Positions 1 through 64,000 of a DNA stretch of 64,000 nucleotides are shown here, in pieces (the stretch's first letter is position 1; each line of letters starts with the position of its first letter). A program made the translations under genes and the position numbers. The stretch is taken from assembly GCA_963666275.2 (NCBI GenBank), contig CAXXOA010000001.1:2528001-2592000 (forward strand), given 5' to 3'. Origin of the DNA: Oceanispirochaeta sp. (lineage in GTDB: Bacteria; Spirochaetota; Spirochaetia; DSM-2461). The notes under the pieces were generated by a model, which made no database searches, had not been told where the DNA came from, and saw nothing but the letters and a program-made list of their open reading frames with translations.

Positions 1-454
1 CAAGATAAAAAGCTTTGAAAGCCGTATTCCAGGGACCGGAAAACCCGGGATACCCGCCCTGAATTCCAAACATGGAGGCGGAAACCGAATCGGGAAAGGA
101 CAGGGCGAATCCGTAGAAAATCAGAGCTGTCGCATAAAGAGCCGCGGATTCCCTTTTTTTCACAGGCCTTATGAGAGAGAGGATCAGAATCGTTGCCAGA
201 GCGGGGTAGAAAATGAACAGCACAGAGAGGTAGCGATAGAGCTGAAAGCTGAGAGCATGGGGGAGCAGATATCCTGCTGCCGAAAGGATCAGATCAAATG
301 CCGCCCAGAGGATCACTGCAAACTGAAACCGAATAAACCCTTTGGACCGGGCATCTTCGGGACTGATCCTGCTGATATTTGTTATCAGAAAAACAGCCAC
401 ATGGGTTTGAAGGAGAAAAATAATCAGATAGTAGACAACCGCATATAATTTCAT
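1..454 (-). CDS. Multi-pass membrane protein running off the window; resembles an N-terminal 7TM sensor region (HisKA_7TM-like)
   Basis: Not in the ORF track. Manual translation from ATG at 454 gives MKLYAVVYYLIIFLLQTHVAVFLITN...FAVILWAAFDLIL...SVLFIFYPALATILILSL..., open to position 1 with several hydrophobic helices. Confidence 0.6.
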   Translation of the reverse strand, partial: MKLYAVVYYLIIFLLQTHVAVFLITNISRISPEDARSKGFIRFQFAVILWAAFDLILSAAGYLLPHALSFQLYRYLSVLFIFYPALATILILSLIRPVKKRESAALYATALIFYGFALSFPDSVSASMFGIQGGYPGFSGPWNTAFKAFYL

Positions 455-642
455 CTCAGATAATCTGATTATATAGTAATCATTACTAAAAAAAAGATCA
501 TTAAGGATAAATTATGATTTTTATCAGAATATTTATGGAATGAGCCTCCCGGGGGGCTGAAAAAGCCCCTGCAGGATGCAGCTCATTCCGCCAGGATCCT
601 CTCTCCCGCCGGCTCCGGCGGTATCCTTAAGAACGGGAACCC

Positions 643-1710
643 TCAGAATCTGATGGTCAAACCCGCATTGGCGCCGACCCAGAGGGAGACATTCACATCC
701 TCATGGGTTTCATCCAGGAAGGTATAGGGGACGGGAAGTTTTTGTCCTTCCTCCTCTTCTGTCAGATCATTCACATACACATTCAGGGAAGGTCCCGCAA
801 AAAGAGAGAGATGCTCTCCCAGTCCCATGTGGTAGTTCAGATCCACCTTGCTCAGGAGATTGAGATGTTCGGAGTCCCAGTTTTCCACCCTCACGATATT
901 GCTGGCAGATGCCTCCAGAGCCAGGCTGCTCCTTTCTCCCAGGGGGATGAGGGATCCCCATCCAAGACCGGAACTGAAAAGGCTGTCCGATTTGTCGGGA
1001 GAGGCCAGAGTGGTATAGGAGTCCTTACCGCTGAGGGTGCCACCGACTTTGAAAATGGTGTAAAACCGTTCCACACCCATCTTATAGCTCACATTGGCAA
1101 ACAGAGTATCCCCCGCAGACGTCTCCACAGCAAAGTATCCGCCCTTTACAATACTGAAGATTCCGATGGGCAGCCCCCTGTCGGCGCTGGCGGCCACGTT
1201 AACCACTCCCAGCTGAACACCTTTCAGATCCGCCGCATAATTGACAGTTCCCACCTGAAGCCCCTTCATATCCCCGGTGGTCACATTGATATTGGAGATC
1301 ATCACACCTGTTGTATTGCCGAAGACGCTGTTCAGGGTTCCCGACCAGATCAGCCCGACAGAATCGCCGAAATTTGTATTGGTCACTCCGGAAAGCTGTA
1401 TTCCCCGGGTCTCCTCCATATTGATATTGGACACTCCGGCCATCTGAATCCCGCTCACATCATGGGTATTGAAGTTCCCCACCCCGCCGACCTCCAGGGC
1501 ATCCACCCCTCCGTTCATTCCATACACAAGGTTCAGTGAAAAGGTGTTGGAGTACTCCATGGACTCCATGCCGCTGGTCCCCATGGGAAAGAAGAATGTG
1601 ACCTGTCCGGCCCGTTTATTCTCCGCTTCTTCGGCCGGAAGAACTGCTATGGTCATAAGGCATGCTGCCAGTAAGGGCAGATATCTTTTTATATGTTTCA
1701 TTTTATACAC
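643..1710 (-). CDS. Secreted or outer-membrane protein with ~15-aa G.Q..G..N repeats (LA_2272-like) and a beta-barrel-like C-terminus
   Basis: Signal peptide; repeats GIQMAGVSN, GIQLSGVTN, GLQVGTVN, GVQLGVVN; terminal aromatic residue (GLTIRF). Confidence 0.7.
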   Translation of the reverse strand: MYKMKHIKRYLPLLAACLMTIAVLPAEEAENKRAGQVTFFFPMGTSGMESMEYSNTFSLNLVYGMNGGVDALEVGGVGNFNTHDVSGIQMAGVSNINMEETRGIQLSGVTNTNFGDSVGLIWSGTLNSVFGNTTGVMISNINVTTGDMKGLQVGTVNYAADLKGVQLGVVNVAASADRGLPIGIFSIVKGGYFAVETSAGDTLFANVSYKMGVERFYTIFKVGGTLSGKDSYTTLASPDKSDSLFSSGLGWGSLIPLGERSSLALEASASNIVRVENWDSEHLNLLSKVDLNYHMGLGEHLSLFAGPSLNVYVNDLTEEEEGQKLPVPYTFLDETHEDVNVSLWVGANAGLTIRF

Positions 1711-1846
1711 TCCTGTATTCTCTTTTCCTATGTAACATTCGGGAAAACAGGATCTGTCTTTTTTTTATATGAGATTGAATAGGGAGTTGAAATTTCCTCC
1801 CTTCCCTGATTCTTTTCTTCAGGAAATTATAGTATTCTTATAGTCT

Positions 1847-3295
1847 ATGAATCGGAAAACCAATCGAAAATCTCTCAATATTCTTGCCTTTATCATTATC
1901 AGTGTCTTTCTTCTTTCCAGCATCGTCTCCTATCTTACCTCCAGGCAGAGCCTGAAATATGAGATATGGAACTCCTCACTTCCTCTTCTGAGTGAAAATA
2001 TATATTCGGACCTGCGCAGCTCCCTGTCTGTGCCCATCAATGTGTCCTCCTCTATGGCCCGGGATACCTTTCTGATGAAATGGGTCTCTTCGGGAGAAAA
2101 GGACAGCGGAGAAATCCGGAACTACCTGAATAACATCAAAGAAAAATACGGATTTTTCACCACTTTTTTTGTCTCTGAAGAGTCCCGGAACTACTACTAT
2201 TACGATGGCATTCTGAAAACCCTCTCCATCATGGACAGCCATGACAGCTGGTATTTTGATTTCAAATCATCCGGGCGGGAGATTGATCTGGATGTGGATA
2301 CGGACGAAGCCAGTGACGGGATTCTTACAATATTCATCAACTACCGTCTGGAGGATCCCGAGGGGAACCTACTGGGGGTTGTCGGAGTGGGACTGAAACT
2401 GGACAGGATTGCGGAATCGCTGATTAACAAACAGAAAAAATATAACCGGAATATCTATCTGGTCGATGAAAACGGCTATATTCAGGTCCATTCCCGGAGA
2501 GAACTGATTGAAAAAGTGAACATTTACAATAAAGAGGGAATGCAGGAGATTGCGGCAGACCTGATGGCCGAAACAGAAGTCCCCGTGGGAAAAACATACG
2601 GAGAGGGTCAGCAGCGTATTTTTGTGAGTTCCCGCTATATTCCCGAAATGGGCTGGCATGTGATCGTGGAACAGGATGAAAAGGGAGTCTATCGCAAAGC
2701 CAGGAGGATTCTCTATCTCAACCTGCTTCTGACCCTGGCTATCTCGGGCCTGCTTTTTGCCGTAAGCTACAGGATTCTCAGGAATTTTGAAAAGAACATG
2801 GAAGACCTGGCGGGAACGGATACTCTGACAGGGACAGCCAACAGACGGGAACTGGATAAACAGTTTGAAATTTTTCAGTACAGGATGCAGAGAGAGAAAA
2901 GGGATCTCAGCCTGATCCTGATCGACCTTGACAACTTCAAGACGATCAACGATGACCTGGGTCATCTCACTGGAGACGCGGTTCTAAAAAAGACAGCATC
3001 GGTCATACAGAACTCCATCAGGCCCACAGATCTGGTTGTCCGCTGGGGGGGGGATGAGTTTATCATCCTTATGGAGGGAAAGGCGCAGGATGCCCTTGAA
3101 ATTGCCGAACGGCTGCGCCGGACCTGCGGGGATCTGAAGGGCCCGGATATTCCCGCAGAGGCAGCACGGATTTTGACGATCAGTGCCGGTGTGGCCGGAT
3201 ACAGTGAAGGAGAAGATCTGAAAAGCCTGATTCACAAAGCGGACAAGGCCCTCTATTCCGCCAAAATGAAAGGGAAAAACTGCGTCGGAATCTGA
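1847..3295 (+). CDS. Membrane diguanylate cyclase (TM-dCache-TM-GGDEF)
   Basis: Two TM helices flanking a periplasmic domain; DTLTG, DLDNFKTINDDLGH, RWGGDEF, ADKALY motifs. Confidence 0.93.
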   Translation: MNRKTNRKSLNILAFIIISVFLLSSIVSYLTSRQSLKYEIWNSSLPLLSENIYSDLRSSLSVPINVSSSMARDTFLMKWVSSGEKDSGEIRNYLNNIKEKYGFFTTFFVSEESRNYYYYDGILKTLSIMDSHDSWYFDFKSSGREIDLDVDTDEASDGILTIFINYRLEDPEGNLLGVVGVGLKLDRIAESLINKQKKYNRNIYLVDENGYIQVHSRRELIEKVNIYNKEGMQEIAADLMAETEVPVGKTYGEGQQRIFVSSRYIPEMGWHVIVEQDEKGVYRKARRILYLNLLLTLAISGLLFAVSYRILRNFEKNMEDLAGTDTLTGTANRRELDKQFEIFQYRMQREKRDLSLILIDLDNFKTINDDLGHLTGDAVLKKTASVIQNSIRPTDLVVRWGGDEFIILMEGKAQDALEIAERLRRTCGDLKGPDIPAEAARILTISAGVAGYSEGEDLKSLIHKADKALYSAKMKGKNCVGI

Positions 3296-3386
3296 AGAGG
3301 ACCAGCCCTTCCGGTACGGAAAGATTGGAAAATCAGCTATTATACAGTCCCCGGCAGAAGGATTCGGGAATATGAGGTTCAGCCTC

Positions 3387-3416
3387 TTGCCTGAGACCGG
3401 GGAACTCTCCTATAAT
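3387..3416 (+). promoter_or_regulatory. Putative sigma70 promoter of the RRM gene, giving a ~150-nt AU-rich 5' UTR
   Basis: TTGCCT-N18-TATAAT. Confidence 0.55.
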
Positions 3417-3572
3417 AGCGTCAGTTCTATTAAATTTAAGTATTACATATTTCCTGTATCATAACAGTTCCGATTTTTTCCAATTTCGAATTATTATCAT
3501 CATATAAGGTTTAAGAAGTACTTGGTTAATTAACTAAATGAAAAACCGGGTATTTCCGGACAAGGAGTAGCT

Positions 3573-3851
3573 ATGTCTACAAAACTTTATGTGGGTAACA
3601 TGAATTACAAAACTATGGAAGATGATCTGGGAGAACTGTTCGCCCAGTTCGGTGATGTTGAAAATGTCATTATCATTACCGACAGGGAAACCAACAGATC
3701 CAAAGGATTCGGTTTTGTCGAAATGGCCGAGAAAGAAGCGGCTGACGAAGCGATCAAAGGTCTCAATGAGACCACATGGATGGACAGAAAAATCGTGGTA
3801 AATCAGGCCAGAGAACGGACTGAAAGACCCAGATACAACGATAACTATTAA
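3573..3851 (+). CDS. RRM (RNP-1) RNA-binding protein
   Basis: RNP2 KLYVGNM, RNP1 KGFGFVEM; AAGGAG RBS. Confidence 0.95.
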   Translation: MSTKLYVGNMNYKTMEDDLGELFAQFGDVENVIIITDRETNRSKGFGFVEMAEKEAADEAIKGLNETTWMDRKIVVNQARERTERPRYNDNY

Positions 3852-3874
3852 TTTCAGCGATCCTGAATAGAAGG

Positions 3875-3903
3875 CAGCCGGTTCATCCGGCTGTTTTTTT
3901 TTT
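3875..3903 (+). terminator. Intrinsic terminator
   Basis: CAGCCGG-TTCAT-CCGGCTG followed by T10. Confidence 0.9.
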
Positions 3904-3968
3904 GCTTTAAAAAAACGGCATCACATCGACTCAGTCCTGAAACCTGTCGTGATCGGCCGATTATTCCC

Positions 3969-3997
3969 TTGCCCAAACCCGGAGCTGGTATTATAGT
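3969..3997 (+). promoter_or_regulatory. Putative sigma70 promoter of the leader-RNHCP-rsgA operon
   Basis: TTGCCC-N17-TATAGT. Confidence 0.65.
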
Positions 3998-4029
3998 AAA
4001 GTTATATCTGATGACCTGAGGAGGCGTTC

Positions 4030-4080
4030 ATGTCAATATTTGTATCCCAGGATGTTCCTGTTCAGGGAATCGCCGGGTAA
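4030..4080 (+). CDS. Candidate leader peptide MSIFVSQDVPVQGIAG (16 aa)
   Basis: Strong GAGGAGG RBS just upstream; overlaps an arm (4051-4064) complementary to 4129-4141. Confidence 0.6.
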   Translation: MSIFVSQDVPVQGIAG

Positions 4081-4179
4081 CAAACCTTTCCCCTTCCCTA
4101 CAAGAAAAATCTCATAATCCTTTCTATTTGAACAGGACATCATTTCCCGACTCTTTTTTTGATAACAACAGGAGTTGGT

Positions 4180-4569
4180 ATGTCCAGACAAACAATAACT
4201 GACAACCGGGAACATCACAGCTACCGGGAAAACCAGGCATTTCTCTGCCGCCATTGCGGGATGACCGTACCCCCCGCTGAATTCGGTTCCCGTCAGAGGA
4301 ATCACTGTCCCCACTGCCTCTGGAGTCTTCATGTGGACCTGAAAAAGGGAGACCGCCGCAGCGGCTGCCGGGGTTTGATGGAGCCCATAAGCGTCTGGGT
4401 GAAGCCCTCTTCCGAGTGGGCTGTGATTCACAGATGCCGCAGCTGCGGTTTTATCCGAACCAACAGGATCGCCGGTGACGACAACGAGGGAATCCTTTTG
4501 AAACTGGCCGCAAGGCCTCTGACAATGCTGCCCTTCCCGGCAGAGAAAACATGGGAGAAAATACTATGA
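4180..4569 (+). CDS. RNHCP-domain zinc-ribbon protein
   Basis: FLCRHCG...QRNHCPHCLWSLHVD...CRGLMEP...HRCRSCG; AGGAG RBS before ATG 4180. Confidence 0.92.
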   Translation: MSRQTITDNREHHSYRENQAFLCRHCGMTVPPAEFGSRQRNHCPHCLWSLHVDLKKGDRRSGCRGLMEPISVWVKPSSEWAVIHRCRSCGFIRTNRIAGDDNEGILLKLAARPLTMLPFPAEKTWEKIL

Positions 4570-5678
4570 CAGAAAAGAAACGTACAGAACTTGAAGCCTC
4601 CCTCTCCCCCTGGGGGTGGAACAGCAGATGGCAGGCCCTCCGGGAAGCCGGCGGCACTCCGGATCTTCTTCCCGGCAGGATCACAACCGAATCCAGGCAG
4701 ATCTACACTGTGGAGGGCCCCGAAGGCCCTGTCACAGCCGGGATCAGCGGAGCCTATCACTACAGGGCGGTCCTCCGCTCTGACTACCCCGCCGTGGGAG
4801 ACTGGATTCTGTATAAACCCTCCGACGGAAACAAAGGGGTGATAGAGCAGCTGCTGCCCCGGCAGAGCTGTTTTTCCCGTAAAACCGCGGGAGAGCGGAC
4901 GGAGGAACAGATAATTGCCGCCAATATAGATACGGTTCTGCTTGTATTCGGCATCAACGGGGGAAGGAATTTCACATCAGGGGGGCTGGAGAGGTACCTG
5001 ACCCTGGCCTGGGAGAGCGGTGCTGTGCCTGTGGTAGTCCTGAACAAGGCGGACCTCTGTTCTGCCGAGGAGCGGGAAAAAGCCCTTCTGACCGCAGAGA
5101 ACTCTGCGCCGGGGGTCAGCATCTATGAGGTAAGCGCCCTAACCGGAGAGGGTCTGGAGGGTCTGACAGGCAGTATCTCCCCGGGGAGCACAGTTGCTCT
5201 CACAGGGCCTTCGGGTGTGGGGAAATCCACCATAATCAATGCTCTGGCCGGGCGGGAACTGCAGAAAACCACCTCCCAGAGGGAGGGGGATCTGAAGGGA
5301 CGCCACACAACCACCCGGAAAGAGATGTTCCGTCTGCCCGGCGGTCTGATCCTCATCGATACGCCGGGACTGAAGGAAATTCAGCTCTGGGCTTCCGAGG
5401 AGGCCCTGGCGGAAACCTTCGACGATATTGCCCTGCTGGCCCGGGAGTGCCGTTTTAAAGACTGCACCCACAGGGGGGAACCGGGCTGTGCCGTCCAGCA
5501 GGCCCTCAGCCGGGGGGAGCTGGAACACAGGCGCTATGAGAACTATCTGAATATGGAAAAGGAGCTGAACTATCTGAAAACCAGGCAGGACAGCCAGGCG
5601 GCCAGGATGGAGAGAGAAAAATGGAAAGGCATTGCCAAAATCCAGAAAGACCTGAAGAAACAGAATAAAAGGTCTTGA
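4566..5678 (+). CDS. rsgA: Ribosome small subunit-dependent GTPase A
   Basis: Circularly permuted G motifs NKAD, GPSGVGKS, GRHTT, DTPG; Zn site CRFKDCTHRGEPGC; ATGA overlap with the RNHCP stop. Confidence 0.95.
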   Translation: MTEKKRTELEASLSPWGWNSRWQALREAGGTPDLLPGRITTESRQIYTVEGPEGPVTAGISGAYHYRAVLRSDYPAVGDWILYKPSDGNKGVIEQLLPRQSCFSRKTAGERTEEQIIAANIDTVLLVFGINGGRNFTSGGLERYLTLAWESGAVPVVVLNKADLCSAEEREKALLTAENSAPGVSIYEVSALTGEGLEGLTGSISPGSTVALTGPSGVGKSTIINALAGRELQKTTSQREGDLKGRHTTTRKEMFRLPGGLILIDTPGLKEIQLWASEEALAETFDDIALLARECRFKDCTHRGEPGCAVQQALSRGELEHRRYENYLNMEKELNYLKTRQDSQAARMEREKWKGIAKIQKDLKKQNKRS

Positions 5679-5711
5679 AAAAAAAACAGGATTGTTCAAT
5701 AGTTAGTACAG

Positions 5712-5795
5712 ATGAAGAAAAACCAGACTTTACAGAACCTGCTCAGCCTACTACTAGGACTCCTACTCCGGAGCCCCATGGGTTGGTGCAGCTGA
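5712..5795 (+). CDS. Leucine-rich attenuator leader peptide MKKNQTLQNLLSLLLGLLLRSPMGWCS
   Basis: 9 Leu in 27 codons including CTA CTA CTA; lies upstream of a terminator and leuA. Confidence 0.85.
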   Translation: MKKNQTLQNLLSLLLGLLLRSPMGWCS

Positions 5796-5826
5796 CTGGT
5801 TTGATTTTTAATCAATAAGCAAGTTC

Positions 5827-5858
5827 AAAGGCCATGGGAATCTCCCATGGCCTTTTTT
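5827..5858 (+). terminator. Attenuator terminator of the leuA leader
   Basis: AAAGGCCATGGGA-ATC-TCCCATGGCCTTT with T-tract; CCCATGG within the leader ORF can pair with the 5' arm as an antiterminator. Confidence 0.88.
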
Positions 5859-5941
5859 ATTCTGCCTGATCCGTCCGGACACAGCGCAGATCCTGCCGGC
5901 CGGGGGAGAAAAAACCAATCCCCTGAGCCCGGGAGGAAAAG

Positions 5942-7081
5942 ATGAAACGTATTGCCGTATTTGACACCACATTAAGAGACGGAGAGCAGGTACCGGGAGC
6001 CAAACTGGCTGCGAAAGAGAAGCTCCTCCTGGCCCGGCAGCTGGAAAAACTGGGGGTGGATGTGATCGAAGCGGGATTTCCCGCCTCCTCTCCGGGGGAC
6101 GCCGAAGCGGTCAGGATGATTGCCGGGAGTGTGAAGACTCCGGTGATTACAGGACTGGCCCGTGCCGTAAAAGAAGACATCGATATCCTCTGGGAGTCGG
6201 TCCGCTACGCCGAACGGCCGCGGATCCACATTGTCCTGGGCAGTTCGGATATTCATATGAATAACAAGTTTAAAAAGGACAGAGAGGCCATGCTTGAAAT
6301 GGCCGTGGAAGCCGTGGCCTATGCGGCGCAGAAGTGCCCGGATGTGCAGTACTCGCCCGAGGATGCCACCAGAAGCGATCCGGAGTATCTGATCCGGGTG
6401 ATCCGGGAGGTCATCAAAGCCGGCGCCTCGGTGATCAATATTGCCGATACCGTGGGATGGGCGGTTCCCGATGAGTTCGGCAGCCTTATCAGAACCATCA
6501 GGCAGAGTGTTCCCGAACTGGAAGAGAAGACCCTGAGTGTCCACTGCCACAACGACTGCGGTCTGGCCACGGCCAATACCCTGGCGGCGGTGAAAAACGG
6601 CGCCGACCAGATCGAAGTGACCATGAACGGCATGGGTGAGCGGGCCGGGAACGCCGCCCTGGAGGAGACTGTCATGATCATGGGAACCCGGAGCGATTAC
6701 TACAGAGCTTCAACGGGCATACAGCACCGTCTGCTCGTCCCCACCAGCCGGATGGTTCAGCAGCAGATGGGCATTCCCGTTCAGGTGAACAAAGCCATTG
6801 TGGGGCAGAATGCCTTCCGTCACTCCTCGGGAATCCATCAGGACGGGATCCTCAAGAACCGGGAGAACTATGAGATCATCAGCCCCGAAATGGTGGGGGC
6901 CGTCCCCCATGAGTTTATCCTAACAGCCCGGTCGGGACGCCATGCGGTCCGCCATGTACTGGACAAAGCCGGAATAGGACTGGCCGAATCGGACTTTGAA
7001 CTGGTCTTTCAAAAATTCCTTCTTATGGCGGATTCCCGTAAAGAGGTGAAACTGGAACAGCTTCTGGGCCTGGTTAGCTGA
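5942..7081 (+). CDS. leuA: 2-isopropylmalate synthase, short form without the C-terminal regulatory domain
   Basis: DTTLRDGEQ, HCHND, GERAGNA, HSSGIHQDG motifs; 379 aa; Leu leader upstream. Confidence 0.88.
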   Translation: MKRIAVFDTTLRDGEQVPGAKLAAKEKLLLARQLEKLGVDVIEAGFPASSPGDAEAVRMIAGSVKTPVITGLARAVKEDIDILWESVRYAERPRIHIVLGSSDIHMNNKFKKDREAMLEMAVEAVAYAAQKCPDVQYSPEDATRSDPEYLIRVIREVIKAGASVINIADTVGWAVPDEFGSLIRTIRQSVPELEEKTLSVHCHNDCGLATANTLAAVKNGADQIEVTMNGMGERAGNAALEETVMIMGTRSDYYRASTGIQHRLLVPTSRMVQQQMGIPVQVNKAIVGQNAFRHSSGIHQDGILKNRENYEIISPEMVGAVPHEFILTARSGRHAVRHVLDKAGIGLAESDFELVFQKFLLMADSRKEVKLEQLLGLVS

Positions 7082-7100
7082 TACCCCACTCCCCCTGGGA

Positions 7101-7259
7101 TCATCGGATACCCGCTATCAGGGCAACCAGATAGTAGCCGATGATCATGGGGGGGACAGCCTTCTCCATATGTCCCGTCAGGACCTCCCATCTGTCCCGC
7201 CTTGTGAGTCTTACCGGTACAAAGCTCCTGCATTTGCCTGATTTCCAATTTTTTTTCAT
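7101..7259 (-). CDS. Small 52-aa protein with a basic N-terminus and C-terminal TM helix
   Basis: Below the ORF-track cutoff; AGGAGG RBS; MKKNWKSGKCRSFVPVRLTRRDRWEVLTGHMEKAVPPMIIGYYLVALIAGIR. Confidence 0.6.
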   Translation of the reverse strand: MKKNWKSGKCRSFVPVRLTRRDRWEVLTGHMEKAVPPMIIGYYLVALIAGIR

Positions 7260-7400
7260 TCTGAGACCTCCTGAAAAGGGGTTTTACAGGAACATTACAG
7301 GTTCTATGTGACATATCGCGGCACAGTTACCCGATTTTTTTGAAATAAAAGGAAAAATTCATTAGACCCAAAGAAAGACTCATTCGTCATATGGGGTGCG

Positions 7401-7964
7401 ATGGATCAGGTAAATGAGAAGAACAGACAGATTTCCCATGAACGGCTCGCTGATGCGTACAGGACCGAAAAGCCCGGCCTGACCGCCAGGATTCGAAAGG
7501 CGGGCAAGACCTGGGAGGAAGCGGAAGACCTGATTCACGATGTGTACACCGAAACCTGGGGAAGGCTGGATACACTGGCGGGGATCATCAATCTCCCCGC
7601 CTGGCTGAACGCCCTTGTAACCCGCCGTCTCATAGACACCTGGCGCCATGAAAAAGTCATAAGGGCCGCAGGGGAGACTGATGTTCCGGAAGAGACCATA
7701 CGGGAGGTCATAACGGGAGCCGGACTGGATCCGCTGAACTCCTATGTCCGTTCCTGTATGGTCGATGCTCTGGACGAAGCGATGAAATCCCTTCCCCCGG
7801 CTCAACGGAAGGTTCTGGAAGCTCAGGTATTCGGCGCCAGGACATTTGCCGAACTGGCCGGGGAGACAGGAGAGAGCATCGACACCCTGAAAGCCCGGAA
7901 ACGGTATGCGGTAAAGAAACTATCGGCAGTACTGAAACATTGGATAAATGAAGGTCTCTCATAA
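7401..7964 (+). CDS. ECF-type RNA polymerase sigma factor
   Basis: Region 2 EAEDLIHDVY...AWL...IDTWR; region 4 LPPAQRKV...FAELA...IDTLKARKRYA. Confidence 0.92.
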   Translation: MDQVNEKNRQISHERLADAYRTEKPGLTARIRKAGKTWEEAEDLIHDVYTETWGRLDTLAGIINLPAWLNALVTRRLIDTWRHEKVIRAAGETDVPEETIREVITGAGLDPLNSYVRSCMVDALDEAMKSLPPAQRKVLEAQVFGARTFAELAGETGESIDTLKARKRYAVKKLSAVLKHWINEGLS

Positions 7965-7981
7965 GAGACAGGAGGCAGAAG

Positions 7982-8458
7982 ATGATGGATGAGATTAGAC
8001 AGGAAATTCGCGAGGAGATACGGGAAGAGATACGCAGAGAGTTTGAAAAGGACTGGCAGAAGGAGAAAAAGAAAAATCCCCACTGCAATCCCGATGCCTG
8101 GTGGGAAGAGAGAAAACTGGGCCTGAAAATATTCCTGGGATTTCTGATAGGGCTGGGTATCATTGCCCTGATATTCCTCTTCGGCTGGGCGGTCATGCTC
8201 CTGTGGAACCGCCTGATGCCCGAGATATTCGGCCTGACAGAAATCAGCTACTGGCAGGCATGGGGACTCCTGATCCTCAGTTCGATCCTGTTCAAAAGCT
8301 CCCCTTTCGGCGGGCATGACAGCAGCAGGGGGGGAGACAGGCGCCGGCGGAAGGAGCTGAAAAAGCTTATGGACGATGAGATGCCCTTTCCTCCGGAAGA
8401 GGCAGAAAAATCCGTCCTTTCCGGAGAAGAAACAGAGATCAACCGGGAGAAGGATTAA
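7982..8458 (+). CDS. Membrane protein co-transcribed with the ECF sigma factor (possible anti-sigma or target)
   Basis: GGAGG RBS; VMLLWNRLMPEIFGLTEISYWQAWGLLILSSILF membrane motif. Confidence 0.8.
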   Translation: MMDEIRQEIREEIREEIRREFEKDWQKEKKKNPHCNPDAWWEERKLGLKIFLGFLIGLGIIALIFLFGWAVMLLWNRLMPEIFGLTEISYWQAWGLLILSSILFKSSPFGGHDSSRGGDRRRRKELKKLMDDEMPFPPEEAEKSVLSGEETEINREKD

Positions 8459-8509
8459 CCCCCTCTCCCCCGGGAGGATCCTATCCTCGTCCTTCCGGGA
8501 CAGGAACGG

Positions 8510-9430
8510 CTAGACCGCTTCCAGGGCTTCCCGGCAGCTGGCGCAGTCCCCGCCTTCCGGGCAGGGAAGCCCTTCCAGACAGGGGAGCTTTTTCTTTCCC
8601 TCTTCGGGAGCCAGGATATTCTCAGGGCCGGCGGTTTTCCACCCCTCTGTGCGGACCCACTGGTCGGCCCGGCTGATGAGCTCTGCATCCGCCCGGGAGG
8701 AAAGGTTCCGGGAGCCTATCATATAGCGGTCCACAGGATTTTCAAGAGCTTTGAAGAGATTATCCCTTATGCTCTCCTCGCCCCGGGCCATTTCGTTGAT
8801 TATAGCCCTCATGTCTTTTCTTTTGGACTCCCTGCCGTAGGGACAGGTACAGACCAGTTTGTTGATCCTGTTTTTTGTGGCGAACCGGATCACATCCTGC
8901 TCCTTCACAAGAGCCAGGGGCCGGATCACCGTAATGGGATAGGAGTCGTATTCCAGCACGGGCAGCATGGTGGAGATCTCACCCTTGTAGGACATGTTCA
9001 TAAAAAAGGTTTCCAGAATATCGTCCATGTGATGGCCCAGGGCAATTTTGTTGCAGCCCTTCTCTACCGCCGATTTGATAAGCTCCATCCGTCTCTGGGT
9101 GGAACACCAGTAGCAGTTCATCTTCCGCCCCGGTTTGAGACGGGCAATCACGGGAACCTGTTTGATCTCGTAGGGGACCTCCCAGACTTCGAGGAAGCTC
9201 TCCATCCGGGTTTTCTTGCCGCAGTTGCAGAAGTCGGTTTTGATATGGATGCAGGTAAAATCAAAATCGATGGGATAGCCGCTGCGCTTCATTTTCATAA
9301 GATTGTAGGCCAGGGACATGGAGTCTTTTCCCCCTGATACGGCCACGAGGATTTTATCCCCCGGACGGATCATATCGTAGCGGAGGACGGCTTCGGAAAT
9401 TTTTTTGGAGAGGAGTGTATCTATTGTCAT
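8510..9430 (-). CDS. ttcA: tRNA 2-thiocytidine biosynthesis TtcA-family protein
   Basis: PP-loop SGGKDS, CYWC, GHHMDDILET, IRPL, CTCP. Confidence 0.85.
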   Translation of the reverse strand: MTIDTLLSKKISEAVLRYDMIRPGDKILVAVSGGKDSMSLAYNLMKMKRSGYPIDFDFTCIHIKTDFCNCGKKTRMESFLEVWEVPYEIKQVPVIARLKPGRKMNCYWCSTQRRMELIKSAVEKGCNKIALGHHMDDILETFFMNMSYKGEISTMLPVLEYDSYPITVIRPLALVKEQDVIRFATKNRINKLVCTCPYGRESKRKDMRAIINEMARGEESIRDNLFKALENPVDRYMIGSRNLSSRADAELISRADQWVRTEGWKTAGPENILAPEEGKKKLPCLEGLPCPEGGDCASCREALEAV

Positions 9431-9564
9431 ATATTACCATTATTATATTATTTTTAGACGGAAAATTTATCATAAAACGCCGGGAAAGTGTAAGTAGAAA
9501 CGAGGGAAGAATAGGTTCTTTTTAAGGGAATTTCATTCCCTGGGACCGATCGGAGCGGAGGGGG

Positions 9565-10167
9565 TCAGGAAGAGAGCCCCCAGTACTGCTGAATCCCCGC
9601 CAGCTGTATGGAGATCAGTTCATCCAGGTCCAGCGGATTCAGTCCCGTGTTCTGCCGTTCCAGCCCCAGCCGCAGGCCGTCGTTGATCGCAAACAGGATG
9701 CCCACCACCATTTCGGGGTCGGTCGATTTTTTCAGCTCCCCCCGGGCGATGGCCTGCCGGGTCAGCTCCACCTCCATCCGGTGGAATGTTCCCTCCAGGG
9801 CATAGTAGCGTTTCTGGATATCCTCCAGAACCGGATTGGTGCAGATTCCCACAAAGAAATTGGGAGCATAGCGCTTATAGAAAAGGATGCAGAACCTCAG
9901 GATATCCCTGTAAATTTCCATAATCGGTTTGTCCGCGCCCAGAATCCGTTCCATCTCAGTAGAAAAGTCCTGTTCCCATTTGTCATAGGAGGCGCTGAAA
10001 AGTCCGTATTTATCCTGAAAATAGTAGTAAACCGGACGGCGTGTGATTCCCAGGGCATCACAGATATCGGTGAGATTGGTGGACTCGAATCCCTTGAGGG
10101 CAAAAATTTCTATGGCCTTTTCAAGAATTTTCTTTTTGGTTGATACCTTTTCCGCCGGATCCGACAT
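9565..10167 (-). CDS. TetR/AcrR family regulator
   Basis: N-terminal HTH KILEKAIEIFALKGFESTNLTDICDALGITRRPVYYYFQDK; GAGGGAG RBS before ATG 10167. Confidence 0.92.
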   Translation of the reverse strand: MSDPAEKVSTKKKILEKAIEIFALKGFESTNLTDICDALGITRRPVYYYFQDKYGLFSASYDKWEQDFSTEMERILGADKPIMEIYRDILRFCILFYKRYAPNFFVGICTNPVLEDIQKRYYALEGTFHRMEVELTRQAIARGELKKSTDPEMVVGILFAINDGLRLGLERQNTGLNPLDLDELISIQLAGIQQYWGLSS

Positions 10168-10276
10168 TGTTTGAACTCCCTCTGTAAACCTGTATACCAT
10201 TATATGGAAATTCAGGAGTTTGATAAGTTCCCCGGGATTTCCGGCCTGAAGTTTCAGACCGGAAAGGTTTTAAAAT

Positions 10277-11683
10277 CTACCGGGCGGCGGCGTTTCTACC
10301 GGCGATCCGGCCGAATGTCAGAGACATCTGGATGGATGTTCCGCTGGCGGGATACACTTTGTTGAAAAAGCTTCCATTGGCCACCTCACCTGCGGCATAA
10401 AGCCCGTGGATGGGATTACCGGCCTTGTCCAGAACCTGCGTATCAAGGTCTGTTCTGACTCCTGTCAGAGTTCCCAGTATGGCAGGGACGATTTTCAGGG
10501 CGTAGTAGTCGGGTGTCTCCACTTTGGGAAGCCCTGTGAGAGATTTCCCGAACTCTGTATCTACTCCCTCTTCAATCATCCGGTTGTACCCGGCGACAGT
10601 TTCCTTCAGCCCTGCAGGATCAATCCCTGTCAGTGCGGCCAGCTCATCCAGTGAGGAGGCCTTGAAGGCAGAGCCTTTTTCTACCGCTTTGTCCAGAGTG
10701 TCTACATAGGTGTTACCGTCGAAGATCATATAGGCCACCTTATCCTTCTGCTGAACCAGCTCTTCGTAGAAGAGAGGATAATCGATGGTTTCGTTGACAA
10801 AACGTTTTCCCTGGAGGTTCACATTCAGATAGGGCATCCACATGAGCATGCAGATATCTGTGGTGTAGGCGGGCTCCCCTTCTACAGCGCGGAAACCGAT
10901 CACCCCCCCGTGGGAGACCACATCCGCCCCCAGAGCTTCGGCCATGACAAGACCGTCGCCGCTGTTGCCCGAACCGGCAAAGGTCATCTGAGCTTCCGCC
11001 ACAGGAGCATACCGGCTGATCAGTTCGGGGTTTCTGTCAAACCCGCCTGTGGCCAGCACAACCGCTCGGGCTTTATAGCGCAGATCCTCTCCCTCTTTGT
11101 CCCGGGCCAGAACGAAGCTGACCCTGTCGGCGTCCTTCTCAAGCCCTGTAACGGCGGTTCTTGTGAGGATTGTCACTCCCAGCTCTTCCGCCTTCTTCTT
11201 CATGGGATTGATCAGACCAGCCCCGTGGCTTGTGGATGTATGGGCCCTGAGAACAGGGCTGGTTCCGGCCACACCGGGACCGGTGAGTTCTACCCCCATG
11301 TCCAGCAGCCAGTCGATGGTGGCTCCCGAACGCTCGGCCACAAAGGTCAGAAACTCTTTATCGTTCTGCCCTTCCGCCCTTTCGGACCAGTAGGCCACCA
11401 GATTTTCCACGCTGTCTTCCACTCCCGCTTCCTTCTGCATCCGGGAGCCTGTGGCATAGACGATTCCCCCGGACAGGACGGTACTCCCCCCCAGCATGGG
11501 CATTTTTTCGAGCAGGGCCACAGAAGCCCCCGCTTCTGCCGCTTCGATGGAAGCGGCCAGCCCGGCGGCCCCGCCTCCCACGACAATCACATCATATGTA
11601 CCGGCGATTTTTTCTTTTCCGCCGCAGGAAGCCAGCAGAAAAACCAGGGCTCCCGCCAGAATAATATACAGAGTCTTTTTCAT
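10277..11683 (-). CDS. Lipoprotein flavocytochrome c / fumarate-reductase-like FAD oxidoreductase
   Basis: Lipobox LLASC; GGGAAG FAD motif, LEKMPMLGGST, LATGGF, GLYAAGE, FGRIAG. Confidence 0.9.
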   Translation of the reverse strand: MKKTLYIILAGALVFLLASCGGKEKIAGTYDVIVVGGGAAGLAASIEAAEAGASVALLEKMPMLGGSTVLSGGIVYATGSRMQKEAGVEDSVENLVAYWSERAEGQNDKEFLTFVAERSGATIDWLLDMGVELTGPGVAGTSPVLRAHTSTSHGAGLINPMKKKAEELGVTILTRTAVTGLEKDADRVSFVLARDKEGEDLRYKARAVVLATGGFDRNPELISRYAPVAEAQMTFAGSGNSGDGLVMAEALGADVVSHGGVIGFRAVEGEPAYTTDICMLMWMPYLNVNLQGKRFVNETIDYPLFYEELVQQKDKVAYMIFDGNTYVDTLDKAVEKGSAFKASSLDELAALTGIDPAGLKETVAGYNRMIEEGVDTEFGKSLTGLPKVETPDYYALKIVPAILGTLTGVRTDLDTQVLDKAGNPIHGLYAAGEVANGSFFNKVYPASGTSIQMSLTFGRIAGRNAAAR

Positions 11684-11697
11684 TTCATTCATCCTTT

Positions 11698-12060
11698 TCA
11701 CTGTTTTGCCTTCGCCGCTTTATCCAGAGCGGCATTGACAGCCTCCAGAATTCCGCCGGAAGTCACAGATGCGCCGCTCACAGAGTCTACTTCTGTGGAC
11801 TGAGCTTCAATCACTGCCAGGGGGATCTCTTCCAGAGCAATATCGGACACCCCTTCGGTTTCGTGCTGTTCATCGATCCGGATCCGGGCGATTTTTCCCT
11901 TCTCGACAAGGACTGAAAGGGCGATGGTTCCGTGGACCCCTTCCCCTTCTCCCGCGTACCAGCCATCGGCCCAGGGAGAGCTGCCGCCGCATCCGGCCAG
12001 GGTCACTCCCAGCGCAAACAGGAAGGCCAGAACCGGAAACAGTTTCATTTTGTTCCTCAT
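11698..12060 (-). CDS. FMN-binding (flavinylated) lipoprotein
   Basis: Lipobox LAGC; FMN_bind motif VDSVSGASVTS. Confidence 0.9.
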   Translation of the reverse strand: MRNKMKLFPVLAFLFALGVTLAGCGGSSPWADGWYAGEGEGVHGTIALSVLVEKGKIARIRIDEQHETEGVSDIALEEIPLAVIEAQSTEVDSVSGASVTSGGILEAVNAALDKAAKAKQ

Positions 12061-12083
12061 TTTTACTTCTCCTGAAATTTCAA

Positions 12084-12119
12084 ATTGTACACACATGTAC
12101 ATGTACATGCGTGTACAAT
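12084..12119. promoter_or_regulatory. 36-bp near-perfect palindrome, probable operator
   Basis: ATTGTACACACATGTACA|TGTACATGCGTGTACAAT: one mismatch, four TGTACA hexamers, just upstream of the FMN_bind gene. Confidence 0.7.
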
Positions 12120-12242
12120 CTAGGGCAAAAAAAAGTTTTGCACAAGTATTTGAGGTTATTTTATAGATATTTTTTTAGCTAATTGACAAAAAATCCATCC
12201 CGGGAGTCGATCAGAACCGGAAACAGCCCCTCCCCGGGGCCA

Positions 12243-13205
12243 TTATCCTCTCAGTAACTCCCAGGGATGGGCGATATCGCAGTATTCAAACCACTCATTC
12301 CGGGCAATTTCATAGAGTTCCTGATGAACAAAGGAGAAATGTTTTCGGGCAAAAGCGCTGTTTTTCCACAGCTCCATCGCCACTCCCAGGCTGTTGGGCA
12401 TCACAGGGGGGGCGGCTTTATCGGGATGATGATCCTCGCCAAAACCGGCGGAGAGCATACAGAGATAGGAACCCAGCACAAGGAAGGGCTCGGACCAGCT
12501 GTCGGCCTGCCGGAATACCACCGTATGAGTGGATTTTCTGTCATACCAGAGAAGGGCATTGACATCCCGGTCTGAGGAGATTCGGCAGTCACAGGGGATA
12601 TCCCACAGGGGTGTCACCTTTTTCGGTGTGATCCTTTTATAGCTGTTCACATGGCAGCAGGGAATGACTGCCAGTTCCCGGGACAAAGCGGCGGCCGCCC
12701 TTAAGCCGCGGTTCAGAGTCGGCAGGGGAAAATCCTTTTCAATCTCAAGGATGAACTCCAGCCCGTTCGGGGCCAGGCCGTCAATTTTCGGCGTAAAAAG
12801 AGGATAGAAACCCTCCTTTTCGGCAAGGGTAAAAAGGGAGGATTTCATTTTTTCCAGAGTCTCTATAAGTTCCCCGGGATGTTTACCCCGGATCATAAGG
12901 GTATGCTGCTTTAAATCATGATTATAGAGGAGCTCCCCTTCCTGCCCCGGAGAGAGGAAGCCCCGATCCAGAGCTTCCGCCGGGATGGCCCCTTCCAGGG
13001 GGGTTAGTTTCCGGAACGCCCACTCGGGAGAAGCAGAAAAATCCTCATCCCGAAAACAGTAGAAACCAGCCCGGACTTCCCAGGAGCGAACAGGACAGAG
13101 AGAGGCAAATCTGGAAACCTGATCTTCAAAAAAGCTCCGGATCTTTTCTCTGTCCAGTTCTCCTGTGATCCGATTGGCATTTTTATTATTGGAATTCTGT
13201 TTCAC
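12243..13205 (-). CDS. Degenerate glutamine synthetase catalytic-domain-like protein
   Basis: FTPK...NG, VNSYKRI, FRQAD...EPFLVL, MPNSL, HPWEL echo GS C-terminal motifs; catalytic His/Glu/Arg positions appear substituted. Confidence 0.6.
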   Translation of the reverse strand: MKQNSNNKNANRITGELDREKIRSFFEDQVSRFASLCPVRSWEVRAGFYCFRDEDFSASPEWAFRKLTPLEGAIPAEALDRGFLSPGQEGELLYNHDLKQHTLMIRGKHPGELIETLEKMKSSLFTLAEKEGFYPLFTPKIDGLAPNGLEFILEIEKDFPLPTLNRGLRAAAALSRELAVIPCCHVNSYKRITPKKVTPLWDIPCDCRISSDRDVNALLWYDRKSTHTVVFRQADSWSEPFLVLGSYLCMLSAGFGEDHHPDKAAPPVMPNSLGVAMELWKNSAFARKHFSFVHQELYEIARNEWFEYCDIAHPWELLRG

Positions 13206-13625
13206 TCTGACGTCTCCTGATTTTCCCTATAGGAAATGTATTTTCTCAAAGACTGAAGCCTTAAGCCCGGCCGGGATCATCCCGGAAGGGAAAAAAAGTT
13301 TAAAAGGTAGAGATTGAAATGGTCCTGTAGGGGATTCTCAGTTCAGAAATGTCTCTGTACTCTTACAGGGTACGGATTTCCTTGGGGTAAGACAATTCTC
13401 CGGGAAATATTTTTCCTGCAGATTCCATCAGCATTCCACTATCTTATTTTCAGATAGTAACTTAGACTTCTACCCGCAGTATGAACCCTACATTTTTGAA
13501 GGATTCTTATCCCTTCTCTGCCTCTTGAGTTCGAGCCTCAGTGCCAGGACGCTTTCAGCAGGAACGGTCCAGGATAAGAGGGAACTCTCCCTTGCGGCCC
13601 GGGAGCCCCGGGATTAGAATGGATT

Positions 13626-14267
13626 ATGCACCGCAAAGACAATCAGCCAGACAAGAAAACCCTGGACTACTACAACAGCCATGCGGCCCGAGTCTTCCAG
13701 CTTTACAGTTCCATACCCAGCCCCCTGAAAGATCTTTTTTTAGAATTTCTCCCTCCCGGCGGGAGGATACTGGATATAGGATGCGCCGCCGGAAGAGAGC
13801 TGAATGCGCTGAGACAGGAGGGTTTTGAAGCCTATGGAATGGAAAGTTCCCGGGAACTTATCGATCAGTTACAGGAGAACTGCCCCGCCCTGAAGGATTA
13901 CGTATTCCCGGGGTATCTGCCCGAAGGGATACCGGAAGATATCCAGGGACGATCACCATGGGACGGCCTGGTCTGCTCTGCGGTCCTGCAGCATATCCGT
14001 GACAGCCAACTGGCTCCTTCTGCCGCCTCCCTCTCCCGGCTTCTTATCCCCCGGGGCCGGCTGATCCTGACGGTTCCCGGATCCTATCCACTGAAAAAGG
14101 ATGATCGGGATGAACAGGAGAGGCTCTTCCGGATCCGTCCGGCTGAAGAGCTTATGACTCTTTTTGAAAACTGCCGGCTCGGCCTGCTGGAAAGGCGGGA
14201 CAGCAGGGACTCTTTAAAGAGGGACGGGATAAGCTGGATGACCCTGATATTTGAGAAAGAGGGATAA
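13626..14267 (+). CDS. Class I SAM-dependent methyltransferase
   Basis: ILDIGCAAG motif I, DGLVCSAVLQH, LIPRGRLILT. Confidence 0.9.
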   Translation: MHRKDNQPDKKTLDYYNSHAARVFQLYSSIPSPLKDLFLEFLPPGGRILDIGCAAGRELNALRQEGFEAYGMESSRELIDQLQENCPALKDYVFPGYLPEGIPEDIQGRSPWDGLVCSAVLQHIRDSQLAPSAASLSRLLIPRGRLILTVPGSYPLKKDDRDEQERLFRIRPAEELMTLFENCRLGLLERRDSRDSLKRDGISWMTLIFEKEG

Positions 14268-14299
14268 AATACAAGGAGAGATTCCTGGGGTTAAAAGCT

Positions 14300-14686
14300 G
14301 TGAAGGACCAACAGAAGGCACTGATAGAATACATAAAGGAACACTTTGTAGGCTGGCTGGAAGAGAAGAATGTCATCCCCTTTCCCCAGAGAAGCGGTCT
14401 CCTCGAGACGCAGCTTCTGGAACGGATGGTCCGGGTGGAAGAAGAGCTGAAACGGCAGAATGATAAATTCGCCCGGATTGATGAACGATTCGAACATATG
14501 AACGGAAAGTTCGATATGATGTTGGCTCACAGTGATAAAAGATTTGAAGCCCCGGACCGCCGATTTGAAACAATCGATCAGAGATTTGAAGAGATGGACC
14601 GCCGTTTTAACAGGCAGTCCCTCTATCAGCTGGCCACATTCACAGCCATTGTGGGAAGCGCCGCAGCCATTTTGCTGCAGGGATAA
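14300..14686 (+). CDS. Coiled-coil repeat protein with C-terminal membrane anchor (Bdr/DUF1640-like), copy 1
   Basis: Heptad repeats KFARIDE/RFEHMNG/RFETIDQ/RFEEMDR and a terminal TM; paralogue at 21347; CTG at 14285 aligns with the ATG of copy 2. Confidence 0.75.
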   Translation: MKDQQKALIEYIKEHFVGWLEEKNVIPFPQRSGLLETQLLERMVRVEEELKRQNDKFARIDERFEHMNGKFDMMLAHSDKRFEAPDRRFETIDQRFEEMDRRFNRQSLYQLATFTAIVGSAAAILLQG

Positions 14687-14690
14687 AATC

Positions 14691-15410
14691 TCATCCCCTC
14701 TTTTTTATCTGCATAACATCGCTCTGAAAGGTCCGGCCGTCCAGAGCAATCAGGTCTGCCTCCTCCCGTAATGCGAAGGGTTGACCGATAAACCGGAGAA
14801 ACTCCCCCACCTGTACAGAAGCCACCAGAGCGGCCGTATGGGGCATCACCGGTTTGGGAGGATTCTCCCTGCCGGCGAAATCGGAGCCCAGAAGATCGGC
14901 GTATCCGAAAGAGGGCGGGTTCAGAACCGCCGCCTGACCGTAATAGCCCGTCACGCCCCCGTGAACCAGCAGGCCCGGTCTGTTCTGTTCTTCCCACACC
15001 CTGACCAGAGCGGTTTCCAGCCCGGCCCTGGCGGAAAAGCTGTCCAGGCAGTCGAAGCAGATATCCGTTCCTCCCAGATGCTTTCCGGGGCGGTCATTCC
15101 TGTTCAGTGCCTTTACCACAGGAACAATGGTAATATCCGGATGAATCGCCCTCAGCCTTTTCTCCGCTCTCTCGGCCTTGGGACGGCCCAGATCCTCCCT
15201 TGTGTAGAGGCTCTGCCGGTTCAGATCCGGTTCGTCCAGGATCCCCGGATCCCACACTTCCAGGCGGGTCACCCCCAGGCGGACCAGCAGATCCAGCACA
15301 TGAGACCCCAGTCCTCCCGCTCCGACAACCACAAAAGCGGCGTTTCTCACAAACTCCCACTGTTCATCGCTCAGAAGAGGCCGGTGTCTTGAAAAATATT
15401 CAGAATTCAT
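14691..15410 (-). CDS. ThiF/MoeB (E1-like) adenylyltransferase
   Basis: VVGAGGLGS, DLNRQ, DCLD motifs; adjacent to MoaD-like genes. Confidence 0.9.
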   Translation of the reverse strand: MNSEYFSRHRPLLSDEQWEFVRNAAFVVVGAGGLGSHVLDLLVRLGVTRLEVWDPGILDEPDLNRQSLYTREDLGRPKAERAEKRLRAIHPDITIVPVVKALNRNDRPGKHLGGTDICFDCLDSFSARAGLETALVRVWEEQNRPGLLVHGGVTGYYGQAAVLNPPSFGYADLLGSDFAGRENPPKPVMPHTAALVASVQVGEFLRFIGQPFALREEADLIALDGRTFQSDVMQIKKRG

Positions 15411-15416
15411 AGGCTC

Positions 15417-15641
15417 TCAGCCCCCCCCTACGGGAGGAAAGAGGGAAAGCGTATCATCCTCTGAAAGGGTATGGTCCAGAGGAACCCCCCGTCCGTTCAC
15501 AAAAATAACGGCCACATCCTCTTCGGCGATCTCAAGCCTTTGCAGAACATCCCGGATTCCCGCCTGTTCACTCAGATCCATGATCTGCTCTTTTTCTCTG
15601 TTTTCCCTGAAGGTAGCAAATAGCTTTACCTTAACCTGCAC
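15417..15641 (-). CDS. MoaD/ThiS sulfur-carrier protein
   Basis: Beta-grasp pattern VKLFATFR...FVNG...LFPPVGGG with terminal diglycine. Confidence 0.92.
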   Translation of the reverse strand: MQVKVKLFATFRENREKEQIMDLSEQAGIRDVLQRLEIAEEDVAVIFVNGRGVPLDHTLSEDDTLSLFPPVGGG

Positions 15642-15664
15642 TGACTATCTCCTTACTCATTACT

Positions 15665-15994
15665 TTATTCTTTACTTTGTATTTTGAAATTGGCTTTATT
15701 GCCGCCGTTTTTCCCGTAGAATCCGAAGGCGATCCTGTAGGGGCCGGGGCATCCCGGAGGAAGGAACGCCACCCTGTCTCCGGGATGTATAGTATAGTCT
15801 ACAGCCTGGACAATACGGTTTACAAAAATCACTTCGATATCTTCCAGGGAGATCCCCAGTTTTCCCGCCAGTTCTATCCCCGTTAGAGGGTCCTCCAGAG
15901 GCATATGCACCGGGATTCCCCCGTATTTTTTCCGCAGGTATGCATCAAGTTTAAGGAATCCCCGGATCTCAATGGTCCTGTCTGTCTCTTCCAT
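15665..15994 (-). CDS. MoaD/ThiS-like ubiquitin-fold protein with C-terminal extension and no terminal GG
   Basis: IFVN...GDRVAFLPPGCPGPYR...; AGGAGG RBS. Confidence 0.8.
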   Translation of the reverse strand: MEETDRTIEIRGFLKLDAYLRKKYGGIPVHMPLEDPLTGIELAGKLGISLEDIEVIFVNRIVQAVDYTIHPGDRVAFLPPGCPGPYRIAFGFYGKNGGNKANFKIQSKE

Positions 15995-16010
15995 AAGCTG
16001 CCTCCTGAGC

Positions 16011-16047
16011 AAAAAATCCCCGGAAAAGAGACACCTTTCCCGGGATT
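16011..16047 (-). terminator. Intrinsic terminator or intercistronic hairpin after aor
   Basis: Minus strand AATCCCGGGAAAGG...TTTTCCGGGGATT followed by a T-run. Confidence 0.65.
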
Positions 16048-16069
16048 ATGGTCCGATTCAAATCAGATC

Positions 16070-17809
16070 TTAAAAGTTATAGACCTGATCGATCTCTTCG
16101 GGGGTAAAATCCCAGACCGTATTATGGGGAGCGATGGGCTCGTACTCCATAAACTCGGGCAGCCTGTCATGGGCATTGGTAAATCCGGCGCGTCTGTTGA
16201 AATCCCGTTCCACCTTGAGGACCGATTCGCCCAGTTTGTCCACATCTTCAGAGCTCAGGTTGATCCCGTACTGGGCATTGATCATATCGATCAGGGCCTG
16301 GTATCCCCCGGGATTATCGGCAATACCGAAGTAGACGAACAGGCACATCCCCGTACTGTCCACGGCGGCCGTACCGATCTGCATGGCCCGGGCGTACTCG
16401 ATCTGACCGTCTTTTTTCAGGGGATCCAGGTCGGCTCCCACTTTCAGGATATTTCCCGAGATACAGTAACCCGCCGTATGGTCCGCCCCCATGGGAGTGG
16501 TGGCGTAGGTCAGGCCGATTCCCTTGACTGAACGGGGATCGTAGGCCGGGATGGCCTGGTCTTTCACAACCGGAACCCTGTAGAGTCCGCAGGCTTTGCC
16601 CACGGCAGAGCATCCGCTGGCGATGATCCGTGCCAGAGGGGTGGGTTTGGCCATATCCTTGATGATTTCAAGAACCTGTTTGCCGTCTCCCCAGGGAATC
16701 AGACCGCCCTCCATGGCTGTGGCTATGGCAACGGCGGTTTCAATACTGTCCACTCCCACATCGTCCATGGCCCGGTCGGCATAGGCAATGTCGTCCAGAT
16801 CTTTGATTCCCGCATCGGCTCCCAGGCCCCAGATGGTTTCGTATTCGAATCCGCTGGTAATGTACTTCCCCTTTTTGTCGGCATACCACTGGGAACAGCG
16901 GATGATGCAGCCTTTATGACAGCCGTGGGAGACTTTCCCCTCGCCGCCCCGTTCGGTGATGGTGGCGTTGAGTGTTTCCCCGGAGATATTGTCGCTGTAG
17001 TCAATCTGGCCGGAGGTAAAGTTATGGGCAGGGAGCCCTCCCGCTTCGTTGAGGATATTCACAAGAACATCCGTACCATAGGCGGCCAGCCCCTGGCCTG
17101 CCACGGGGTGATCCATCAGGGCTTTGGCGAAAACTTTGGAAGCGGCTTTGAACTTTTCCGGATCCGCCACAGGAACTTTGGGGGCATCCGTGTCATCGAT
17201 TACGATGGCCTTGACCTTCTTGGAACCCAGAACGGCCCCCAGCCCTCCCCGTCCGGCGCTGCGGATATTGCCGTCGGGATCCCGGAAAGATATATTGGCA
17301 GAGGCCAGGCGGTACTCCCCGGCCGGACCGGCCAGACCGATGCCCACTTTTGGCCCGTATTTTTCACTGAGCACTTCCATGGCTCTGTAGTTGCCGCATC
17401 CCCCCAGGATCTCCTCGGGCGCTTTTTCGATGGTAACGCCCTTCATATCGACTTTGATGATATAAAATGTATCCTCTGCGGGCATTCCCTCTATGACAAG
17501 GGCTTTGATTCCCATTTTCGCCATCTGCTGGGAGACCACGCCTCCTGTGTTGCACTCTTTGATGGTTCCCGTCAGGGGGCTTTTGGCTCCCACGGAAAGA
17601 CGGCCCGAGTTGGGGGCGGTGGTGCCGCTCAGCAGGCCCGGAGCCAGGATCAGTTTGTTGTTTTTTCCCAGGGGATGACAGGATGGCTTGACCTCGTCAT
17701 TGACAAAATTGGATGTCAGGGCTCTTCCGCCCAGTCCCAGATATTTTTCGGGAACCGCCTCTGTGACAGCCTCACCTGTGGTCATATTCACTCTGATAAA
17801 TTTGTTCAT
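16070..17809 (-). CDS. aor: Aldehyde:ferredoxin oxidoreductase (W/Mo-bis-pterin AOR family)
   Basis: KSPLTG, GPAGE, GRGGLGAVLGSKKVKAI, C-x2-GC-x3-C (CHKGCIIRC), EYET, DSTGMCLF, DRLP. Confidence 0.95.
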   Translation of the reverse strand: MNKFIRVNMTTGEAVTEAVPEKYLGLGGRALTSNFVNDEVKPSCHPLGKNNKLILAPGLLSGTTAPNSGRLSVGAKSPLTGTIKECNTGGVVSQQMAKMGIKALVIEGMPAEDTFYIIKVDMKGVTIEKAPEEILGGCGNYRAMEVLSEKYGPKVGIGLAGPAGEYRLASANISFRDPDGNIRSAGRGGLGAVLGSKKVKAIVIDDTDAPKVPVADPEKFKAASKVFAKALMDHPVAGQGLAAYGTDVLVNILNEAGGLPAHNFTSGQIDYSDNISGETLNATITERGGEGKVSHGCHKGCIIRCSQWYADKKGKYITSGFEYETIWGLGADAGIKDLDDIAYADRAMDDVGVDSIETAVAIATAMEGGLIPWGDGKQVLEIIKDMAKPTPLARIIASGCSAVGKACGLYRVPVVKDQAIPAYDPRSVKGIGLTYATTPMGADHTAGYCISGNILKVGADLDPLKKDGQIEYARAMQIGTAAVDSTGMCLFVYFGIADNPGGYQALIDMINAQYGINLSSEDVDKLGESVLKVERDFNRRAGFTNAHDRLPEFMEYEPIAPHNTVWDFTPEEIDQVYNF

Positions 17810-17892
17810 CTCTGTTCTCCCTTTGAGGTGTTCACCATTGCCGGTGTTTTAAAATGATACATAGAAATCCTCCTTTTCCTGTTCTTACTGAA

Positions 17893-17908
17893 TGCAAGAA
17901 ACAGGCCA
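17893..17908 (-). promoter_or_regulatory. Sigma54 (-24/-12) promoter of aor
   Basis: Minus strand TGGCCTGTTTCTTGCA, i.e. GG-N10-GC. Confidence 0.85.
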
Positions 17909-17970
17909 ATAGAGGAAAAGGGGTAAAATAGCCTTTTACAGGGAATTCAGAGAAAGAGAGAGTGTTCCGT

Positions 17971-18021
17971 TGCTCCACAATGGAACACTCTGTTCCCGGA
18001 GGGGTGTTCCATTATGGAGCA
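17971..18021. promoter_or_regulatory. Two palindromic upstream activator sites for the sigma54 activator
   Basis: TGCTCC-ACAAT-GGAACA (17971-17987) and TGTTCC-ATTAT-GGAGCA (18005-18021), near reverse complements of each other. Confidence 0.7.
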
Positions 18022-18028
18022 GTCTATG

Positions 18029-19906
18029 TTACTGGGGAACAGGAATTCCGAAGATCCGGATTTTCCGGTACAGGGTGTTCCGTCCTATTTTCAGCTGCCT
18101 GGCGGAACTGGCAATATTGAAGCGGTTCTCTTCCAGCACACGGCTGATATAGTGCTTCTCCACCTCTTCCAGGGCTTCTGCTCTGTCCGCAGGGATTTCC
18201 AGAGGACTGCCGGCGGGTACAGGCTCTGAAAAAAGAGCCGGGACCTTTTCGGAATTAGTCATAAGCTCCACAACGTTTTCAAGCTCCCGGATATTCCCCG
18301 GCCAGCTGTACCGGCAGAACCGGGCCATCTGTTCGGTCGTCACGGGAACTTCCCGTTTGTTGATTCTCCGGGAGATCTTTCTGCTGTAGTACTCGATGAG
18401 CAGAGGGATATCCTCGCTCCGTTCCCGAAGCGCCGGGAGCTTTATGGGAAGCACATTGAGCCTGTAGTAGAGATCGCTCCGGAAGAGGCCTTCCTGAACC
18501 TCCCGGGTCAGATCTTTGTTGGTGGCTGCGATGATCCTGACATCCACGGGAATGGGCTCATTGCCGCCCAGACGGGTGACAATGCTCTCTTCGATGACCC
18601 GGAGCAGTTTGACCTGCATGTCCAGGGGCATTTCACCGATCTCATCCAGAAAGAGGGTTCCACCGTCGGCAATTTCAAACTTGCCCGCCTGCCCCCCCTT
18701 CCGGGCTCCCGTAAAGGCTCCGTCGTTATACCCGAATAGCTCGGATTCGATGAGTGTGCCCGGGATGGCGCCGCAATTGATGACCACAAAGGCTTCGTCC
18801 CTGCGGGAACTGCAGTTATGGATGGACTGGGCAAAGATCTCCTTTCCCGTACCGCTCTCTCCCGAAATCAGCACCGTAGACTTGCTGTCGGCTACTTTGC
18901 GGGCAAAGTCCACAGCATCCAGAAAGGTTTCGGACTGACCTATCATCTTGTCAAAGGTGTAGATTGCCTTTCTGCCCAGGATTTCGTTGGCATGCTTACG
19001 CACATGTTTGACGTCTTTCACAACAATAATGACCGCAGAAATGGAGGAGTCCCCGGAAACCACAGGATAGGCGCTGATATTGAAGTAGATTTTGTTTTTT
19101 TTCGTATTCAGCAGCAGGTCCCGGTTCTGGAACTCCTCACCCGAGAGGGCTGCGGTTTTAATGTTTTCCCAGGAGGGGATCAGGGAGGAGATGGAACGGG
19201 AAAAGAGAGACTCCTCCTCTTCTCCCAGGAGTGAGAATGTCTGATCATTGGCAGTCAGGATCGTTCCGTCCAGGCTGCAGGAGAGGATCCCCGCCTGGAT
19301 GGAGTTCATCAGCTTCTCCGTAAACAGATTGTTCTGCTTCAGCAGAGTATTGTTCTGTTTGAGCCGGATAGTTTTTTCTATGGCGTTCACCGCGGCCACT
19401 ACCATTCCCAGGGTATGGGTATTCACATTTTCAATGGCCCCCGTCAGATCAAGGCAGCCGATGATCTCCCCTTCGGGACTCCGGATAGGAGCGGCCGAAC
19501 AGGTCCAGCGGTAGTATTCCTTGATAAAATGCTCTTTTCCGGATATCTGCACGGGCTGCTGTTCTTCCAGTGAAGTTCCCATGGCATTGGTCCCTATATT
19601 CTGCTCGTCCATAAAGGCACCGGGAATCATTTTCAGGGAGATTGCTTCCTCCAGGATGTTTTCATCACCGATGACCCGGAGAATGCAGCCGTCCCTGTCG
19701 GTGAGGATGGAGAAAAAACTGGTCCCTTTGAGAAAGTTGTAAAGATGGTGAATAAAAGGCTCGGCCACCTGGATGAGATCTTTTTCCCCCTCCAGACGTT
19801 GGTAGAGTTCGTTACCTTCCAGAATGCGGTTGCTGTAGACAAGATCCTTGTAGAGGCCGTACTTCTGACAGCGCGAAAAAGACTGGCGGACATACTCTTT
19901 GGTCAT
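18029..19906 (-). CDS. Sigma54-dependent enhancer-binding protein (GAF-PAS-AAA-Fis HTH; AcoR/AorR-like)
   Basis: GTNAMG and WTCSAAPI in the GAF domain; GESGTGKE, GAFTGA, FLDEIGE, WPGNIRELEN; HTH IGRNTLYRK. Confidence 0.95.
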   Translation of the reverse strand: MTKEYVRQSFSRCQKYGLYKDLVYSNRILEGNELYQRLEGEKDLIQVAEPFIHHLYNFLKGTSFFSILTDRDGCILRVIGDENILEEAISLKMIPGAFMDEQNIGTNAMGTSLEEQQPVQISGKEHFIKEYYRWTCSAAPIRSPEGEIIGCLDLTGAIENVNTHTLGMVVAAVNAIEKTIRLKQNNTLLKQNNLFTEKLMNSIQAGILSCSLDGTILTANDQTFSLLGEEEESLFSRSISSLIPSWENIKTAALSGEEFQNRDLLLNTKKNKIYFNISAYPVVSGDSSISAVIIVVKDVKHVRKHANEILGRKAIYTFDKMIGQSETFLDAVDFARKVADSKSTVLISGESGTGKEIFAQSIHNCSSRRDEAFVVINCGAIPGTLIESELFGYNDGAFTGARKGGQAGKFEIADGGTLFLDEIGEMPLDMQVKLLRVIEESIVTRLGGNEPIPVDVRIIAATNKDLTREVQEGLFRSDLYYRLNVLPIKLPALRERSEDIPLLIEYYSRKISRRINKREVPVTTEQMARFCRYSWPGNIRELENVVELMTNSEKVPALFSEPVPAGSPLEIPADRAEALEEVEKHYISRVLEENRFNIASSARQLKIGRNTLYRKIRIFGIPVPQ

Positions 19907-20096
19907 TTCCTTCTCCTGAAATGTTTTGAAATGATAATAAAAACAACAGTGAGGTTGATCCTGTGAAGTAGTGCTATTGTAGCCCTCTAAAGGGAAAACG
20001 GGCAAGGAAAAGTTGTTATCCCCGGGGATTCCTATGAGAGGGTATATTTTTATAAGAACCCTGAGGATGTACCACTCAGGGCCGTATTTATGAGAG

Positions 20097-21053
20097 TTAA
20101 AGCTTTTCTACAAAGTCCCGATCCAGACCTGTTATTTCTACAATCTGGTTCAGGGAGTAATTTTTCTTTTTCATGGACCTGGCAATTTCTGAATTCCGGA
20201 CATCCCGGCCTAATTCAAGTCCTTCTTCACGGCCTTCTTCCCGGCCTAATTCCCGGCCTAATTCGAGACCTTCCTCCCGGCCCTGTTCCCGGCCGATTTC
20301 AAGACCTTCTTCTCTGCCGTCACTTATGGCCTGGGCTTTATCCCGTTCATATTTCATCCGGGCTTCATAGCGTTCCAGGTATTCGTCATTGGCAGTGAAT
20401 TTGTTAAAGGTGTCATGTGCCTGCTGAAAAATCGGATCTTCTTTGATAATGATTTTCATATCCTCTTCCTCCCATACGCCCTCTTCTTTAAAGTACCAGG
20501 CCCATTGACTGAGTCGGTCAGCTGGGACCTTCTGATCTGTATGAGGTTCTATTTTCGGTAGTTCAATATAATGGATCTGCAGATGGTCTGTCAAAATGGA
20601 AACTGAGTCATCCAGATCGCTGATCATATGACAGCTGTGAAACTGATTCTCCTTTTTGTCCGGGAAAAGCGTGAAATTCAGAAGATTAATACAAATCACA
20701 GGATTCAGCTTTTTATACTGGTGCCCTTCCTGCAGCTGGGAAGAGTAGATCTTCGCCCAGTAGTAGAGACTCCTCTGGATGAATTCACTGTTTCCGATGC
20801 TCTGGATTTCAATGTCGTAGATTTTTCCCGACTGGTCTTTGGCTTTGACATCCAGGACACTCTCTTTTTCGCTGAAAACAGTTCTCAGATTGACAGGATT
20901 TTTTATTTCCAAACTTGTGACTGTTGAGAACCCCCGGTCCTCCAGGACGGCATTGATAAAATCCTTTAATAGAGGAAGATTTTCCTCCTGTCCCAGGAGA
21001 ACCCGTACCATGATATCCGATGTTGCTCTGATCCAGCTTGCCATTTCTTCCAT
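20097..21053 (-). CDS. Rpn-family (PD-(D/E)XK) recombination-promoting nuclease / putative toxin
   Basis: KESVLDVKAKD...DIEIQ...RSLYYWAKIY...IHYIELPK; GREEG repeats; C-terminal EIARSM...IVEITGL. Confidence 0.92.
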   Translation of the reverse strand: MEEMASWIRATSDIMVRVLLGQEENLPLLKDFINAVLEDRGFSTVTSLEIKNPVNLRTVFSEKESVLDVKAKDQSGKIYDIEIQSIGNSEFIQRSLYYWAKIYSSQLQEGHQYKKLNPVICINLLNFTLFPDKKENQFHSCHMISDLDDSVSILTDHLQIHYIELPKIEPHTDQKVPADRLSQWAWYFKEEGVWEEEDMKIIIKEDPIFQQAHDTFNKFTANDEYLERYEARMKYERDKAQAISDGREEGLEIGREQGREEGLELGRELGREEGREEGLELGRDVRNSEIARSMKKKNYSLNQIVEITGLDRDFVEKL

Positions 21054-21346
21054 TATAAACCTCCCTTTCAGAACTAACAACGCCTGAAACAGGAGGAGTG
21101 ATTCAATTTCTGCTAAAATAATTCATGGGAAACGGATTGGACTTTGAGGGAATTGATACAGAAGTCAGCCTGTCAGGAGTGGTTATGGATGTACTCTCTC
21201 AGGGCCATATTCATAAGGGTCTGATAAGGAGTTTTCTGTTCTCCCGCCAGTTTTTTGAAATAGTGTTTTTTATTATATTTTTGAATCACCACACCCCTTT
21301 CACTTGTTGATGAGAGTAAACAGAGATAAAATTAAAGGGAGAGAAT

Positions 21347-21685
21347 ATGGGGTTAAAGGCTGTGAATGAAGAGCAGAAAGCAATCATTGAATATATCAAA
21401 GAGCATTTTGTAGGCTGGCTGGAAGAGAAGAATATCATTCCCTTTCCCCAGCCATCCGGCTCTTTTGATAAAGAACTGCTGGAACGAATGGTTCGGGTTG
21501 AAGAGGAAATCAAACGGCAGAATGAGAAATTTGATCATATGAAAGATAAATTCGATTATTTAAATGATAAGTTTGATTTCATGATGGCTCAGACAGAAAA
21601 GCGCTTTAATAGACAGTTTCTTTTTCAACTGGCGACTTTTTCTGCGATTGTAGGAAGTGCGGTAGCCATACTTCTGCAAGGATAG
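21347..21685 (+). CDS. Coiled-coil protein with C-terminal anchor (Bdr/DUF1640-like), copy 2
   Basis: Shares IEYIKEHFVGWLEEKN, ELLERMVRVEEE-like and QLATF.AIVGSA.AILLQG segments with 14300..14686 but has fewer heptads. Confidence 0.8.
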   Translation: MGLKAVNEEQKAIIEYIKEHFVGWLEEKNIIPFPQPSGSFDKELLERMVRVEEEIKRQNEKFDHMKDKFDYLNDKFDFMMAQTEKRFNRQFLFQLATFSAIVGSAVAILLQG

Positions 21686-21703
21686 GATTTTAACCCGGTT
21701 CTA

Positions 21704-21947
21704 TTAGAGTTTCCTGAGGAACTCATTGAGTATTTTTTCCGTTATCTCTGGATTTATCTGATGAATCTTCTCTGCAATGCCTTTCGCTCTACTTTTCTTA
21801 ATTTGATCACTTTCTACAAGAAATAAGATCATTTTCAGCCCCCAAATGGGCTCTAATCTCCGGAGCTGGCACTCTCTTCGTAATGCGTTGTCGTTGGTCA
21901 AACATACTGCTGAATACTGTTGTGCATGCATCTTTATGTTTCTTCAT
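21704..21947 (-). pseudogene. Internally deleted PIN-domain (DUF3368-like) nuclease gene
   Basis: Only the C-terminal half (CLTNDNALRREC...IWGLKMILFLV) remains; a start ATGAAGAAACAT overlapping the upstream gene end is in a different frame. Confidence 0.6.
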
Positions 21948-23052
21948 CCAGCTCCAGTTCTCTCCAGGCGACAATGAGCTTCCGCATTTCAGAAACGGAC
22001 TTCTCAAGGATCTCTCCTGCTTTGGTTATGGAAATGCGATCAGAAAAATAGGCTTTTCGGACAAGTCCGGCGAAATGGTCTTCCAACAAATCATAACTGG
22101 TCAGGGATTCCGGTTCGTAATAATTTTTCAGATCATGGTGATATTTTTCTTTGTATGCCATACTGAATTTCCTATAAATAGTCCCGGGATCATAGTGAGG
22201 AAAGATCTGGCTGAGCCGTATGAGTACAGTTTTATAGCTGACCCGGTACATCTTCTTTATTTTCAGTACTCTATCCACCCAGTGGAGTCCTTCGGCTTCA
22301 TTCCACTCTTTCTTCAAGGCTACAGTGGGCAGCAAGAACTCTCCAGCAAAGCGGTCGGCTTCCTTTTCCTGTTCATCACTCCCCTCCTCTATAGACTCTA
22401 TACTGTCATAACTGCCTGGGTGCATCAAAAGATGCCCTAATTCATGAGCAATGGTAAAAATTCTCCGTTCTATAGAGACGTCTTTTTCTGCATTTATAAC
22501 GATCGCCGGTCCCAGGTCTCTATCTGATACAGACAGGCCAAAGGTCTTTTTAAAGCCGAAGTGGTGAAGATAGAGCTTGATTCCGGCTTTTTCAATTTCT
22601 GCAGGCAGATCATATAAGGGTTGATCTTTCAAGAGTCCTAATTTCTTTCTGACTTCCCGGGCGGTCTCTTCGGGAGTAGTCATTTCTAAATTCTCAAAAA
22701 GGTCATTCCTTTTCTCATCCAGCATTTTTTCCAGGTCATGATAATTTTTCAGCCACTGGGCAGTTTTATAGAGCATCTGATCCCGTTCCGCTTTTTCCCG
22801 GGCTGAGAGGGTTTTATTAGTTCTGAAGCGCAGGCTTTTCAGTTTGGGAGCATCTGAGAGTATTTCATTGAGGCTGACTCCAAGGGCATTGCCGAACTTT
22901 ATGAGGGTGGAAGATTGGGGTTCGGAGCGTCCGTTTAATATGTTGGAAATGGTTGCGGTTCCGACTTCCATTTCTTTTGCCAGTTTGGCTATGGTGTAGC
23001 CTTTCAGTTTCATGAGGCGTCTGAGGTTGGGGCCGATATCCTGAATTGACAT
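21934..23052 (-). CDS. XRE HTH fused to an ImmA/IrrE (peptidase M78) domain
   Basis: N-terminal HTH (TIAKLAKEMEVGTATISNILNG); RIFTIAHELGH HExxH; EKEADRFAGEFLLP. Confidence 0.93.
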   Translation of the reverse strand: MSIQDIGPNLRRLMKLKGYTIAKLAKEMEVGTATISNILNGRSEPQSSTLIKFGNALGVSLNEILSDAPKLKSLRFRTNKTLSAREKAERDQMLYKTAQWLKNYHDLEKMLDEKRNDLFENLEMTTPEETAREVRKKLGLLKDQPLYDLPAEIEKAGIKLYLHHFGFKKTFGLSVSDRDLGPAIVINAEKDVSIERRIFTIAHELGHLLMHPGSYDSIESIEEGSDEQEKEADRFAGEFLLPTVALKKEWNEAEGLHWVDRVLKIKKMYRVSYKTVLIRLSQIFPHYDPGTIYRKFSMAYKEKYHHDLKNYYEPESLTSYDLLEDHFAGLVRKAYFSDRISITKAGEILEKSVSEMRKLIVAWRELELDEET

Positions 23053-23369
23053 GGGAATCTCCTTATATATTATATTATAAGGAACTATTTGATAATTCGC
23101 AATTATTGTTTTTAAATAGTTTAGTATCTATAATCAGGTTTTTTAAAATTTAAAATTTCATGTTAAAAGAGCAATTTATTTGGAAGTCAACAACAGCGCA
23201 TAAAAATGATTTAAAACAGTAAGAATTTAAAGTAGATTTTTAATGAGACCAGTCATATAAATGACGAATTTGTTCACATAAAACTGATACCATAGACAAT
23301 AGAACCGTAGTCGTGATGAAATTTTATGGATTATAGGAACTGTAAAATAGACGGTTGCCAATAAGCCCT

Positions 23370-25826
23370 TTATGAAGCGGCTGTATCTGCATACAAATAT
23401 TCCTGGAACCCGATAAACGTCTCCCGGATAGATTGTATATTCCCCAATTTTGCTTTGGCATCGGCAATAGCCTTATATTTCAAGATTAAAAGGCTGGACA
23501 ATTTGTCATCGTCCAATTCTGAAACACCTTCCGACACATATTGGGACAAAACAAAATTCAAAAAATCCTGCTGGTTCTTATTGTATGAGTCAAAGTGGAT
23601 CTCCGCCTGTTCTGCTCGGTGCAATCTCGGAACCATATTTTTATGATAGGCAACATAATTAAGCACATCAAACAGATCGCTATCTTCCCCGTGAACGAGT
23701 TTACTCAATTCTGTTAATTGTTCTTGAGTGTACCCTCTCTCACAAAGCTCTTCTAACAATCGTCTTCTTGTAGAAGGCAAACTCCACATTTTTCGCAGTT
23801 CTTCTTCGCTGGAAAAAAATGATGGCAAATCGCCAAATAACTGCCTTATAAATTCTTCAGCTGAAATGGGTTTTCCTGTAGGGCTATAGAAACTCGTTTT
23901 CATCATTTTATCCAGTTCACGGACTTTATTATCAGAAAGTTTTACCCGTATCATTTGCCGTGACTGATTGTCACAAACACAAGGATCATTTCCACAAACA
24001 GGACATATTTGAGGTTCCGGTTTTTCACAGATGCAAGGCCGCTTGCCGCAAATGTTACATACCTTTGGAGGGCATATACAAGGATATTGGCCGCATCTTT
24101 TACAGATTTCCGGTTTAAAAGGTTCCCCATCCCATTCGGGGTCCTGAAAATGTTTACTGGCTTTAACAAAATCATAGATGGTAAAATAATCTTTTCCATC
24201 GTATAAACGAGTTCCCCGTCCTACAATCTGTTTAAACTCAACCATAGAGTTAACGGAACGAAGCAAAATAATATTCCGAATTTCAGGAGCATCCACTCCA
24301 GTACTCAATTTTTGTGATGTAGTGAGAACTGTGGGAATACTCTTTTCATTATCCTGAAAATCCCGTAAATGCTGCTCTCCCATCTTCCCATCATGGGCTG
24401 TAACCCGATGGCAGTAATTGGGATTACGGCTTACAGCAAACTGATTAATAAGATCCCGAATGGCTGCTGCATGAATTTGGGTAGCACAAAAAACAAGGGA
24501 CTTTTGGTTCTGATTGATCTCGTCCATAAAGGTTTTTACCCGAAACTTCTCAATATCCATAATTTCTATAATGCGATTTTGTTCATCCTGGGTGTATTCC
24601 CGGCCGACTTCGATTTCACCTTCCAGAACTGTATCATCATCGGTATAGGTATAACTGTCTCCTGTTGTGGATATCTCTTTAACCTTAAAAGGTGTTAAGA
24701 ATCCATCATTAATCCCTTCTTTCAGGGAGTAGATATAAACAGGCTTTCCAAAATACTCATAAGTATCTTTGTTCACATCCCGTTTGGGAGTTGCGGTTAA
24801 ACCAAGCTGCACGGCAGGACTAAAGTATTCCAGAATAGAACGCCAGGAACTCTCATCATTGGCGCCGCCACGGTGGCATTCGTCTATAATAATAAAATCA
24901 AAATAATCTTTGGGGTACTGTCCAAAATTGAATTGATCCGGGCCGTATTTCTGTTTCGGCTCGGCTGCCATGTCTTCAATCGTGTTATTCTGCCGAGATT
25001 CGGTCATAAAAGTCTGAAAAATTGTAAAGAATATGCTGCCGTTCTTAGGAACTTTCCCTTTTTTCCGGATTTCATCGGAAGCAATACGCACCAGAGCATC
25101 TTCCTCAAAGGCGTTAAAAGCATTAAATGCCTGATCGGCTAATATATTCCGGTCTGCTAAAAATAGAATTCGAGGGCTACGAAGCCCGTCTCTTCTCAGG
25201 TTCCATTTAGCATGAAACAACTTCCAGGCAATTTGAAAGGCTATGGCAGTTTTACCGGTTCCTGTTGCCAGGGTGAGAAGGATTCGGTCTTCTCCATCGG
25301 CAACAGCTTCCAAAACCTTGGCAACAGCATTTTCCTGATAGTATCTGGGCTGCCAGGTTCCGCTCCGGTCTTCAAAAGGAACAGCAAAGAGGCGTTCCCT
25401 CCAACTGGCTTTTTCTGTCTGTATAGCATTGATAGGAGCAGGAAACGTCATTTCCCAAAGTTCATCAGGGGTGGGGTATTTTTCAATATCCCCTTCGGTT
25501 CCCTGATCCATGTCGATACCATAGATCCTTAAACCATTCGTCGAATAGGTATAGCGGATATGCAAGCGTTCAGCGTAATCTTTTGCCTGGCCTACACCAT
25601 CGGTATAGTAAATGTCCCGGGCCTTGGCCTCGACCACAGCCAAGTTGCGGTTTTTGTACTGAAGCACATAGTCGGCTTTTAAAGGCTTGGCTCTCCGGCC
25701 CTGCCCTAAAATCCGTCCTTGAGAAATAGGAAATTGCTTACGGACACGGCTGCCTTCTACCTCTCCCCAACCGGCTTTTTTTAAAGCAGGATCTATGTAT
25801 TCAAACTCTGTTTGTGCTTCATTCAT
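23370..25826 (-). CDS. hsdR: Type I restriction enzyme R subunit (EcoAI/FtnUII-like)
   Basis: ADYVL...VVEAK nuclease motif; ATGTGKT, DECH, LTATP, QIVGRGTR; EcoEI_R_C-like tail. Confidence 0.95.
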   Translation of the reverse strand: MNEAQTEFEYIDPALKKAGWGEVEGSRVRKQFPISQGRILGQGRRAKPLKADYVLQYKNRNLAVVEAKARDIYYTDGVGQAKDYAERLHIRYTYSTNGLRIYGIDMDQGTEGDIEKYPTPDELWEMTFPAPINAIQTEKASWRERLFAVPFEDRSGTWQPRYYQENAVAKVLEAVADGEDRILLTLATGTGKTAIAFQIAWKLFHAKWNLRRDGLRSPRILFLADRNILADQAFNAFNAFEEDALVRIASDEIRKKGKVPKNGSIFFTIFQTFMTESRQNNTIEDMAAEPKQKYGPDQFNFGQYPKDYFDFIIIDECHRGGANDESSWRSILEYFSPAVQLGLTATPKRDVNKDTYEYFGKPVYIYSLKEGINDGFLTPFKVKEISTTGDSYTYTDDDTVLEGEIEVGREYTQDEQNRIIEIMDIEKFRVKTFMDEINQNQKSLVFCATQIHAAAIRDLINQFAVSRNPNYCHRVTAHDGKMGEQHLRDFQDNEKSIPTVLTTSQKLSTGVDAPEIRNIILLRSVNSMVEFKQIVGRGTRLYDGKDYFTIYDFVKASKHFQDPEWDGEPFKPEICKRCGQYPCICPPKVCNICGKRPCICEKPEPQICPVCGNDPCVCDNQSRQMIRVKLSDNKVRELDKMMKTSFYSPTGKPISAEEFIRQLFGDLPSFFSSEEELRKMWSLPSTRRRLLEELCERGYTQEQLTELSKLVHGEDSDLFDVLNYVAYHKNMVPRLHRAEQAEIHFDSYNKNQQDFLNFVLSQYVSEGVSELDDDKLSSLLILKYKAIADAKAKLGNIQSIRETFIGFQEYLYADTAAS

Positions 25827-25855
25827 TTGATTACTCTTTTCTCTCGTATCTTGTT

Positions 25856-27358
25856 TTAAAGGACAACCCAATGTCCTCCCCTATCCGGGCCGACACGTTT
25901 GATCAGCCCCTTCTTTTTTAGATTATTCAGATGATATTTCACACCGTCTTCCGTTATGGAACCAAGGAGAACAGCTATTTCTTTTCTACTGACGGTGGGT
26001 TTTTCTTTTAAAATATCCAGGATTTTCTGGGTAGTGTCTTTCTGGGTAGTGTCTTTCTGGGTAGTGTCTTTCTGGGTAGTGTCTTTCTGGGTAGTGTCTT
26101 TCTGGGTAGTGTCTTTCTGGGTAGTGTCTTTCTGGGTAGTGTCTTTCTGGGTAGTCTTCTTAGGCTCTTTTATTCCGCTTACTTCAGATGGTTTGAAACA
26201 GATTTCCGATTTGAAGATATCCTCCTCAACCAATCGTGGCGGTGTGGAAGAGTAGAACTTGCCGTATTTCACAATATTGCGAACGCCTGATCCGAGTTCT
26301 TCTGCCAGGCCGATTTCTTTGAATACCCGTGCGATAGAGGGATTCTTTGGAAAAGGAGAAAAATTCTCCGGATCTATTAAGCCATGACCATGGGGTTTGT
26401 TTCCGTTTTCAGTCAACAACCGGTCTTTTTCAATGATCATTTTGGCGGGATAGGCATTGATGTATTCCCTGTGAATCAGAAGATTAACGGCAACCTCCCG
26501 TAATATGACATCTCTAACGCTTATTCTTTGAGATCCTTCAAGATAGAATGGGTCGGGAAGGTGTTTCTGCCCGAATTGGATGATCCGGTCGTAACTATCC
26601 AGCAGGTTCGTCCGCACATCATCCCTATCATCATAGCGGTCTAAATTTTTAATCCTTAATATCAGATCAGTTTTATGATGCGGAAGGGCTGATAATATGG
26701 TCTCATCTTTTCCGAATAGGAGGATTCCGGCTAAGGTAATCCCCTCTTCCCCTGAGTTAAAATCTCTGTTGTATAACCGGGAGCTTTTTAGAAGCTCCAG
26801 AGGTGATAGATTTTTCCAGGGATGGTCGGGACGTTGAATTATTACAGATTTTTGCACCTTCTGAATCAAAGTTAAATCCAGGTCGCTGATTTCACAATAC
26901 GGAAAAATCCGATTTTCCGTATAGAAGGTCTGCTTTTTTATATATAAGGCTGTAACCAGGGTGTTGTTGCGGGTTATGTCAAAATCGCCGTCTTCATTCC
27001 GGTCGAAAATTTTCTGACCGCATTTATGAACCTGGGAGCTTTCGGGTATGTATATGTACAGTAATAATTTGCCATCAATTTCCACTTGTTCCATGGATAG
27101 ATAAACAGAAGGGGATATTTTAGCCGGGTTGTTTACGGCTGTGGTAAAGTCTTTTTTTATCTGCTCGATACAACCGGGGTCTATTCCGGTGATGGTTCCG
27201 TTGTCCTTAACGCCGAGAAGGAGTTCTCCACCATTTCTGTTGAGAAAAGAGCATACGGTTTCGTAGACGTCTTTGTTGAGGGTTGTGCGGCTTTCTTTGA
27301 ATTCTCTGGTGATGCTTTCGCCGGCGGTTATGGCGGTTTTGATTTTATTTATGATCAT
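25856..27358 (-). CDS. AlbA_2/Schlafen - RecG_C (HATPase_c_4) - HTH protein
   Basis: GESITREFKE, CSFLNRNGGELLLGVKDNG, REVAVNLLIHREY, NPSIARVF...AEELGSG, C-terminal wHTH RVGPDRGGHW. Confidence 0.9.
   Translation of the reverse strand: MIINKIKTAITAGESITREFKESRTTLNKDVYETVCSFLNRNGGELLLGVKDNGTITGIDPGCIEQIKKDFTTAVNNPAKISPSVYLSMEQVEIDGKLLLYIYIPESSQVHKCGQKIFDRNEDGDFDITRNNTLVTALYIKKQTFYTENRIFPYCEISDLDLTLIQKVQKSVIIQRPDHPWKNLSPLELLKSSRLYNRDFNSGEEGITLAGILLFGKDETILSALPHHKTDLILRIKNLDRYDDRDDVRTNLLDSYDRIIQFGQKHLPDPFYLEGSQRISVRDVILREVAVNLLIHREYINAYPAKMIIEKDRLLTENGNKPHGHGLIDPENFSPFPKNPSIARVFKEIGLAEELGSGVRNIVKYGKFYSSTPPRLVEEDIFKSEICFKPSEVSGIKEPKKTTQKDTTQKDTTQKDTTQKDTTQKDTTQKDTTQKDTTQKDTTQKILDILKEKPTVSRKEIAVLLGSITEDGVKYHLNNLKKKGLIKRVGPDRGGHWVVL
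26024..26155. repeat. 15-bp perfect tandem repeat, ~8.8 copies, coding (TTQKD)n
   Basis: Unit TTTCTGGGTAGTGTC: 8 full copies plus 12 nt. Confidence 0.98.
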
Positions 27359-29409
27359 GCGGGCCCTTCTCCTCTATTGAGCCATTTATTACATGTTTTT
27401 TCATATGGGATTTTCATATCAGAAAGCCATCGTTCAACATATTTCGGATCATGGCTGTTGGGCGTGGGATTTACATGATCAATATGCACTTGAATAGGCG
27501 TTCTAACACAATCTCCGGTAATAATGGCATTCTGTTGCGGAATGATCGCCAGCTGATCAAGGATGTCCGCACTGGCGCTTGAAACCAAACCTTTCACATA
27601 TTTTTGATCATCAGGGTTTTGTAATCTGTGTATTATAAATGAATTACATTGGGATAAAACCGTTTTTGACAATTCCGAAGGACGCTGACTGCAAACAATA
27701 AGAGAAATCCCATATTTACGACCTTCCCTGGCAATTCTTTCGAAAACTTTTTTCGCTACAGATTCAGAGTTTTCGGCAATATAATTCTGAGCTTCTTCCA
27801 GTACTATAACAATGGGATATTGACCCCTCTCTTCCTGCATAAAATGAGAGACAAATTCAATGATGATTCTGCCGATTAATGCTGTAACAGTTTCCAATAC
27901 TTCATAGGGCAATTCCGATACATCTATGATTGAAATCTGATGAGTTCTCCCTTTATCATGAACTATTTCATTTTCATTATAGTCTTTTATGAAACTGTTT
28001 TTAGATTCTGATTTAAAAAGCCGGTTAAAATCTCCCAATAGGAAAGCAATAAAATGAGCCAAAATATCTTTATTATTAGCATTGTTATCTTTCAACATCA
28101 AAGGAATCGCCATCCGTTTGTCATTGAGAAAACTGTTCATCCTCAAACGTAATGTAGAAAGAAATTCAGAAATACGATTATTACTCCTTCCCTCTTGCTC
28201 AATTGCAGCTTCAATAAACTTGGTACATAATTCCTGATAGCTAAACCACAATGGCAAATCAATATTTTGTTCACTCGCGATTTGTTCCTGTTCAATTTTC
28301 ACCTGGTTTTTCTTAATAAAACTGATCATAGCAGTTATTTGCTCAGGAGTAGGACAAGGTGCATTTCTTACAAAACTTAAATTTTGTATCGTTTCAGGTA
28401 ACTTATGTTTGAAAGAATTATATGAATTTGCTAATGACTGTGCTTTCCACCAATCGCCAGATCTCGCAATTGTTGATAATGTATTTAGATGCTCTAATTC
28501 TAATATATCCAATTCAGGATCTTCAGTTGTTGAATCTTCATGTTGATAATTTTTTGCTAAACCTATGGCTCTATTCAAAACAGGAGCTTGGGTTCCTTCA
28601 CTAGGATGAAGAAGATGAGAAAAGTCATTCCAGTTCATAAACCAATAGGGTATCTTGACCTCTTCATCCCCTCCATAATAATAGGCATTTATTTGTTGTA
28701 GTTCTTCCTTATTATTGGGATTAAGACTCTCAATATTCTCAGGTAAAAAAGCTTCTTTATATTCACCATTAGTATCAAAAATGACAAAGTGTGCATTCTG
28801 GAGTTGTTTATCCCCATATGGATACCTAAAGAGGTTCCGAATGATGGATGTGAATGTACAGGATTTCCCGGAACCGGTATTGCCGAGTATAGCGGCATGT
28901 TTTACAAAAAATTGGTCGGGACAGATTTTCACTTTGTAATTTGAAAAAATAGGTGACGTCCCTACAGGAAGGAAATAATCCTTTTGATAATCAATATTTT
29001 CTGTATCAACCTTATCATCGAAGATTAGTTTCAGATCCTTTTCTGTTACATACCAGACAGGGTTATCCAAAGCGGGAAAGTTATAGACACCTTGAATAAA
29101 CTTTTCCTGACTGGAATCTTTTGTAATTGTTCCCAGCATGGTGGCAGAAATATAACGGGCAGAACTGGGCAAGGTAATACTTGAAGATTTGGTTTCAAAC
29201 TCCAGTTCCTCTTTCATAGTGATCCTGGTTATTAGAGCGACGACCCGGTCTGCCCCTACTGGAATTATCAAATAGGAATTGATTCTGGCTATTTCATAAA
29301 TATCATGTATTCCGTTGGTATAGGGGCCATTATGTTCATCATCAATTTTTATATACACCCGGAAATTATCAACCGACAGGACTTTTCCAATGACTCTATT
29401 GTTTGTCAT
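27355..29409 (-). CDS. herA: HerA-family ATPase (Sir2-HerA defence partner)
   Basis: N-terminal HAS-like barrel (IGKVLSV), Walker A GNTGSGKS, FDTNGEY, Walker B VLEEAQNY, IAREGRKYG, SQRPSEL. Confidence 0.93.
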   Translation of the reverse strand: MTNNRVIGKVLSVDNFRVYIKIDDEHNGPYTNGIHDIYEIARINSYLIIPVGADRVVALITRITMKEELEFETKSSSITLPSSARYISATMLGTITKDSSQEKFIQGVYNFPALDNPVWYVTEKDLKLIFDDKVDTENIDYQKDYFLPVGTSPIFSNYKVKICPDQFFVKHAAILGNTGSGKSCTFTSIIRNLFRYPYGDKQLQNAHFVIFDTNGEYKEAFLPENIESLNPNNKEELQQINAYYYGGDEEVKIPYWFMNWNDFSHLLHPSEGTQAPVLNRAIGLAKNYQHEDSTTEDPELDILELEHLNTLSTIARSGDWWKAQSLANSYNSFKHKLPETIQNLSFVRNAPCPTPEQITAMISFIKKNQVKIEQEQIASEQNIDLPLWFSYQELCTKFIEAAIEQEGRSNNRISEFLSTLRLRMNSFLNDKRMAIPLMLKDNNANNKDILAHFIAFLLGDFNRLFKSESKNSFIKDYNENEIVHDKGRTHQISIIDVSELPYEVLETVTALIGRIIIEFVSHFMQEERGQYPIVIVLEEAQNYIAENSESVAKKVFERIAREGRKYGISLIVCSQRPSELSKTVLSQCNSFIIHRLQNPDDQKYVKGLVSSASADILDQLAIIPQQNAIITGDCVRTPIQVHIDHVNPTPNSHDPKYVERWLSDMKIPYEKTCNKWLNRGEGPA

Positions 29410-30568
29410 CAGTTTTTCCTTTTCCGTCTGGATAGAGTTTCTGAAGAGTTTCATGAACCATTTGATTCTCTTCCTCTTCATAAAGATCAGGAAGAATATT
29501 TTCTACAAAACTGGTAAATGTTGATTTATTCAGGTCATCCTGATCAAGAATTATGATCCTTTTATCATCTAATGCTCGGAATTTCTCAATTTGAGATTCG
29601 GGATCTATTGTTTCCGCATAATTCACTATAATAAGAGTAAATGATGGAATAGAGAGGGCCTGGTTAATAATATCGTTGATATGCTCATCATAAAAAGAGT
29701 AACCAATACACAACAGAACCGATTGGGGTTTGTTTATTGCCTGGGCAAATTGCCGAAACAGTTCAGAATAGGGTAAATCCAAAGTAAATGTTTTTTTACT
29801 GACACAGGGATAAATCATCAGTTCTTTATTTTCAGGAATCTTAAAGTCCTCATTCAGAGGAATCTCTTTAATGCCATATGTATTACTTATGGAAGGAGTT
29901 GTTGAGAGCCAGGACAGGGAACCGTGCAGTTTGTAATATCTTAGAACTTTTTCCGCTCTGTACACCTTCCCGGAGACGCTTTGTCCCGGATAGTACAAAT
30001 CATAATCATACACTTCCGGTCGGAAACAGCGGTTGTGAACACCCATAAACCCATTTATGTAGTGGACTCCTAAATTATCCAGAGCATAATCGAAGGCCAT
30101 GTCATAGTTTGTTGTAAACAGATTTACCCTGCTGAGATTATTCGGCCTCTGCAGCAGCTTTTTAATAAGCATTTCATGATAATGATAGCGGTTTTGCTGC
30201 AATTTTTGATTGGCCTGATAGGATTCATTAATTGTTGTTTTTTCCGTATTGCATTTCTCAAATAACCAGGTTTGCATTTTGGTAATGGAATCATCAATAT
30301 CTTTTGTAGAATCCCCTTTGTTCTCGTTGATAAATCGATCAGCTTGGAGACAGTTGAATAGATCTTCAAAGGAGGGAGTCAATTCTTCCGGGAAATAGCG
30401 ATTTATTTCTTCTATTAAATCATTTTTTAAATCGTCAGGTATTGTGCGGATAACAGGAGCTCCTAGATGAAAACTTGTTCCGGCTCCTGTTAGTATATTT
30501 ACATTTTCAAGGTTAAGGTATTTCTTAATCCGTAATTTCAATTCCGCCAATTCCCGGTCTTCCATCAC
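29396..30568 (-). CDS. SIR2-family NADase-like protein
   Basis: LTGAGTS, FTTNYD, YKLHGSLSW, IGYSFYDEHIN. Confidence 0.93.
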   Translation of the reverse strand: MMEDRELAELKLRIKKYLNLENVNILTGAGTSFHLGAPVIRTIPDDLKNDLIEEINRYFPEELTPSFEDLFNCLQADRFINENKGDSTKDIDDSITKMQTWLFEKCNTEKTTINESYQANQKLQQNRYHYHEMLIKKLLQRPNNLSRVNLFTTNYDMAFDYALDNLGVHYINGFMGVHNRCFRPEVYDYDLYYPGQSVSGKVYRAEKVLRYYKLHGSLSWLSTTPSISNTYGIKEIPLNEDFKIPENKELMIYPCVSKKTFTLDLPYSELFRQFAQAINKPQSVLLCIGYSFYDEHINDIINQALSIPSFTLIIVNYAETIDPESQIEKFRALDDKRIIILDQDDLNKSTFTSFVENILPDLYEEEENQMVHETLQKLYPDGKGKTDDKQ

Positions 30569-31758
30569 AACTCTCCGTGAAAAGCTTTTTGTAGAATGGA
30601 GTTTTTTAGATTTTCCAAACTGTCTATTTTTTTCTGATATTTCGATATTAATATCTTCTGCTTATTCTTTAACTCTTTAATATCTTTAGCGATTATCTCC
30701 TGTTCTCTAAGTGATGGGAAATTAATAATATACTCTTTTAATTTTGAAGCACTGATATTAGCTTGGTTTACACTTGAAGACATTACTGAATACCCATAAT
30801 CTCTAATCTTTTGAGAATTAAGAAAATAGTTCAAAAAATAACCGTTTAAGATATTTCTTTTATATTTTACATTGATTAAATATCCAGCATAAATAGCTGG
30901 TTTAAATCCTTTATATATAGCAGTTTTCCCAACTAACTCAGGACTATTAGTGCGATTAAATAGGACATCATCTTTTTCCAGTTTGAATTTATCAATTTCA
31001 TTTATATTATTAGTATACTTTAAGTCTACCCATTCAATCTGGCAATCCTGTATGTTTCCCATTCTTAAGACAGCCACTTCACCAGAAGTTTCCGATTTGG
31101 ATGAAGTTCCATATTGCATTTTTTCACAAACCTCCCCCAACCTCTTCTCTTCCCACCCCTCACCTTTCTGCGAAAAGATCTCATTCAACTTACTCTGAAA
31201 CAACTCTTTGGCGTTTTCAATATTCCGTTCAATATTGGCTTTAGCCCGGTCTATAGCAGCAAAGGCTTTATCAAGTTTGGCAACAATTTGTTTTTGTTCT
31301 GAAATGGGAGGAATAAAAATAGGAATTTTTCTTAATAATTTTGATTTTATCCCAATAACTGTTGCGCCTGTTCCATTCGATAGAATTCTAGTTCTTACTT
31401 CTGGTGATAGAAGCATGTATTTAAGAAAATCTTGGCTTATCTTTCCACTATCAGGTTGCATAACAATGATTCTCTGGGCGAATGCAACTTTCTCTTCATT
31501 AGGTATCTGTGCAACATTTGCTAATGGAGCTTCTGTTGTAAAAATAACATCCCCCTTATTTGGAATACCTCGTGACATCCAGGTTTCATAATTATCTTCA
31601 GCAATAAATTCTTGGGGTTCGATTTCTAAATATCCCAATTTCACATTCTTTGCCGTGATCAGTCTTACTCCTGAGGCTGTCTTTTCAGGAGTTCGACCTC
31701 GATAATCTATTAGATTTATATATCTCTCTAATTCAACTTCTTCCCACCCTTCTCTCAT
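30565..31758 (-). CDS. hsdS: Type I R-M specificity subunit
   Basis: Two TRDs with repeated conserved regions WEEVEL...PPISEQKQIV and WEEKRLGEV...PSLREQ; ends LQKAFHGEL. Confidence 0.95.
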   Translation of the reverse strand: MREGWEEVELERYINLIDYRGRTPEKTASGVRLITAKNVKLGYLEIEPQEFIAEDNYETWMSRGIPNKGDVIFTTEAPLANVAQIPNEEKVAFAQRIIVMQPDSGKISQDFLKYMLLSPEVRTRILSNGTGATVIGIKSKLLRKIPIFIPPISEQKQIVAKLDKAFAAIDRAKANIERNIENAKELFQSKLNEIFSQKGEGWEEKRLGEVCEKMQYGTSSKSETSGEVAVLRMGNIQDCQIEWVDLKYTNNINEIDKFKLEKDDVLFNRTNSPELVGKTAIYKGFKPAIYAGYLINVKYKRNILNGYFLNYFLNSQKIRDYGYSVMSSSVNQANISASKLKEYIINFPSLREQEIIAKDIKELKNKQKILISKYQKKIDSLENLKNSILQKAFHGEL

Positions 31759-33212
31759 ATCAACTCCCGAATAGAATCAATAATCGAAGCAGTTTCAGCA
31801 TCCAAAGCCGCCATCTCATCCAAAATCTCTTTCGGAGACCGTAAAGGCTCCTCTTCCGGAGTATTAGGATTCTTCACAGAAAGATCACACGTAGCCTCAT
31901 CCACATCAGCCACTTTTAGATTCCAGCTCTTCTCCGTTTCCGGTTTGGAAGCCTGCAGCTGAACAAACTCTTCCATATCCTGATCATTCAAAGGATTGGT
32001 TTTCCCCAAACTCCGCCCCGGATCCAGCTGGTAAAACCAAATATTCTTTGTAGGTTCCCCTTTTTGAAAAAACAGGACCACCGTTTTTACACCGGCCCCT
32101 AAAAAAGTCTTCTGCGGCATATCCAGTACTGTATGGAGGTTGCAGCTTTCCAACAGATGCTTACGTAAACTCACGCTGGCATTGTCGGTATTGCTTAAAA
32201 AGGTATTTTTGATAACGATGGCCGCCCTGCCCCCGGTTTTTAGACTCTTGATAAAATGCTGTAAAAACAGAAAAGCCGTCTCTCCAGTTTTGATATCGAA
32301 GTTCTGCTGAACCTCTTTCCGTTCTTTCCCACCGAAAGGAGGATTGGCCAAAATCACATGGAAACGGTTTTTCTCCTGAATATCCCGGATGCTTTCACCC
32401 AATGTATTGGTATGAATCAAATTGGGAGCTTCAATCCCATGGAGAATCATATTCATCGTACCGATCACATAAGCAAGATTCTTTTTCTCTTTACCGTAAA
32501 AAGTATCTTCCTGTAAAGTTTTCAGATTAGTTGTACTCTTTTCCATCCGTTCATACATATACTCAAAGGCTTCGCATAGGAACCCGCAAGACCCGGCGGC
32601 CCCATCGTAAACTTTCTCGCCGATCTGGGGATCAATCACCTGAATCATGGCACGGATCAAAGGACGGGGCGTATAGTACTGCCCGCCGTTCCGCCCGGCA
32701 TTTCCCATATTTTTGATTTTCGTTTCATACAGGTGACTCAATTCATGCTTTTCTTTTTGGGTCTGGAACTCCAAATCATCAATATATTCCAAAATCTCCC
32801 GCAGGTTATAACCGCTTTGAATCCGGTTTTTAAGCTCCGAAAAAATCTCTCCAATTTTGTATTCGATTGTTTTAGGATTCTCAGCTGCTTTTTGTTTAAA
32901 CTCAGCAAGATAGGGAAAGAGTTTCATATCCACAAACTGGACCAGGTCGGGACCGGTTAAAGCTACATGATGATCAATTTGTCCATTGTCCCCTTTCGGC
33001 ATAGCCCAGTTGGGCCAACGAAACTCTTCATCAAGAATGAACTTGTACTCTTCCCCGCGCAGTTCTGCTTCATCCGCCTTTATTTGCTCCAGTTCATCCA
33101 GGTATCTGAGGAATAAAATCCAGGAAGTTTGGCCGATATAGTCCAGTTCGCTATCGGCTCCGGCATCCTTAAAGAGGATATCATCTATATTTTTAAATGT
33201 TTGTTCAAACAT
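31755..33212 (-). CDS. hsdM: Type I R-M N6-adenine methyltransferase
   Basis: GQYYTPR, DGAAGSCGFL, NPPF; start MFEQTFKNID with AAGGAAG RBS. Confidence 0.95.
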   Translation of the reverse strand: MFEQTFKNIDDILFKDAGADSELDYIGQTSWILFLRYLDELEQIKADEAELRGEEYKFILDEEFRWPNWAMPKGDNGQIDHHVALTGPDLVQFVDMKLFPYLAEFKQKAAENPKTIEYKIGEIFSELKNRIQSGYNLREILEYIDDLEFQTQKEKHELSHLYETKIKNMGNAGRNGGQYYTPRPLIRAMIQVIDPQIGEKVYDGAAGSCGFLCEAFEYMYERMEKSTTNLKTLQEDTFYGKEKKNLAYVIGTMNMILHGIEAPNLIHTNTLGESIRDIQEKNRFHVILANPPFGGKERKEVQQNFDIKTGETAFLFLQHFIKSLKTGGRAAIVIKNTFLSNTDNASVSLRKHLLESCNLHTVLDMPQKTFLGAGVKTVVLFFQKGEPTKNIWFYQLDPGRSLGKTNPLNDQDMEEFVQLQASKPETEKSWNLKVADVDEATCDLSVKNPNTPEEEPLRSPKEILDEMAALDAETASIIDSIRELI

Positions 33213-33500
33213 GTTGCTTCCTTGCTGTTTTTTTAATTTCTCAATAAGAGTCTTAACTATTGTATCAAAAGATACAAAAAATGACATAGAAATATTCTCA
33301 CTCCAATTCTTCAATAATCCCATAAGAAGCAATAATTCCATTCTTGAAGGAGCAAAAACAGACCTGGAACTGTTTGACCTTCTGGGGCGATACATAACAG
33401 GCCTCCTCTCCTACAAGGGAGTGGAAAAAAACAGAATAGAAGAATATATTAATAGGAAAATGAACAATCCTGACCCCAACAAAAAAGAAGTAAACTCCCC

Positions 33501-34097
33501 ATGCAAAACATAATATTCGACCTGGGCAACGTCCTGATCAACTACAATCCCCGGGAATACCTGAAACAGCAGAACCTTACTCCCGAAGAAACAGACTTTC
33601 TGATGAAAGAACTCTACGGCAGCCCCGAATGGGTCGAACTGGACCTGGGAACCATCACCAGGCAGGAAGCCCTGAAAGCCATCACCGAGCGCCATGTAAA
33701 CCGGAAGGACCTGATCCTCCAGTACGCCCGATTCGAAGACCTCCTGACCCCTATAGAAGAAAATATAGCAATCTACCTGGCACTGGTAGAAAAGGGATAC
33801 CCCACCTACTACCTGAGCAACTACCACAAAGAAGCCTTCGAAAACGCCCGCACCAGCCACCCCTTCTTCAAACACTTCCGGGGAGGCATCGTCTCGGCCT
33901 ATGTAAACGCCGTAAAACCCGGCCGGGAAATCTACCGGATCCTCCTGGACACCTACAACCTGAATCCCGCAGACTGTCTCTTCATAGACGACACCAAGGC
34001 CAACACCCAAACCGCCGCCGCCCTGGACTTCCAAACCCTCCACCTCCCCACCCCGAAAGACCTATCCCCCCAACTAAAATCCCTAAACCTAATATAA
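33501..34097 (+). CDS. HAD-family phosphatase (YihX-like)
   Basis: IFDLGNVL, LSN, KP, FIDD motifs. Confidence 0.92.
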   Translation: MQNIIFDLGNVLINYNPREYLKQQNLTPEETDFLMKELYGSPEWVELDLGTITRQEALKAITERHVNRKDLILQYARFEDLLTPIEENIAIYLALVEKGYPTYYLSNYHKEAFENARTSHPFFKHFRGGIVSAYVNAVKPGREIYRILLDTYNLNPADCLFIDDTKANTQTAAALDFQTLHLPTPKDLSPQLKSLNLI

Positions 34098-34112
34098 AAA
34101 CATAACCCCTCG

Positions 34113-34460
34113 CCTCATGGGCTGGTCGGAAGCAGGCTTCCTGCTCGCCTATGCAACCAGAGGAGAGGGGATTAAGGGGAGAGCGGTGGAAAACCATATT
34201 CCCCTGGTCCCTGAGCAGAGGACTCCACTGAGCGTAGTCGAAGTGCCGAAGGGGGTCAGGGGGAGGCCGAACCCCCAAAACACTGAATACAACCAAAACA
34301 ATTAACCAAACAAATAATCTTAACCTGAAAAAAACATTCCCCCCTCGCCCTCTGGGAGAGGGGCCGGGGGAGAGGGTTGGTGAGCCTCATGGGCTGGTCG
34401 GAAGCAAGCTTCCTGCTCGCCTATGCGACCAGAGGAGAGGGGCCGGGGGAGAGGGTTGAA
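34113..34460. repeat. Cluster of REP-like palindromic elements
   Basis: Two ~58-bp near-identical copies CCTCATGGGCTGGTCGGAAGCA(G/A)GCTTCCTGCTCGCCTATGC...GGAGAGGGG; nested CCCTGAGC...CACTGAGCGTAGTCGAAGTG...CCGAAGGG at 34209-34253; GGGAGAGGGGCCGGGGGAGAGGG units. Confidence 0.85.
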
Positions 34461-34496
34461 AAGAAGTTAAACTCCCAGAGTAAGCAACTTTCCCCC

Positions 34497-34524
34497 TTGA
34501 CAAAAAACTAACGAATGTTAGTAT
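34497..34524 (+). promoter_or_regulatory. TetR promoter with overlapping operator ACTAAC-N4-GTTAGT (34507-34522)
   Basis: TTGACA-N16-TAGTAT; perfect 6-4-6 palindrome repeated at 35164-35179. Confidence 0.8.
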
Positions 34525-34531
34525 GTATATT

Positions 34532-35143
34532 GTGAATGAACCCAAAACCACCAAAACCAGAATATTCGAAGCCGCAGTGGAACTCTTTGCCGCCCGGGGA
34601 TACCACGGAACCTCTATCCGGGACCTGGCAAAAAAGGTGGGCATCAAGGAAAGTTCCATTTACAACCACTTTCCCGGAAAAGCCGCCATACTGCAGGCCA
34701 TTATGGACTATCAGATGGAAGGATTTCAGAACTCCCTGAAGGCCCTGGACAATCTGAAGGCCATGAACCTGGAGTTTACCGACCCCATCGAGTTCTGGCT
34801 GGCCGGAACCGAGGAGTTCCTCAAACATCAGCCCCCCCTGAACGAACCGGTATCCCGGATCATCATCAACGAGATGTTTCTGAACGAACAGTGCCGGGAC
34901 TTTGTGGTGAACAAACAGTACAAAGCCCAGAAGGAACTGACCCTGACCATCCTCACAGCCATGAGGGATATGGGGCTCATCCGGGACTGCAATATCAACA
35001 TGGCGGCGCAGCAGTATGTGTACATGATCCAGGGGCTGGAAATGGAAAACAAACTGCTCATGCTCCAGGGACAGTCGGAAAAAGAGAGCATTGCCCGGCT
35101 CATAGAGCATATGCGCTTTTTTATGGATGCCCTGAGGAAATAG
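34532..35143 (+). CDS. TetR/AcrR family regulator (probably leaderless, GTG start)
   Basis: TKTRIFEAAVELFAARGYHGTSIRDLAKKVGIKESSIYNHFPGK HTH. Confidence 0.92.
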   Translation: MNEPKTTKTRIFEAAVELFAARGYHGTSIRDLAKKVGIKESSIYNHFPGKAAILQAIMDYQMEGFQNSLKALDNLKAMNLEFTDPIEFWLAGTEEFLKHQPPLNEPVSRIIINEMFLNEQCRDFVVNKQYKAQKELTLTILTAMRDMGLIRDCNINMAAQQYVYMIQGLEMENKLLMLQGQSEKESIARLIEHMRFFMDALRK

Positions 35144-35163
35144 GATTTTTTTTGCTCACAAAC

Positions 35164-35179
35164 ACTAACAAACGTTAGT
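35164..35179. promoter_or_regulatory. Second TetR operator, upstream of the hydrolase
   Basis: ACTAAC-AAAC-GTTAGT. Confidence 0.8.
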
Positions 35180-35199
35180 TTCAAAAAAGGAGAACCATT

Positions 35200-36180
35200 A
35201 TGAAGAAAACCATCGGAGGAGTGATTCTGATAGCCGCAGGGCTGATCACCCTGTCCTGCCGGACAAACAGCAGCACCTCCCCGGCCGACCCATCCCTCTA
35301 TAATAATGAAGAGGGACGCCGGATCAGTTACGAAAGCTATGACACCGTGATGAACTGACTATGGCCGGAGAATTATGAAGAGAAGTGGATTCCCGGCGCC
35401 TACGGAGAGACTCACGTGATCCTGCTGGGAGAGGAAACAGCCCCTCCCCTCTTTCTGATCCCCGGGCTTTTTGCGGATGCCACCATGTGGTATGCCAATG
35501 CGGGCTCCCTCTCGCGCCACTACAGGGTGATTGCCCCGGATATGATCAACTACGGAGGTAAAAGCCGGCCTTCGGAGAAGCAGATAGAAACAGAAGAGGA
35601 CTACTTTCGGTGGTTTCAGGGCCTGATGGACGCACTGGGCTATGAGATGGCCGATCTGGCGGGCCTCTCCTACGGCAGCTGGCTGGCTCTGGCCCTGGCG
35701 GAAGCCCATCCCGAACTGGTCAGCTCCCTGGTCCTGCTGGATCCGTCGGAAACCTTTATGAAAATGGACGGCGGCATCGCCTGGAGGGGATTCAGAGACT
35801 TCGCCTTTTTCCCCAACCGGGACAAATACCGCCGCTTTTTCGACTGGATGGGTGGTGGAGTCTCCGACCCCGAGGCGGACCTGTGGCTGGAACACATGCT
35901 GGATGTGATCGAATACGGCTCTGTAGGCATGTTTGACATCCCCCAGCACCACATCTATCAGAAAGAAGACCTCACCCATGTGACCATGCCTGTCCTGATC
36001 CTGGCAGGAGGCAAACCCATAGTCTACAAAGACCCCGGGGAGTTTGCCCGAAACGCCCGGACAGCCTTGCCCCACGCGGAAATCCTCATCATCCCTGAAA
36101 CAGGCCACGGCCTGCACACGGAAAAACCCGAAGAAATTAACACCCTGATCCAGAACTTCCTGACCAGCCGAAAACACTAA
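35200..36180 (+). pseudogene. Lipoprotein alpha/beta hydrolase interrupted by an in-frame TGA at 35356-35358
   Basis: AAGGAG RBS, MKKTIGG...LITLSC lipobox; frame continues YDTVMN*LWPENYEEKW...GETHV; GLSYG nucleophile elbow and GHGL catalytic His intact. Confidence 0.8.
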
Positions 36181-36210
36181 TCCCACCACACAGCCCCCCT
36201 CTCCCCCGAT

Positions 36211-36255
36211 CCCTGAGCAGAGGACTCCACTGAGCGTAGCCGAAGTGCCGAAGGG
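36211..36255. repeat. Nested REP-like palindrome, direct copy of 34209-34253
   Basis: CCCTGAGCAGAGGACTCCACTGAGCGTAG(C/T)CGAAGTGCCGAAGGG, one mismatch between copies. Confidence 0.9.
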
Positions 36256-36443
36256 GGGGAAAGGGTCGGAAAAGAAGGGGGCCGGGGGGAGGCCCAGCAG
36301 CCCCAATTCAGCAAACAAATACAAATATGACAAATAAGTATAAACATAACAATTTTTTCCAGCCTCCTTTGCATGAACCTTCTATATCCAAATCTAAAAA
36401 ACCGCAGGATTATATTCTTACGAAGAATTTAGGAGGAAATATT

Positions 36444-37484
36444 ATGAAAAAGATTCTTTCGGCTTTTCTTATTTTGGGACTTCTCAGTGCGGGAATTTTC
36501 GCACAGGGGTCTACCGATTCAACAGGTTCAAAGGATTCTGGTTCTGAAAAAACTGTAGCCGGCATCGTATGGTACAACTACGGCGATACTTTTATCACGT
36601 CAGCGAGAAATGCAGTGAATGCAGCGGCAGAGTCAGGATCAATCAAATTGCTGTCAACAGATTCTCAAGGGGATATTGCCATACAGGCGAATAATATCAA
36701 TACGCTCCTGGCCAAAAATGTCGATTTCATCTGCATTAATAACATAAGCCCTAACGACAGTGCTTCCATGATCCAGAAAGCAAAAGACAGGGACATTCCG
36801 ATTCTTTTTATCAACTGTACCAGCCCCACCGAAGAGGAACTGAATTCCTACGACAAAGCCTACCATATCTCCAGTGCAGCAGAACAGTCCGGATGGATCC
36901 AGGGAGATGCTGTTTCCGCATACTGGAATACAAATAACAGGGCCGACAGGAACGGAAACGGCAAACTCGATTATGTAATGCTCGTAGGAATGCAGGGGAA
37001 CTATGATTCCCAGATGCGCACAGAAAAATCTATTGAAAGAGTTCATGAAAATAATATTAAGACGAACAACTTGCAGGAAATGCTCTGTAACTGGCAGAGA
37101 GGGGACGCTATGAATGCAGTCGCATCGATTCTTGCAGCAAATGGCAATGATATCGATGCCATATTTGCCAACAATGATGATATGGCGCTGGGGGCCATAG
37201 AAGCTTTAAAAGCATCCGGTTATTTCGGAAATGGTCCCTATATTCCTGTTGTGGGTGTTGATGCCACCAAAGTGGGTGTGCAGGCTATTGAGGATGGAAC
37301 CCTTCTTGCCACAAGTCTGAATAATCCTGTGACTCTGGGAAACACCATTTACAAAGTTCTTAGCCTTTTCAATGAAGGCAAACCCATTACATCAGAAGCA
37401 GTCGGTCAGAATGTGACAGGTAAACACATCTGGCTGGATTATGTAGCCATCACAAAAGAAAACATTCAGGATGCTTCATACTGA
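36444..37484 (+). CDS. Galactose/glucose-type sugar ABC substrate-binding protein (MglB-like)
   Basis: AGGAGG RBS; signal peptide; DRNGNGKLDY Ca-loop, ANNDDMALGA, VGVDA. Confidence 0.88.
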   Translation: MKKILSAFLILGLLSAGIFAQGSTDSTGSKDSGSEKTVAGIVWYNYGDTFITSARNAVNAAAESGSIKLLSTDSQGDIAIQANNINTLLAKNVDFICINNISPNDSASMIQKAKDRDIPILFINCTSPTEEELNSYDKAYHISSAAEQSGWIQGDAVSAYWNTNNRADRNGNGKLDYVMLVGMQGNYDSQMRTEKSIERVHENNIKTNNLQEMLCNWQRGDAMNAVASILAANGNDIDAIFANNDDMALGAIEALKASGYFGNGPYIPVVGVDATKVGVQAIEDGTLLATSLNNPVTLGNTIYKVLSLFNEGKPITSEAVGQNVTGKHIWLDYVAITKENIQDASY

Positions 37485-37551
37485 GCAGCAGAAAATTCTG
37501 AAAATTAGGGAGCCTTTCCAAAAGGCTTCCCTATTCACTGAAGGAGAACTT

Positions 37552-39078
37552 ATGGCGATTCCTCTTTTAAGAATCAACCATATCAGCAAATCATTTCCAG
37601 GAGTCAAAGCACTGGACAATGTTTCTTTCGATGTAGAAAAAGGAACCGTTCATGCGGTAATGGGTGAGAACGGAGCCGGAAAATCCACGTTAATGAAATG
37701 CATATTCGGTCTGTATACGGCGGATGAAGGAAATATTCAGTTAAATGGTGACATATGCGATTTTGAAAGCACAAAAGATGCTCTGAACGGAGGTATATCG
37801 ATGATCCATCAGGAACTTCAGAATATACCTTCTCAAAATGTCATGGAAAACATCTGGATCGGCAGAATACCCTACAGGAAGAAATCCGGAGTTTTACGAT
37901 GGGTAGATGAAAATCAAATGTACAATAATACTTTAACGCTATTTAAAGACTTGCACCTTTCCATCAACCCTAAATCCATGGTGAAAGACCTGAATGTATC
38001 CACCTGTCAGCTGCTGGAAATTGCCAGAGCCGTCTCATACAATGCGAAACTCATCATCATGGATGAACCCACCTCTTCATTAACAGACAAAGAAGCTGAA
38101 ATCCTGTTTGCCATTATTGAAATGCTGATAAACAAAGGCGTTTCCATACTGTATATCTCCCATAAACTGGAAGAGGTCATGCAGATTTCCCAAAAAGTCA
38201 CAGTCTTGAGAGACGGAAATCTGGTAGGTACATTTGAAACAGACAAGATAGATTCAGACTATCTGATAAAAAGTATGGTGGGCAGAGAAATCACCGACAG
38301 ATTTCCCGATAAATTCCCTCATCAGGAGATTGGAGATGTCAAACTGAAAGTATACCAGCTGGAGTCGGGAATACCGGGATCTTTTTCTGATATCAGTTTT
38401 GACCTCCATCGGGGAGAGATCCTCGGGATCGGGGGGCTGGTCGGAGCACAGAGAACAGAACTGATGGAAACAGTCTTCGGGTTACGTCCGCTGAAATCAG
38501 GAAAAATCGAAATCGACGGAAAGCCTGTTGTAATTCAAAATCCCCAGGATGCGATTCTTCATAAAATAGGATTGTTGACGGAAGAGAGGGCTGCAACAGG
38601 AATATTCGGAAAACTCTCAGTGACAGACAATTTCCTTGTAGTAAACCAGAGATACAATAAAAAACGATACATAAAACACGGCCTTTTCCTGAGCAATTCC
38701 CAAAGGATCAAAGACAGCGGTGAATATTCCCGGAATCTCACCGTCAAAACTCCGACCCTGGAAACCCCCATCAGTTCCCTTTCCGGAGGAAACCAGCAGA
38801 AGGTTCTCCTGGGACGCTGGCTTATGATGGATCCGGAGATCTTGATTCTCGATGAACCGACAAGAGGTATCGACGTAGGCGCCAAGTATGAAATCTATAT
38901 GATCATGCGCCGGCTCACCTCTGAAGGCAAGTCCATAATCATGATCAGCAGCGAAATGCCCGAGCTCATGGGTATGTCTGACCGGATCATGGTCATGTGC
39001 GATGGTCAGCTGTCAGGCATTATTGAAGGCAAATCGGCAACAGATGAAAAAATCATGCAGCTCGCCAGTAATTATTAA
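37552..39078 (+). CDS. Sugar ABC transporter ATPase (CUT2, MglA-like)
   Basis: GENGAGKST, DEPTSSL, LSGGNQQK, DEPTRGIDVGAK. Confidence 0.93.
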   Translation: MAIPLLRINHISKSFPGVKALDNVSFDVEKGTVHAVMGENGAGKSTLMKCIFGLYTADEGNIQLNGDICDFESTKDALNGGISMIHQELQNIPSQNVMENIWIGRIPYRKKSGVLRWVDENQMYNNTLTLFKDLHLSINPKSMVKDLNVSTCQLLEIARAVSYNAKLIIMDEPTSSLTDKEAEILFAIIEMLINKGVSILYISHKLEEVMQISQKVTVLRDGNLVGTFETDKIDSDYLIKSMVGREITDRFPDKFPHQEIGDVKLKVYQLESGIPGSFSDISFDLHRGEILGIGGLVGAQRTELMETVFGLRPLKSGKIEIDGKPVVIQNPQDAILHKIGLLTEERAATGIFGKLSVTDNFLVVNQRYNKKRYIKHGLFLSNSQRIKDSGEYSRNLTVKTPTLETPISSLSGGNQQKVLLGRWLMMDPEILILDEPTRGIDVGAKYEIYMIMRRLTSEGKSIIMISSEMPELMGMSDRIMVMCDGQLSGIIEGKSATDEKIMQLASNY

Positions 39079-39090
39079 TAGAGGAAGACA

Positions 39091-40110
39091 ATGGAATTAA
39101 CCGGTAAAATACAAATCAATAAGAATGGGATATCAAAGATTTTAATTGATAATATCCTTTATCTTGTGCTGTTAATTATGTTTGCAGTACTTATCATCAT
39201 ATCACCATCGTTTCTGTCATGGATTGTGATCCGTGATATTCTGATGCAAAGTTCAACAAGATTGATAATTGCCTTGGGATGTATGTTCATCCTTATTGTG
39301 GGGGGGGCGGATCTCAGTGGAGGACGGGTTGTCGGATTTGCTGCTGTCATGGCAGGTTCATTAGCTCAGTCCAGTACTTTCTATAACAAATTCTATCCCA
39401 ATCTGCCGGAACTGCCGGTTATCCTTCCGGTTCTGATCGCCGTGGGAATCGGTTTACTTTCCGGTTTTATAAACGGAAATATTGTGGCGAAACTGGACGT
39501 CAACCCTTTTATAGCAACATTGGGAATAGCTTTGGTCGTTTATGGATTCAACTGTCTCTATTTCAATCTCCCGCCTAATAACTCACAACCCCTGGGAGGG
39601 TTCACAAAAGCATATTCTGCCCTGGGTGGCGGATCATCACTGGGAATTCCCAATATAATTCTTATTGCTGCGGCCTGTACGATACTTGTGTTTATCTTCC
39701 AAAGAAAAACTTGTCTCGGTAAAGAACTTTTTTCGGTCGGAGGGAATAAAGAAGCATCCAGAGTCTCCGGGATCAATGTCAATAAAATCCTGATATTAGC
39801 TTACTCTCTTGCGGGAGGCCTTTACGGACTCGGAGGAGTTCTCGAATCGGCAAGAACCGGAAGTGCAACGAGCACCTACGGTGCCGGTTATGAAATGGAT
39901 GCCATAGCGTCCTGTGTCGTTGGAGGCTGTTCTCTCATGGGGGGAGTCGGCTCCGTCCCCGGGGTTGTCGTCGGAGTCCTTATCTTTAACGTTATCAGTT
40001 ATGGACTGACTTTCATCGGCATCAGTTCTTACTGGCAGAATGTGTTCAAGGGTGTTATCATCATATGTGCCGTAGCACTTGATGTGAAAAAGAACAGGAA
40101 AAGTCATTAA
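39091..40110 (+). CDS. Sugar ABC transporter permease (MglC-like)
   Basis: GGADLSGGR, PFIATLG, VGGNKEASRVSGI, YEMDAIASCVVGG. Confidence 0.92.
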   Translation: MELTGKIQINKNGISKILIDNILYLVLLIMFAVLIIISPSFLSWIVIRDILMQSSTRLIIALGCMFILIVGGADLSGGRVVGFAAVMAGSLAQSSTFYNKFYPNLPELPVILPVLIAVGIGLLSGFINGNIVAKLDVNPFIATLGIALVVYGFNCLYFNLPPNNSQPLGGFTKAYSALGGGSSLGIPNIILIAAACTILVFIFQRKTCLGKELFSVGGNKEASRVSGINVNKILILAYSLAGGLYGLGGVLESARTGSATSTYGAGYEMDAIASCVVGGCSLMGGVGSVPGVVVGVLIFNVISYGLTFIGISSYWQNVFKGVIIICAVALDVKKNRKSH

Positions 40111-40143
40111 TCCTTTATGCCTGACCTGGTGAAGGTAACAAAT

Positions 40144-41106
40144 ATGAAACAGACAAATATCAAATTCATCCTTTATTGCCTTTGCCTTGTTTTGGCATTT
40201 TTCCAGATATCCTGTAACGGTAAAAAAGAGATACCCCAATCGGTATCTGCCAGAAATGAAGAAAATCCTTTTGATCAGTACCGAGTGTCCTGTATTATAC
40301 CTCACAAAGATGACGGATCCTACTGGCTGGGAATTGTCAATGGCCTAATGAAAGGGGCTCAAGATTTTAATATCGACGTCAAGATGAGTTATCCCAGCCT
40401 GAACTATGACAATGATCAGATGATCGATCTTGTCAGAATGGCGACTTCCGCCAGAGTAGATGCCATCGTCATCCCGGGCTCCGAATCTGAGGGGTATCAG
40501 GATATTCTGCAAACAGCACAGGACAGGGGAATTCCGATTGTTCTGGTCGATACGGATATGGAGACTTTCAAACCCCCTTTGTATGTCGGGAGCGATAATT
40601 TTCATGCCGGTGAAATAATCGGAGAAAAACTCTCCTCCTACTCAGATCAGAAAGCTGTCATCGGCGTGATCAGCGGTGGAAAAGAGTTTTATAATCTGGA
40701 ACAGCGGCTAGAGGGTCTGAAATCAGCGATCAGCCGGTATCCTCAGATGCGAATTAAAACAGTGGATTACGATCGTTTTGACTACCTTCTGATCCAGAAC
40801 TCCTATCGGAAATACATTCAGGATCAGGAAATTGATACCATCATATGCCTTGAGGGAACGGGTGCAATGGCTATAAGCGCCCTGATTGATAAAAAACCTC
40901 CCGTAAATATCATAGCTTTTGACGATTCCAAAGAAGGTCTGGAAGCAATTAAAACGGGCCTTTTTGACGGCCTTGTCGTTCAGGATAATTATTATATGGG
41001 ATATTGTGCCATAATTGAACTGGATAATCTGAGGAGAACAGGAGAGTTCTCATCAGACAAAGTCATTACAGCTCTGAGGTATCTGGATGCCGGTCCGAAA
41101 GAGTAA
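40144..41106 (+). CDS. Periplasmic sugar-binding lipoprotein (probable sensor partner of the two-component system)
   Basis: Lipobox QISC; Peripla_BP motifs YVGSDNFHAG, IIAFD, QDNYYMGY. Confidence 0.85.
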   Translation: MKQTNIKFILYCLCLVLAFFQISCNGKKEIPQSVSARNEENPFDQYRVSCIIPHKDDGSYWLGIVNGLMKGAQDFNIDVKMSYPSLNYDNDQMIDLVRMATSARVDAIVIPGSESEGYQDILQTAQDRGIPIVLVDTDMETFKPPLYVGSDNFHAGEIIGEKLSSYSDQKAVIGVISGGKEFYNLEQRLEGLKSAISRYPQMRIKTVDYDRFDYLLIQNSYRKYIQDQEIDTIICLEGTGAMAISALIDKKPPVNIIAFDDSKEGLEAIKTGLFDGLVVQDNYYMGYCAIIELDNLRRTGEFSSDKVITALRYLDAGPKE

Positions 41107-41119
41107 AAACTACATTTCC

Positions 41120-42586
41120 ATGGTGAAAAAATCCCTTTTGAGCGTAGTCGTGATTCTGCTGATGGCCGGATCAATTGCTTTGTCCATGCACAATAACAAA
41201 CAGATATACAATCAGTTTTACACCATGATCGACTCCCAGATTGATATAATTGATTTTTCCATAAAGCTGGAATCTATAAATAACCGATTGTCTTTAGGAT
41301 ACATGTATCAGAGATTCGATCAGCTGGAAGGGATTTCCGAATCGATCGAAGAAGCCAGACAGTTCAATGAACTGCTGAAAATGGGAACCATTGAAGCCTC
41401 CCGATCGGTCGTTGACTACTACAATATGGTTGAAACCTATCTGGATGAGTGCAGTCAACTCGCAGTATTGATAGATCAGACGAAAAATGAAATCAGGCAA
41501 ATCGGAATCTATCCACAATCCGAAGCTCTCCTGACGCAGTTTGAAACCGTCCAGTACATAATTTCCTATATTAATATCAGTTTCAAATCGGTTTTCTCTG
41601 AAGAAGTGACCAGAATCCGCTCGATAGAAGTGGAAATATCTCATCAGCATAAAAGGATCTATACAGTAATCATCCTTCTGCTGGCTCTGGCCAGCCTGAT
41701 TTCTTTCTTCTATGTCAAATCCATTTTTAAAACGGCCATGCAGCTGAAGACCATGACAGGTTTCGCCAGTCAAATCAGAAACAACCCCTATTCCAAGGAA
41801 GAGATAGAGATACAATCCAATGATGAACTGGCCCTGTTTGCCCTGGCTTTTGACGAGATGATTAGAACGATTCAAAAGCAGATGGTGGAAATAGAAGACA
41901 ATGCACAGATCAGGGAGCGGCTGAAAAATGCCGAGATTGAACGACTTGAAATGAACGGAGCCCTCCAGACAAGCCACCTGCAGCTCCTCCAGTCCCGGAT
42001 CAATCCCCACTTTCTGTTCAATACCCTTAATATGATAAAATCCACGGCAGCATCCGAAGGAGCCACGGCTTCATACGATTTAATTGAGACCACATCCGCC
42101 CTGCTCCATTACAATTTAACAAAGCTCTCAACTCCCGTTCTTGTATCTGAAGAAATTGAGAGTGTAAGAAACTATATCTCTTTACAGGAAAAGCGTTTCG
42201 GTAACCGGATTTCCTACATTCTGAATATCGATTCAATAAACATTGAACAGTTTATCCCTGCGATAATTCTGCAGCCCCTTGTAGAAAATGCCATCACCCA
42301 CGGACTGAAAGACGTCTCCAGGGGGGGAAAAATCATCATATCCGTCAAAATGGAAGAAAATCGCCTTATTCTTATCATCATTGACAACGGAGAAGGATTT
42401 GATGATAAAAAAAAGCAGCAGATTCTCAGGGAATGTCAAAGTAAAAATATAATCTCTCACATAGGATTACGAAATGTGTACCAGAGACTCTTTTACTTCT
42501 TTCAGGGAGATATAGATATTATTCTTGAAAGCAATCAGGAAGAGACCAGGATTGGTTTCTCTCTTCCTGTAAAGGGATCACTATGA
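41120..42586 (+). CDS. Sensor histidine kinase (YesM/LytS-like)
   Basis: Two TMs, HAMP-like SNDELALF, LQSRINPHFLFNTLN, LQPLVENAITHG, DNGEG, HIGLRNV. Confidence 0.93.
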   Translation: MVKKSLLSVVVILLMAGSIALSMHNNKQIYNQFYTMIDSQIDIIDFSIKLESINNRLSLGYMYQRFDQLEGISESIEEARQFNELLKMGTIEASRSVVDYYNMVETYLDECSQLAVLIDQTKNEIRQIGIYPQSEALLTQFETVQYIISYINISFKSVFSEEVTRIRSIEVEISHQHKRIYTVIILLLALASLISFFYVKSIFKTAMQLKTMTGFASQIRNNPYSKEEIEIQSNDELALFALAFDEMIRTIQKQMVEIEDNAQIRERLKNAEIERLEMNGALQTSHLQLLQSRINPHFLFNTLNMIKSTAASEGATASYDLIETTSALLHYNLTKLSTPVLVSEEIESVRNYISLQEKRFGNRISYILNIDSINIEQFIPAIILQPLVENAITHGLKDVSRGGKIIISVKMEENRLILIIIDNGEGFDDKKKQQILRECQSKNIISHIGLRNVYQRLFYFFQGDIDIILESNQEETRIGFSLPVKGSL

Positions 42587-44121
42587 TAACACTGGTGACC
42601 GCAGATGATGAAGAAATTGCCAGAAAATCCCTGGATTTTCTGATCATGACAGAACTGACTGAAGCAAATCTTGTTGCTTCAGCCAGCAATGGAGCCGAAC
42701 TCATCAGCATCGTGGAGCAATACCATCCGGATATTGCCATTGTTGATATAAATATGCCGGTCATAAACGGGATCGATGCGATTCAGTTCCTCCAGAACAG
42801 AGGCTGTAAAACCAAGTTCATCCTGCATACAGCCTATGACGACTTTTCCTATGTGCAGCAGGCCATTGATCTGAAAGTCAGCGGATACCTTCTCAAGTCC
42901 GATAAAAGGCAGAAAACCATCGCTACTATCAAAAAGATAATGGAAGATGTAAATCTTTATCAAAATGAACAGGAGAATCTCAAACATTTAATGGATGTGG
43001 ATCAACAGATGATTCCCATTATGGAAAATGAGATTCTCTACTCCATCTATCTGGATATGCCAGCTGTTGAAACTTTCAGAACCTACTGCCAACTGCAGAA
43101 ACTCAATTTCTCCGGTATGTATATGGTTAATATCATACCGACGAAAGCCACCGAGACCATTTATTCCTCCCTCTTAACCAGAGATATTTTTCATAAGGCT
43201 GCCGTCACCGACATAATGGGCAGAGTCTGCCGGTTTATGCTAACCCTCTCCCTGTCCGGATGCAGCTTTATGGTATTAGTTCCAGAAGCTATGAAGGATA
43301 ATCCGAATGAATGGATTTTCACGGTACTCAGCGCGTTCAAAGAGAGCTGCAACGAAACCTTCTGTATTGATTTCATCATAGGTGTCAGTCAATTCTGTCG
43401 GGATTTTCACAACATAGGAAAAGCCTATAAGCAGTGTATCGGGGTGCTGCAGAAAACAGCAGACAGCGGAATATTCCTGCACTCCTCAGAACCGGAGTCC
43501 TTTGAAAATACCACGGAATCCGTTATTGCCAGTGAGCTGCTCCACGGATTGAAACGGGGAATTGAAGCTGAAATGATGCAGGTGGCACATAAATACGGCA
43601 GCCGGGAGGGAGAACTTTCCAATGACCGGATCTTTAATGAAATATGCCGAGGTGCCAAAGACTGCCCGGAGATCTCAAGCGGCCTCTGCATCAGTATAAT
43701 GAAAAACAGAGGCCGGATAAAACATACGGAAGGCATCCGGGAGCTGGTTCAGATTTTTATTGATATTCTGGAGCAGTTTAACGGATGTCGGGCCGGTTCA
43801 CACAATCCCTATGCGGTCAAAGCATACGACTATATCAAGACCCATGCCTATCAGGAAATTTCCCTGAATATTGTAGCCGATGTAATAGGCATAAGTCCTT
43901 TTTATCTGAGCCGTCTGATAAAACAGGAGTTCGATGTCACATTTATCAATCTTCTGATGGAATTTCGTATGGCAAAGGCAATTGAACTGGTGAAAAATAC
44001 CCGCTCCCAGGTGAATGAAATAGCCAGGGCGACAGGATATGCGAATACGGCCTATTTCTGCAAAGTTTTCAAACGGTTTACAGGAAAATCCATTAGCGAA
44101 TACAGACAGGAAATACTTTAA
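42583..44121 (+). CDS. Response regulator with AraC HTH (YesN-like)
   Basis: ADDE, DINMP, YLLK receiver; C-terminal YLSRLIKQ...YFCKVFKRFTG. Confidence 0.93.
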   Translation: MITLVTADDEEIARKSLDFLIMTELTEANLVASASNGAELISIVEQYHPDIAIVDINMPVINGIDAIQFLQNRGCKTKFILHTAYDDFSYVQQAIDLKVSGYLLKSDKRQKTIATIKKIMEDVNLYQNEQENLKHLMDVDQQMIPIMENEILYSIYLDMPAVETFRTYCQLQKLNFSGMYMVNIIPTKATETIYSSLLTRDIFHKAAVTDIMGRVCRFMLTLSLSGCSFMVLVPEAMKDNPNEWIFTVLSAFKESCNETFCIDFIIGVSQFCRDFHNIGKAYKQCIGVLQKTADSGIFLHSSEPESFENTTESVIASELLHGLKRGIEAEMMQVAHKYGSREGELSNDRIFNEICRGAKDCPEISSGLCISIMKNRGRIKHTEGIRELVQIFIDILEQFNGCRAGSHNPYAVKAYDYIKTHAYQEISLNIVADVIGISPFYLSRLIKQEFDVTFINLLMEFRMAKAIELVKNTRSQVNEIARATGYANTAYFCKVFKRFTGKSISEYRQEIL

Positions 44122-44136
44122 AAAAACTGAGGATAA

Positions 44137-45195
44137 ATGATGCTTGACTATAATGAATGCCTGATTGAGTTGAAAAAAGAAGTTGTAAAAACGGAGCAAG
44201 ACGGCTTAAGCATTGTTATCAAGCCTGTGCCTGAAACGGAAAAGGAGGGAGCCCTGGATCCCAGGCAGGTCCTCTGGTCGGAAAAATGCAGAAAAAGTTT
44301 TCCTGTATCAATCAAAGACAACTGTAAGGCGACAATCGATGAGATTATTTCGCTGCGTCAGTCCATGGGTTGCAAAAATCAGGACCTCAGCAGCAGTATA
44401 ACAGCAACAGAGGCAGTTTTTGACGGCGTGAAAGTTGAGATCTATCAGGCGAAGGATCTGCCTCCCAATAGTCCTGTAGCCGTTTATATCCACGGAGGTG
44501 GATTCATCGGGGGAACGGTGGCAGTTGTTCGCAATAGCTGCAAACTTCTGGCAGAACGGTCTGCTTGCAAAGTGATCAGTATTGATTATTCCTTAGCTCC
44601 CGAGCATCCTTTTCCCGAGGGATTGAACGAATGTTACAGAGTCATTGAATACATTTTCCAGAATCATAAAGCCTTGGGTATGGATAGTACACGCCTGGTT
44701 GTTCTGGGAGACAGTGCTGGTGCCAATCTGGCTGCAGCCTGCTGTCTGAAAGACACGCAGAGAAGGATTCGGCTGCAGGTTCTTCTCTATCCACTAATGG
44801 ATGTGAATCCTGATCAGCCGGATTGGTCTGATAAGAATTACGTAATTCAAGAGAATCCTGAAATGGCAAAGTATATGATCTACGAACTTCAGGAGCTCAT
44901 TAAAGTCAGCTCATACTCCTATATCAACAATCAAGATGACTTTTTGGCCCCCCTTGCCTCTCCTTCCAGGAGTGTGGATCCTTCCGTATTTCCAACAACG
45001 TTGATTGTATCTCCCGAATATGATTATCTGAGAAGCCAGGCGGAGGATTTTGCCCGTCAGCTTTCCGAAAACGGTGTGGATGCAGTTCTTTTCCGATACA
45101 AAGGGATGGCCCACGCTTTTTTTGAACATCCCGGAGAGTTCCCTCAAGCGGAAGATTGTATAAATGAGATTGCAGCAGCGATCATGGCTATATAA
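44137..45195 (+). CDS. Alpha/beta hydrolase (HSL/Aes-like esterase)
   Basis: YIHGGGF, GDSAG, EYDYL, MAHAF. Confidence 0.93.
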   Translation: MMLDYNECLIELKKEVVKTEQDGLSIVIKPVPETEKEGALDPRQVLWSEKCRKSFPVSIKDNCKATIDEIISLRQSMGCKNQDLSSSITATEAVFDGVKVEIYQAKDLPPNSPVAVYIHGGGFIGGTVAVVRNSCKLLAERSACKVISIDYSLAPEHPFPEGLNECYRVIEYIFQNHKALGMDSTRLVVLGDSAGANLAAACCLKDTQRRIRLQVLLYPLMDVNPDQPDWSDKNYVIQENPEMAKYMIYELQELIKVSSYSYINNQDDFLAPLASPSRSVDPSVFPTTLIVSPEYDYLRSQAEDFARQLSENGVDAVLFRYKGMAHAFFEHPGEFPQAEDCINEIAAAIMAI

Positions 45196-45261
45196 ATTAA
45201 GCTAGAAACCCGGAGAAAGAATCCAGGAGTTCCCGGAAACAATAAAATGATAATACCGAAT

Positions 45262-45543
45262 GGTTCAAGTCCCTTCGCCGGGGACTGGTTATAAACAAAA
45301 AAAAAGCAACCCCGAAGGATTGCTTTAAATGTTAGTGGCGAAGGGACATTGCCTTTTCTACCCCGAACATCGTGTTCGAGGTAGAAAAGCCGCCTCCAGC
45401 TGCTGGCGACGGACGTTCTGTCCGTCTTACGCTCCAGGTATTCGCGCGCAGCTTCCGGGGTTCAAGTCCCTTCGCCGGGGACTGGTTATAAGCAAAAAAA
45501 AGCAACCCCGAAGGATTGCTTTAAATGTTAGTGGCGAAGGGAC
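45262..45543. repeat. tRNA-linked direct repeat (45262-45347 and 45459-45543) containing the tRNA 3' end, its terminator and an inverted tRNA fragment
   Basis: ~86-bp near-identical copies 197 bp apart. Confidence 0.92.
45494..45523 (-). terminator. Intrinsic terminator of the tRNA (duplicated at ~45297-45327)
   Basis: Minus strand AAAGCAATCC-TTCG-GGGTTGCTTT followed by a T-run. Confidence 0.85.
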
Positions 45544-45601
45544 TTGAACCCCTGACCGACCGGATATGAGCCGATTGCTCTACCAACTGAGCTACGCCAC
45601 C
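45529..45601 (-). tRNA. tRNA with CAT anticodon, most likely elongator Met (CCA not encoded)
   Basis: GGTGGCGTAGCTCAGTTGGTAGAGCAATCGGCTCATATCCGGTCGGTCAGGGGTTCAAGTCCCTTCGCCACTA folds as a cloverleaf; lacks the C1:A72 and 3GC pairs of fMet; G4:C69 argues against Ile2. Confidence 0.93.
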
Positions 45602-45679
45602 ATGCGATTGCCTGCGTAATATACCTTGAACCATAAAAAAGTGTCAACAGGATTTCTGAAAAAAATCTTTTTTAAATAA

Positions 45680-45725
45680 TCTCTCCCCTCTCCTCCTGGG
45701 AGAGGGGCCGGGGGAGAGGGTTGGT
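45680..45725. repeat. REP-like CCCCTCTCC...GGGAGAGGGGCCGGGGGAGAGGG element
   Basis: Same family as the elements at ~34340-34380 and ~34432-34458. Confidence 0.8.
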
Positions 45726-45763
45726 TCAGGACAGGATTCTCCTATTAAATAGAGAAAAACTCC

Positions 45764-48730
45764 CTAAATAAAATTCAGCTCCTGAGCCTTTTTCACAATC
45801 TCATTGTTCCAGAAGTTTTTCCTGAAAAAGCTGTGCTTCATCTGCTGATTGTCAAAACGGCCCGCCCGGGTCTGGAGCAGTTTAAACGAATGGGACAATA
45901 GGATCATAAAGTTCTCATCCTTCATGTCTTCGTCCTCCTGCATCAGATCCTGGGCGTAGAAAAAGAAGTAGTAACCGAAGGGCTGCTGGTTGTAGGCCGT
46001 ATCCATCCGGCACAGAGGTTTGAGACCTTCCAGGGCCTCCTGCCGGCGGCCGATCTTTCCCAGAAGGAAATAGTAGAATCCCTTTGCCTGATCCAGCAGA
46101 ACATCTTCGTAGAGGGCGCTGTCCGAAAGGTGCCCTTCTATCAGACGGAAACCGTCCTCCCAGCAGTTCATCTCGTGAATGAACTCCCGACTTGTATCAT
46201 AGCTCTCCAGAACCGGTTCCAGCAGAGAAATTCCTCTGGCGGGATCCCCCGCCATGTAGTAGGCCTCGGCCTTGAAATAGGCGGTCTCCAGGGAGTCGGG
46301 CTGTTTATCAAGCATATCCAGGGCAATCTTCTCGCTGTGACCGAAACACAGCGACCGGGCCATCCAGGCTGTGATCACCCGGATCTGCTGGCGCATGCTG
46401 TAGCGCTTGCCCAGCTGCAGAGCCACTTTGAGTACTTTGAAGGCCTCGCTGTACCGGCCCAGCTCAAAAAAGATCCGCCCTTTGATAAAAAGCAGAAAGA
46501 TCTGGGTCTCCCGGTTACGCTCCTCCTCAACCAGGGGCATCTGGGATTCCAGAAGCCTCAGGGCCATGGAAAGGTTTCCGAAGAGGTACGAGGCCAGCAC
46601 CATGAAGCGGCCGCTGTAGAGGCCGGAGATTTTATCCTCCAGCTGCTCCCCTATTCTGGTGGCAATTTCAAAATAATCGATGGAAGCCTGTATTTTCCTC
46701 TGGGAAAGCAGGGTCAGAGCCAGGCCTATATTCGCCCGGGTCTCACCCGAATGATCGCTGTTTTTCTGAAAGGCGAACAGGCTGTTCTTTACAACTTCCA
46801 GGGCCGTATCGGAATCTCCATTCACCCCGTGGTAATGGGCCTGCTGAAGCAGGAACTCCTCGGAATAATCCCCCTGGGCCTGCATAAGGGAAAGATATCC
46901 CGAGTTGAGTTTCCCTGCCAGATCCTTCCGGTTCCTTCTCAGAAGGGCGCAGCGGAGACGGCCCGCATACTGAATGTTGTGAAACCCCTCCTGCTGGGAA
47001 TTGGACATCTGCCTCTGGGGAAAGAGGGGGGAATCCAGGAGAGTCTGGGCCAGATCCATCTCTCTGAGATCCAGAAGATGGTTGATGATTCTGTTCAGAA
47101 CGGAAAGGCCGAAATCTACATCCCCCCGGCTGTTGAGATAGAAAAAGAGCCCGCTCAGACACTGGGGACTCCCCTCTTCCATCCGTCTCTTCAGAAAGGC
47201 GGAAAAGTCCCGGTTCAGCTGATCCAGATTCAGGTACTCCAGAGATTCCAGAAAGCTCAGAACAGCGGTCCTTCCGTACACGCCCCAGGCTCCCGGCCGG
47301 AACCTCAGAAATCCCAGGGTTTCCAGCCTTTTGATCCTCTCCTCCGCTTCGGGTACAGGAGTCCCCTTCTGCTTGAAAAAATCAAGGACCAGAGAACGGG
47401 TGGCAAAGAAACGGCCCCAGAAGCTCACAGCCAGGATCTCCAGAGAAACCGGATCCTGGTTCTGAAGGAATGTCCACTCCGAAGGGCTTTCGGCCACGCC
47501 CGGGTGGTTTTCATTTTCGTTCCAGTAGTGAAAAAACAGCGAGGACAGGGAGTTTCCCAGGGCAGTGAAGGTTTTCATAATGCCGTCCATGCTGTCATTG
47601 CGGTCCGGAAAGGCCTGTCCCACCTTGCTGACCGCTTCCGCTCCCGAGGGAACTTTAAATGTCAGAGTCTGTACCGTCAGGGTGTCAAAAGGCTCGGGCA
47701 GAGAGTCCTCCCGGGACAGGAAGATATATTTCTGCGCCGGCTGATCCGTCAGAAATCCCTTGAGAAGCTCCTTCAGAAGCTCCCGGGATCCGGGGGTAAA
47801 CCCTTCGGGCTCCCGGATAATCAGAACCGGCGGTGTGGGATAGGTATCCAGCTTGCGCAGACAGGCCGCCCAGTAGAGCCGCATGGCCTCGGAAAACTCC
47901 GTAAAAAACTGATCACTGCACTGAAGATACCAGTCGTTCTGGCAGATCTTCTGCAGAAACGGGCCGTCTTTGAGCCACTGATTGCGCTGGTCCGGCGAAA
48001 GGTACTGGCCCGCATGATTCAGAAACTCCCGATTGATAAAATTGACAAGAGGATACAGAGGATCCCAGCAGTCCCGGGCGGGTTCCAGCAGCAGAAACTG
48101 CTCCACCAGGGCTCTCTGATCTTCAAAAACCTCTTTCAGAATCATCAGGGATTCATCGGGATCCCCTGTTTTTATAAAAAGCGCTTCCGGCTGATCCTCC
48201 CTGAAAAGCCACTGGTTGATCTCATTTTTGACGGGACCGATCTGATCCGGCCGGTTAAGGAAATTCCGATAGAGGTCCTCCAGAAAGAGCATTTTTTCCG
48301 TTTTTACCTTTACAGGGAGCAGAGGAGAAGTCTCGGAACTTTCAGGCACGTCCACAAAGGCACTGTACCGGGAAACGGCAGACTCCTCCATCCATATACA
48401 GTTTTCTTCTTCAGCCAGCAGAGACAGATTATGAAAGTGAACATCCAGATCCTCGTTATCGTGATCCGCCGAAAGGATGATGGAAAATCCGAACAGATGC
48501 TCGGAATTTTCATCCAGATATTTTTTCAGCCGGATCGCCGCATCAAGCACCGAAAGGGCCGTCTCCTTGTATAGAGCGGCGAACTGATATATCTGTTCGT
48601 CCAGATCGATGGGAGACCCTCCCGCCTCATGGAGGATGGCACTGCACCGGGCGAGAATTTCCCTTATTTTATCACTGTGGAGCCCCGAGAGCTGTTTTCT
48701 GTTGTCCAGTTTATAGTAAATAAAAAACAT
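45764..48730 (-). CDS. Large 988-aa protein with C-terminal TPR-like repeats; possibly a degenerate STAND architecture
   Basis: Long ORF with normal codon usage; helical repeats (GRIFFELGRYSEAFKVL, AEAYYMAGDPARG). Confidence 0.8.
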   Translation of the reverse strand: MFFIYYKLDNRKQLSGLHSDKIREILARCSAILHEAGGSPIDLDEQIYQFAALYKETALSVLDAAIRLKKYLDENSEHLFGFSIILSADHDNEDLDVHFHNLSLLAEEENCIWMEESAVSRYSAFVDVPESSETSPLLPVKVKTEKMLFLEDLYRNFLNRPDQIGPVKNEINQWLFREDQPEALFIKTGDPDESLMILKEVFEDQRALVEQFLLLEPARDCWDPLYPLVNFINREFLNHAGQYLSPDQRNQWLKDGPFLQKICQNDWYLQCSDQFFTEFSEAMRLYWAACLRKLDTYPTPPVLIIREPEGFTPGSRELLKELLKGFLTDQPAQKYIFLSREDSLPEPFDTLTVQTLTFKVPSGAEAVSKVGQAFPDRNDSMDGIMKTFTALGNSLSSLFFHYWNENENHPGVAESPSEWTFLQNQDPVSLEILAVSFWGRFFATRSLVLDFFKQKGTPVPEAEERIKRLETLGFLRFRPGAWGVYGRTAVLSFLESLEYLNLDQLNRDFSAFLKRRMEEGSPQCLSGLFFYLNSRGDVDFGLSVLNRIINHLLDLREMDLAQTLLDSPLFPQRQMSNSQQEGFHNIQYAGRLRCALLRRNRKDLAGKLNSGYLSLMQAQGDYSEEFLLQQAHYHGVNGDSDTALEVVKNSLFAFQKNSDHSGETRANIGLALTLLSQRKIQASIDYFEIATRIGEQLEDKISGLYSGRFMVLASYLFGNLSMALRLLESQMPLVEEERNRETQIFLLFIKGRIFFELGRYSEAFKVLKVALQLGKRYSMRQQIRVITAWMARSLCFGHSEKIALDMLDKQPDSLETAYFKAEAYYMAGDPARGISLLEPVLESYDTSREFIHEMNCWEDGFRLIEGHLSDSALYEDVLLDQAKGFYYFLLGKIGRRQEALEGLKPLCRMDTAYNQQPFGYYFFFYAQDLMQEDEDMKDENFMILLSHSFKLLQTRAGRFDNQQMKHSFFRKNFWNNEIVKKAQELNFI

Positions 48731-48783
48731 ATATATTTTTAACCTGCTGGCAATTAATGGATTTCTACATTATATAGTAAACT

Positions 48784-49308
48784 ATGGGATATATAAAATA
48801 TAAAGAAAAAAAATATAAATCCGTGACTATAAAACTATCGCAGAATTCCGACTTTAATGACCTTCTGAGGGAGTTCAATCAGCTCTATTTTACCGATGTG
48901 GGTGCTGAAATGGAGCACATCCGGTATGCCGTCCTGGAGCTTGTAAACAACTCCATCAGAGCCCATAAGGAACGCATTTCACACGAACTGATTACCCTCA
49001 AATTCAGAATGGAAACCCATGATCTTCTGATAGTTATCAAAGATGCGGGAGGCGGATTCGATACCTCTGTACTCCCCTACAATATTCATGACGATGTGAC
49101 CGATATAGATATGAACAGCATCTCCTTTCAGGACTACAGGGAAAAACACGGATACAACAGATTCGGTATGGGACTTCTTGTAACAAAGAGAACCTTTCAC
49201 GATTTTCTCATATCCTTCTATGATAATCAGGGAGAGAGTCAGGACTGGAGAAAAGGAAAAACCATTGGAACAATTATTACCCTTAGGAGCCGATTCAATG
49301 ACGAATAA
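48784..49308 (+). CDS. HATPase_c_2 (RsbW/anti-sigma kinase-like) protein
   Basis: AVLELVNNSIRAH N-box, KDAGGGFD G1, RFGMGL G2. Confidence 0.85.
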   Translation: MGYIKYKEKKYKSVTIKLSQNSDFNDLLREFNQLYFTDVGAEMEHIRYAVLELVNNSIRAHKERISHELITLKFRMETHDLLIVIKDAGGGFDTSVLPYNIHDDVTDIDMNSISFQDYREKHGYNRFGMGLLVTKRTFHDFLISFYDNQGESQDWRKGKTIGTIITLRSRFNDE

Positions 49309-49621
49309 CAGATCAAGCAGCCGATTTTACAGCTATGCCAAAGTCCTGATGGACGGGGTTCCCGGCTATATGAGAGATATCAGCGACGATGGATTCAAAT
49401 ATGTGACGATTATTCCCATGACAGCGGCTCAGAACGAGACCAAAACCATAACAGTCCTTCCTGAAAATGAGGAGATAGGACAGTTCTCCCTGACAGGACA
49501 GATCCGCTGGATCCGCACGGATGCGGAAGGATTCCGTATCTGCGGTATTCAGATCCTCAGTTTTGACACTCCCGACGGGGAAAAGACCTACAGAACCATG
49601 GAGCAGCAGTTCGCCTCATGA
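49298..49621 (+). CDS. Single-domain PilZ protein
   Basis: RSSSR and DISDDG c-di-GMP motifs; GQIRW...CGIQI. Confidence 0.8.
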   Translation: MTNNRSSSRFYSYAKVLMDGVPGYMRDISDDGFKYVTIIPMTAAQNETKTITVLPENEEIGQFSLTGQIRWIRTDAEGFRICGIQILSFDTPDGEKTYRTMEQQFAS

Positions 49622-49774
49622 TCAAAACTTTCTTGACGATTGACTTTCACAACGGTACAATAGCATAGACTCTTGATGTAAAAAGAAATGGCTGAAAAAA
49701 ACCACTTCAACAGAGGCTTTTTTCAGATCTATTTTAAAAAGTATTCATAAATCAGGAATTCAAGGAGAAGCTGC

Positions 49775-50125
49775 TTGGAACTTAAAGTGCGCAAAAGCGG
49801 GAATATATATATTGTTGATATCGAAGGGGAAATGGACCTTTACAACGCCTTCAAACTGAAGGAACTGATAGGCAAGATGCTTGAAAAGAACATCAGCCTT
49901 TACATAATCAACATGGAAAAAGTGGAATACATAGATTCCAGCGGTATCGGTGCTCTGATCTATGTCAGTTCTGCACTGAAGAAAAAGAATGCCAGTCTTA
50001 TCATCACCAACGTCCATGGTTCTGTCAAAAAGGTCATTGAGCTGACAAAACTGACCGGTTACTTTCCTCTGGAGGAGACTCTCAGGGATGGAATACTGAA
50101 ACTCCAGAAAGGAAAAGGCGCCTGA
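49775..50125 (+). CDS. STAS anti-sigma-factor antagonist (RsbV/SpoIIAA-like)
   Basis: GEMDLYNA, YIDSSGIG phosphoacceptor motif; AAGGAG RBS, TTG start. Confidence 0.93.
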   Translation: MELKVRKSGNIYIVDIEGEMDLYNAFKLKELIGKMLEKNISLYIINMEKVEYIDSSGIGALIYVSSALKKKNASLIITNVHGSVKKVIELTKLTGYFPLEETLRDGILKLQKGKGA

Positions 50126-50126
50126 C

Positions 50127-50669
50127 ATGAGCAACACAACCATACAGATCGACGACAATCATAAACTGATGGACCGGGAAGGCCTCTATTTCAAGGAATT
50201 TCCCAGTGATTACAGACAGATCCGGTATTTCACCCTTCTCATAGTTCAGAAAGCTCCTCCTGAAATCCGGGAGATCAACCTGCTGGAACAGCAGGTGAGC
50301 GAGCTGATTAAAAATGCGGTCAAACACGGCAACAAGAGCGATGCCTCCAAAATGGTAAAAGTCTGGTACACCTTTACCGAAGAGGAAGCCAGGATGATCA
50401 TCGAAGACGAAGGAGAGGGGTTTCAGTCCATCAAAGAGTGGAATACCTTCAATTCCCGCAGAAACGACTGCCTGAATCAGCAGGATTATGAAAAACTGGC
50501 CGACTACGTGTCCTTCCGGACCGAAGAGAGCGATGACAATGACGGCGGTAATGCCATGTTTGCAGCTCTTGAATACTGGGATGAAGGTGTGGTTTTTACA
50601 GAAAAGGCCAACTGTGTGGCTGTAGGAAAATCCTTCCGCCGCAAAGATGCGGGCATTCCCCTGAACTGA
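50127..50669 (+). CDS. HATPase_c_2 anti-sigma/kinase-like protein
   Basis: SELIKNAVKHGN, EDEGEGF, DGGNAMF. Confidence 0.88.
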   Translation: MSNTTIQIDDNHKLMDREGLYFKEFPSDYRQIRYFTLLIVQKAPPEIREINLLEQQVSELIKNAVKHGNKSDASKMVKVWYTFTEEEARMIIEDEGEGFQSIKEWNTFNSRRNDCLNQQDYEKLADYVSFRTEESDDNDGGNAMFAALEYWDEGVVFTEKANCVAVGKSFRRKDAGIPLN

Positions 50670-50671
50670 GA

Positions 50672-51358
50672 TCAGTTCCCTCCGGTCTCTTCCTCAGCAG
50701 GGGGTTCTCCCGGCCAGAGGGCGAAGGGAATCTCCCAGTCCTCAATAAACCATCTTGTACCGTCCGAGTACAGATAGATCCTTCCGGCAATGGACCCGGT
50801 ATCCGAAAAGATTCTGACCCTCACGCTGCCTCTGTTTCCCGATAGTTCCAGAGAACCCGCAGAAAATCCCCTCATCTCGGACCCCAGGGATTTGTAGCTT
50901 TCCAGCTCCTCCCTGAATAGTCTGTTGAGATCCCCCGCAAGATACCTGTCGTTTACAATGCCCGAAAAGAAAGAGAAAAAAAAGTTCTGCAGCAGATTGC
51001 CCGCCAGTCTTTCGTTTTCAGAAGAGGAAAAATAGTCCAGAAAGGGGCCGACAAAGTCCCCTTCCGGCAGAAGGCGGCTCTGGGGCAGTTTTCTCTGCAG
51101 AAAGAGCGGCCCCGAGAACTCGGGAAAGTCAGAGGTCTCCCGGGAAGCCGTGGATTCGTCCTTTTCGGCGGGAGCCTCCGGTTCGGGCTGCTCTCCCGTC
51201 CGGTTCATCTGAATGGCCCGGGAGGACGCTTCCTCCTGAACAGGCCGGGGAGTGTCCGTTTCAGGGGGAGGAACCTGTTTTTTCCGGCAGCCTCCTGTCA
51301 ACAGAGCCGCAGAAAGGAGGAGAATCATAGTCCCTGGGACAAGCCTGTTTTTTTTCAT
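50672..51358 (-). CDS. Hypothetical lipoprotein
   Basis: MKKNR...LLTGGC lipobox, Pro/Glu-rich linker, NTF2-like C-terminus (RWFIEDW). Confidence 0.75.
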   Translation of the reverse strand: MKKNRLVPGTMILLLSAALLTGGCRKKQVPPPETDTPRPVQEEASSRAIQMNRTGEQPEPEAPAEKDESTASRETSDFPEFSGPLFLQRKLPQSRLLPEGDFVGPFLDYFSSSENERLAGNLLQNFFFSFFSGIVNDRYLAGDLNRLFREELESYKSLGSEMRGFSAGSLELSGNRGSVRVRIFSDTGSIAGRIYLYSDGTRWFIEDWEIPFALWPGEPPAEEETGGN

Positions 51359-51421
51359 CCTGCTTCCCTTTTAACAGAAATACCCCATACCGTCAAAACC
51401 TTTTTTCGGTATAATGGGAAT

Positions 51422-52678
51422 ATGAAACAGAAGATCATCCGTCATATCAACGAAGACTACAGTGTTCCCGTCAGGGATCCTCTCTGGAAACATATCTACC
51501 TGACTCCTGAATTGAGGGAGCTGATGAACGATCCGGAGTTTCAGAAACTGGGACGGATCCGCCAGCTGGGGCCGGCCGCCCTGGTCTACCCCGGCGCTAC
51601 CCACACCAGGCTCAATCACAGCCTGGGAGTCTTTTTTCTGGCCCGGAGAATCCTGAAGACCATCCTGCTCTCTCCTGACTGCCCCCGCATATCACTGGAG
51701 GGAGCCAAAGCCTTTCTCTGTGCGTCCATGCTCCATGATCTGGGACATTTCCCCCATGCCCACTCGTTCAGGGAACTTCCCCTGGAGGATCACGAACTCC
51801 TTTCGGGCCTCCTCATCAGAGAGACAGGAATCGGGGGGATCATTAAAAATAAAATCGGAAGTGACCCGGAACTGACCGCCGCCATCATCGATGATTCGGT
51901 GCCTGACGGGGGAAATGAAGAGCTCATCTTTTTCCGGAATATCCTTTCGGGGGTACTGGATCCGGACAAGCTGGACTATCTGAACCGGGACGCCTACTTC
52001 TGCGGCGTTCCCTACGGTATTCAGGATATCGATTTTGTCATATCCCAGATCCGCCCCACCCCCTCGGGAATCGGCCTCACAGCCAAAGGGGTTACGGCCG
52101 TGGAAAACATCCTTTTTTCCAAATACCTGATGTATAAAACAGTCTACTGGCATACAGACGTGAGGATCTCAACGGGGATGGTCAAAAAAGCTGTCTATCT
52201 GAGCATCAAAGAGGGCCTGATCAAGCCGGAAGAGCTCTACGGCATGGACGATGACAACTTCTTCAAAAGGATGCTTCAGCTCCCCGAAGAGCTCAGCTCT
52301 CTTATCAGAGAGGCAGAGACCCCAAAAAAGTACCGCATTGTCAGCCAGATCCCCTTTGACGAATCCAGCAGACTCCACCGGGACCTGATGGATCTGGAAT
52401 TCCGTTTCCGCTACGAAGATGAACTGGCCCGGAAAGTCCAGTCCGAAACAAAAGACACCCTGCCTGAAAACCATCTGATCATAGATATCCCCTCAAGGAT
52501 CTCCTTCGAAGTAGACCTTCCCATTATCACCGATCAGGGCCCGACTCCCTTTGTCCGGTCAGGATCGGTTTTCAGCGAGCCAGTTGTCCGGGGCTTTACC
52601 GATGCCCTGAGGTACATAAGAGTCATAGTCCCCGAAGAAACCGCCCGGCAAGTACCGTTTATCCCTCTGGTGGATTAG
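51422..52678 (+). CDS. HD-domain phosphohydrolase (dNTP triphosphohydrolase-like)
   Basis: RIRQLG, HTRLNHSLG, LHDLGH, DKLDYLNRD, VYWH. Confidence 0.92.
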   Translation: MKQKIIRHINEDYSVPVRDPLWKHIYLTPELRELMNDPEFQKLGRIRQLGPAALVYPGATHTRLNHSLGVFFLARRILKTILLSPDCPRISLEGAKAFLCASMLHDLGHFPHAHSFRELPLEDHELLSGLLIRETGIGGIIKNKIGSDPELTAAIIDDSVPDGGNEELIFFRNILSGVLDPDKLDYLNRDAYFCGVPYGIQDIDFVISQIRPTPSGIGLTAKGVTAVENILFSKYLMYKTVYWHTDVRISTGMVKKAVYLSIKEGLIKPEELYGMDDDNFFKRMLQLPEELSSLIREAETPKKYRIVSQIPFDESSRLHRDLMDLEFRFRYEDELARKVQSETKDTLPENHLIIDIPSRISFEVDLPIITDQGPTPFVRSGSVFSEPVVRGFTDALRYIRVIVPEETARQVPFIPLVD

Positions 52679-52701
52679 ATCAGCCCCCCACAAAAAGGGA
52701 G

Positions 52702-52981
52702 GCACTTAATCTGTGAAACATTCCGCTGCGTTTTAAGTAAAAGTCCCCTTTAGGGGCCGGATTTAGGGGCCGGATTTAGGGGCCGGATTTAGGGACAAAA
52801 AAAGACGCGATAAATCGCGTCTCCACAATATTCTGATTTAACAGAGAATTATATCGGTAAAAATCAAATCAGCCCCTGTAGAGATGTGATTTATCACATT
52901 ACCACAGTGAGGTCCCTGAGCGGAGCCGAAGGGTGGTCCCTGAGCGGAGCCGAAGGGTGGTCCCTAAGCGGAGCCGAAGGG
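52702..52981. repeat. Composite REP-like repeat region
   Basis: 13-bp TTTAGGGGCCGGA x3 (52749-52787); AGACGCGATAAATCGCGTCT palindrome plus a degenerate GTAGAGATGTGATTTATCACAT copy; 24-bp GGTCCCTGAGCGGAGCCGAAGGGT x3 (52911-52981); 52702-52755 has an inverted copy at ~61650-61703. Confidence 0.9.
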
Positions 52982-54100
52982 CTAGCCTTTCAGGAAATCA
53001 TCAAAATCTTCCATTTTCAGGGCCAGGTTGCTCCCGCTTTCCCGTGAGCTGTTCCGGGCCTTCATGGGAAGGTACTCTTCGTTATACAGTTTGGAGAGCC
53101 TGAAAATGCCGTCTTCGCTGAGATCTTCAGGAATGAGAACTTCCAGGTTGTAGCTGGAGTCGCTGAATCCTTTGATCATGATGTTGATCGGATCTGTAAC
53201 GGTTATGGCAAAATGGGGGCTGTAGAAGAGCAGCAGCACCGTAAGCATGACCAGGATGGAAATGAAGATCATAAGATTGCTCTTGGACTCTCCCGCATAG
53301 ATGGGCTTCATGCTGTAGAAGATTTCCATGCCGTCTCTGCTGACGTATCCGTAGTCGGAGGGGCCGAACCACTGCCGGTAGTAGCTGTTGCTCTCCCGGG
53401 AGTAGATGGTGCCTTCAGGAGTCCGTACAATCAGAATGGATTTCTGCTGTTCGAACAGACTGGTTCCGTACCATGTGAGAAGATCGTTCTCCTGCAGCTC
53501 CAGAGCCGCATCCAGAACAGCCTCATGGCTCTCGACAAAACGGGTTTCCGCATCGGGAACATCCAGCTGTGCCAGGATGAAAGAAGCTCCCGTCAGGGCA
53601 AGAACCAGAGAGGCGATGACTGTTGTGATAATCCGGGTCAGATGCCTCTGGGCCATGGGAGAATTGACAAATTTGATCTTTTTGAAAATTTTCAGAAGCC
53701 TCAGGAGCCTGAGGATCCGGGCTATCCGGACCGTCTTTACGACCTTCAGAATATTCAGCATACCCGCCGCTCCGATGTAGGCGGTTCCGTCCAGTACAGA
53801 AATCACCGCCGGACCGGAACTGAGCAGGAGCAGCGGCAGCGAGGCGATCAGATCGATCCATCCCCTTTCGCTGATAAAGTACCGGGTTCCCCGGCCGTTC
53901 TTCACAGCCGAAAAAAAGCGGACAATAAACTCTATGGTAAAAAAGAGGTCAAAGCCGAATCCTGTGAAAATCAGGGTTTTTCTCACATCCCAGGAGAGGG
54001 AGAGCAGAACCGCCAGATCTTCCAGGAAGGTCTGAACCAGGACCAGGAATATTATGAGGAGGATGAAGTTCTCCAGGGCGTTGTTCACTTTTTCTTTCAT
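52982..54100 (-). CDS. Ion_trans (voltage-sensor-like S1-S4) membrane protein with a periplasmic domain and HAMP-like tail
   Basis: FDLFFTIEFIVRF (S2), WIDLIASLP (S3), KVVKTVRIARILRLLRLLKIFK (S4); ITDPINIMIKG...DGIFRL HAMP-like. Confidence 0.8.
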   Translation of the reverse strand: MKEKVNNALENFILLIIFLVLVQTFLEDLAVLLSLSWDVRKTLIFTGFGFDLFFTIEFIVRFFSAVKNGRGTRYFISERGWIDLIASLPLLLLSSGPAVISVLDGTAYIGAAGMLNILKVVKTVRIARILRLLRLLKIFKKIKFVNSPMAQRHLTRIITTVIASLVLALTGASFILAQLDVPDAETRFVESHEAVLDAALELQENDLLTWYGTSLFEQQKSILIVRTPEGTIYSRESNSYYRQWFGPSDYGYVSRDGMEIFYSMKPIYAGESKSNLMIFISILVMLTVLLLFYSPHFAITVTDPINIMIKGFSDSSYNLEVLIPEDLSEDGIFRLSKLYNEEYLPMKARNSSRESGSNLALKMEDFDDFLKG

Positions 54101-54104
54101 GTTT

Positions 54105-55022
54105 CTACCATCCGTTCTCTGCTGAAATGTTATACAGTTCGGTAAGCATATCAAAATCGTAACCGTAAAATTTGTGGTTCCGCCTGGCAATATTGAACCA
54201 GCTCTGATCGGAAGAGGCGGCCCCTCGGTCTATCTTCATGCCCTCTTTCATAACCGCACAGCGGCTGGAGAAAATGGCGGCCAGCCGGGCTGTGGCTTCC
54301 AGTTTATTGTTGTCCTGGAAGGCGATGCAGCTGTTGATACTGCTGCGGATCACCGTATCGGGCATATCGGGAATCAGCTTGGAGAGCTGCCGGGTGATCT
54401 GTTCGGCAAATCCCGGAGTCAGTCCGTGCACCTGATTCTGTCCGGGCCCTCCGGGCTGAAACAGATAGGCCAGGGGTTTGATCAGCAGAGATGTTTTAAT
54501 ATAGTTATAGACCTCTTCCTGAGACATCCTGAGCCTCTGGACCTTTGAAAGTTCAAAATGAATGTATTTCTGCCTTTCAAAGGCGTACATGATGTACTTT
54601 TTCATGATTCCCGAACGGATGGCATTGAGCGGTCCCGTCAGTTCCTGCCGGCCGAAGGGATTGTTCAGAAGCCTGTCAATCACAGCCATCAGCTGTCGTT
54701 TCATGCTCTCCGACGGAGCCGGAAGATTCAAAAAAGAAACAAAGGAATAGCTGATCCTGTCATTGAGCTCCGACTGGATCTGAGGGCGTATCTCTTTATT
54801 GGTCATGTCGTAAAGGTTCTGAGTCATTAACTTATAAATATTCTGCCAGGACTCGCCGGGAAAAAAAGCGTCCGAAGTGAGGGTCGGTTTCAGCTTCTGG
54901 CCGTTGATGGCAAAAAACTGCATCAGCTGATCCTCCCTCTGGAGAGCGGAAAATCCATTCATTGTAGGATTTTGCATGAGTCTGCTCAGAAAAGCCTGGG
55001 CTTTGGCATTGTTGTTATCCAT
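54105..55022 (-). CDS. Hypothetical cytoplasmic protein
   Basis: 305-aa ORF with AGGAAG RBS, 4 nt from the downstream gene; no motif recognised. Confidence 0.8.
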   Translation of the reverse strand: MDNNNAKAQAFLSRLMQNPTMNGFSALQREDQLMQFFAINGQKLKPTLTSDAFFPGESWQNIYKLMTQNLYDMTNKEIRPQIQSELNDRISYSFVSFLNLPAPSESMKRQLMAVIDRLLNNPFGRQELTGPLNAIRSGIMKKYIMYAFERQKYIHFELSKVQRLRMSQEEVYNYIKTSLLIKPLAYLFQPGGPGQNQVHGLTPGFAEQITRQLSKLIPDMPDTVIRSSINSCIAFQDNNKLEATARLAAIFSSRCAVMKEGMKIDRGAASSDQSWFNIARRNHKFYGYDFDMLTELYNISAENGW

Positions 55023-55083
55023 AGACTTCCTACTGATTAAAGGGTTTGCTTAATCTTTGTTTACACGTTAATAATAATACAAA

Positions 55084-58000
55084 GTGAAAAATATTACATT
55101 CCTTTTTCTATTATCGGTATTTTTCCTCATTTCTCCACCCGTAACGGAAAAACTCGGTGCGCAGGAGGCGGCCCCGGAGGGAGAAGCTCCGGCCCATATT
55201 CTGGATATGGACATAGGAAGCGTGGGAACCGATGTGTACTGGCAGGGTTACTGGCGCTACCGCTTTACCTATGGAACAGGCTATGAAAACGGACCGGATG
55301 GTTGGGTATTTCCCGCCTCATTTTCCGGCCTACAGCAGGGATTCGAGTTTAAACAGGAGCCTGACTTTTTCCTTTCCGTATTCCTTCTGGATCACTATTT
55401 CCTGGAAACCTCCATCACAGAAGGGTATGACAGAAACACCTATGTGATGGGCTATATGGGCGGAGAGGAAGACCCTGTGAAAGAGGTCAGAATCGGCAAT
55501 GCCGGAATCGGAATCGGAGAATACCGGGGCATCGACGTCTCCTCCCCCGAATACAACACGCCCGGAATCAGCGGCCGATTCGAGTCCATGCAGTCGGAGC
55601 ATGAGTTTATGATCCGCTACGACCCCACAGAGGAACAGAGCAAAACCTTTGTAGGGTCCTATGAGGTAACGGAAGAGGAAATTCTCCTGATGGACTATCT
55701 GGAGGGGCAGTTTTTTGTTCTGCCCGATCAGGGGATCAGCAGCCTGAGAGTGTATCTGGAAGAGGACAACGGCGCCCTTGCGGGATCGGACGGCAGGAGA
55801 TACACCCTGATCACTTCGGGCTACACCATAGATCTGGAACAGGGGCTTCTGGAACTGGATGAGCCGGCGGAGGACCGGGTTGTTGTTTTTTACAGGAAGG
55901 GTGCTGCCGGAGTGGGCGAAGACACTGTGGAAAACTTCATAATGGATGTGGATGCCAGCGGAAGACCCGACCCGGAGACAGCTGTACTGCCCTTCGGCTG
56001 GTCGGAAGACGATCCTTATGACGGGGAGCCTTCCAGCGGGACATTCGAAGAGACCTCTCTTGTCACAATTGATGGCAACGATGCTCTGCTGGTTCACTCC
56101 CCCGGCAGCTGGTCCCCCTTTCAGAGCTATAACCACTACAGTTACAACACCAACCTCCCCTCTGAGTCCTGGCGTACCTCAATAACACTGATGGAGAGGG
56201 GAAGTTCTCTGGAAGCTTCGGGAGATTTCAGTTTTACCCCGGATGATTATACCCTGACAGTCCAAAGCGGCAGCTACTCTGCCAGGGATGCCCATACCAG
56301 AGTTCCCTTTGCGGAAGAGGACCCGGCACTCTACGGCCCGGGAAGGACCAGCGATGAACAGAAAATTTCCAGGAATATCCTGATATCTGTCAAAGAGGAC
56401 TCTTCCTCCTACTATCTGGGATCTGAAATTGTCAAAGGATCGGTGAAAGTCAAAGTCAACGGCACTGAAGATCAGACAGTCGAAGTGAATTACGATACGG
56501 GCGAACTGATTTTCTCACGGTATATCTTTCCCGATGACAGGATTGAGGTAACCTACCGGACCGAAAGCACAGGCTTCGGCGGGGGAGATCTTTTCATGGC
56601 CCAGGGCAACCGGCTTTTCCTTACCCCCTATCTGACCCTGGAACTGGCTGAATCCCTGAGATGGACCATCCCCGAATCCCAGGTGACGGAGGAACAGGGA
56701 GACAATCCCGGAAGGATCGACTTTGCGTCCACCCTTTTTTATGAGAAAGAGAATCTCTCTGTGACCGCCGGAGCGGGAGTGACGATCCAGACCCCCGATA
56801 CAGCAGGAAATCTGAGGCTCCACAGTATGGAAGATGAGGGATACAGTTTTTCCCTTTCCGAAGATCAGCTAATCCCATCTGAAATATCCCTGACTCCGGC
56901 GGATTCTGACTACCCCGAAGAGGACTGGACCCCCCTGATCTACAGGGACTTCCTGATGACAAGCAATACCGGACAGACCTATCTGAACGCCTATGAGTGG
57001 GATGCCCCGGTAGACAGCAGCGAAAGAGGTCCCTCTGCGGCCGGATCCTATCAGGATGATCCATTCAGCTCCCGTGTGATGGTTATGACCTATGATCTGG
57101 AAGGGAGCGAGTGGACCGGAGGGGACTATCTGCCTGTGAGTGACGAACTGATCGATCTTTCGGGCTACTCATCCCTGAGCTTCTATCTGCGCCGGCAGAA
57201 CCTGGAAGCGGACAATCTGAAAGTGAAACTCATTCTGGGTGAAAACGGTGAATCCGAAGACGCCGATGAGAACGGTTCCGTAGAACCGGGATCCAGCTTC
57301 TATGTGGTCAGTAAAGACAATATTTCCCTCCCCGCCGAAGAAAACCAATGGGAGAAAGTCACCATATCCCTTACCACCCGGGAACGTCAGAAACTCAGCC
57401 GGGTGCGTTCTTTCCGCCTGCTCCTTTCCAACAGCGGCGGTACCGGGACTTCCAGAGGAGAACTTCTGGCGGGAGGCTTTCAGGGAGAAGGTTCTCCCCT
57501 GGTGATGCAGGTGTTCACGGCCTCCGGAACAGAAAGGGATAACTCCAGCCTTGATGCGGTGGAAACCACAGAACAAACCGAAAGTCTTGAAAAAACCTTT
57601 CCCGAAGTGGATTCAGTGTTTCATCCCGACGATGACGATCAGAAGGTACTGAAGATCTCCTGGGGTGATAAAAGTCAGGACGGAACGCCTCTGAACAGCG
57701 GAGAGTACTGGACCGGAACCTCCTGGATGGAGGGGAAGAACCCGGGAGACTACGGGGAACTGGCCCTTTATGTCCTTCATGAACAGACCGGCGGAGAAGG
57801 ATTTATCGATCTCACCGACCCGGAGGGACTGGGTATCCATATAAGCTATGAACCCGGAAGCACAGGCTGGGAGAAACTGACAGTCAATCTGGAAGAGGGA
57901 ACAGCCGGATTTTCCGGTGATTCCCGCATTAACTCTCTGGGCTTTGATAAAGACGCGGGCGAACTGACCCGCTTTACTGTGGGCATGACCGGGCTGAACT

Positions 58001-59724
58001 CGGGAAGGATCTATCTGGATGAGGTGCATTTTTCCAATCCTCTGTTTACAACCCGGACCAGCCTGGACTATGACCTGACTTATGCCATCCCCGGAACGAT
58101 TGCCGCCACAGAGGGAGGTTTCCCCCTGCTGGGCAATTTCAACCTGTTCAACCGCATCTATTACAGCAGGGAGGACAACAGCTCCCTCTTTTCCGACACA
58201 GTCAATCAGTTGGAGAGCCAGTTCAGCACAGGAGCGGATGTGATGCGCATCCGGATGGAAGGGGATATGGATCTCAAACACAATGAGGAGAATACCCTTT
58301 ATACAATGGGACACCTGGTTCGGCTGCCCTCCAGCAGCCGCCTGGGATGGGTTTCCGACTCTTACAGCCGGTCCTTTTATCCGGGTGAGGATGTGATGAG
58401 CCGGGAAAATGTTCTCCACCTCACACCCCTGGGCTCGCTGATCCTGGAAGCCCGCTCTGGCAGCGAGGGAAGCCTGGACCAGCTGGTTCAGCAGTGGGGA
58501 GGATCTTTCAAGCTGAGTCCCTACAAAGGGGGATCGGCAGAAATGGAAATGGACCTCTTTCAGACCTCAGGCTGGGAGAGCGACTCGGAAAGTTACTTCA
58601 GCGACTGGGCTGCCGACTTCAGTTACTACACACCCCTGGATGAGGACCTGGAAAGCCGGGAGGGAGAAGGGAACGCCGGATTCTCCCACAGAGGAGAGAT
58701 TTTCGGTATATCCTGGACTCCCGAACTGAGTTACTATGCCACCGAAACCTATCAGTGGGAACAGACAAACACATGGGAAACCGAACTGGCCTTTCCTCTG
58801 GAGATTCCCACCGGCCGGGGGGATATTTCTGTGGAACCCGGTTACAGGAGGAGCCTGGAGAACGTGATTTTCCCCGGGGAATACAGCTCCTTCCGGGATG
58901 ACTGGGATACCCTCACCAGAGGACTGGAATCCCAGTTCCCCCTGTGGAACTTTGTCCCTCTCTACGAGATCTTTGATACAAACGGCATCGACAGGTTTGA
59001 GGATACACTGACTCTGACCGACGACAGTACCTACACCCCAGAGCTCTACCTCTCGGTGAGCCGGATGCCCGGTTCCCGGCTCTCCGATCTGATAGCCCCC
59101 TCTTCGGTGGATATCAGCCTGGACAGAACCTACAGAAAAGACAGCGACACCCTATACAGAGAGGACCACTGGAGCTTCCAGTATGTCCAGTCGGCGCTGA
59201 ACCTTTTCGGCAGCTACGGCAGTCAGGGGTATCTTGATTTTTATGAAACCGATGAGTGGACAAGCTCCCTTCAGTACATCCTCTCGGGTCGGGAGGGATT
59301 CCTGCCGGACCCGGAAGAGCTGATCTATCAGAACTATATCAATCTCCTCACCGGAGAGGTCTGGGAAATAAGCCTGGACAACCGCTATGCCCTGCAGTTT
59401 CAGGAGGACACATGGCAGGAGGACCTTCAGTTTATCTTCCGCTGGAGAGAGCCCGAGAACCCCTGGATTGACCTGCCCCTCATAGACAGACTGATTGTGA
59501 AAACAAACTACAGAGAGCATGAGGAACGTCTGGAATTCGGCGGGGATTTTGACGGGGAAGAGAGGGAGAATACCACATACGATACCATAATGACCCACCA
59601 GACCAGCCTGATTATAGAGGAACTGGGGGCTCTGAAAGGCTGGATGTCCCTGGGACTGGGAGGGAAACAGGAGGTTTTCCAGAACGCCTTCGAATTGGGG
59701 GTGGAGTTGGAGATCACTTTCTGA
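55084..59724 (+). CDS. Very large exported / outer-membrane protein (1546 aa)
   Basis: Signal peptide, acidic beta-rich sequence, terminal OMP signature LGVELEITF. Confidence 0.85.
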   Translation: MKNITFLFLLSVFFLISPPVTEKLGAQEAAPEGEAPAHILDMDIGSVGTDVYWQGYWRYRFTYGTGYENGPDGWVFPASFSGLQQGFEFKQEPDFFLSVFLLDHYFLETSITEGYDRNTYVMGYMGGEEDPVKEVRIGNAGIGIGEYRGIDVSSPEYNTPGISGRFESMQSEHEFMIRYDPTEEQSKTFVGSYEVTEEEILLMDYLEGQFFVLPDQGISSLRVYLEEDNGALAGSDGRRYTLITSGYTIDLEQGLLELDEPAEDRVVVFYRKGAAGVGEDTVENFIMDVDASGRPDPETAVLPFGWSEDDPYDGEPSSGTFEETSLVTIDGNDALLVHSPGSWSPFQSYNHYSYNTNLPSESWRTSITLMERGSSLEASGDFSFTPDDYTLTVQSGSYSARDAHTRVPFAEEDPALYGPGRTSDEQKISRNILISVKEDSSSYYLGSEIVKGSVKVKVNGTEDQTVEVNYDTGELIFSRYIFPDDRIEVTYRTESTGFGGGDLFMAQGNRLFLTPYLTLELAESLRWTIPESQVTEEQGDNPGRIDFASTLFYEKENLSVTAGAGVTIQTPDTAGNLRLHSMEDEGYSFSLSEDQLIPSEISLTPADSDYPEEDWTPLIYRDFLMTSNTGQTYLNAYEWDAPVDSSERGPSAAGSYQDDPFSSRVMVMTYDLEGSEWTGGDYLPVSDELIDLSGYSSLSFYLRRQNLEADNLKVKLILGENGESEDADENGSVEPGSSFYVVSKDNISLPAEENQWEKVTISLTTRERQKLSRVRSFRLLLSNSGGTGTSRGELLAGGFQGEGSPLVMQVFTASGTERDNSSLDAVETTEQTESLEKTFPEVDSVFHPDDDDQKVLKISWGDKSQDGTPLNSGEYWTGTSWMEGKNPGDYGELALYVLHEQTGGEGFIDLTDPEGLGIHISYEPGSTGWEKLTVNLEEGTAGFSGDSRINSLGFDKDAGELTRFTVGMTGLNSGRIYLDEVHFSNPLFTTRTSLDYDLTYAIPGTIAATEGGFPLLGNFNLFNRIYYSREDNSSLFSDTVNQLESQFSTGADVMRIRMEGDMDLKHNEENTLYTMGHLVRLPSSSRLGWVSDSYSRSFYPGEDVMSRENVLHLTPLGSLILEARSGSEGSLDQLVQQWGGSFKLSPYKGGSAEMEMDLFQTSGWESDSESYFSDWAADFSYYTPLDEDLESREGEGNAGFSHRGEIFGISWTPELSYYATETYQWEQTNTWETELAFPLEIPTGRGDISVEPGYRRSLENVIFPGEYSSFRDDWDTLTRGLESQFPLWNFVPLYEIFDTNGIDRFEDTLTLTDDSTYTPELYLSVSRMPGSRLSDLIAPSSVDISLDRTYRKDSDTLYREDHWSFQYVQSALNLFGSYGSQGYLDFYETDEWTSSLQYILSGREGFLPDPEELIYQNYINLLTGEVWEISLDNRYALQFQEDTWQEDLQFIFRWREPENPWIDLPLIDRLIVKTNYREHEERLEFGGDFDGEERENTTYDTIMTHQTSLIIEELGALKGWMSLGLGGKQEVFQNAFELGVELEITF

Positions 59725-59736
59725 TAGGTTAAAACC

Positions 59737-61611
59737 ATGAGCAAATCGGTCAGAGTTCTGAATGATATGGTAGCCCGCAAAATTGCCGCGGGAGAAGTAA
59801 TAGACAGACCCAATTCGGTGGTCCGGGAGTTGATGGACAACGCCATTGACGCCGGAGCGGACCGGGTGGATCTGAGCCTCGAACAGGGGGGGATTGCCAA
59901 AATCCGCCTTGTGGACAACGGAATAGGAATGACCCGGGAGGATTTAACCCTCTGCTGCCTTCCCCATGCCACCAGCAAGATTGAAACCGAAGATGATCTG
60001 ATGCAGATCCGGAGCCTGGGATTCCGGGGCGAGGCCCTTTCCAGTATTGCCGCCAGTTCCCGCCTGGATATTATATCCACCCGGGAGGGAGAAACCCACC
60101 GGCTCACAATCCGGGACGGGAAACTCACCGAACCTGTTCCCTGGCGGGGCGGCAAAGGGACGATTGTCGAGGCGTCGGACCTGTTCTACTCCATTCCGGC
60201 CCGGAAAAAATTCCTCAAAAGGCCCCAGTCAGAGGGCACCATGTGCCGGAATACCTTTCTGGAAAAGGCCATCCCCTTTCCTGATATCCACTTTCAGCTC
60301 ACCATGGACGGCAAGGTCCGCTTTACCCTCCCCCCCTCTAGCCTGAGAGAACGGGTGGCCGCCGCATACGGCAACTCCATTCCCGGGGGAATGCTTGTGC
60401 AGAGACAGGCTGTTCTGGAGGGCTTTGATATCACCATTGTGGCGGGACGGCCCGAACTGAACCGGAATGACCGCCGGTTTATCCAGATATTTGCCAACAA
60501 CAGACGGATCGATGAATACGCCTATATGCAGGCTGTTCAGTACGGCTATGACGAAATCCTCCCCGGAGGGGTCTTTCCTGTGTGTTTTGTTTTTATTAAT
60601 GTTGACCCCTCGCTGGTGGATTTCAATATCCATCCGGCCAAAAGGGAAGCCCGTTTCCGGAACGGTCCCCAGATCCACCATGAACTGGTGTCCCTTATAA
60701 AAGATTTTCTGCGGGAGTACAGTCCCGTGCGTCCTGCGGGCGTGCCTGTCGAATCAAGACAGCTGGATCTGAATGAGCCGGACTCTCCCCTGCCATCGCC
60801 CTCTGTTCCCTCTCCGGGGCCCGCAGCGGTCCCCTGGCAGAAACCGGCACCATCTGCGTCGCCGGGGGTATATAAGAACAGGACAGACTGGCCGGGAAGC
60901 CCGAATCCCTCCCAGCATCACAGAGAGAGCTATCCCGCCACACCTCAGGCCCAGAGCGAGAGGTTCAGCAGGCTTGTCCGGGAGACTCCTCCCCTCAGAC
61001 AGGAGCTGCACCCGGAAAGGATCCCCCCCTATCACAGGGCCGCACCGGCGGAGCAGGCTCAGGGAGAGAGTTCCATCCGCTTTATGGGGCAGATCATGGG
61101 AGTTTTTCTGCTGGCCGAAGTGGGAACTGATCTCTTCATAGTGGATCAGCATGCGGCTCACGAAAAACTCCTTTACGAACGCTACAAAAGAGAGGATCCG
61201 GCGGTACAGGAACTTCTGATCCCCCTGGAGCTGGAGGTCAGCGAAGAAGAGGAACGGTTTATGCTGGCACAGAAAGAGGTCTTTACAGGACTGGGGATAA
61301 GCTTCCGGAAAAAAGAGGAGAATCTGTTTGAAGTGACAGCCCTCCCCCGGGCGGCCCTCTCCCTGGAAAAAGAGATCATGGAATTTCTCAGATGCCGCAA
61401 AGGCTCCCCGGCGGAGCTTCAGAAAGATCTGTATGCCACCATGAGCTGCCGGAATGCCATCAAAGAGGGAGATCCCATCGATCCCGGCGCCGCCATGGAG
61501 CTGTTAAAAGGCGCCCTGGCTCTGGAAAATCCCCGCTGCCCCCACGGAAGGCTTCTCTGGTTCAAACTGAGCGAAGCGGAACTCTATTCCCTGGTGGGCC
61601 GTACGGTTTAG
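59737..61611 (+). CDS. mutL: DNA mismatch repair endonuclease MutL
   Basis: IAAGEVIDRP, HATSKI, GFRGEAL, DFNIHPAKRE, DQHAAHE, SCRNAIK, CPHGR. Confidence 0.98.
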   Translation: MSKSVRVLNDMVARKIAAGEVIDRPNSVVRELMDNAIDAGADRVDLSLEQGGIAKIRLVDNGIGMTREDLTLCCLPHATSKIETEDDLMQIRSLGFRGEALSSIAASSRLDIISTREGETHRLTIRDGKLTEPVPWRGGKGTIVEASDLFYSIPARKKFLKRPQSEGTMCRNTFLEKAIPFPDIHFQLTMDGKVRFTLPPSSLRERVAAAYGNSIPGGMLVQRQAVLEGFDITIVAGRPELNRNDRRFIQIFANNRRIDEYAYMQAVQYGYDEILPGGVFPVCFVFINVDPSLVDFNIHPAKREARFRNGPQIHHELVSLIKDFLREYSPVRPAGVPVESRQLDLNEPDSPLPSPSVPSPGPAAVPWQKPAPSASPGVYKNRTDWPGSPNPSQHHRESYPATPQAQSERFSRLVRETPPLRQELHPERIPPYHRAAPAEQAQGESSIRFMGQIMGVFLLAEVGTDLFIVDQHAAHEKLLYERYKREDPAVQELLIPLELEVSEEEERFMLAQKEVFTGLGISFRKKEENLFEVTALPRAALSLEKEIMEFLRCRKGSPAELQKDLYATMSCRNAIKEGDPIDPGAAMELLKGALALENPRCPHGRLLWFKLSEAELYSLVGRTV

Positions 61612-61719
61612 CTCCCTGAATCCGGCCCCTGAATCACGGCCCCTAAATCCCCTAAAGGGGACTTTTACTTAAAACGCAGCGGAATGTTTCACAGATAAAG
61701 TGCCACCCCTCGAGAGGCC

Positions 61720-62101
61720 GCGGAGCCGAAATGCCCTAGCTAGCAGAAGACCCTCATCTCATCAGAACCAACGGTAGCTGAGCGGGCCTGTATTGAGCGG
61801 AGCCGAAATGCCCTAGTTAGCAGAAGACCCTCATCTCATCAGAACCAACGGTAGCTGAGCGGACCTGTATTGAGCGGAGCCGAAATGCCCTAGCTAGCAG
61901 AAGACCCTCATCTCATCAGAACCAACGGTAGCTGAGCGGGCCTGTATTGAGCGGAGCCGAAATGCCCTAGCTAGCAGAAGACCCTCATCTCATCAGAACC
62001 AACGGTAGCTGAGCGGGCCTGTATTGAGCGGAGCCGAAATGCCCTAGCTAGCAGAAGACCCTCATCTCATCAGAACCAACGGTAGCTGAGCGGAGCCGAA
62101 G
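61720..62101. repeat. 77-bp tandem repeat, ~5 copies, built from REP-like TGAGCGGAGCCGAA palindromes
   Basis: Units start at 61720, 61797, 61874, 61951 and 62028; only two substitutions, both in unit 2. Confidence 0.97.
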
Positions 62102-64000
62102 CTACCGGATCAGAGTCTGCAGTTCCTCTTTGCCCGGATAGGAGGGGTTCTTTTTCAGAAGCTCTTCCACAGTGGTCCTGGCTTCGGCGGTTTTACCCAG
62201 AGTAAACTGTACGTGGGCCAGTTTGTCCCAGGCCTCCCAGTTGGAACTGTTGAGCTTGATCACCTGATTCAGGATGGTTTCCGCTTCGGTTGTCTGTTTA
62301 TTGTCCATATAGGCCCGGGCCAGATTCAGCATAATGTCATCGTCTGTGGGATCGGCACCTACAGCTTTTTTGTAGTAGGAAACCGCATTGGCATAATCTT
62401 CCTTATGAAGATAGACATTTCCCAGGTTGTTCCAAACAAGGGCTGAACCCGAATCAAGCTGTTCCGCTTCCTTCAGATACTGAAGGGCCTTATCATACTC
62501 AGCAGCCTGATCATACAGGACCCCCAGATTAATACGGGGTTTCACATAGGCCGGATCCACTTCCACGGCTTTCAGATAGGAGGCGATCGCTCCGTCTGTC
62601 ATTCCCAGATCCTCGTTGATTTCACCCATGGTATAGATAAAACGGGCGTTGGAGGGATCAAGCTGTACCGCTTTGACCGCCGCATTCAGGGCGGATGAGG
62701 GATCCCCTTTGGCCTGATAGATCAGGGCCTGATTGTGACGGATATCTCCGTTTTCAGGTTCCAGGGCGGCGGCTTTTTCATAGGCCTGAACCGCCGAGTC
62801 ATAACTGCTCTGTGCGTAGTAGGCGGCTGCCAGACTCCGCCAGTACCGTCCGTCGTCCCCGGCCAGCTCGGTGGCTTTTTTAAAGTAGGAGACAGCCATG
62901 GAACTCACTCCCTCGTTGAGGGCCAGTTTCCCCGCCTCCCAGTAGGAGGCCGCATGGTCCGGCCTGTACTGAATACTGAGCTTCATGGTGGCCAGGGCGT
63001 CTTTGTCTCTTCCCAGTTTCAGATAGGTAAGACCCATGGCAAAATAGTTCCCCGTATAGGCGGGGTCTATGGCTTCGCACTTTTTAAAGGAACCCAGAGC
63101 ATCCGAGTACATCCTGGCCCGGTACTGCAGCTTTCCCAGTTCGTAGGCCAGTTTGGCATTGTCGCTGTTCAGACTGACTGCTTTTTTCAGATAGTCGATG
63201 GCTTTCCTGGAATCCCCGTCGGCCTGGGCGATCTGAGACAGGTATTCATAGTTTTCCCAGTTGGAGGGATCCAGACTGACAGCCCGTTCCAGATGCCTCC
63301 GGGCTTCATCTCTGGCCGCAGAAGAGGAGGAATCGGATAGATACCGGGCCTGACCTGTCAGAGAGTGCCCTCTGGGGTCCTCCTGATCCAGATCAAGGAT
63401 ATCCTCTCCCTTACTCAGGGCTTCACCGTAGGATTTCCTTTCAATGGCATCCATACCGTCCTTGTAGAGCGCAGCGATTCTGGCTTCTTTCTCTTCCCGG
63501 GCTTTTTTCTCCGCCGCCGATTCGGCATCCTCCCTGGCCTGTTCGGCCCGGGACTTCAGATTGGAGGCTTTGTAGGAGGAGGGATCCAGAAGCAGCGCCT
63601 GACGGGCCAGATCGATAGCCCTGTTGAAGGCTTTATCCGAGAGGGCGTCTTCTCCCTGCTGAACCAGAGATTCCACCTGCCTCTGCAGTTCCAGAGCCTT
63701 CTGCCGCTCTTCCTCTTTCCGGGCCTCCTCCCTCTCTCTCTGAAGACGCAGTTCCTCCTGCCTTGCCAGGAGCTCTGCTGTCTTCTCTCCCTGATCCTGC
63801 CCCTGAAGGGACTCGCCCAGCTGATCCAGGCTCTCCCGGAGCTGATCCTGCTGATCCTCCAGATTTTTCAGATCCTCCTGGCGTTTCTGTTCGTCATAGG
63901 CGTTTTTCCGATCAATCGCCTGATCTCTCAGATCCCGGGCTTCCTGGTCCGCAGCATCCTCTATAAGAAGGCCGTCAAGAAGATCCAGAGCTCTCTGAAA
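62102..64000 (-). CDS. Multi-TPR protein with coiled-coil region, start outside the window
   Basis: More than 10 canonical TPRs; frame is open from 63676 to the window edge. Confidence 0.92.
   Translation of the reverse strand, partial: FQRALDLLDGLLIEDAADQEARDLRDQAIDRKNAYDEQKRQEDLKNLEDQQDQLRESLDQLGESLQGQDQGEKTAELLARQEELRLQREREEARKEEERQKALELQRQVESLVQQGEDALSDKAFNRAIDLARQALLLDPSSYKASNLKSRAEQAREDAESAAEKKAREEKEARIAALYKDGMDAIERKSYGEALSKGEDILDLDQEDPRGHSLTGQARYLSDSSSSAARDEARRHLERAVSLDPSNWENYEYLSQIAQADGDSRKAIDYLKKAVSLNSDNAKLAYELGKLQYRARMYSDALGSFKKCEAIDPAYTGNYFAMGLTYLKLGRDKDALATMKLSIQYRPDHAASYWEAGKLALNEGVSSMAVSYFKKATELAGDDGRYWRSLAAAYYAQSSYDSAVQAYEKAAALEPENGDIRHNQALIYQAKGDPSSALNAAVKAVQLDPSNARFIYTMGEINEDLGMTDGAIASYLKAVEVDPAYVKPRINLGVLYDQAAEYDKALQYLKEAEQLDSGSALVWNNLGNVYLHKEDYANAVSYYKKAVGADPTDDDIMLNLARAYMDNKQTTEAETILNQVIKLNSSNWEAWDKLAHVQFTLGKTAEARTTVEELLKKNPSYPGKEELQTLIR

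Follow-up and report, generated by a model that had tools for sequence, protein, structure and literature searches.

Comparison of loci points to a conserved uORF-coupled RNA switch in front of RNHCP and an accessory RsgA

Introduction

The GTPase RsgA works at the decoding centre of the 30S subunit and brings about the release of RbfA, and a second RsgA in a genome is annotated as a mere copy of this assembly factor. One such second copy, here called RsgA2, is encoded in a 64,000-nt stretch of DNA from Oceanispirochaeta sp. (contig CAXXOA010000001.1, positions 2,528,001 to 2,592,000; hereafter the window), behind a gene for an RNHCP-domain protein and a leader with a short upstream ORF (uORF). 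The locus raises the question of what this leader reports on, and whether its translation turns the two genes off or on. The original prediction, made from the sequence alone, read it as an antibiotic- or stalling-inducible ribosome-rescue operon with an ErmCL-like leader peptide, and could not settle the ON/OFF logic of the competing hairpins. We argue below, at a probability of about 0.6, that the leader is a uORF-based translational attenuator with whiB7-like polarity, in which efficient uORF translation would repress the genes downstream.

The window copy of rsgA is an accessory gene

An upstream RRM_1 gene (3573-3851) ends in an intrinsic terminator (3869-3899, plus strand, as are all leader and operon features given below) that insulates the RNHCP-rsgA2 operon. 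A predicted sigma-70-type promoter follows at 3969-3997, with a score of 9/12 and a transcript start inferred near 4004; since pattern scoring found four promoter-like sites where 2.3 were expected, this promoter is weak on its own, and a -35/-10 pattern lies upstream of the uORF in 49 of the 69 leaders compared below, at a median distance of 31 nt. The uORF MSIFVSQDVPVQGIAG (16 codons, 4030-4080), the putative sensor, starts behind a strong Shine-Dalgarno (SD) sequence, AGGAGG (4019-4024), whose GGAGG is invariant in 17/17 aligned leaders. The RNHCP gene (129 aa, 4180-4569) and rsgA2 (370 aa, 4566-5678) are coupled by an ATGA overlap at 4566-4569. The uORF, the hairpin arms, a competing arm, a U7 tract and the ATGA coupling, all listed in the original prediction, were reproduced at the positions it gave.

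The closest named homologues are from Spirochaetales. The source genome (5.27 Mb) has a single RNHCP gene and, besides rsgA2, one further rsgA, which encodes a 311-aa protein 35% identical to RsgA2 and stands in a cluster of housekeeping look, so that the second, housekeeping copy whose presence had been in question exists and the window copy is the accessory one. RsgA2 matches the profiles PF03193 and TIGR00157, has the OB fold, the circularly permuted GTPase domain with intact G motifs and the zinc finger, and its model has the same fold as RsgA/YjeQ structures (PDB 7boi, 5no2; Foldseek E 3e-25). Fold, G motifs and zinc finger are thus shared with the 30S maturation GTPase RsgA/YjeQ, from which RsgA2 differs in its separate clade, its longer tail, its patchy occurrence and its linkage or fusion to RNHCP. 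The clade stands apart from housekeeping spirochaete RsgA with support of 100/100 in a tree of 34 rows (15 of 50 loci yielded no sequence under the filter used, and one row was excluded). Past the zinc finger, 22 of 23 RsgA2 sequences have 54-65 residues, compared with 27-42 in 12 housekeeping copies, and this C-terminal extension is modelled as a single 49-residue helix with a basic end.

The RNHCP protein matches PF12647 at E 5e-38 (129 bits against a cut-off of 24), with the RNHCP motif and the Cys pairs present; the Cys and His are invariant across 118 sequences, and zinc binding is probable from these residues. Searches with its model (pLDDT 81.7) gave no Foldseek match at E 0.001 and a best Z of 3.0, and an ESM Atlas search gave no usable match outside PF12647, which does not amount to a new fold. 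The family is widespread, with 1,517 clusters at 50% identity.

RNHCP is linked to RsgA2

RNHCP occurs in 19 of 41 close genomes; across the class, 68 of 301 genomes have it above the cut-off. It precedes rsgA in 18 of the 19 loci and follows it in one. Among 80 named RNHCP loci, which include Desulfovibrionaceae, Vibrionaceae, Verrucomicrobiota and Bacteroidota, rsgA lies within 2.5 kb downstream in 67 and not in 13. RsgA-RNHCP fusions make up 18 of 36 long matches scanned, among 150 profile matches listed, and in two of three fusions examined the RNHCP domain directly follows a short-tailed RsgA. Because of this gene order and these fusions, the functional link between the RNHCP protein and an RsgA paralogue, as originally proposed, is well supported at the level of sequence comparison.

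Some loci depart from this layout. Two RNHCP domains stand in tandem in P0121 and P0123. At L075-L081, where RNHCP has no nearby rsgA, it lies behind a probable FKBP-type gene in five loci and a probable tRNA gene in two. RNHCP is frameshifted or decayed in appearance at L016, L074/L087, L082 and L221, with leader and rsgA2 kept. A plasmid collection has 136 records with relatives of RsgA2 (E up to 1e-40), and six plasmid or megaplasmid neighbourhoods of RNHCP/rsgA2 held no consistent resistance cluster. On a Lysinibacillus plasmid (L185, 6004-7526), rsgA2 lies directly upstream of the fosfomycin-resistance gene fosM; a Streptomyces plasmid (L184, 5494-6964) carries two tandem RNHCP genes beside an FBP-domain gene, with a second FBP gene near, FBP being the FusB-type EF-G-binding domain.

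The leader is conserved as a uORF and a long-range helix

In close relatives, uORF and helix are found in 18/18 RNHCP-first loci. The wider set started from 89 deduplicated loci with a placeable RNHCP start, of which 77 had a uORF call; after 8 divergent or doubtful ones were dropped, 69 leaders remained, and counts over them include kin and are not independent. Nine of the 12 loci with no uORF call were inspected: the canonical leader, with a weak SD, is present in one, a different type of uORF in four, and no uORF in the last four, two of these being Vibrionaceae.

The window helix, P1, pairs 4051-4064 inside the uORF with the switch strand at 4129-4141, with one bulged U. Beyond this core, a G-rich extension carries the 5' strand to 4070 (4051-4070 in all), and the loop within P1 (4081-4128) is C-rich and G-poor. 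The switch strand could alternatively pair, via 4135-4140, with the RNHCP start at 4180-4185 (helix P2). The P1 strand inside the uORF is a decoy of the RNHCP start region. Because the single window leader folds only modestly better than its shuffles (z -1.78; 13/200), the case rests on comparison.

Across the family, P1 is formed by uORF codons 7-12 and a partner strand that lies some 25-115 bases upstream of the RNHCP start, and in untranslated folds its probability exceeds 0.5 in 60/69 leaders. At each of seven P1 positions, 56-60 of the 60 leaders that could be anchored (out of 65) keep the pair, with double changes at five positions; this count is partly circular, as the best duplex of each leader was used to set its register. 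As an independent check, a plain alignment of 13 leaders gave pairing in 98.7% of P1 cells, against 34-44% in slid registers, with modest covariation (two compensated pairs; 23/500 shuffles equally high). P1 starts at +21/+22 from the uORF start in 50 of the 61 leaders where it can be placed, and its letters are translated as DVPV, MFLF or GVLF, or lie past the stop codon in four leaderless uORFs. What is constrained here is an RNA helix at a set distance from a start codon. The anti-SD element is likewise conserved in position and not in its exact letters. The comparison thus places the leader structure beyond chance: the predicted conservation of a uORF-coupled RNA switch in homologous loci is borne out by the 18 loci above and by compensatory changes among the 69 non-redundant leaders, and by these signs uORF, P1 and their fixed spacing form a real, conserved switch.

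The four leaderless uORFs (L053, L056, L057 and L061) have 6-7 codons and begin at what appears to be the 5' end; P1 follows directly after their stop codon.

Leader folds gave no fixed partner for uORF bases +10 to +15. Rfam covariance models, which cover curated families only, gave no match over 3969-4190 at E up to 5, and no second copy of the leader was found elsewhere in the source genome. Pattern scans over 30 loci of the class and 80 metagenome loci recovered the switch strand in 28, of which 27 precede RNHCP or rsgA, and we rejected the idea that the leader is a general regulon element. The remaining 76 metagenome pattern matches, which have neither the switch strand nor an RNHCP or rsgA match, look chance-like. 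One metagenome locus (L302, minus strand 930-650) carries a complete leader without an RNHCP/rsgA match within 900 bases; the frame behind it probably encodes a SAM-dependent methyltransferase.

The uORF peptides lack ErmCL-type arrest motifs

The ermCL-ermC system is a translational attenuator with a short uORF, alternative helices and an SD-sequestering hairpin, all of which the window has too. The peptide analogy to ErmCL and to macrolide stalling nevertheless failed: among 66 distinct uORF peptides, IFV occurs in 1/66, IFVI in 0/66 and R/K-x-R/K, within the first 10 codons, in 0/66, and the P1 segment is translated in varying frames. The uORFs, of 6-18 codons, instead follow the pattern M-x-[AVD]-[FI]-V. 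A hydrophobic residue is encoded at codon 4 in 52/66 peptides (background 33%) and Val or Ala at codon 5 in 52/66 (background 9%); as codon 4 is almost always TTT or ATT, its signal may lie partly at the RNA level. In 48/66, codon 2 or 3 encodes Ala, Ser or Thr (background 35%), and such a context is where chloramphenicol arrests ribosomes, according to PMC12121999; we take this match as a lead only.

At the verrucomicrobial RNHCP-rsgA2 loci L148, L152, L153 and L155, a different, 20-codon uORF begins M-R-A, with Ala again at codon 3.

Folding models suggest that uORF translation represses the first gene

The RNHCP SD is held in a hairpin at 4146-4178 (arms 4147-4155 and 4170-4178), predicted at -11.2 kcal/mol alone and -17.0 kcal/mol with P2 (4135-4140 with 4180-4185), and an equivalent tail:RBS pairing is found in 48/69 leaders. 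P2 is perfect in 35 of the 60 anchored leaders and has three pairs or fewer in 13. P1 has changed in several lineages that retained ATGTC, and part of the reason for the Met-Ser-Arg start may therefore lie in the protein.

The hairpin also contains the U7 tract that had been pointed out (4154-4160). The tract is present; a role as terminator was rejected, since the hairpin preceding it reaches only -3.3 kcal/mol and a run of at least six U occurs in 7/69 leaders, so that it is not conserved. The window leader has no intrinsic terminator, and terminator-like sites were found in 4/69 leaders.

For polarity, a ribosome footprint was masked at successive uORF codons and each of the 69 leaders was refolded. 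P1 is kept in 56/69 leaders when the P site is at codon 1, and is lost when it is at codon 6. The switch strand is paired by more than 2 bp to the initiation region in 39/69 leaders with a ribosome at codon 6, against 12/69 at codon 1; its pairing in the window (P2) goes from 0.1 to 4.1 bp. From codon 1 to codon 5, the cost of opening the initiation region rises by 1.7 kcal/mol, by more than 1 in 36/69 leaders, and falls in 8 (26 up and 5 down among 48 clusters), compared with +0.28 for a control mask in the loop (7/65). Untranslated RNA and RNA with a ribosome at codon 1 have equal opening costs (mean difference -0.04). These modelled effects are modest overall (+1.2 to 1.7 kcal/mol), and the window itself is static, at 12.8, 12.6 and 12.0 kcal/mol for codons 1, 5 and 7. 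Because the local SD hairpin persists in both states, in the window as in the 48 leaders that have it, the modelled ON state is still fairly closed. Folding with the uORF masked, as the original prediction had suggested, therefore gave a split outcome: P2 forms, but the opening cost in the window does not move. With a shorter, helicase-edge footprint, applied to 48 of the shorter canonical leaders, P1 survives in 39, 27, 16 and 1 of the 48 for codons 4, 5, 6 and 7, respectively, and the conserved codons thus end where melting begins.

The opposite polarity, as in ermC and toiL, would make P1 together with the SD hairpin the OFF state, and a drug-stalled ribosome at codons 4-8, on the hydrophobic-Val motif, would melt P1 and let the freed strand open the SD hairpin. 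It would account for the preferences at codons 4 and 5, for the coexistence of SD hairpin and P1 in the folds, and for the likeness to ToiL, which stalls at Val5 with tylosin (PMC12121999). The conserved codons fit whiB7-like polarity as well, because P1 mostly survives a ribosome at codon 4. In the folding models the freed strand meets the anti-SD tail, as in ermC, in 10/69 leaders and the start region in 39/69, opening costs go up rather than down, and IFVI is absent from all 66 uORFs. We consider this reading quite unlikely; by the models, the ON/OFF logic most likely runs opposite to that of ermC.

In the mechanism we propose, uORF codons 7-12 would act as a decoy of the first gene's initiation region. 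Free of ribosomes, the decoy would pair with the switch strand in P1 across 60-300 nt, the RNHCP start would be held by the SD hairpin only, and the state would be permissive. Normal traffic from the strong uORF start, which is presumably translated, would melt P1 once the P site passes codon 5-7, and the freed switch strand would pair with the start-codon region in P2, lengthening the hairpin into a repressed state. If a ribosome is arrested at codons 1-4, or if initiation is scarce, P1 would stay intact and the traffic would be blocked, so that RNHCP and the coupled RsgA2 would be made when early translation falters. Polarity and switch point here are those of the models.

Natural swaps of the first gene support this polarity

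In relatives with a swapped first gene, all three strands are re-tuned. We found 12 rsgA2 loci of relatives without RNHCP, with a uORF leader call in 8. In L163 and L165, where rsgA2 comes first, an anti-SD replaces the anti-start sequence at the end of the switch strand, and the uORF decoy is altered to match. In L164, whose uORF is near that of the window, the tail can base-pair with the new start codon, and the uORF with that tail. A different uORF segment copies the rsgA2 SD in the rsgA-first leaders L175, L176 and L179-L182; with a ribosome at the last codon, the minimum-energy fold shifts the anti-SD from uORF to SD in L175 and L179-L182, as predicted. L166 and L167, with no RNHCP match in 2.9 kb, retain the ATGTC-type start ATGTCC on a short remnant frame. 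Opening costs after the swap rise clearly in L172, L179, L180 and L181 and weakly or not at all in others, being nearly static in L163, L165 and L176 and lower in L164. As the compared sequences indicate, these loci share one rule: the initiation site of whichever gene comes first has a decoy in the uORF. The swaps are the best evidence for the polarity. Polarity of the whiB7 type is backed by models and swaps and does not show in the opening cost computed for the window.

The small effect on initiation in the window could also be accounted for if sensor and polarity were the same and the main output were Rho-dependent termination: ribosome passage would open P1 and expose the C-rich loop, a candidate Rho loading site, which P1 and its G-rich extension otherwise hide. 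C exceeds G in the loop of 67/67 leaders (1579 against 958), compared with 39% of background upstream windows, and in 67/69 forty-base stretches ahead of the switch strand; the source genome has a rho gene, and toiL-topAI couples translational and Rho control (PMC12121999). The C excess, however, is partly the partner of the G-rich uORF end, the short leaders L016 and L017 have almost no loop, and the swaps follow the initiation region rather than a Rho site. Rho as the main output is therefore unlikely in our view, while a Rho layer beneath translational attenuation is possible, and would have the same polarity because opening P1 would expose the C-rich loop.

A constitutive damper, in which the structure does no more than hold down an extra GTPase that could be harmful, with the uORF as a by-product, would agree with the SD hairpin in both states and with the lack of a modelled switch in the window. 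Such a damper needs none of the features that are kept, namely the start codon, the SD or leaderless start, the fixed P1 spacing and the re-tuning after swaps, and we regard it as very unlikely.

Discussion

By the features tested, the leader is not of the ErmCL, toiL or vmlR type. Relative to ermCL-ermC, IFVI is missing, the modelled polarity is inverse, and the strand within the uORF acts as a decoy of the start of the gene behind it. The toiL-topAI leader of E. coli (PMC12121999) likewise has a short uORF, Val at codon 5, translational control and possible Rho coupling; toiL, however, pairs the RBS directly, so that stalling opens the RBS, whereas here the uORF pairs the anti-RBS (switch) strand. 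The vmlR leader of B. subtilis, as described in PMC9226507, also senses initiation-arrested ribosomes and has an SD-sequestering hairpin, but needs a terminator and a stalled ribosome for its ON state, whereas here untranslated RNA behaves in the models much as start-arrested RNA does (the -0.04 above), except in L179 and L180.

The closest polarity is that of the whiB7 attenuator, where efficient uORF translation represses and stalled or lost translation, including start-codon mutation, activates, according to PMC10274678. The whiB7/wblC uORF attenuator resembles the present one in its modelled polarity (translation represses, failure permits) and in standing above translation-stress genes; it differs in using an intrinsic terminator and a long uORF, compared with 6-18 codons, a targeted initiation region and few terminator-like leaders here. 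In S. coelicolor, the rsgA paralogue SCO6149 is WblC-activated and SCO5211 is treated as the unregulated counterpart (PMC7157823); the supplementary table of the same paper, with columns parsed from its PDF, gives 68.4-fold activation for SCO6149, 18.0 for hflX, 148.7 for arfB and 406.7 for lrm. SCO6149 resembles RsgA2 as a second rsgA copy, the comparison being one of copies and not of clades; another Streptomyces rsgA is 40% identical to RsgA2 over its full length and groups with it. By analogy, this WblC control of a paralogue outside the clade comparison is the one pointer to the antibiotic induction and ribosome rescue originally proposed.

A literature search, with most subscription papers and bioRxiv supplements outside its reach, found no description of a leader before RNHCP/rsgA and no biology paper on RNHCP. 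The leader is a real and apparently unpublished form of uORF attenuation that stands before an uncharacterised paralogue of RsgA and its partner RNHCP. A conserved switch driven by ribosome traffic would tell when RNHCP and RsgA2 are needed and makes their function directly testable. We infer that the signal may be an antibiotic or a small-subunit defect, and that RsgA2 and RNHCP may repair, recycle or protect small subunits. With drugs as the signal, the pair would be a new module of intrinsic tolerance that works on the small subunit; with small-subunit defects as the signal, the leader would close a feedback loop on ribosome quality. The decoy design, with ermC logic inverted at the translation level, could in addition serve as a compact biosensor for early arrest.

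Speculatively, and with the odds against it, RsgA2 and RNHCP might form an undescribed, mobile, stress-inducible factor for small-subunit rescue or protection, a 30S counterpart of HflXr and ABC-F proteins. The arrested ribosome would then be reached by the long, basic helix at the C terminus or by a fused RNHCP domain that stands in for it, and the leader would be a general early-arrest sensor built on a start-site decoy and rebuilt several times before rsgA2.

Downstream of the operon, no terminator scored between rsgA2 and the next leader, and RNHCP-rsgA2 transcripts may therefore extend into it. This next leader (5712-5855) is a classical leucine attenuator: a Leu-rich leader peptide (5712-5795; 27 codons, 8 of them Leu) is followed by a strong terminator (5827-5855) and an HMGL-like, leuA-type gene at 5942.
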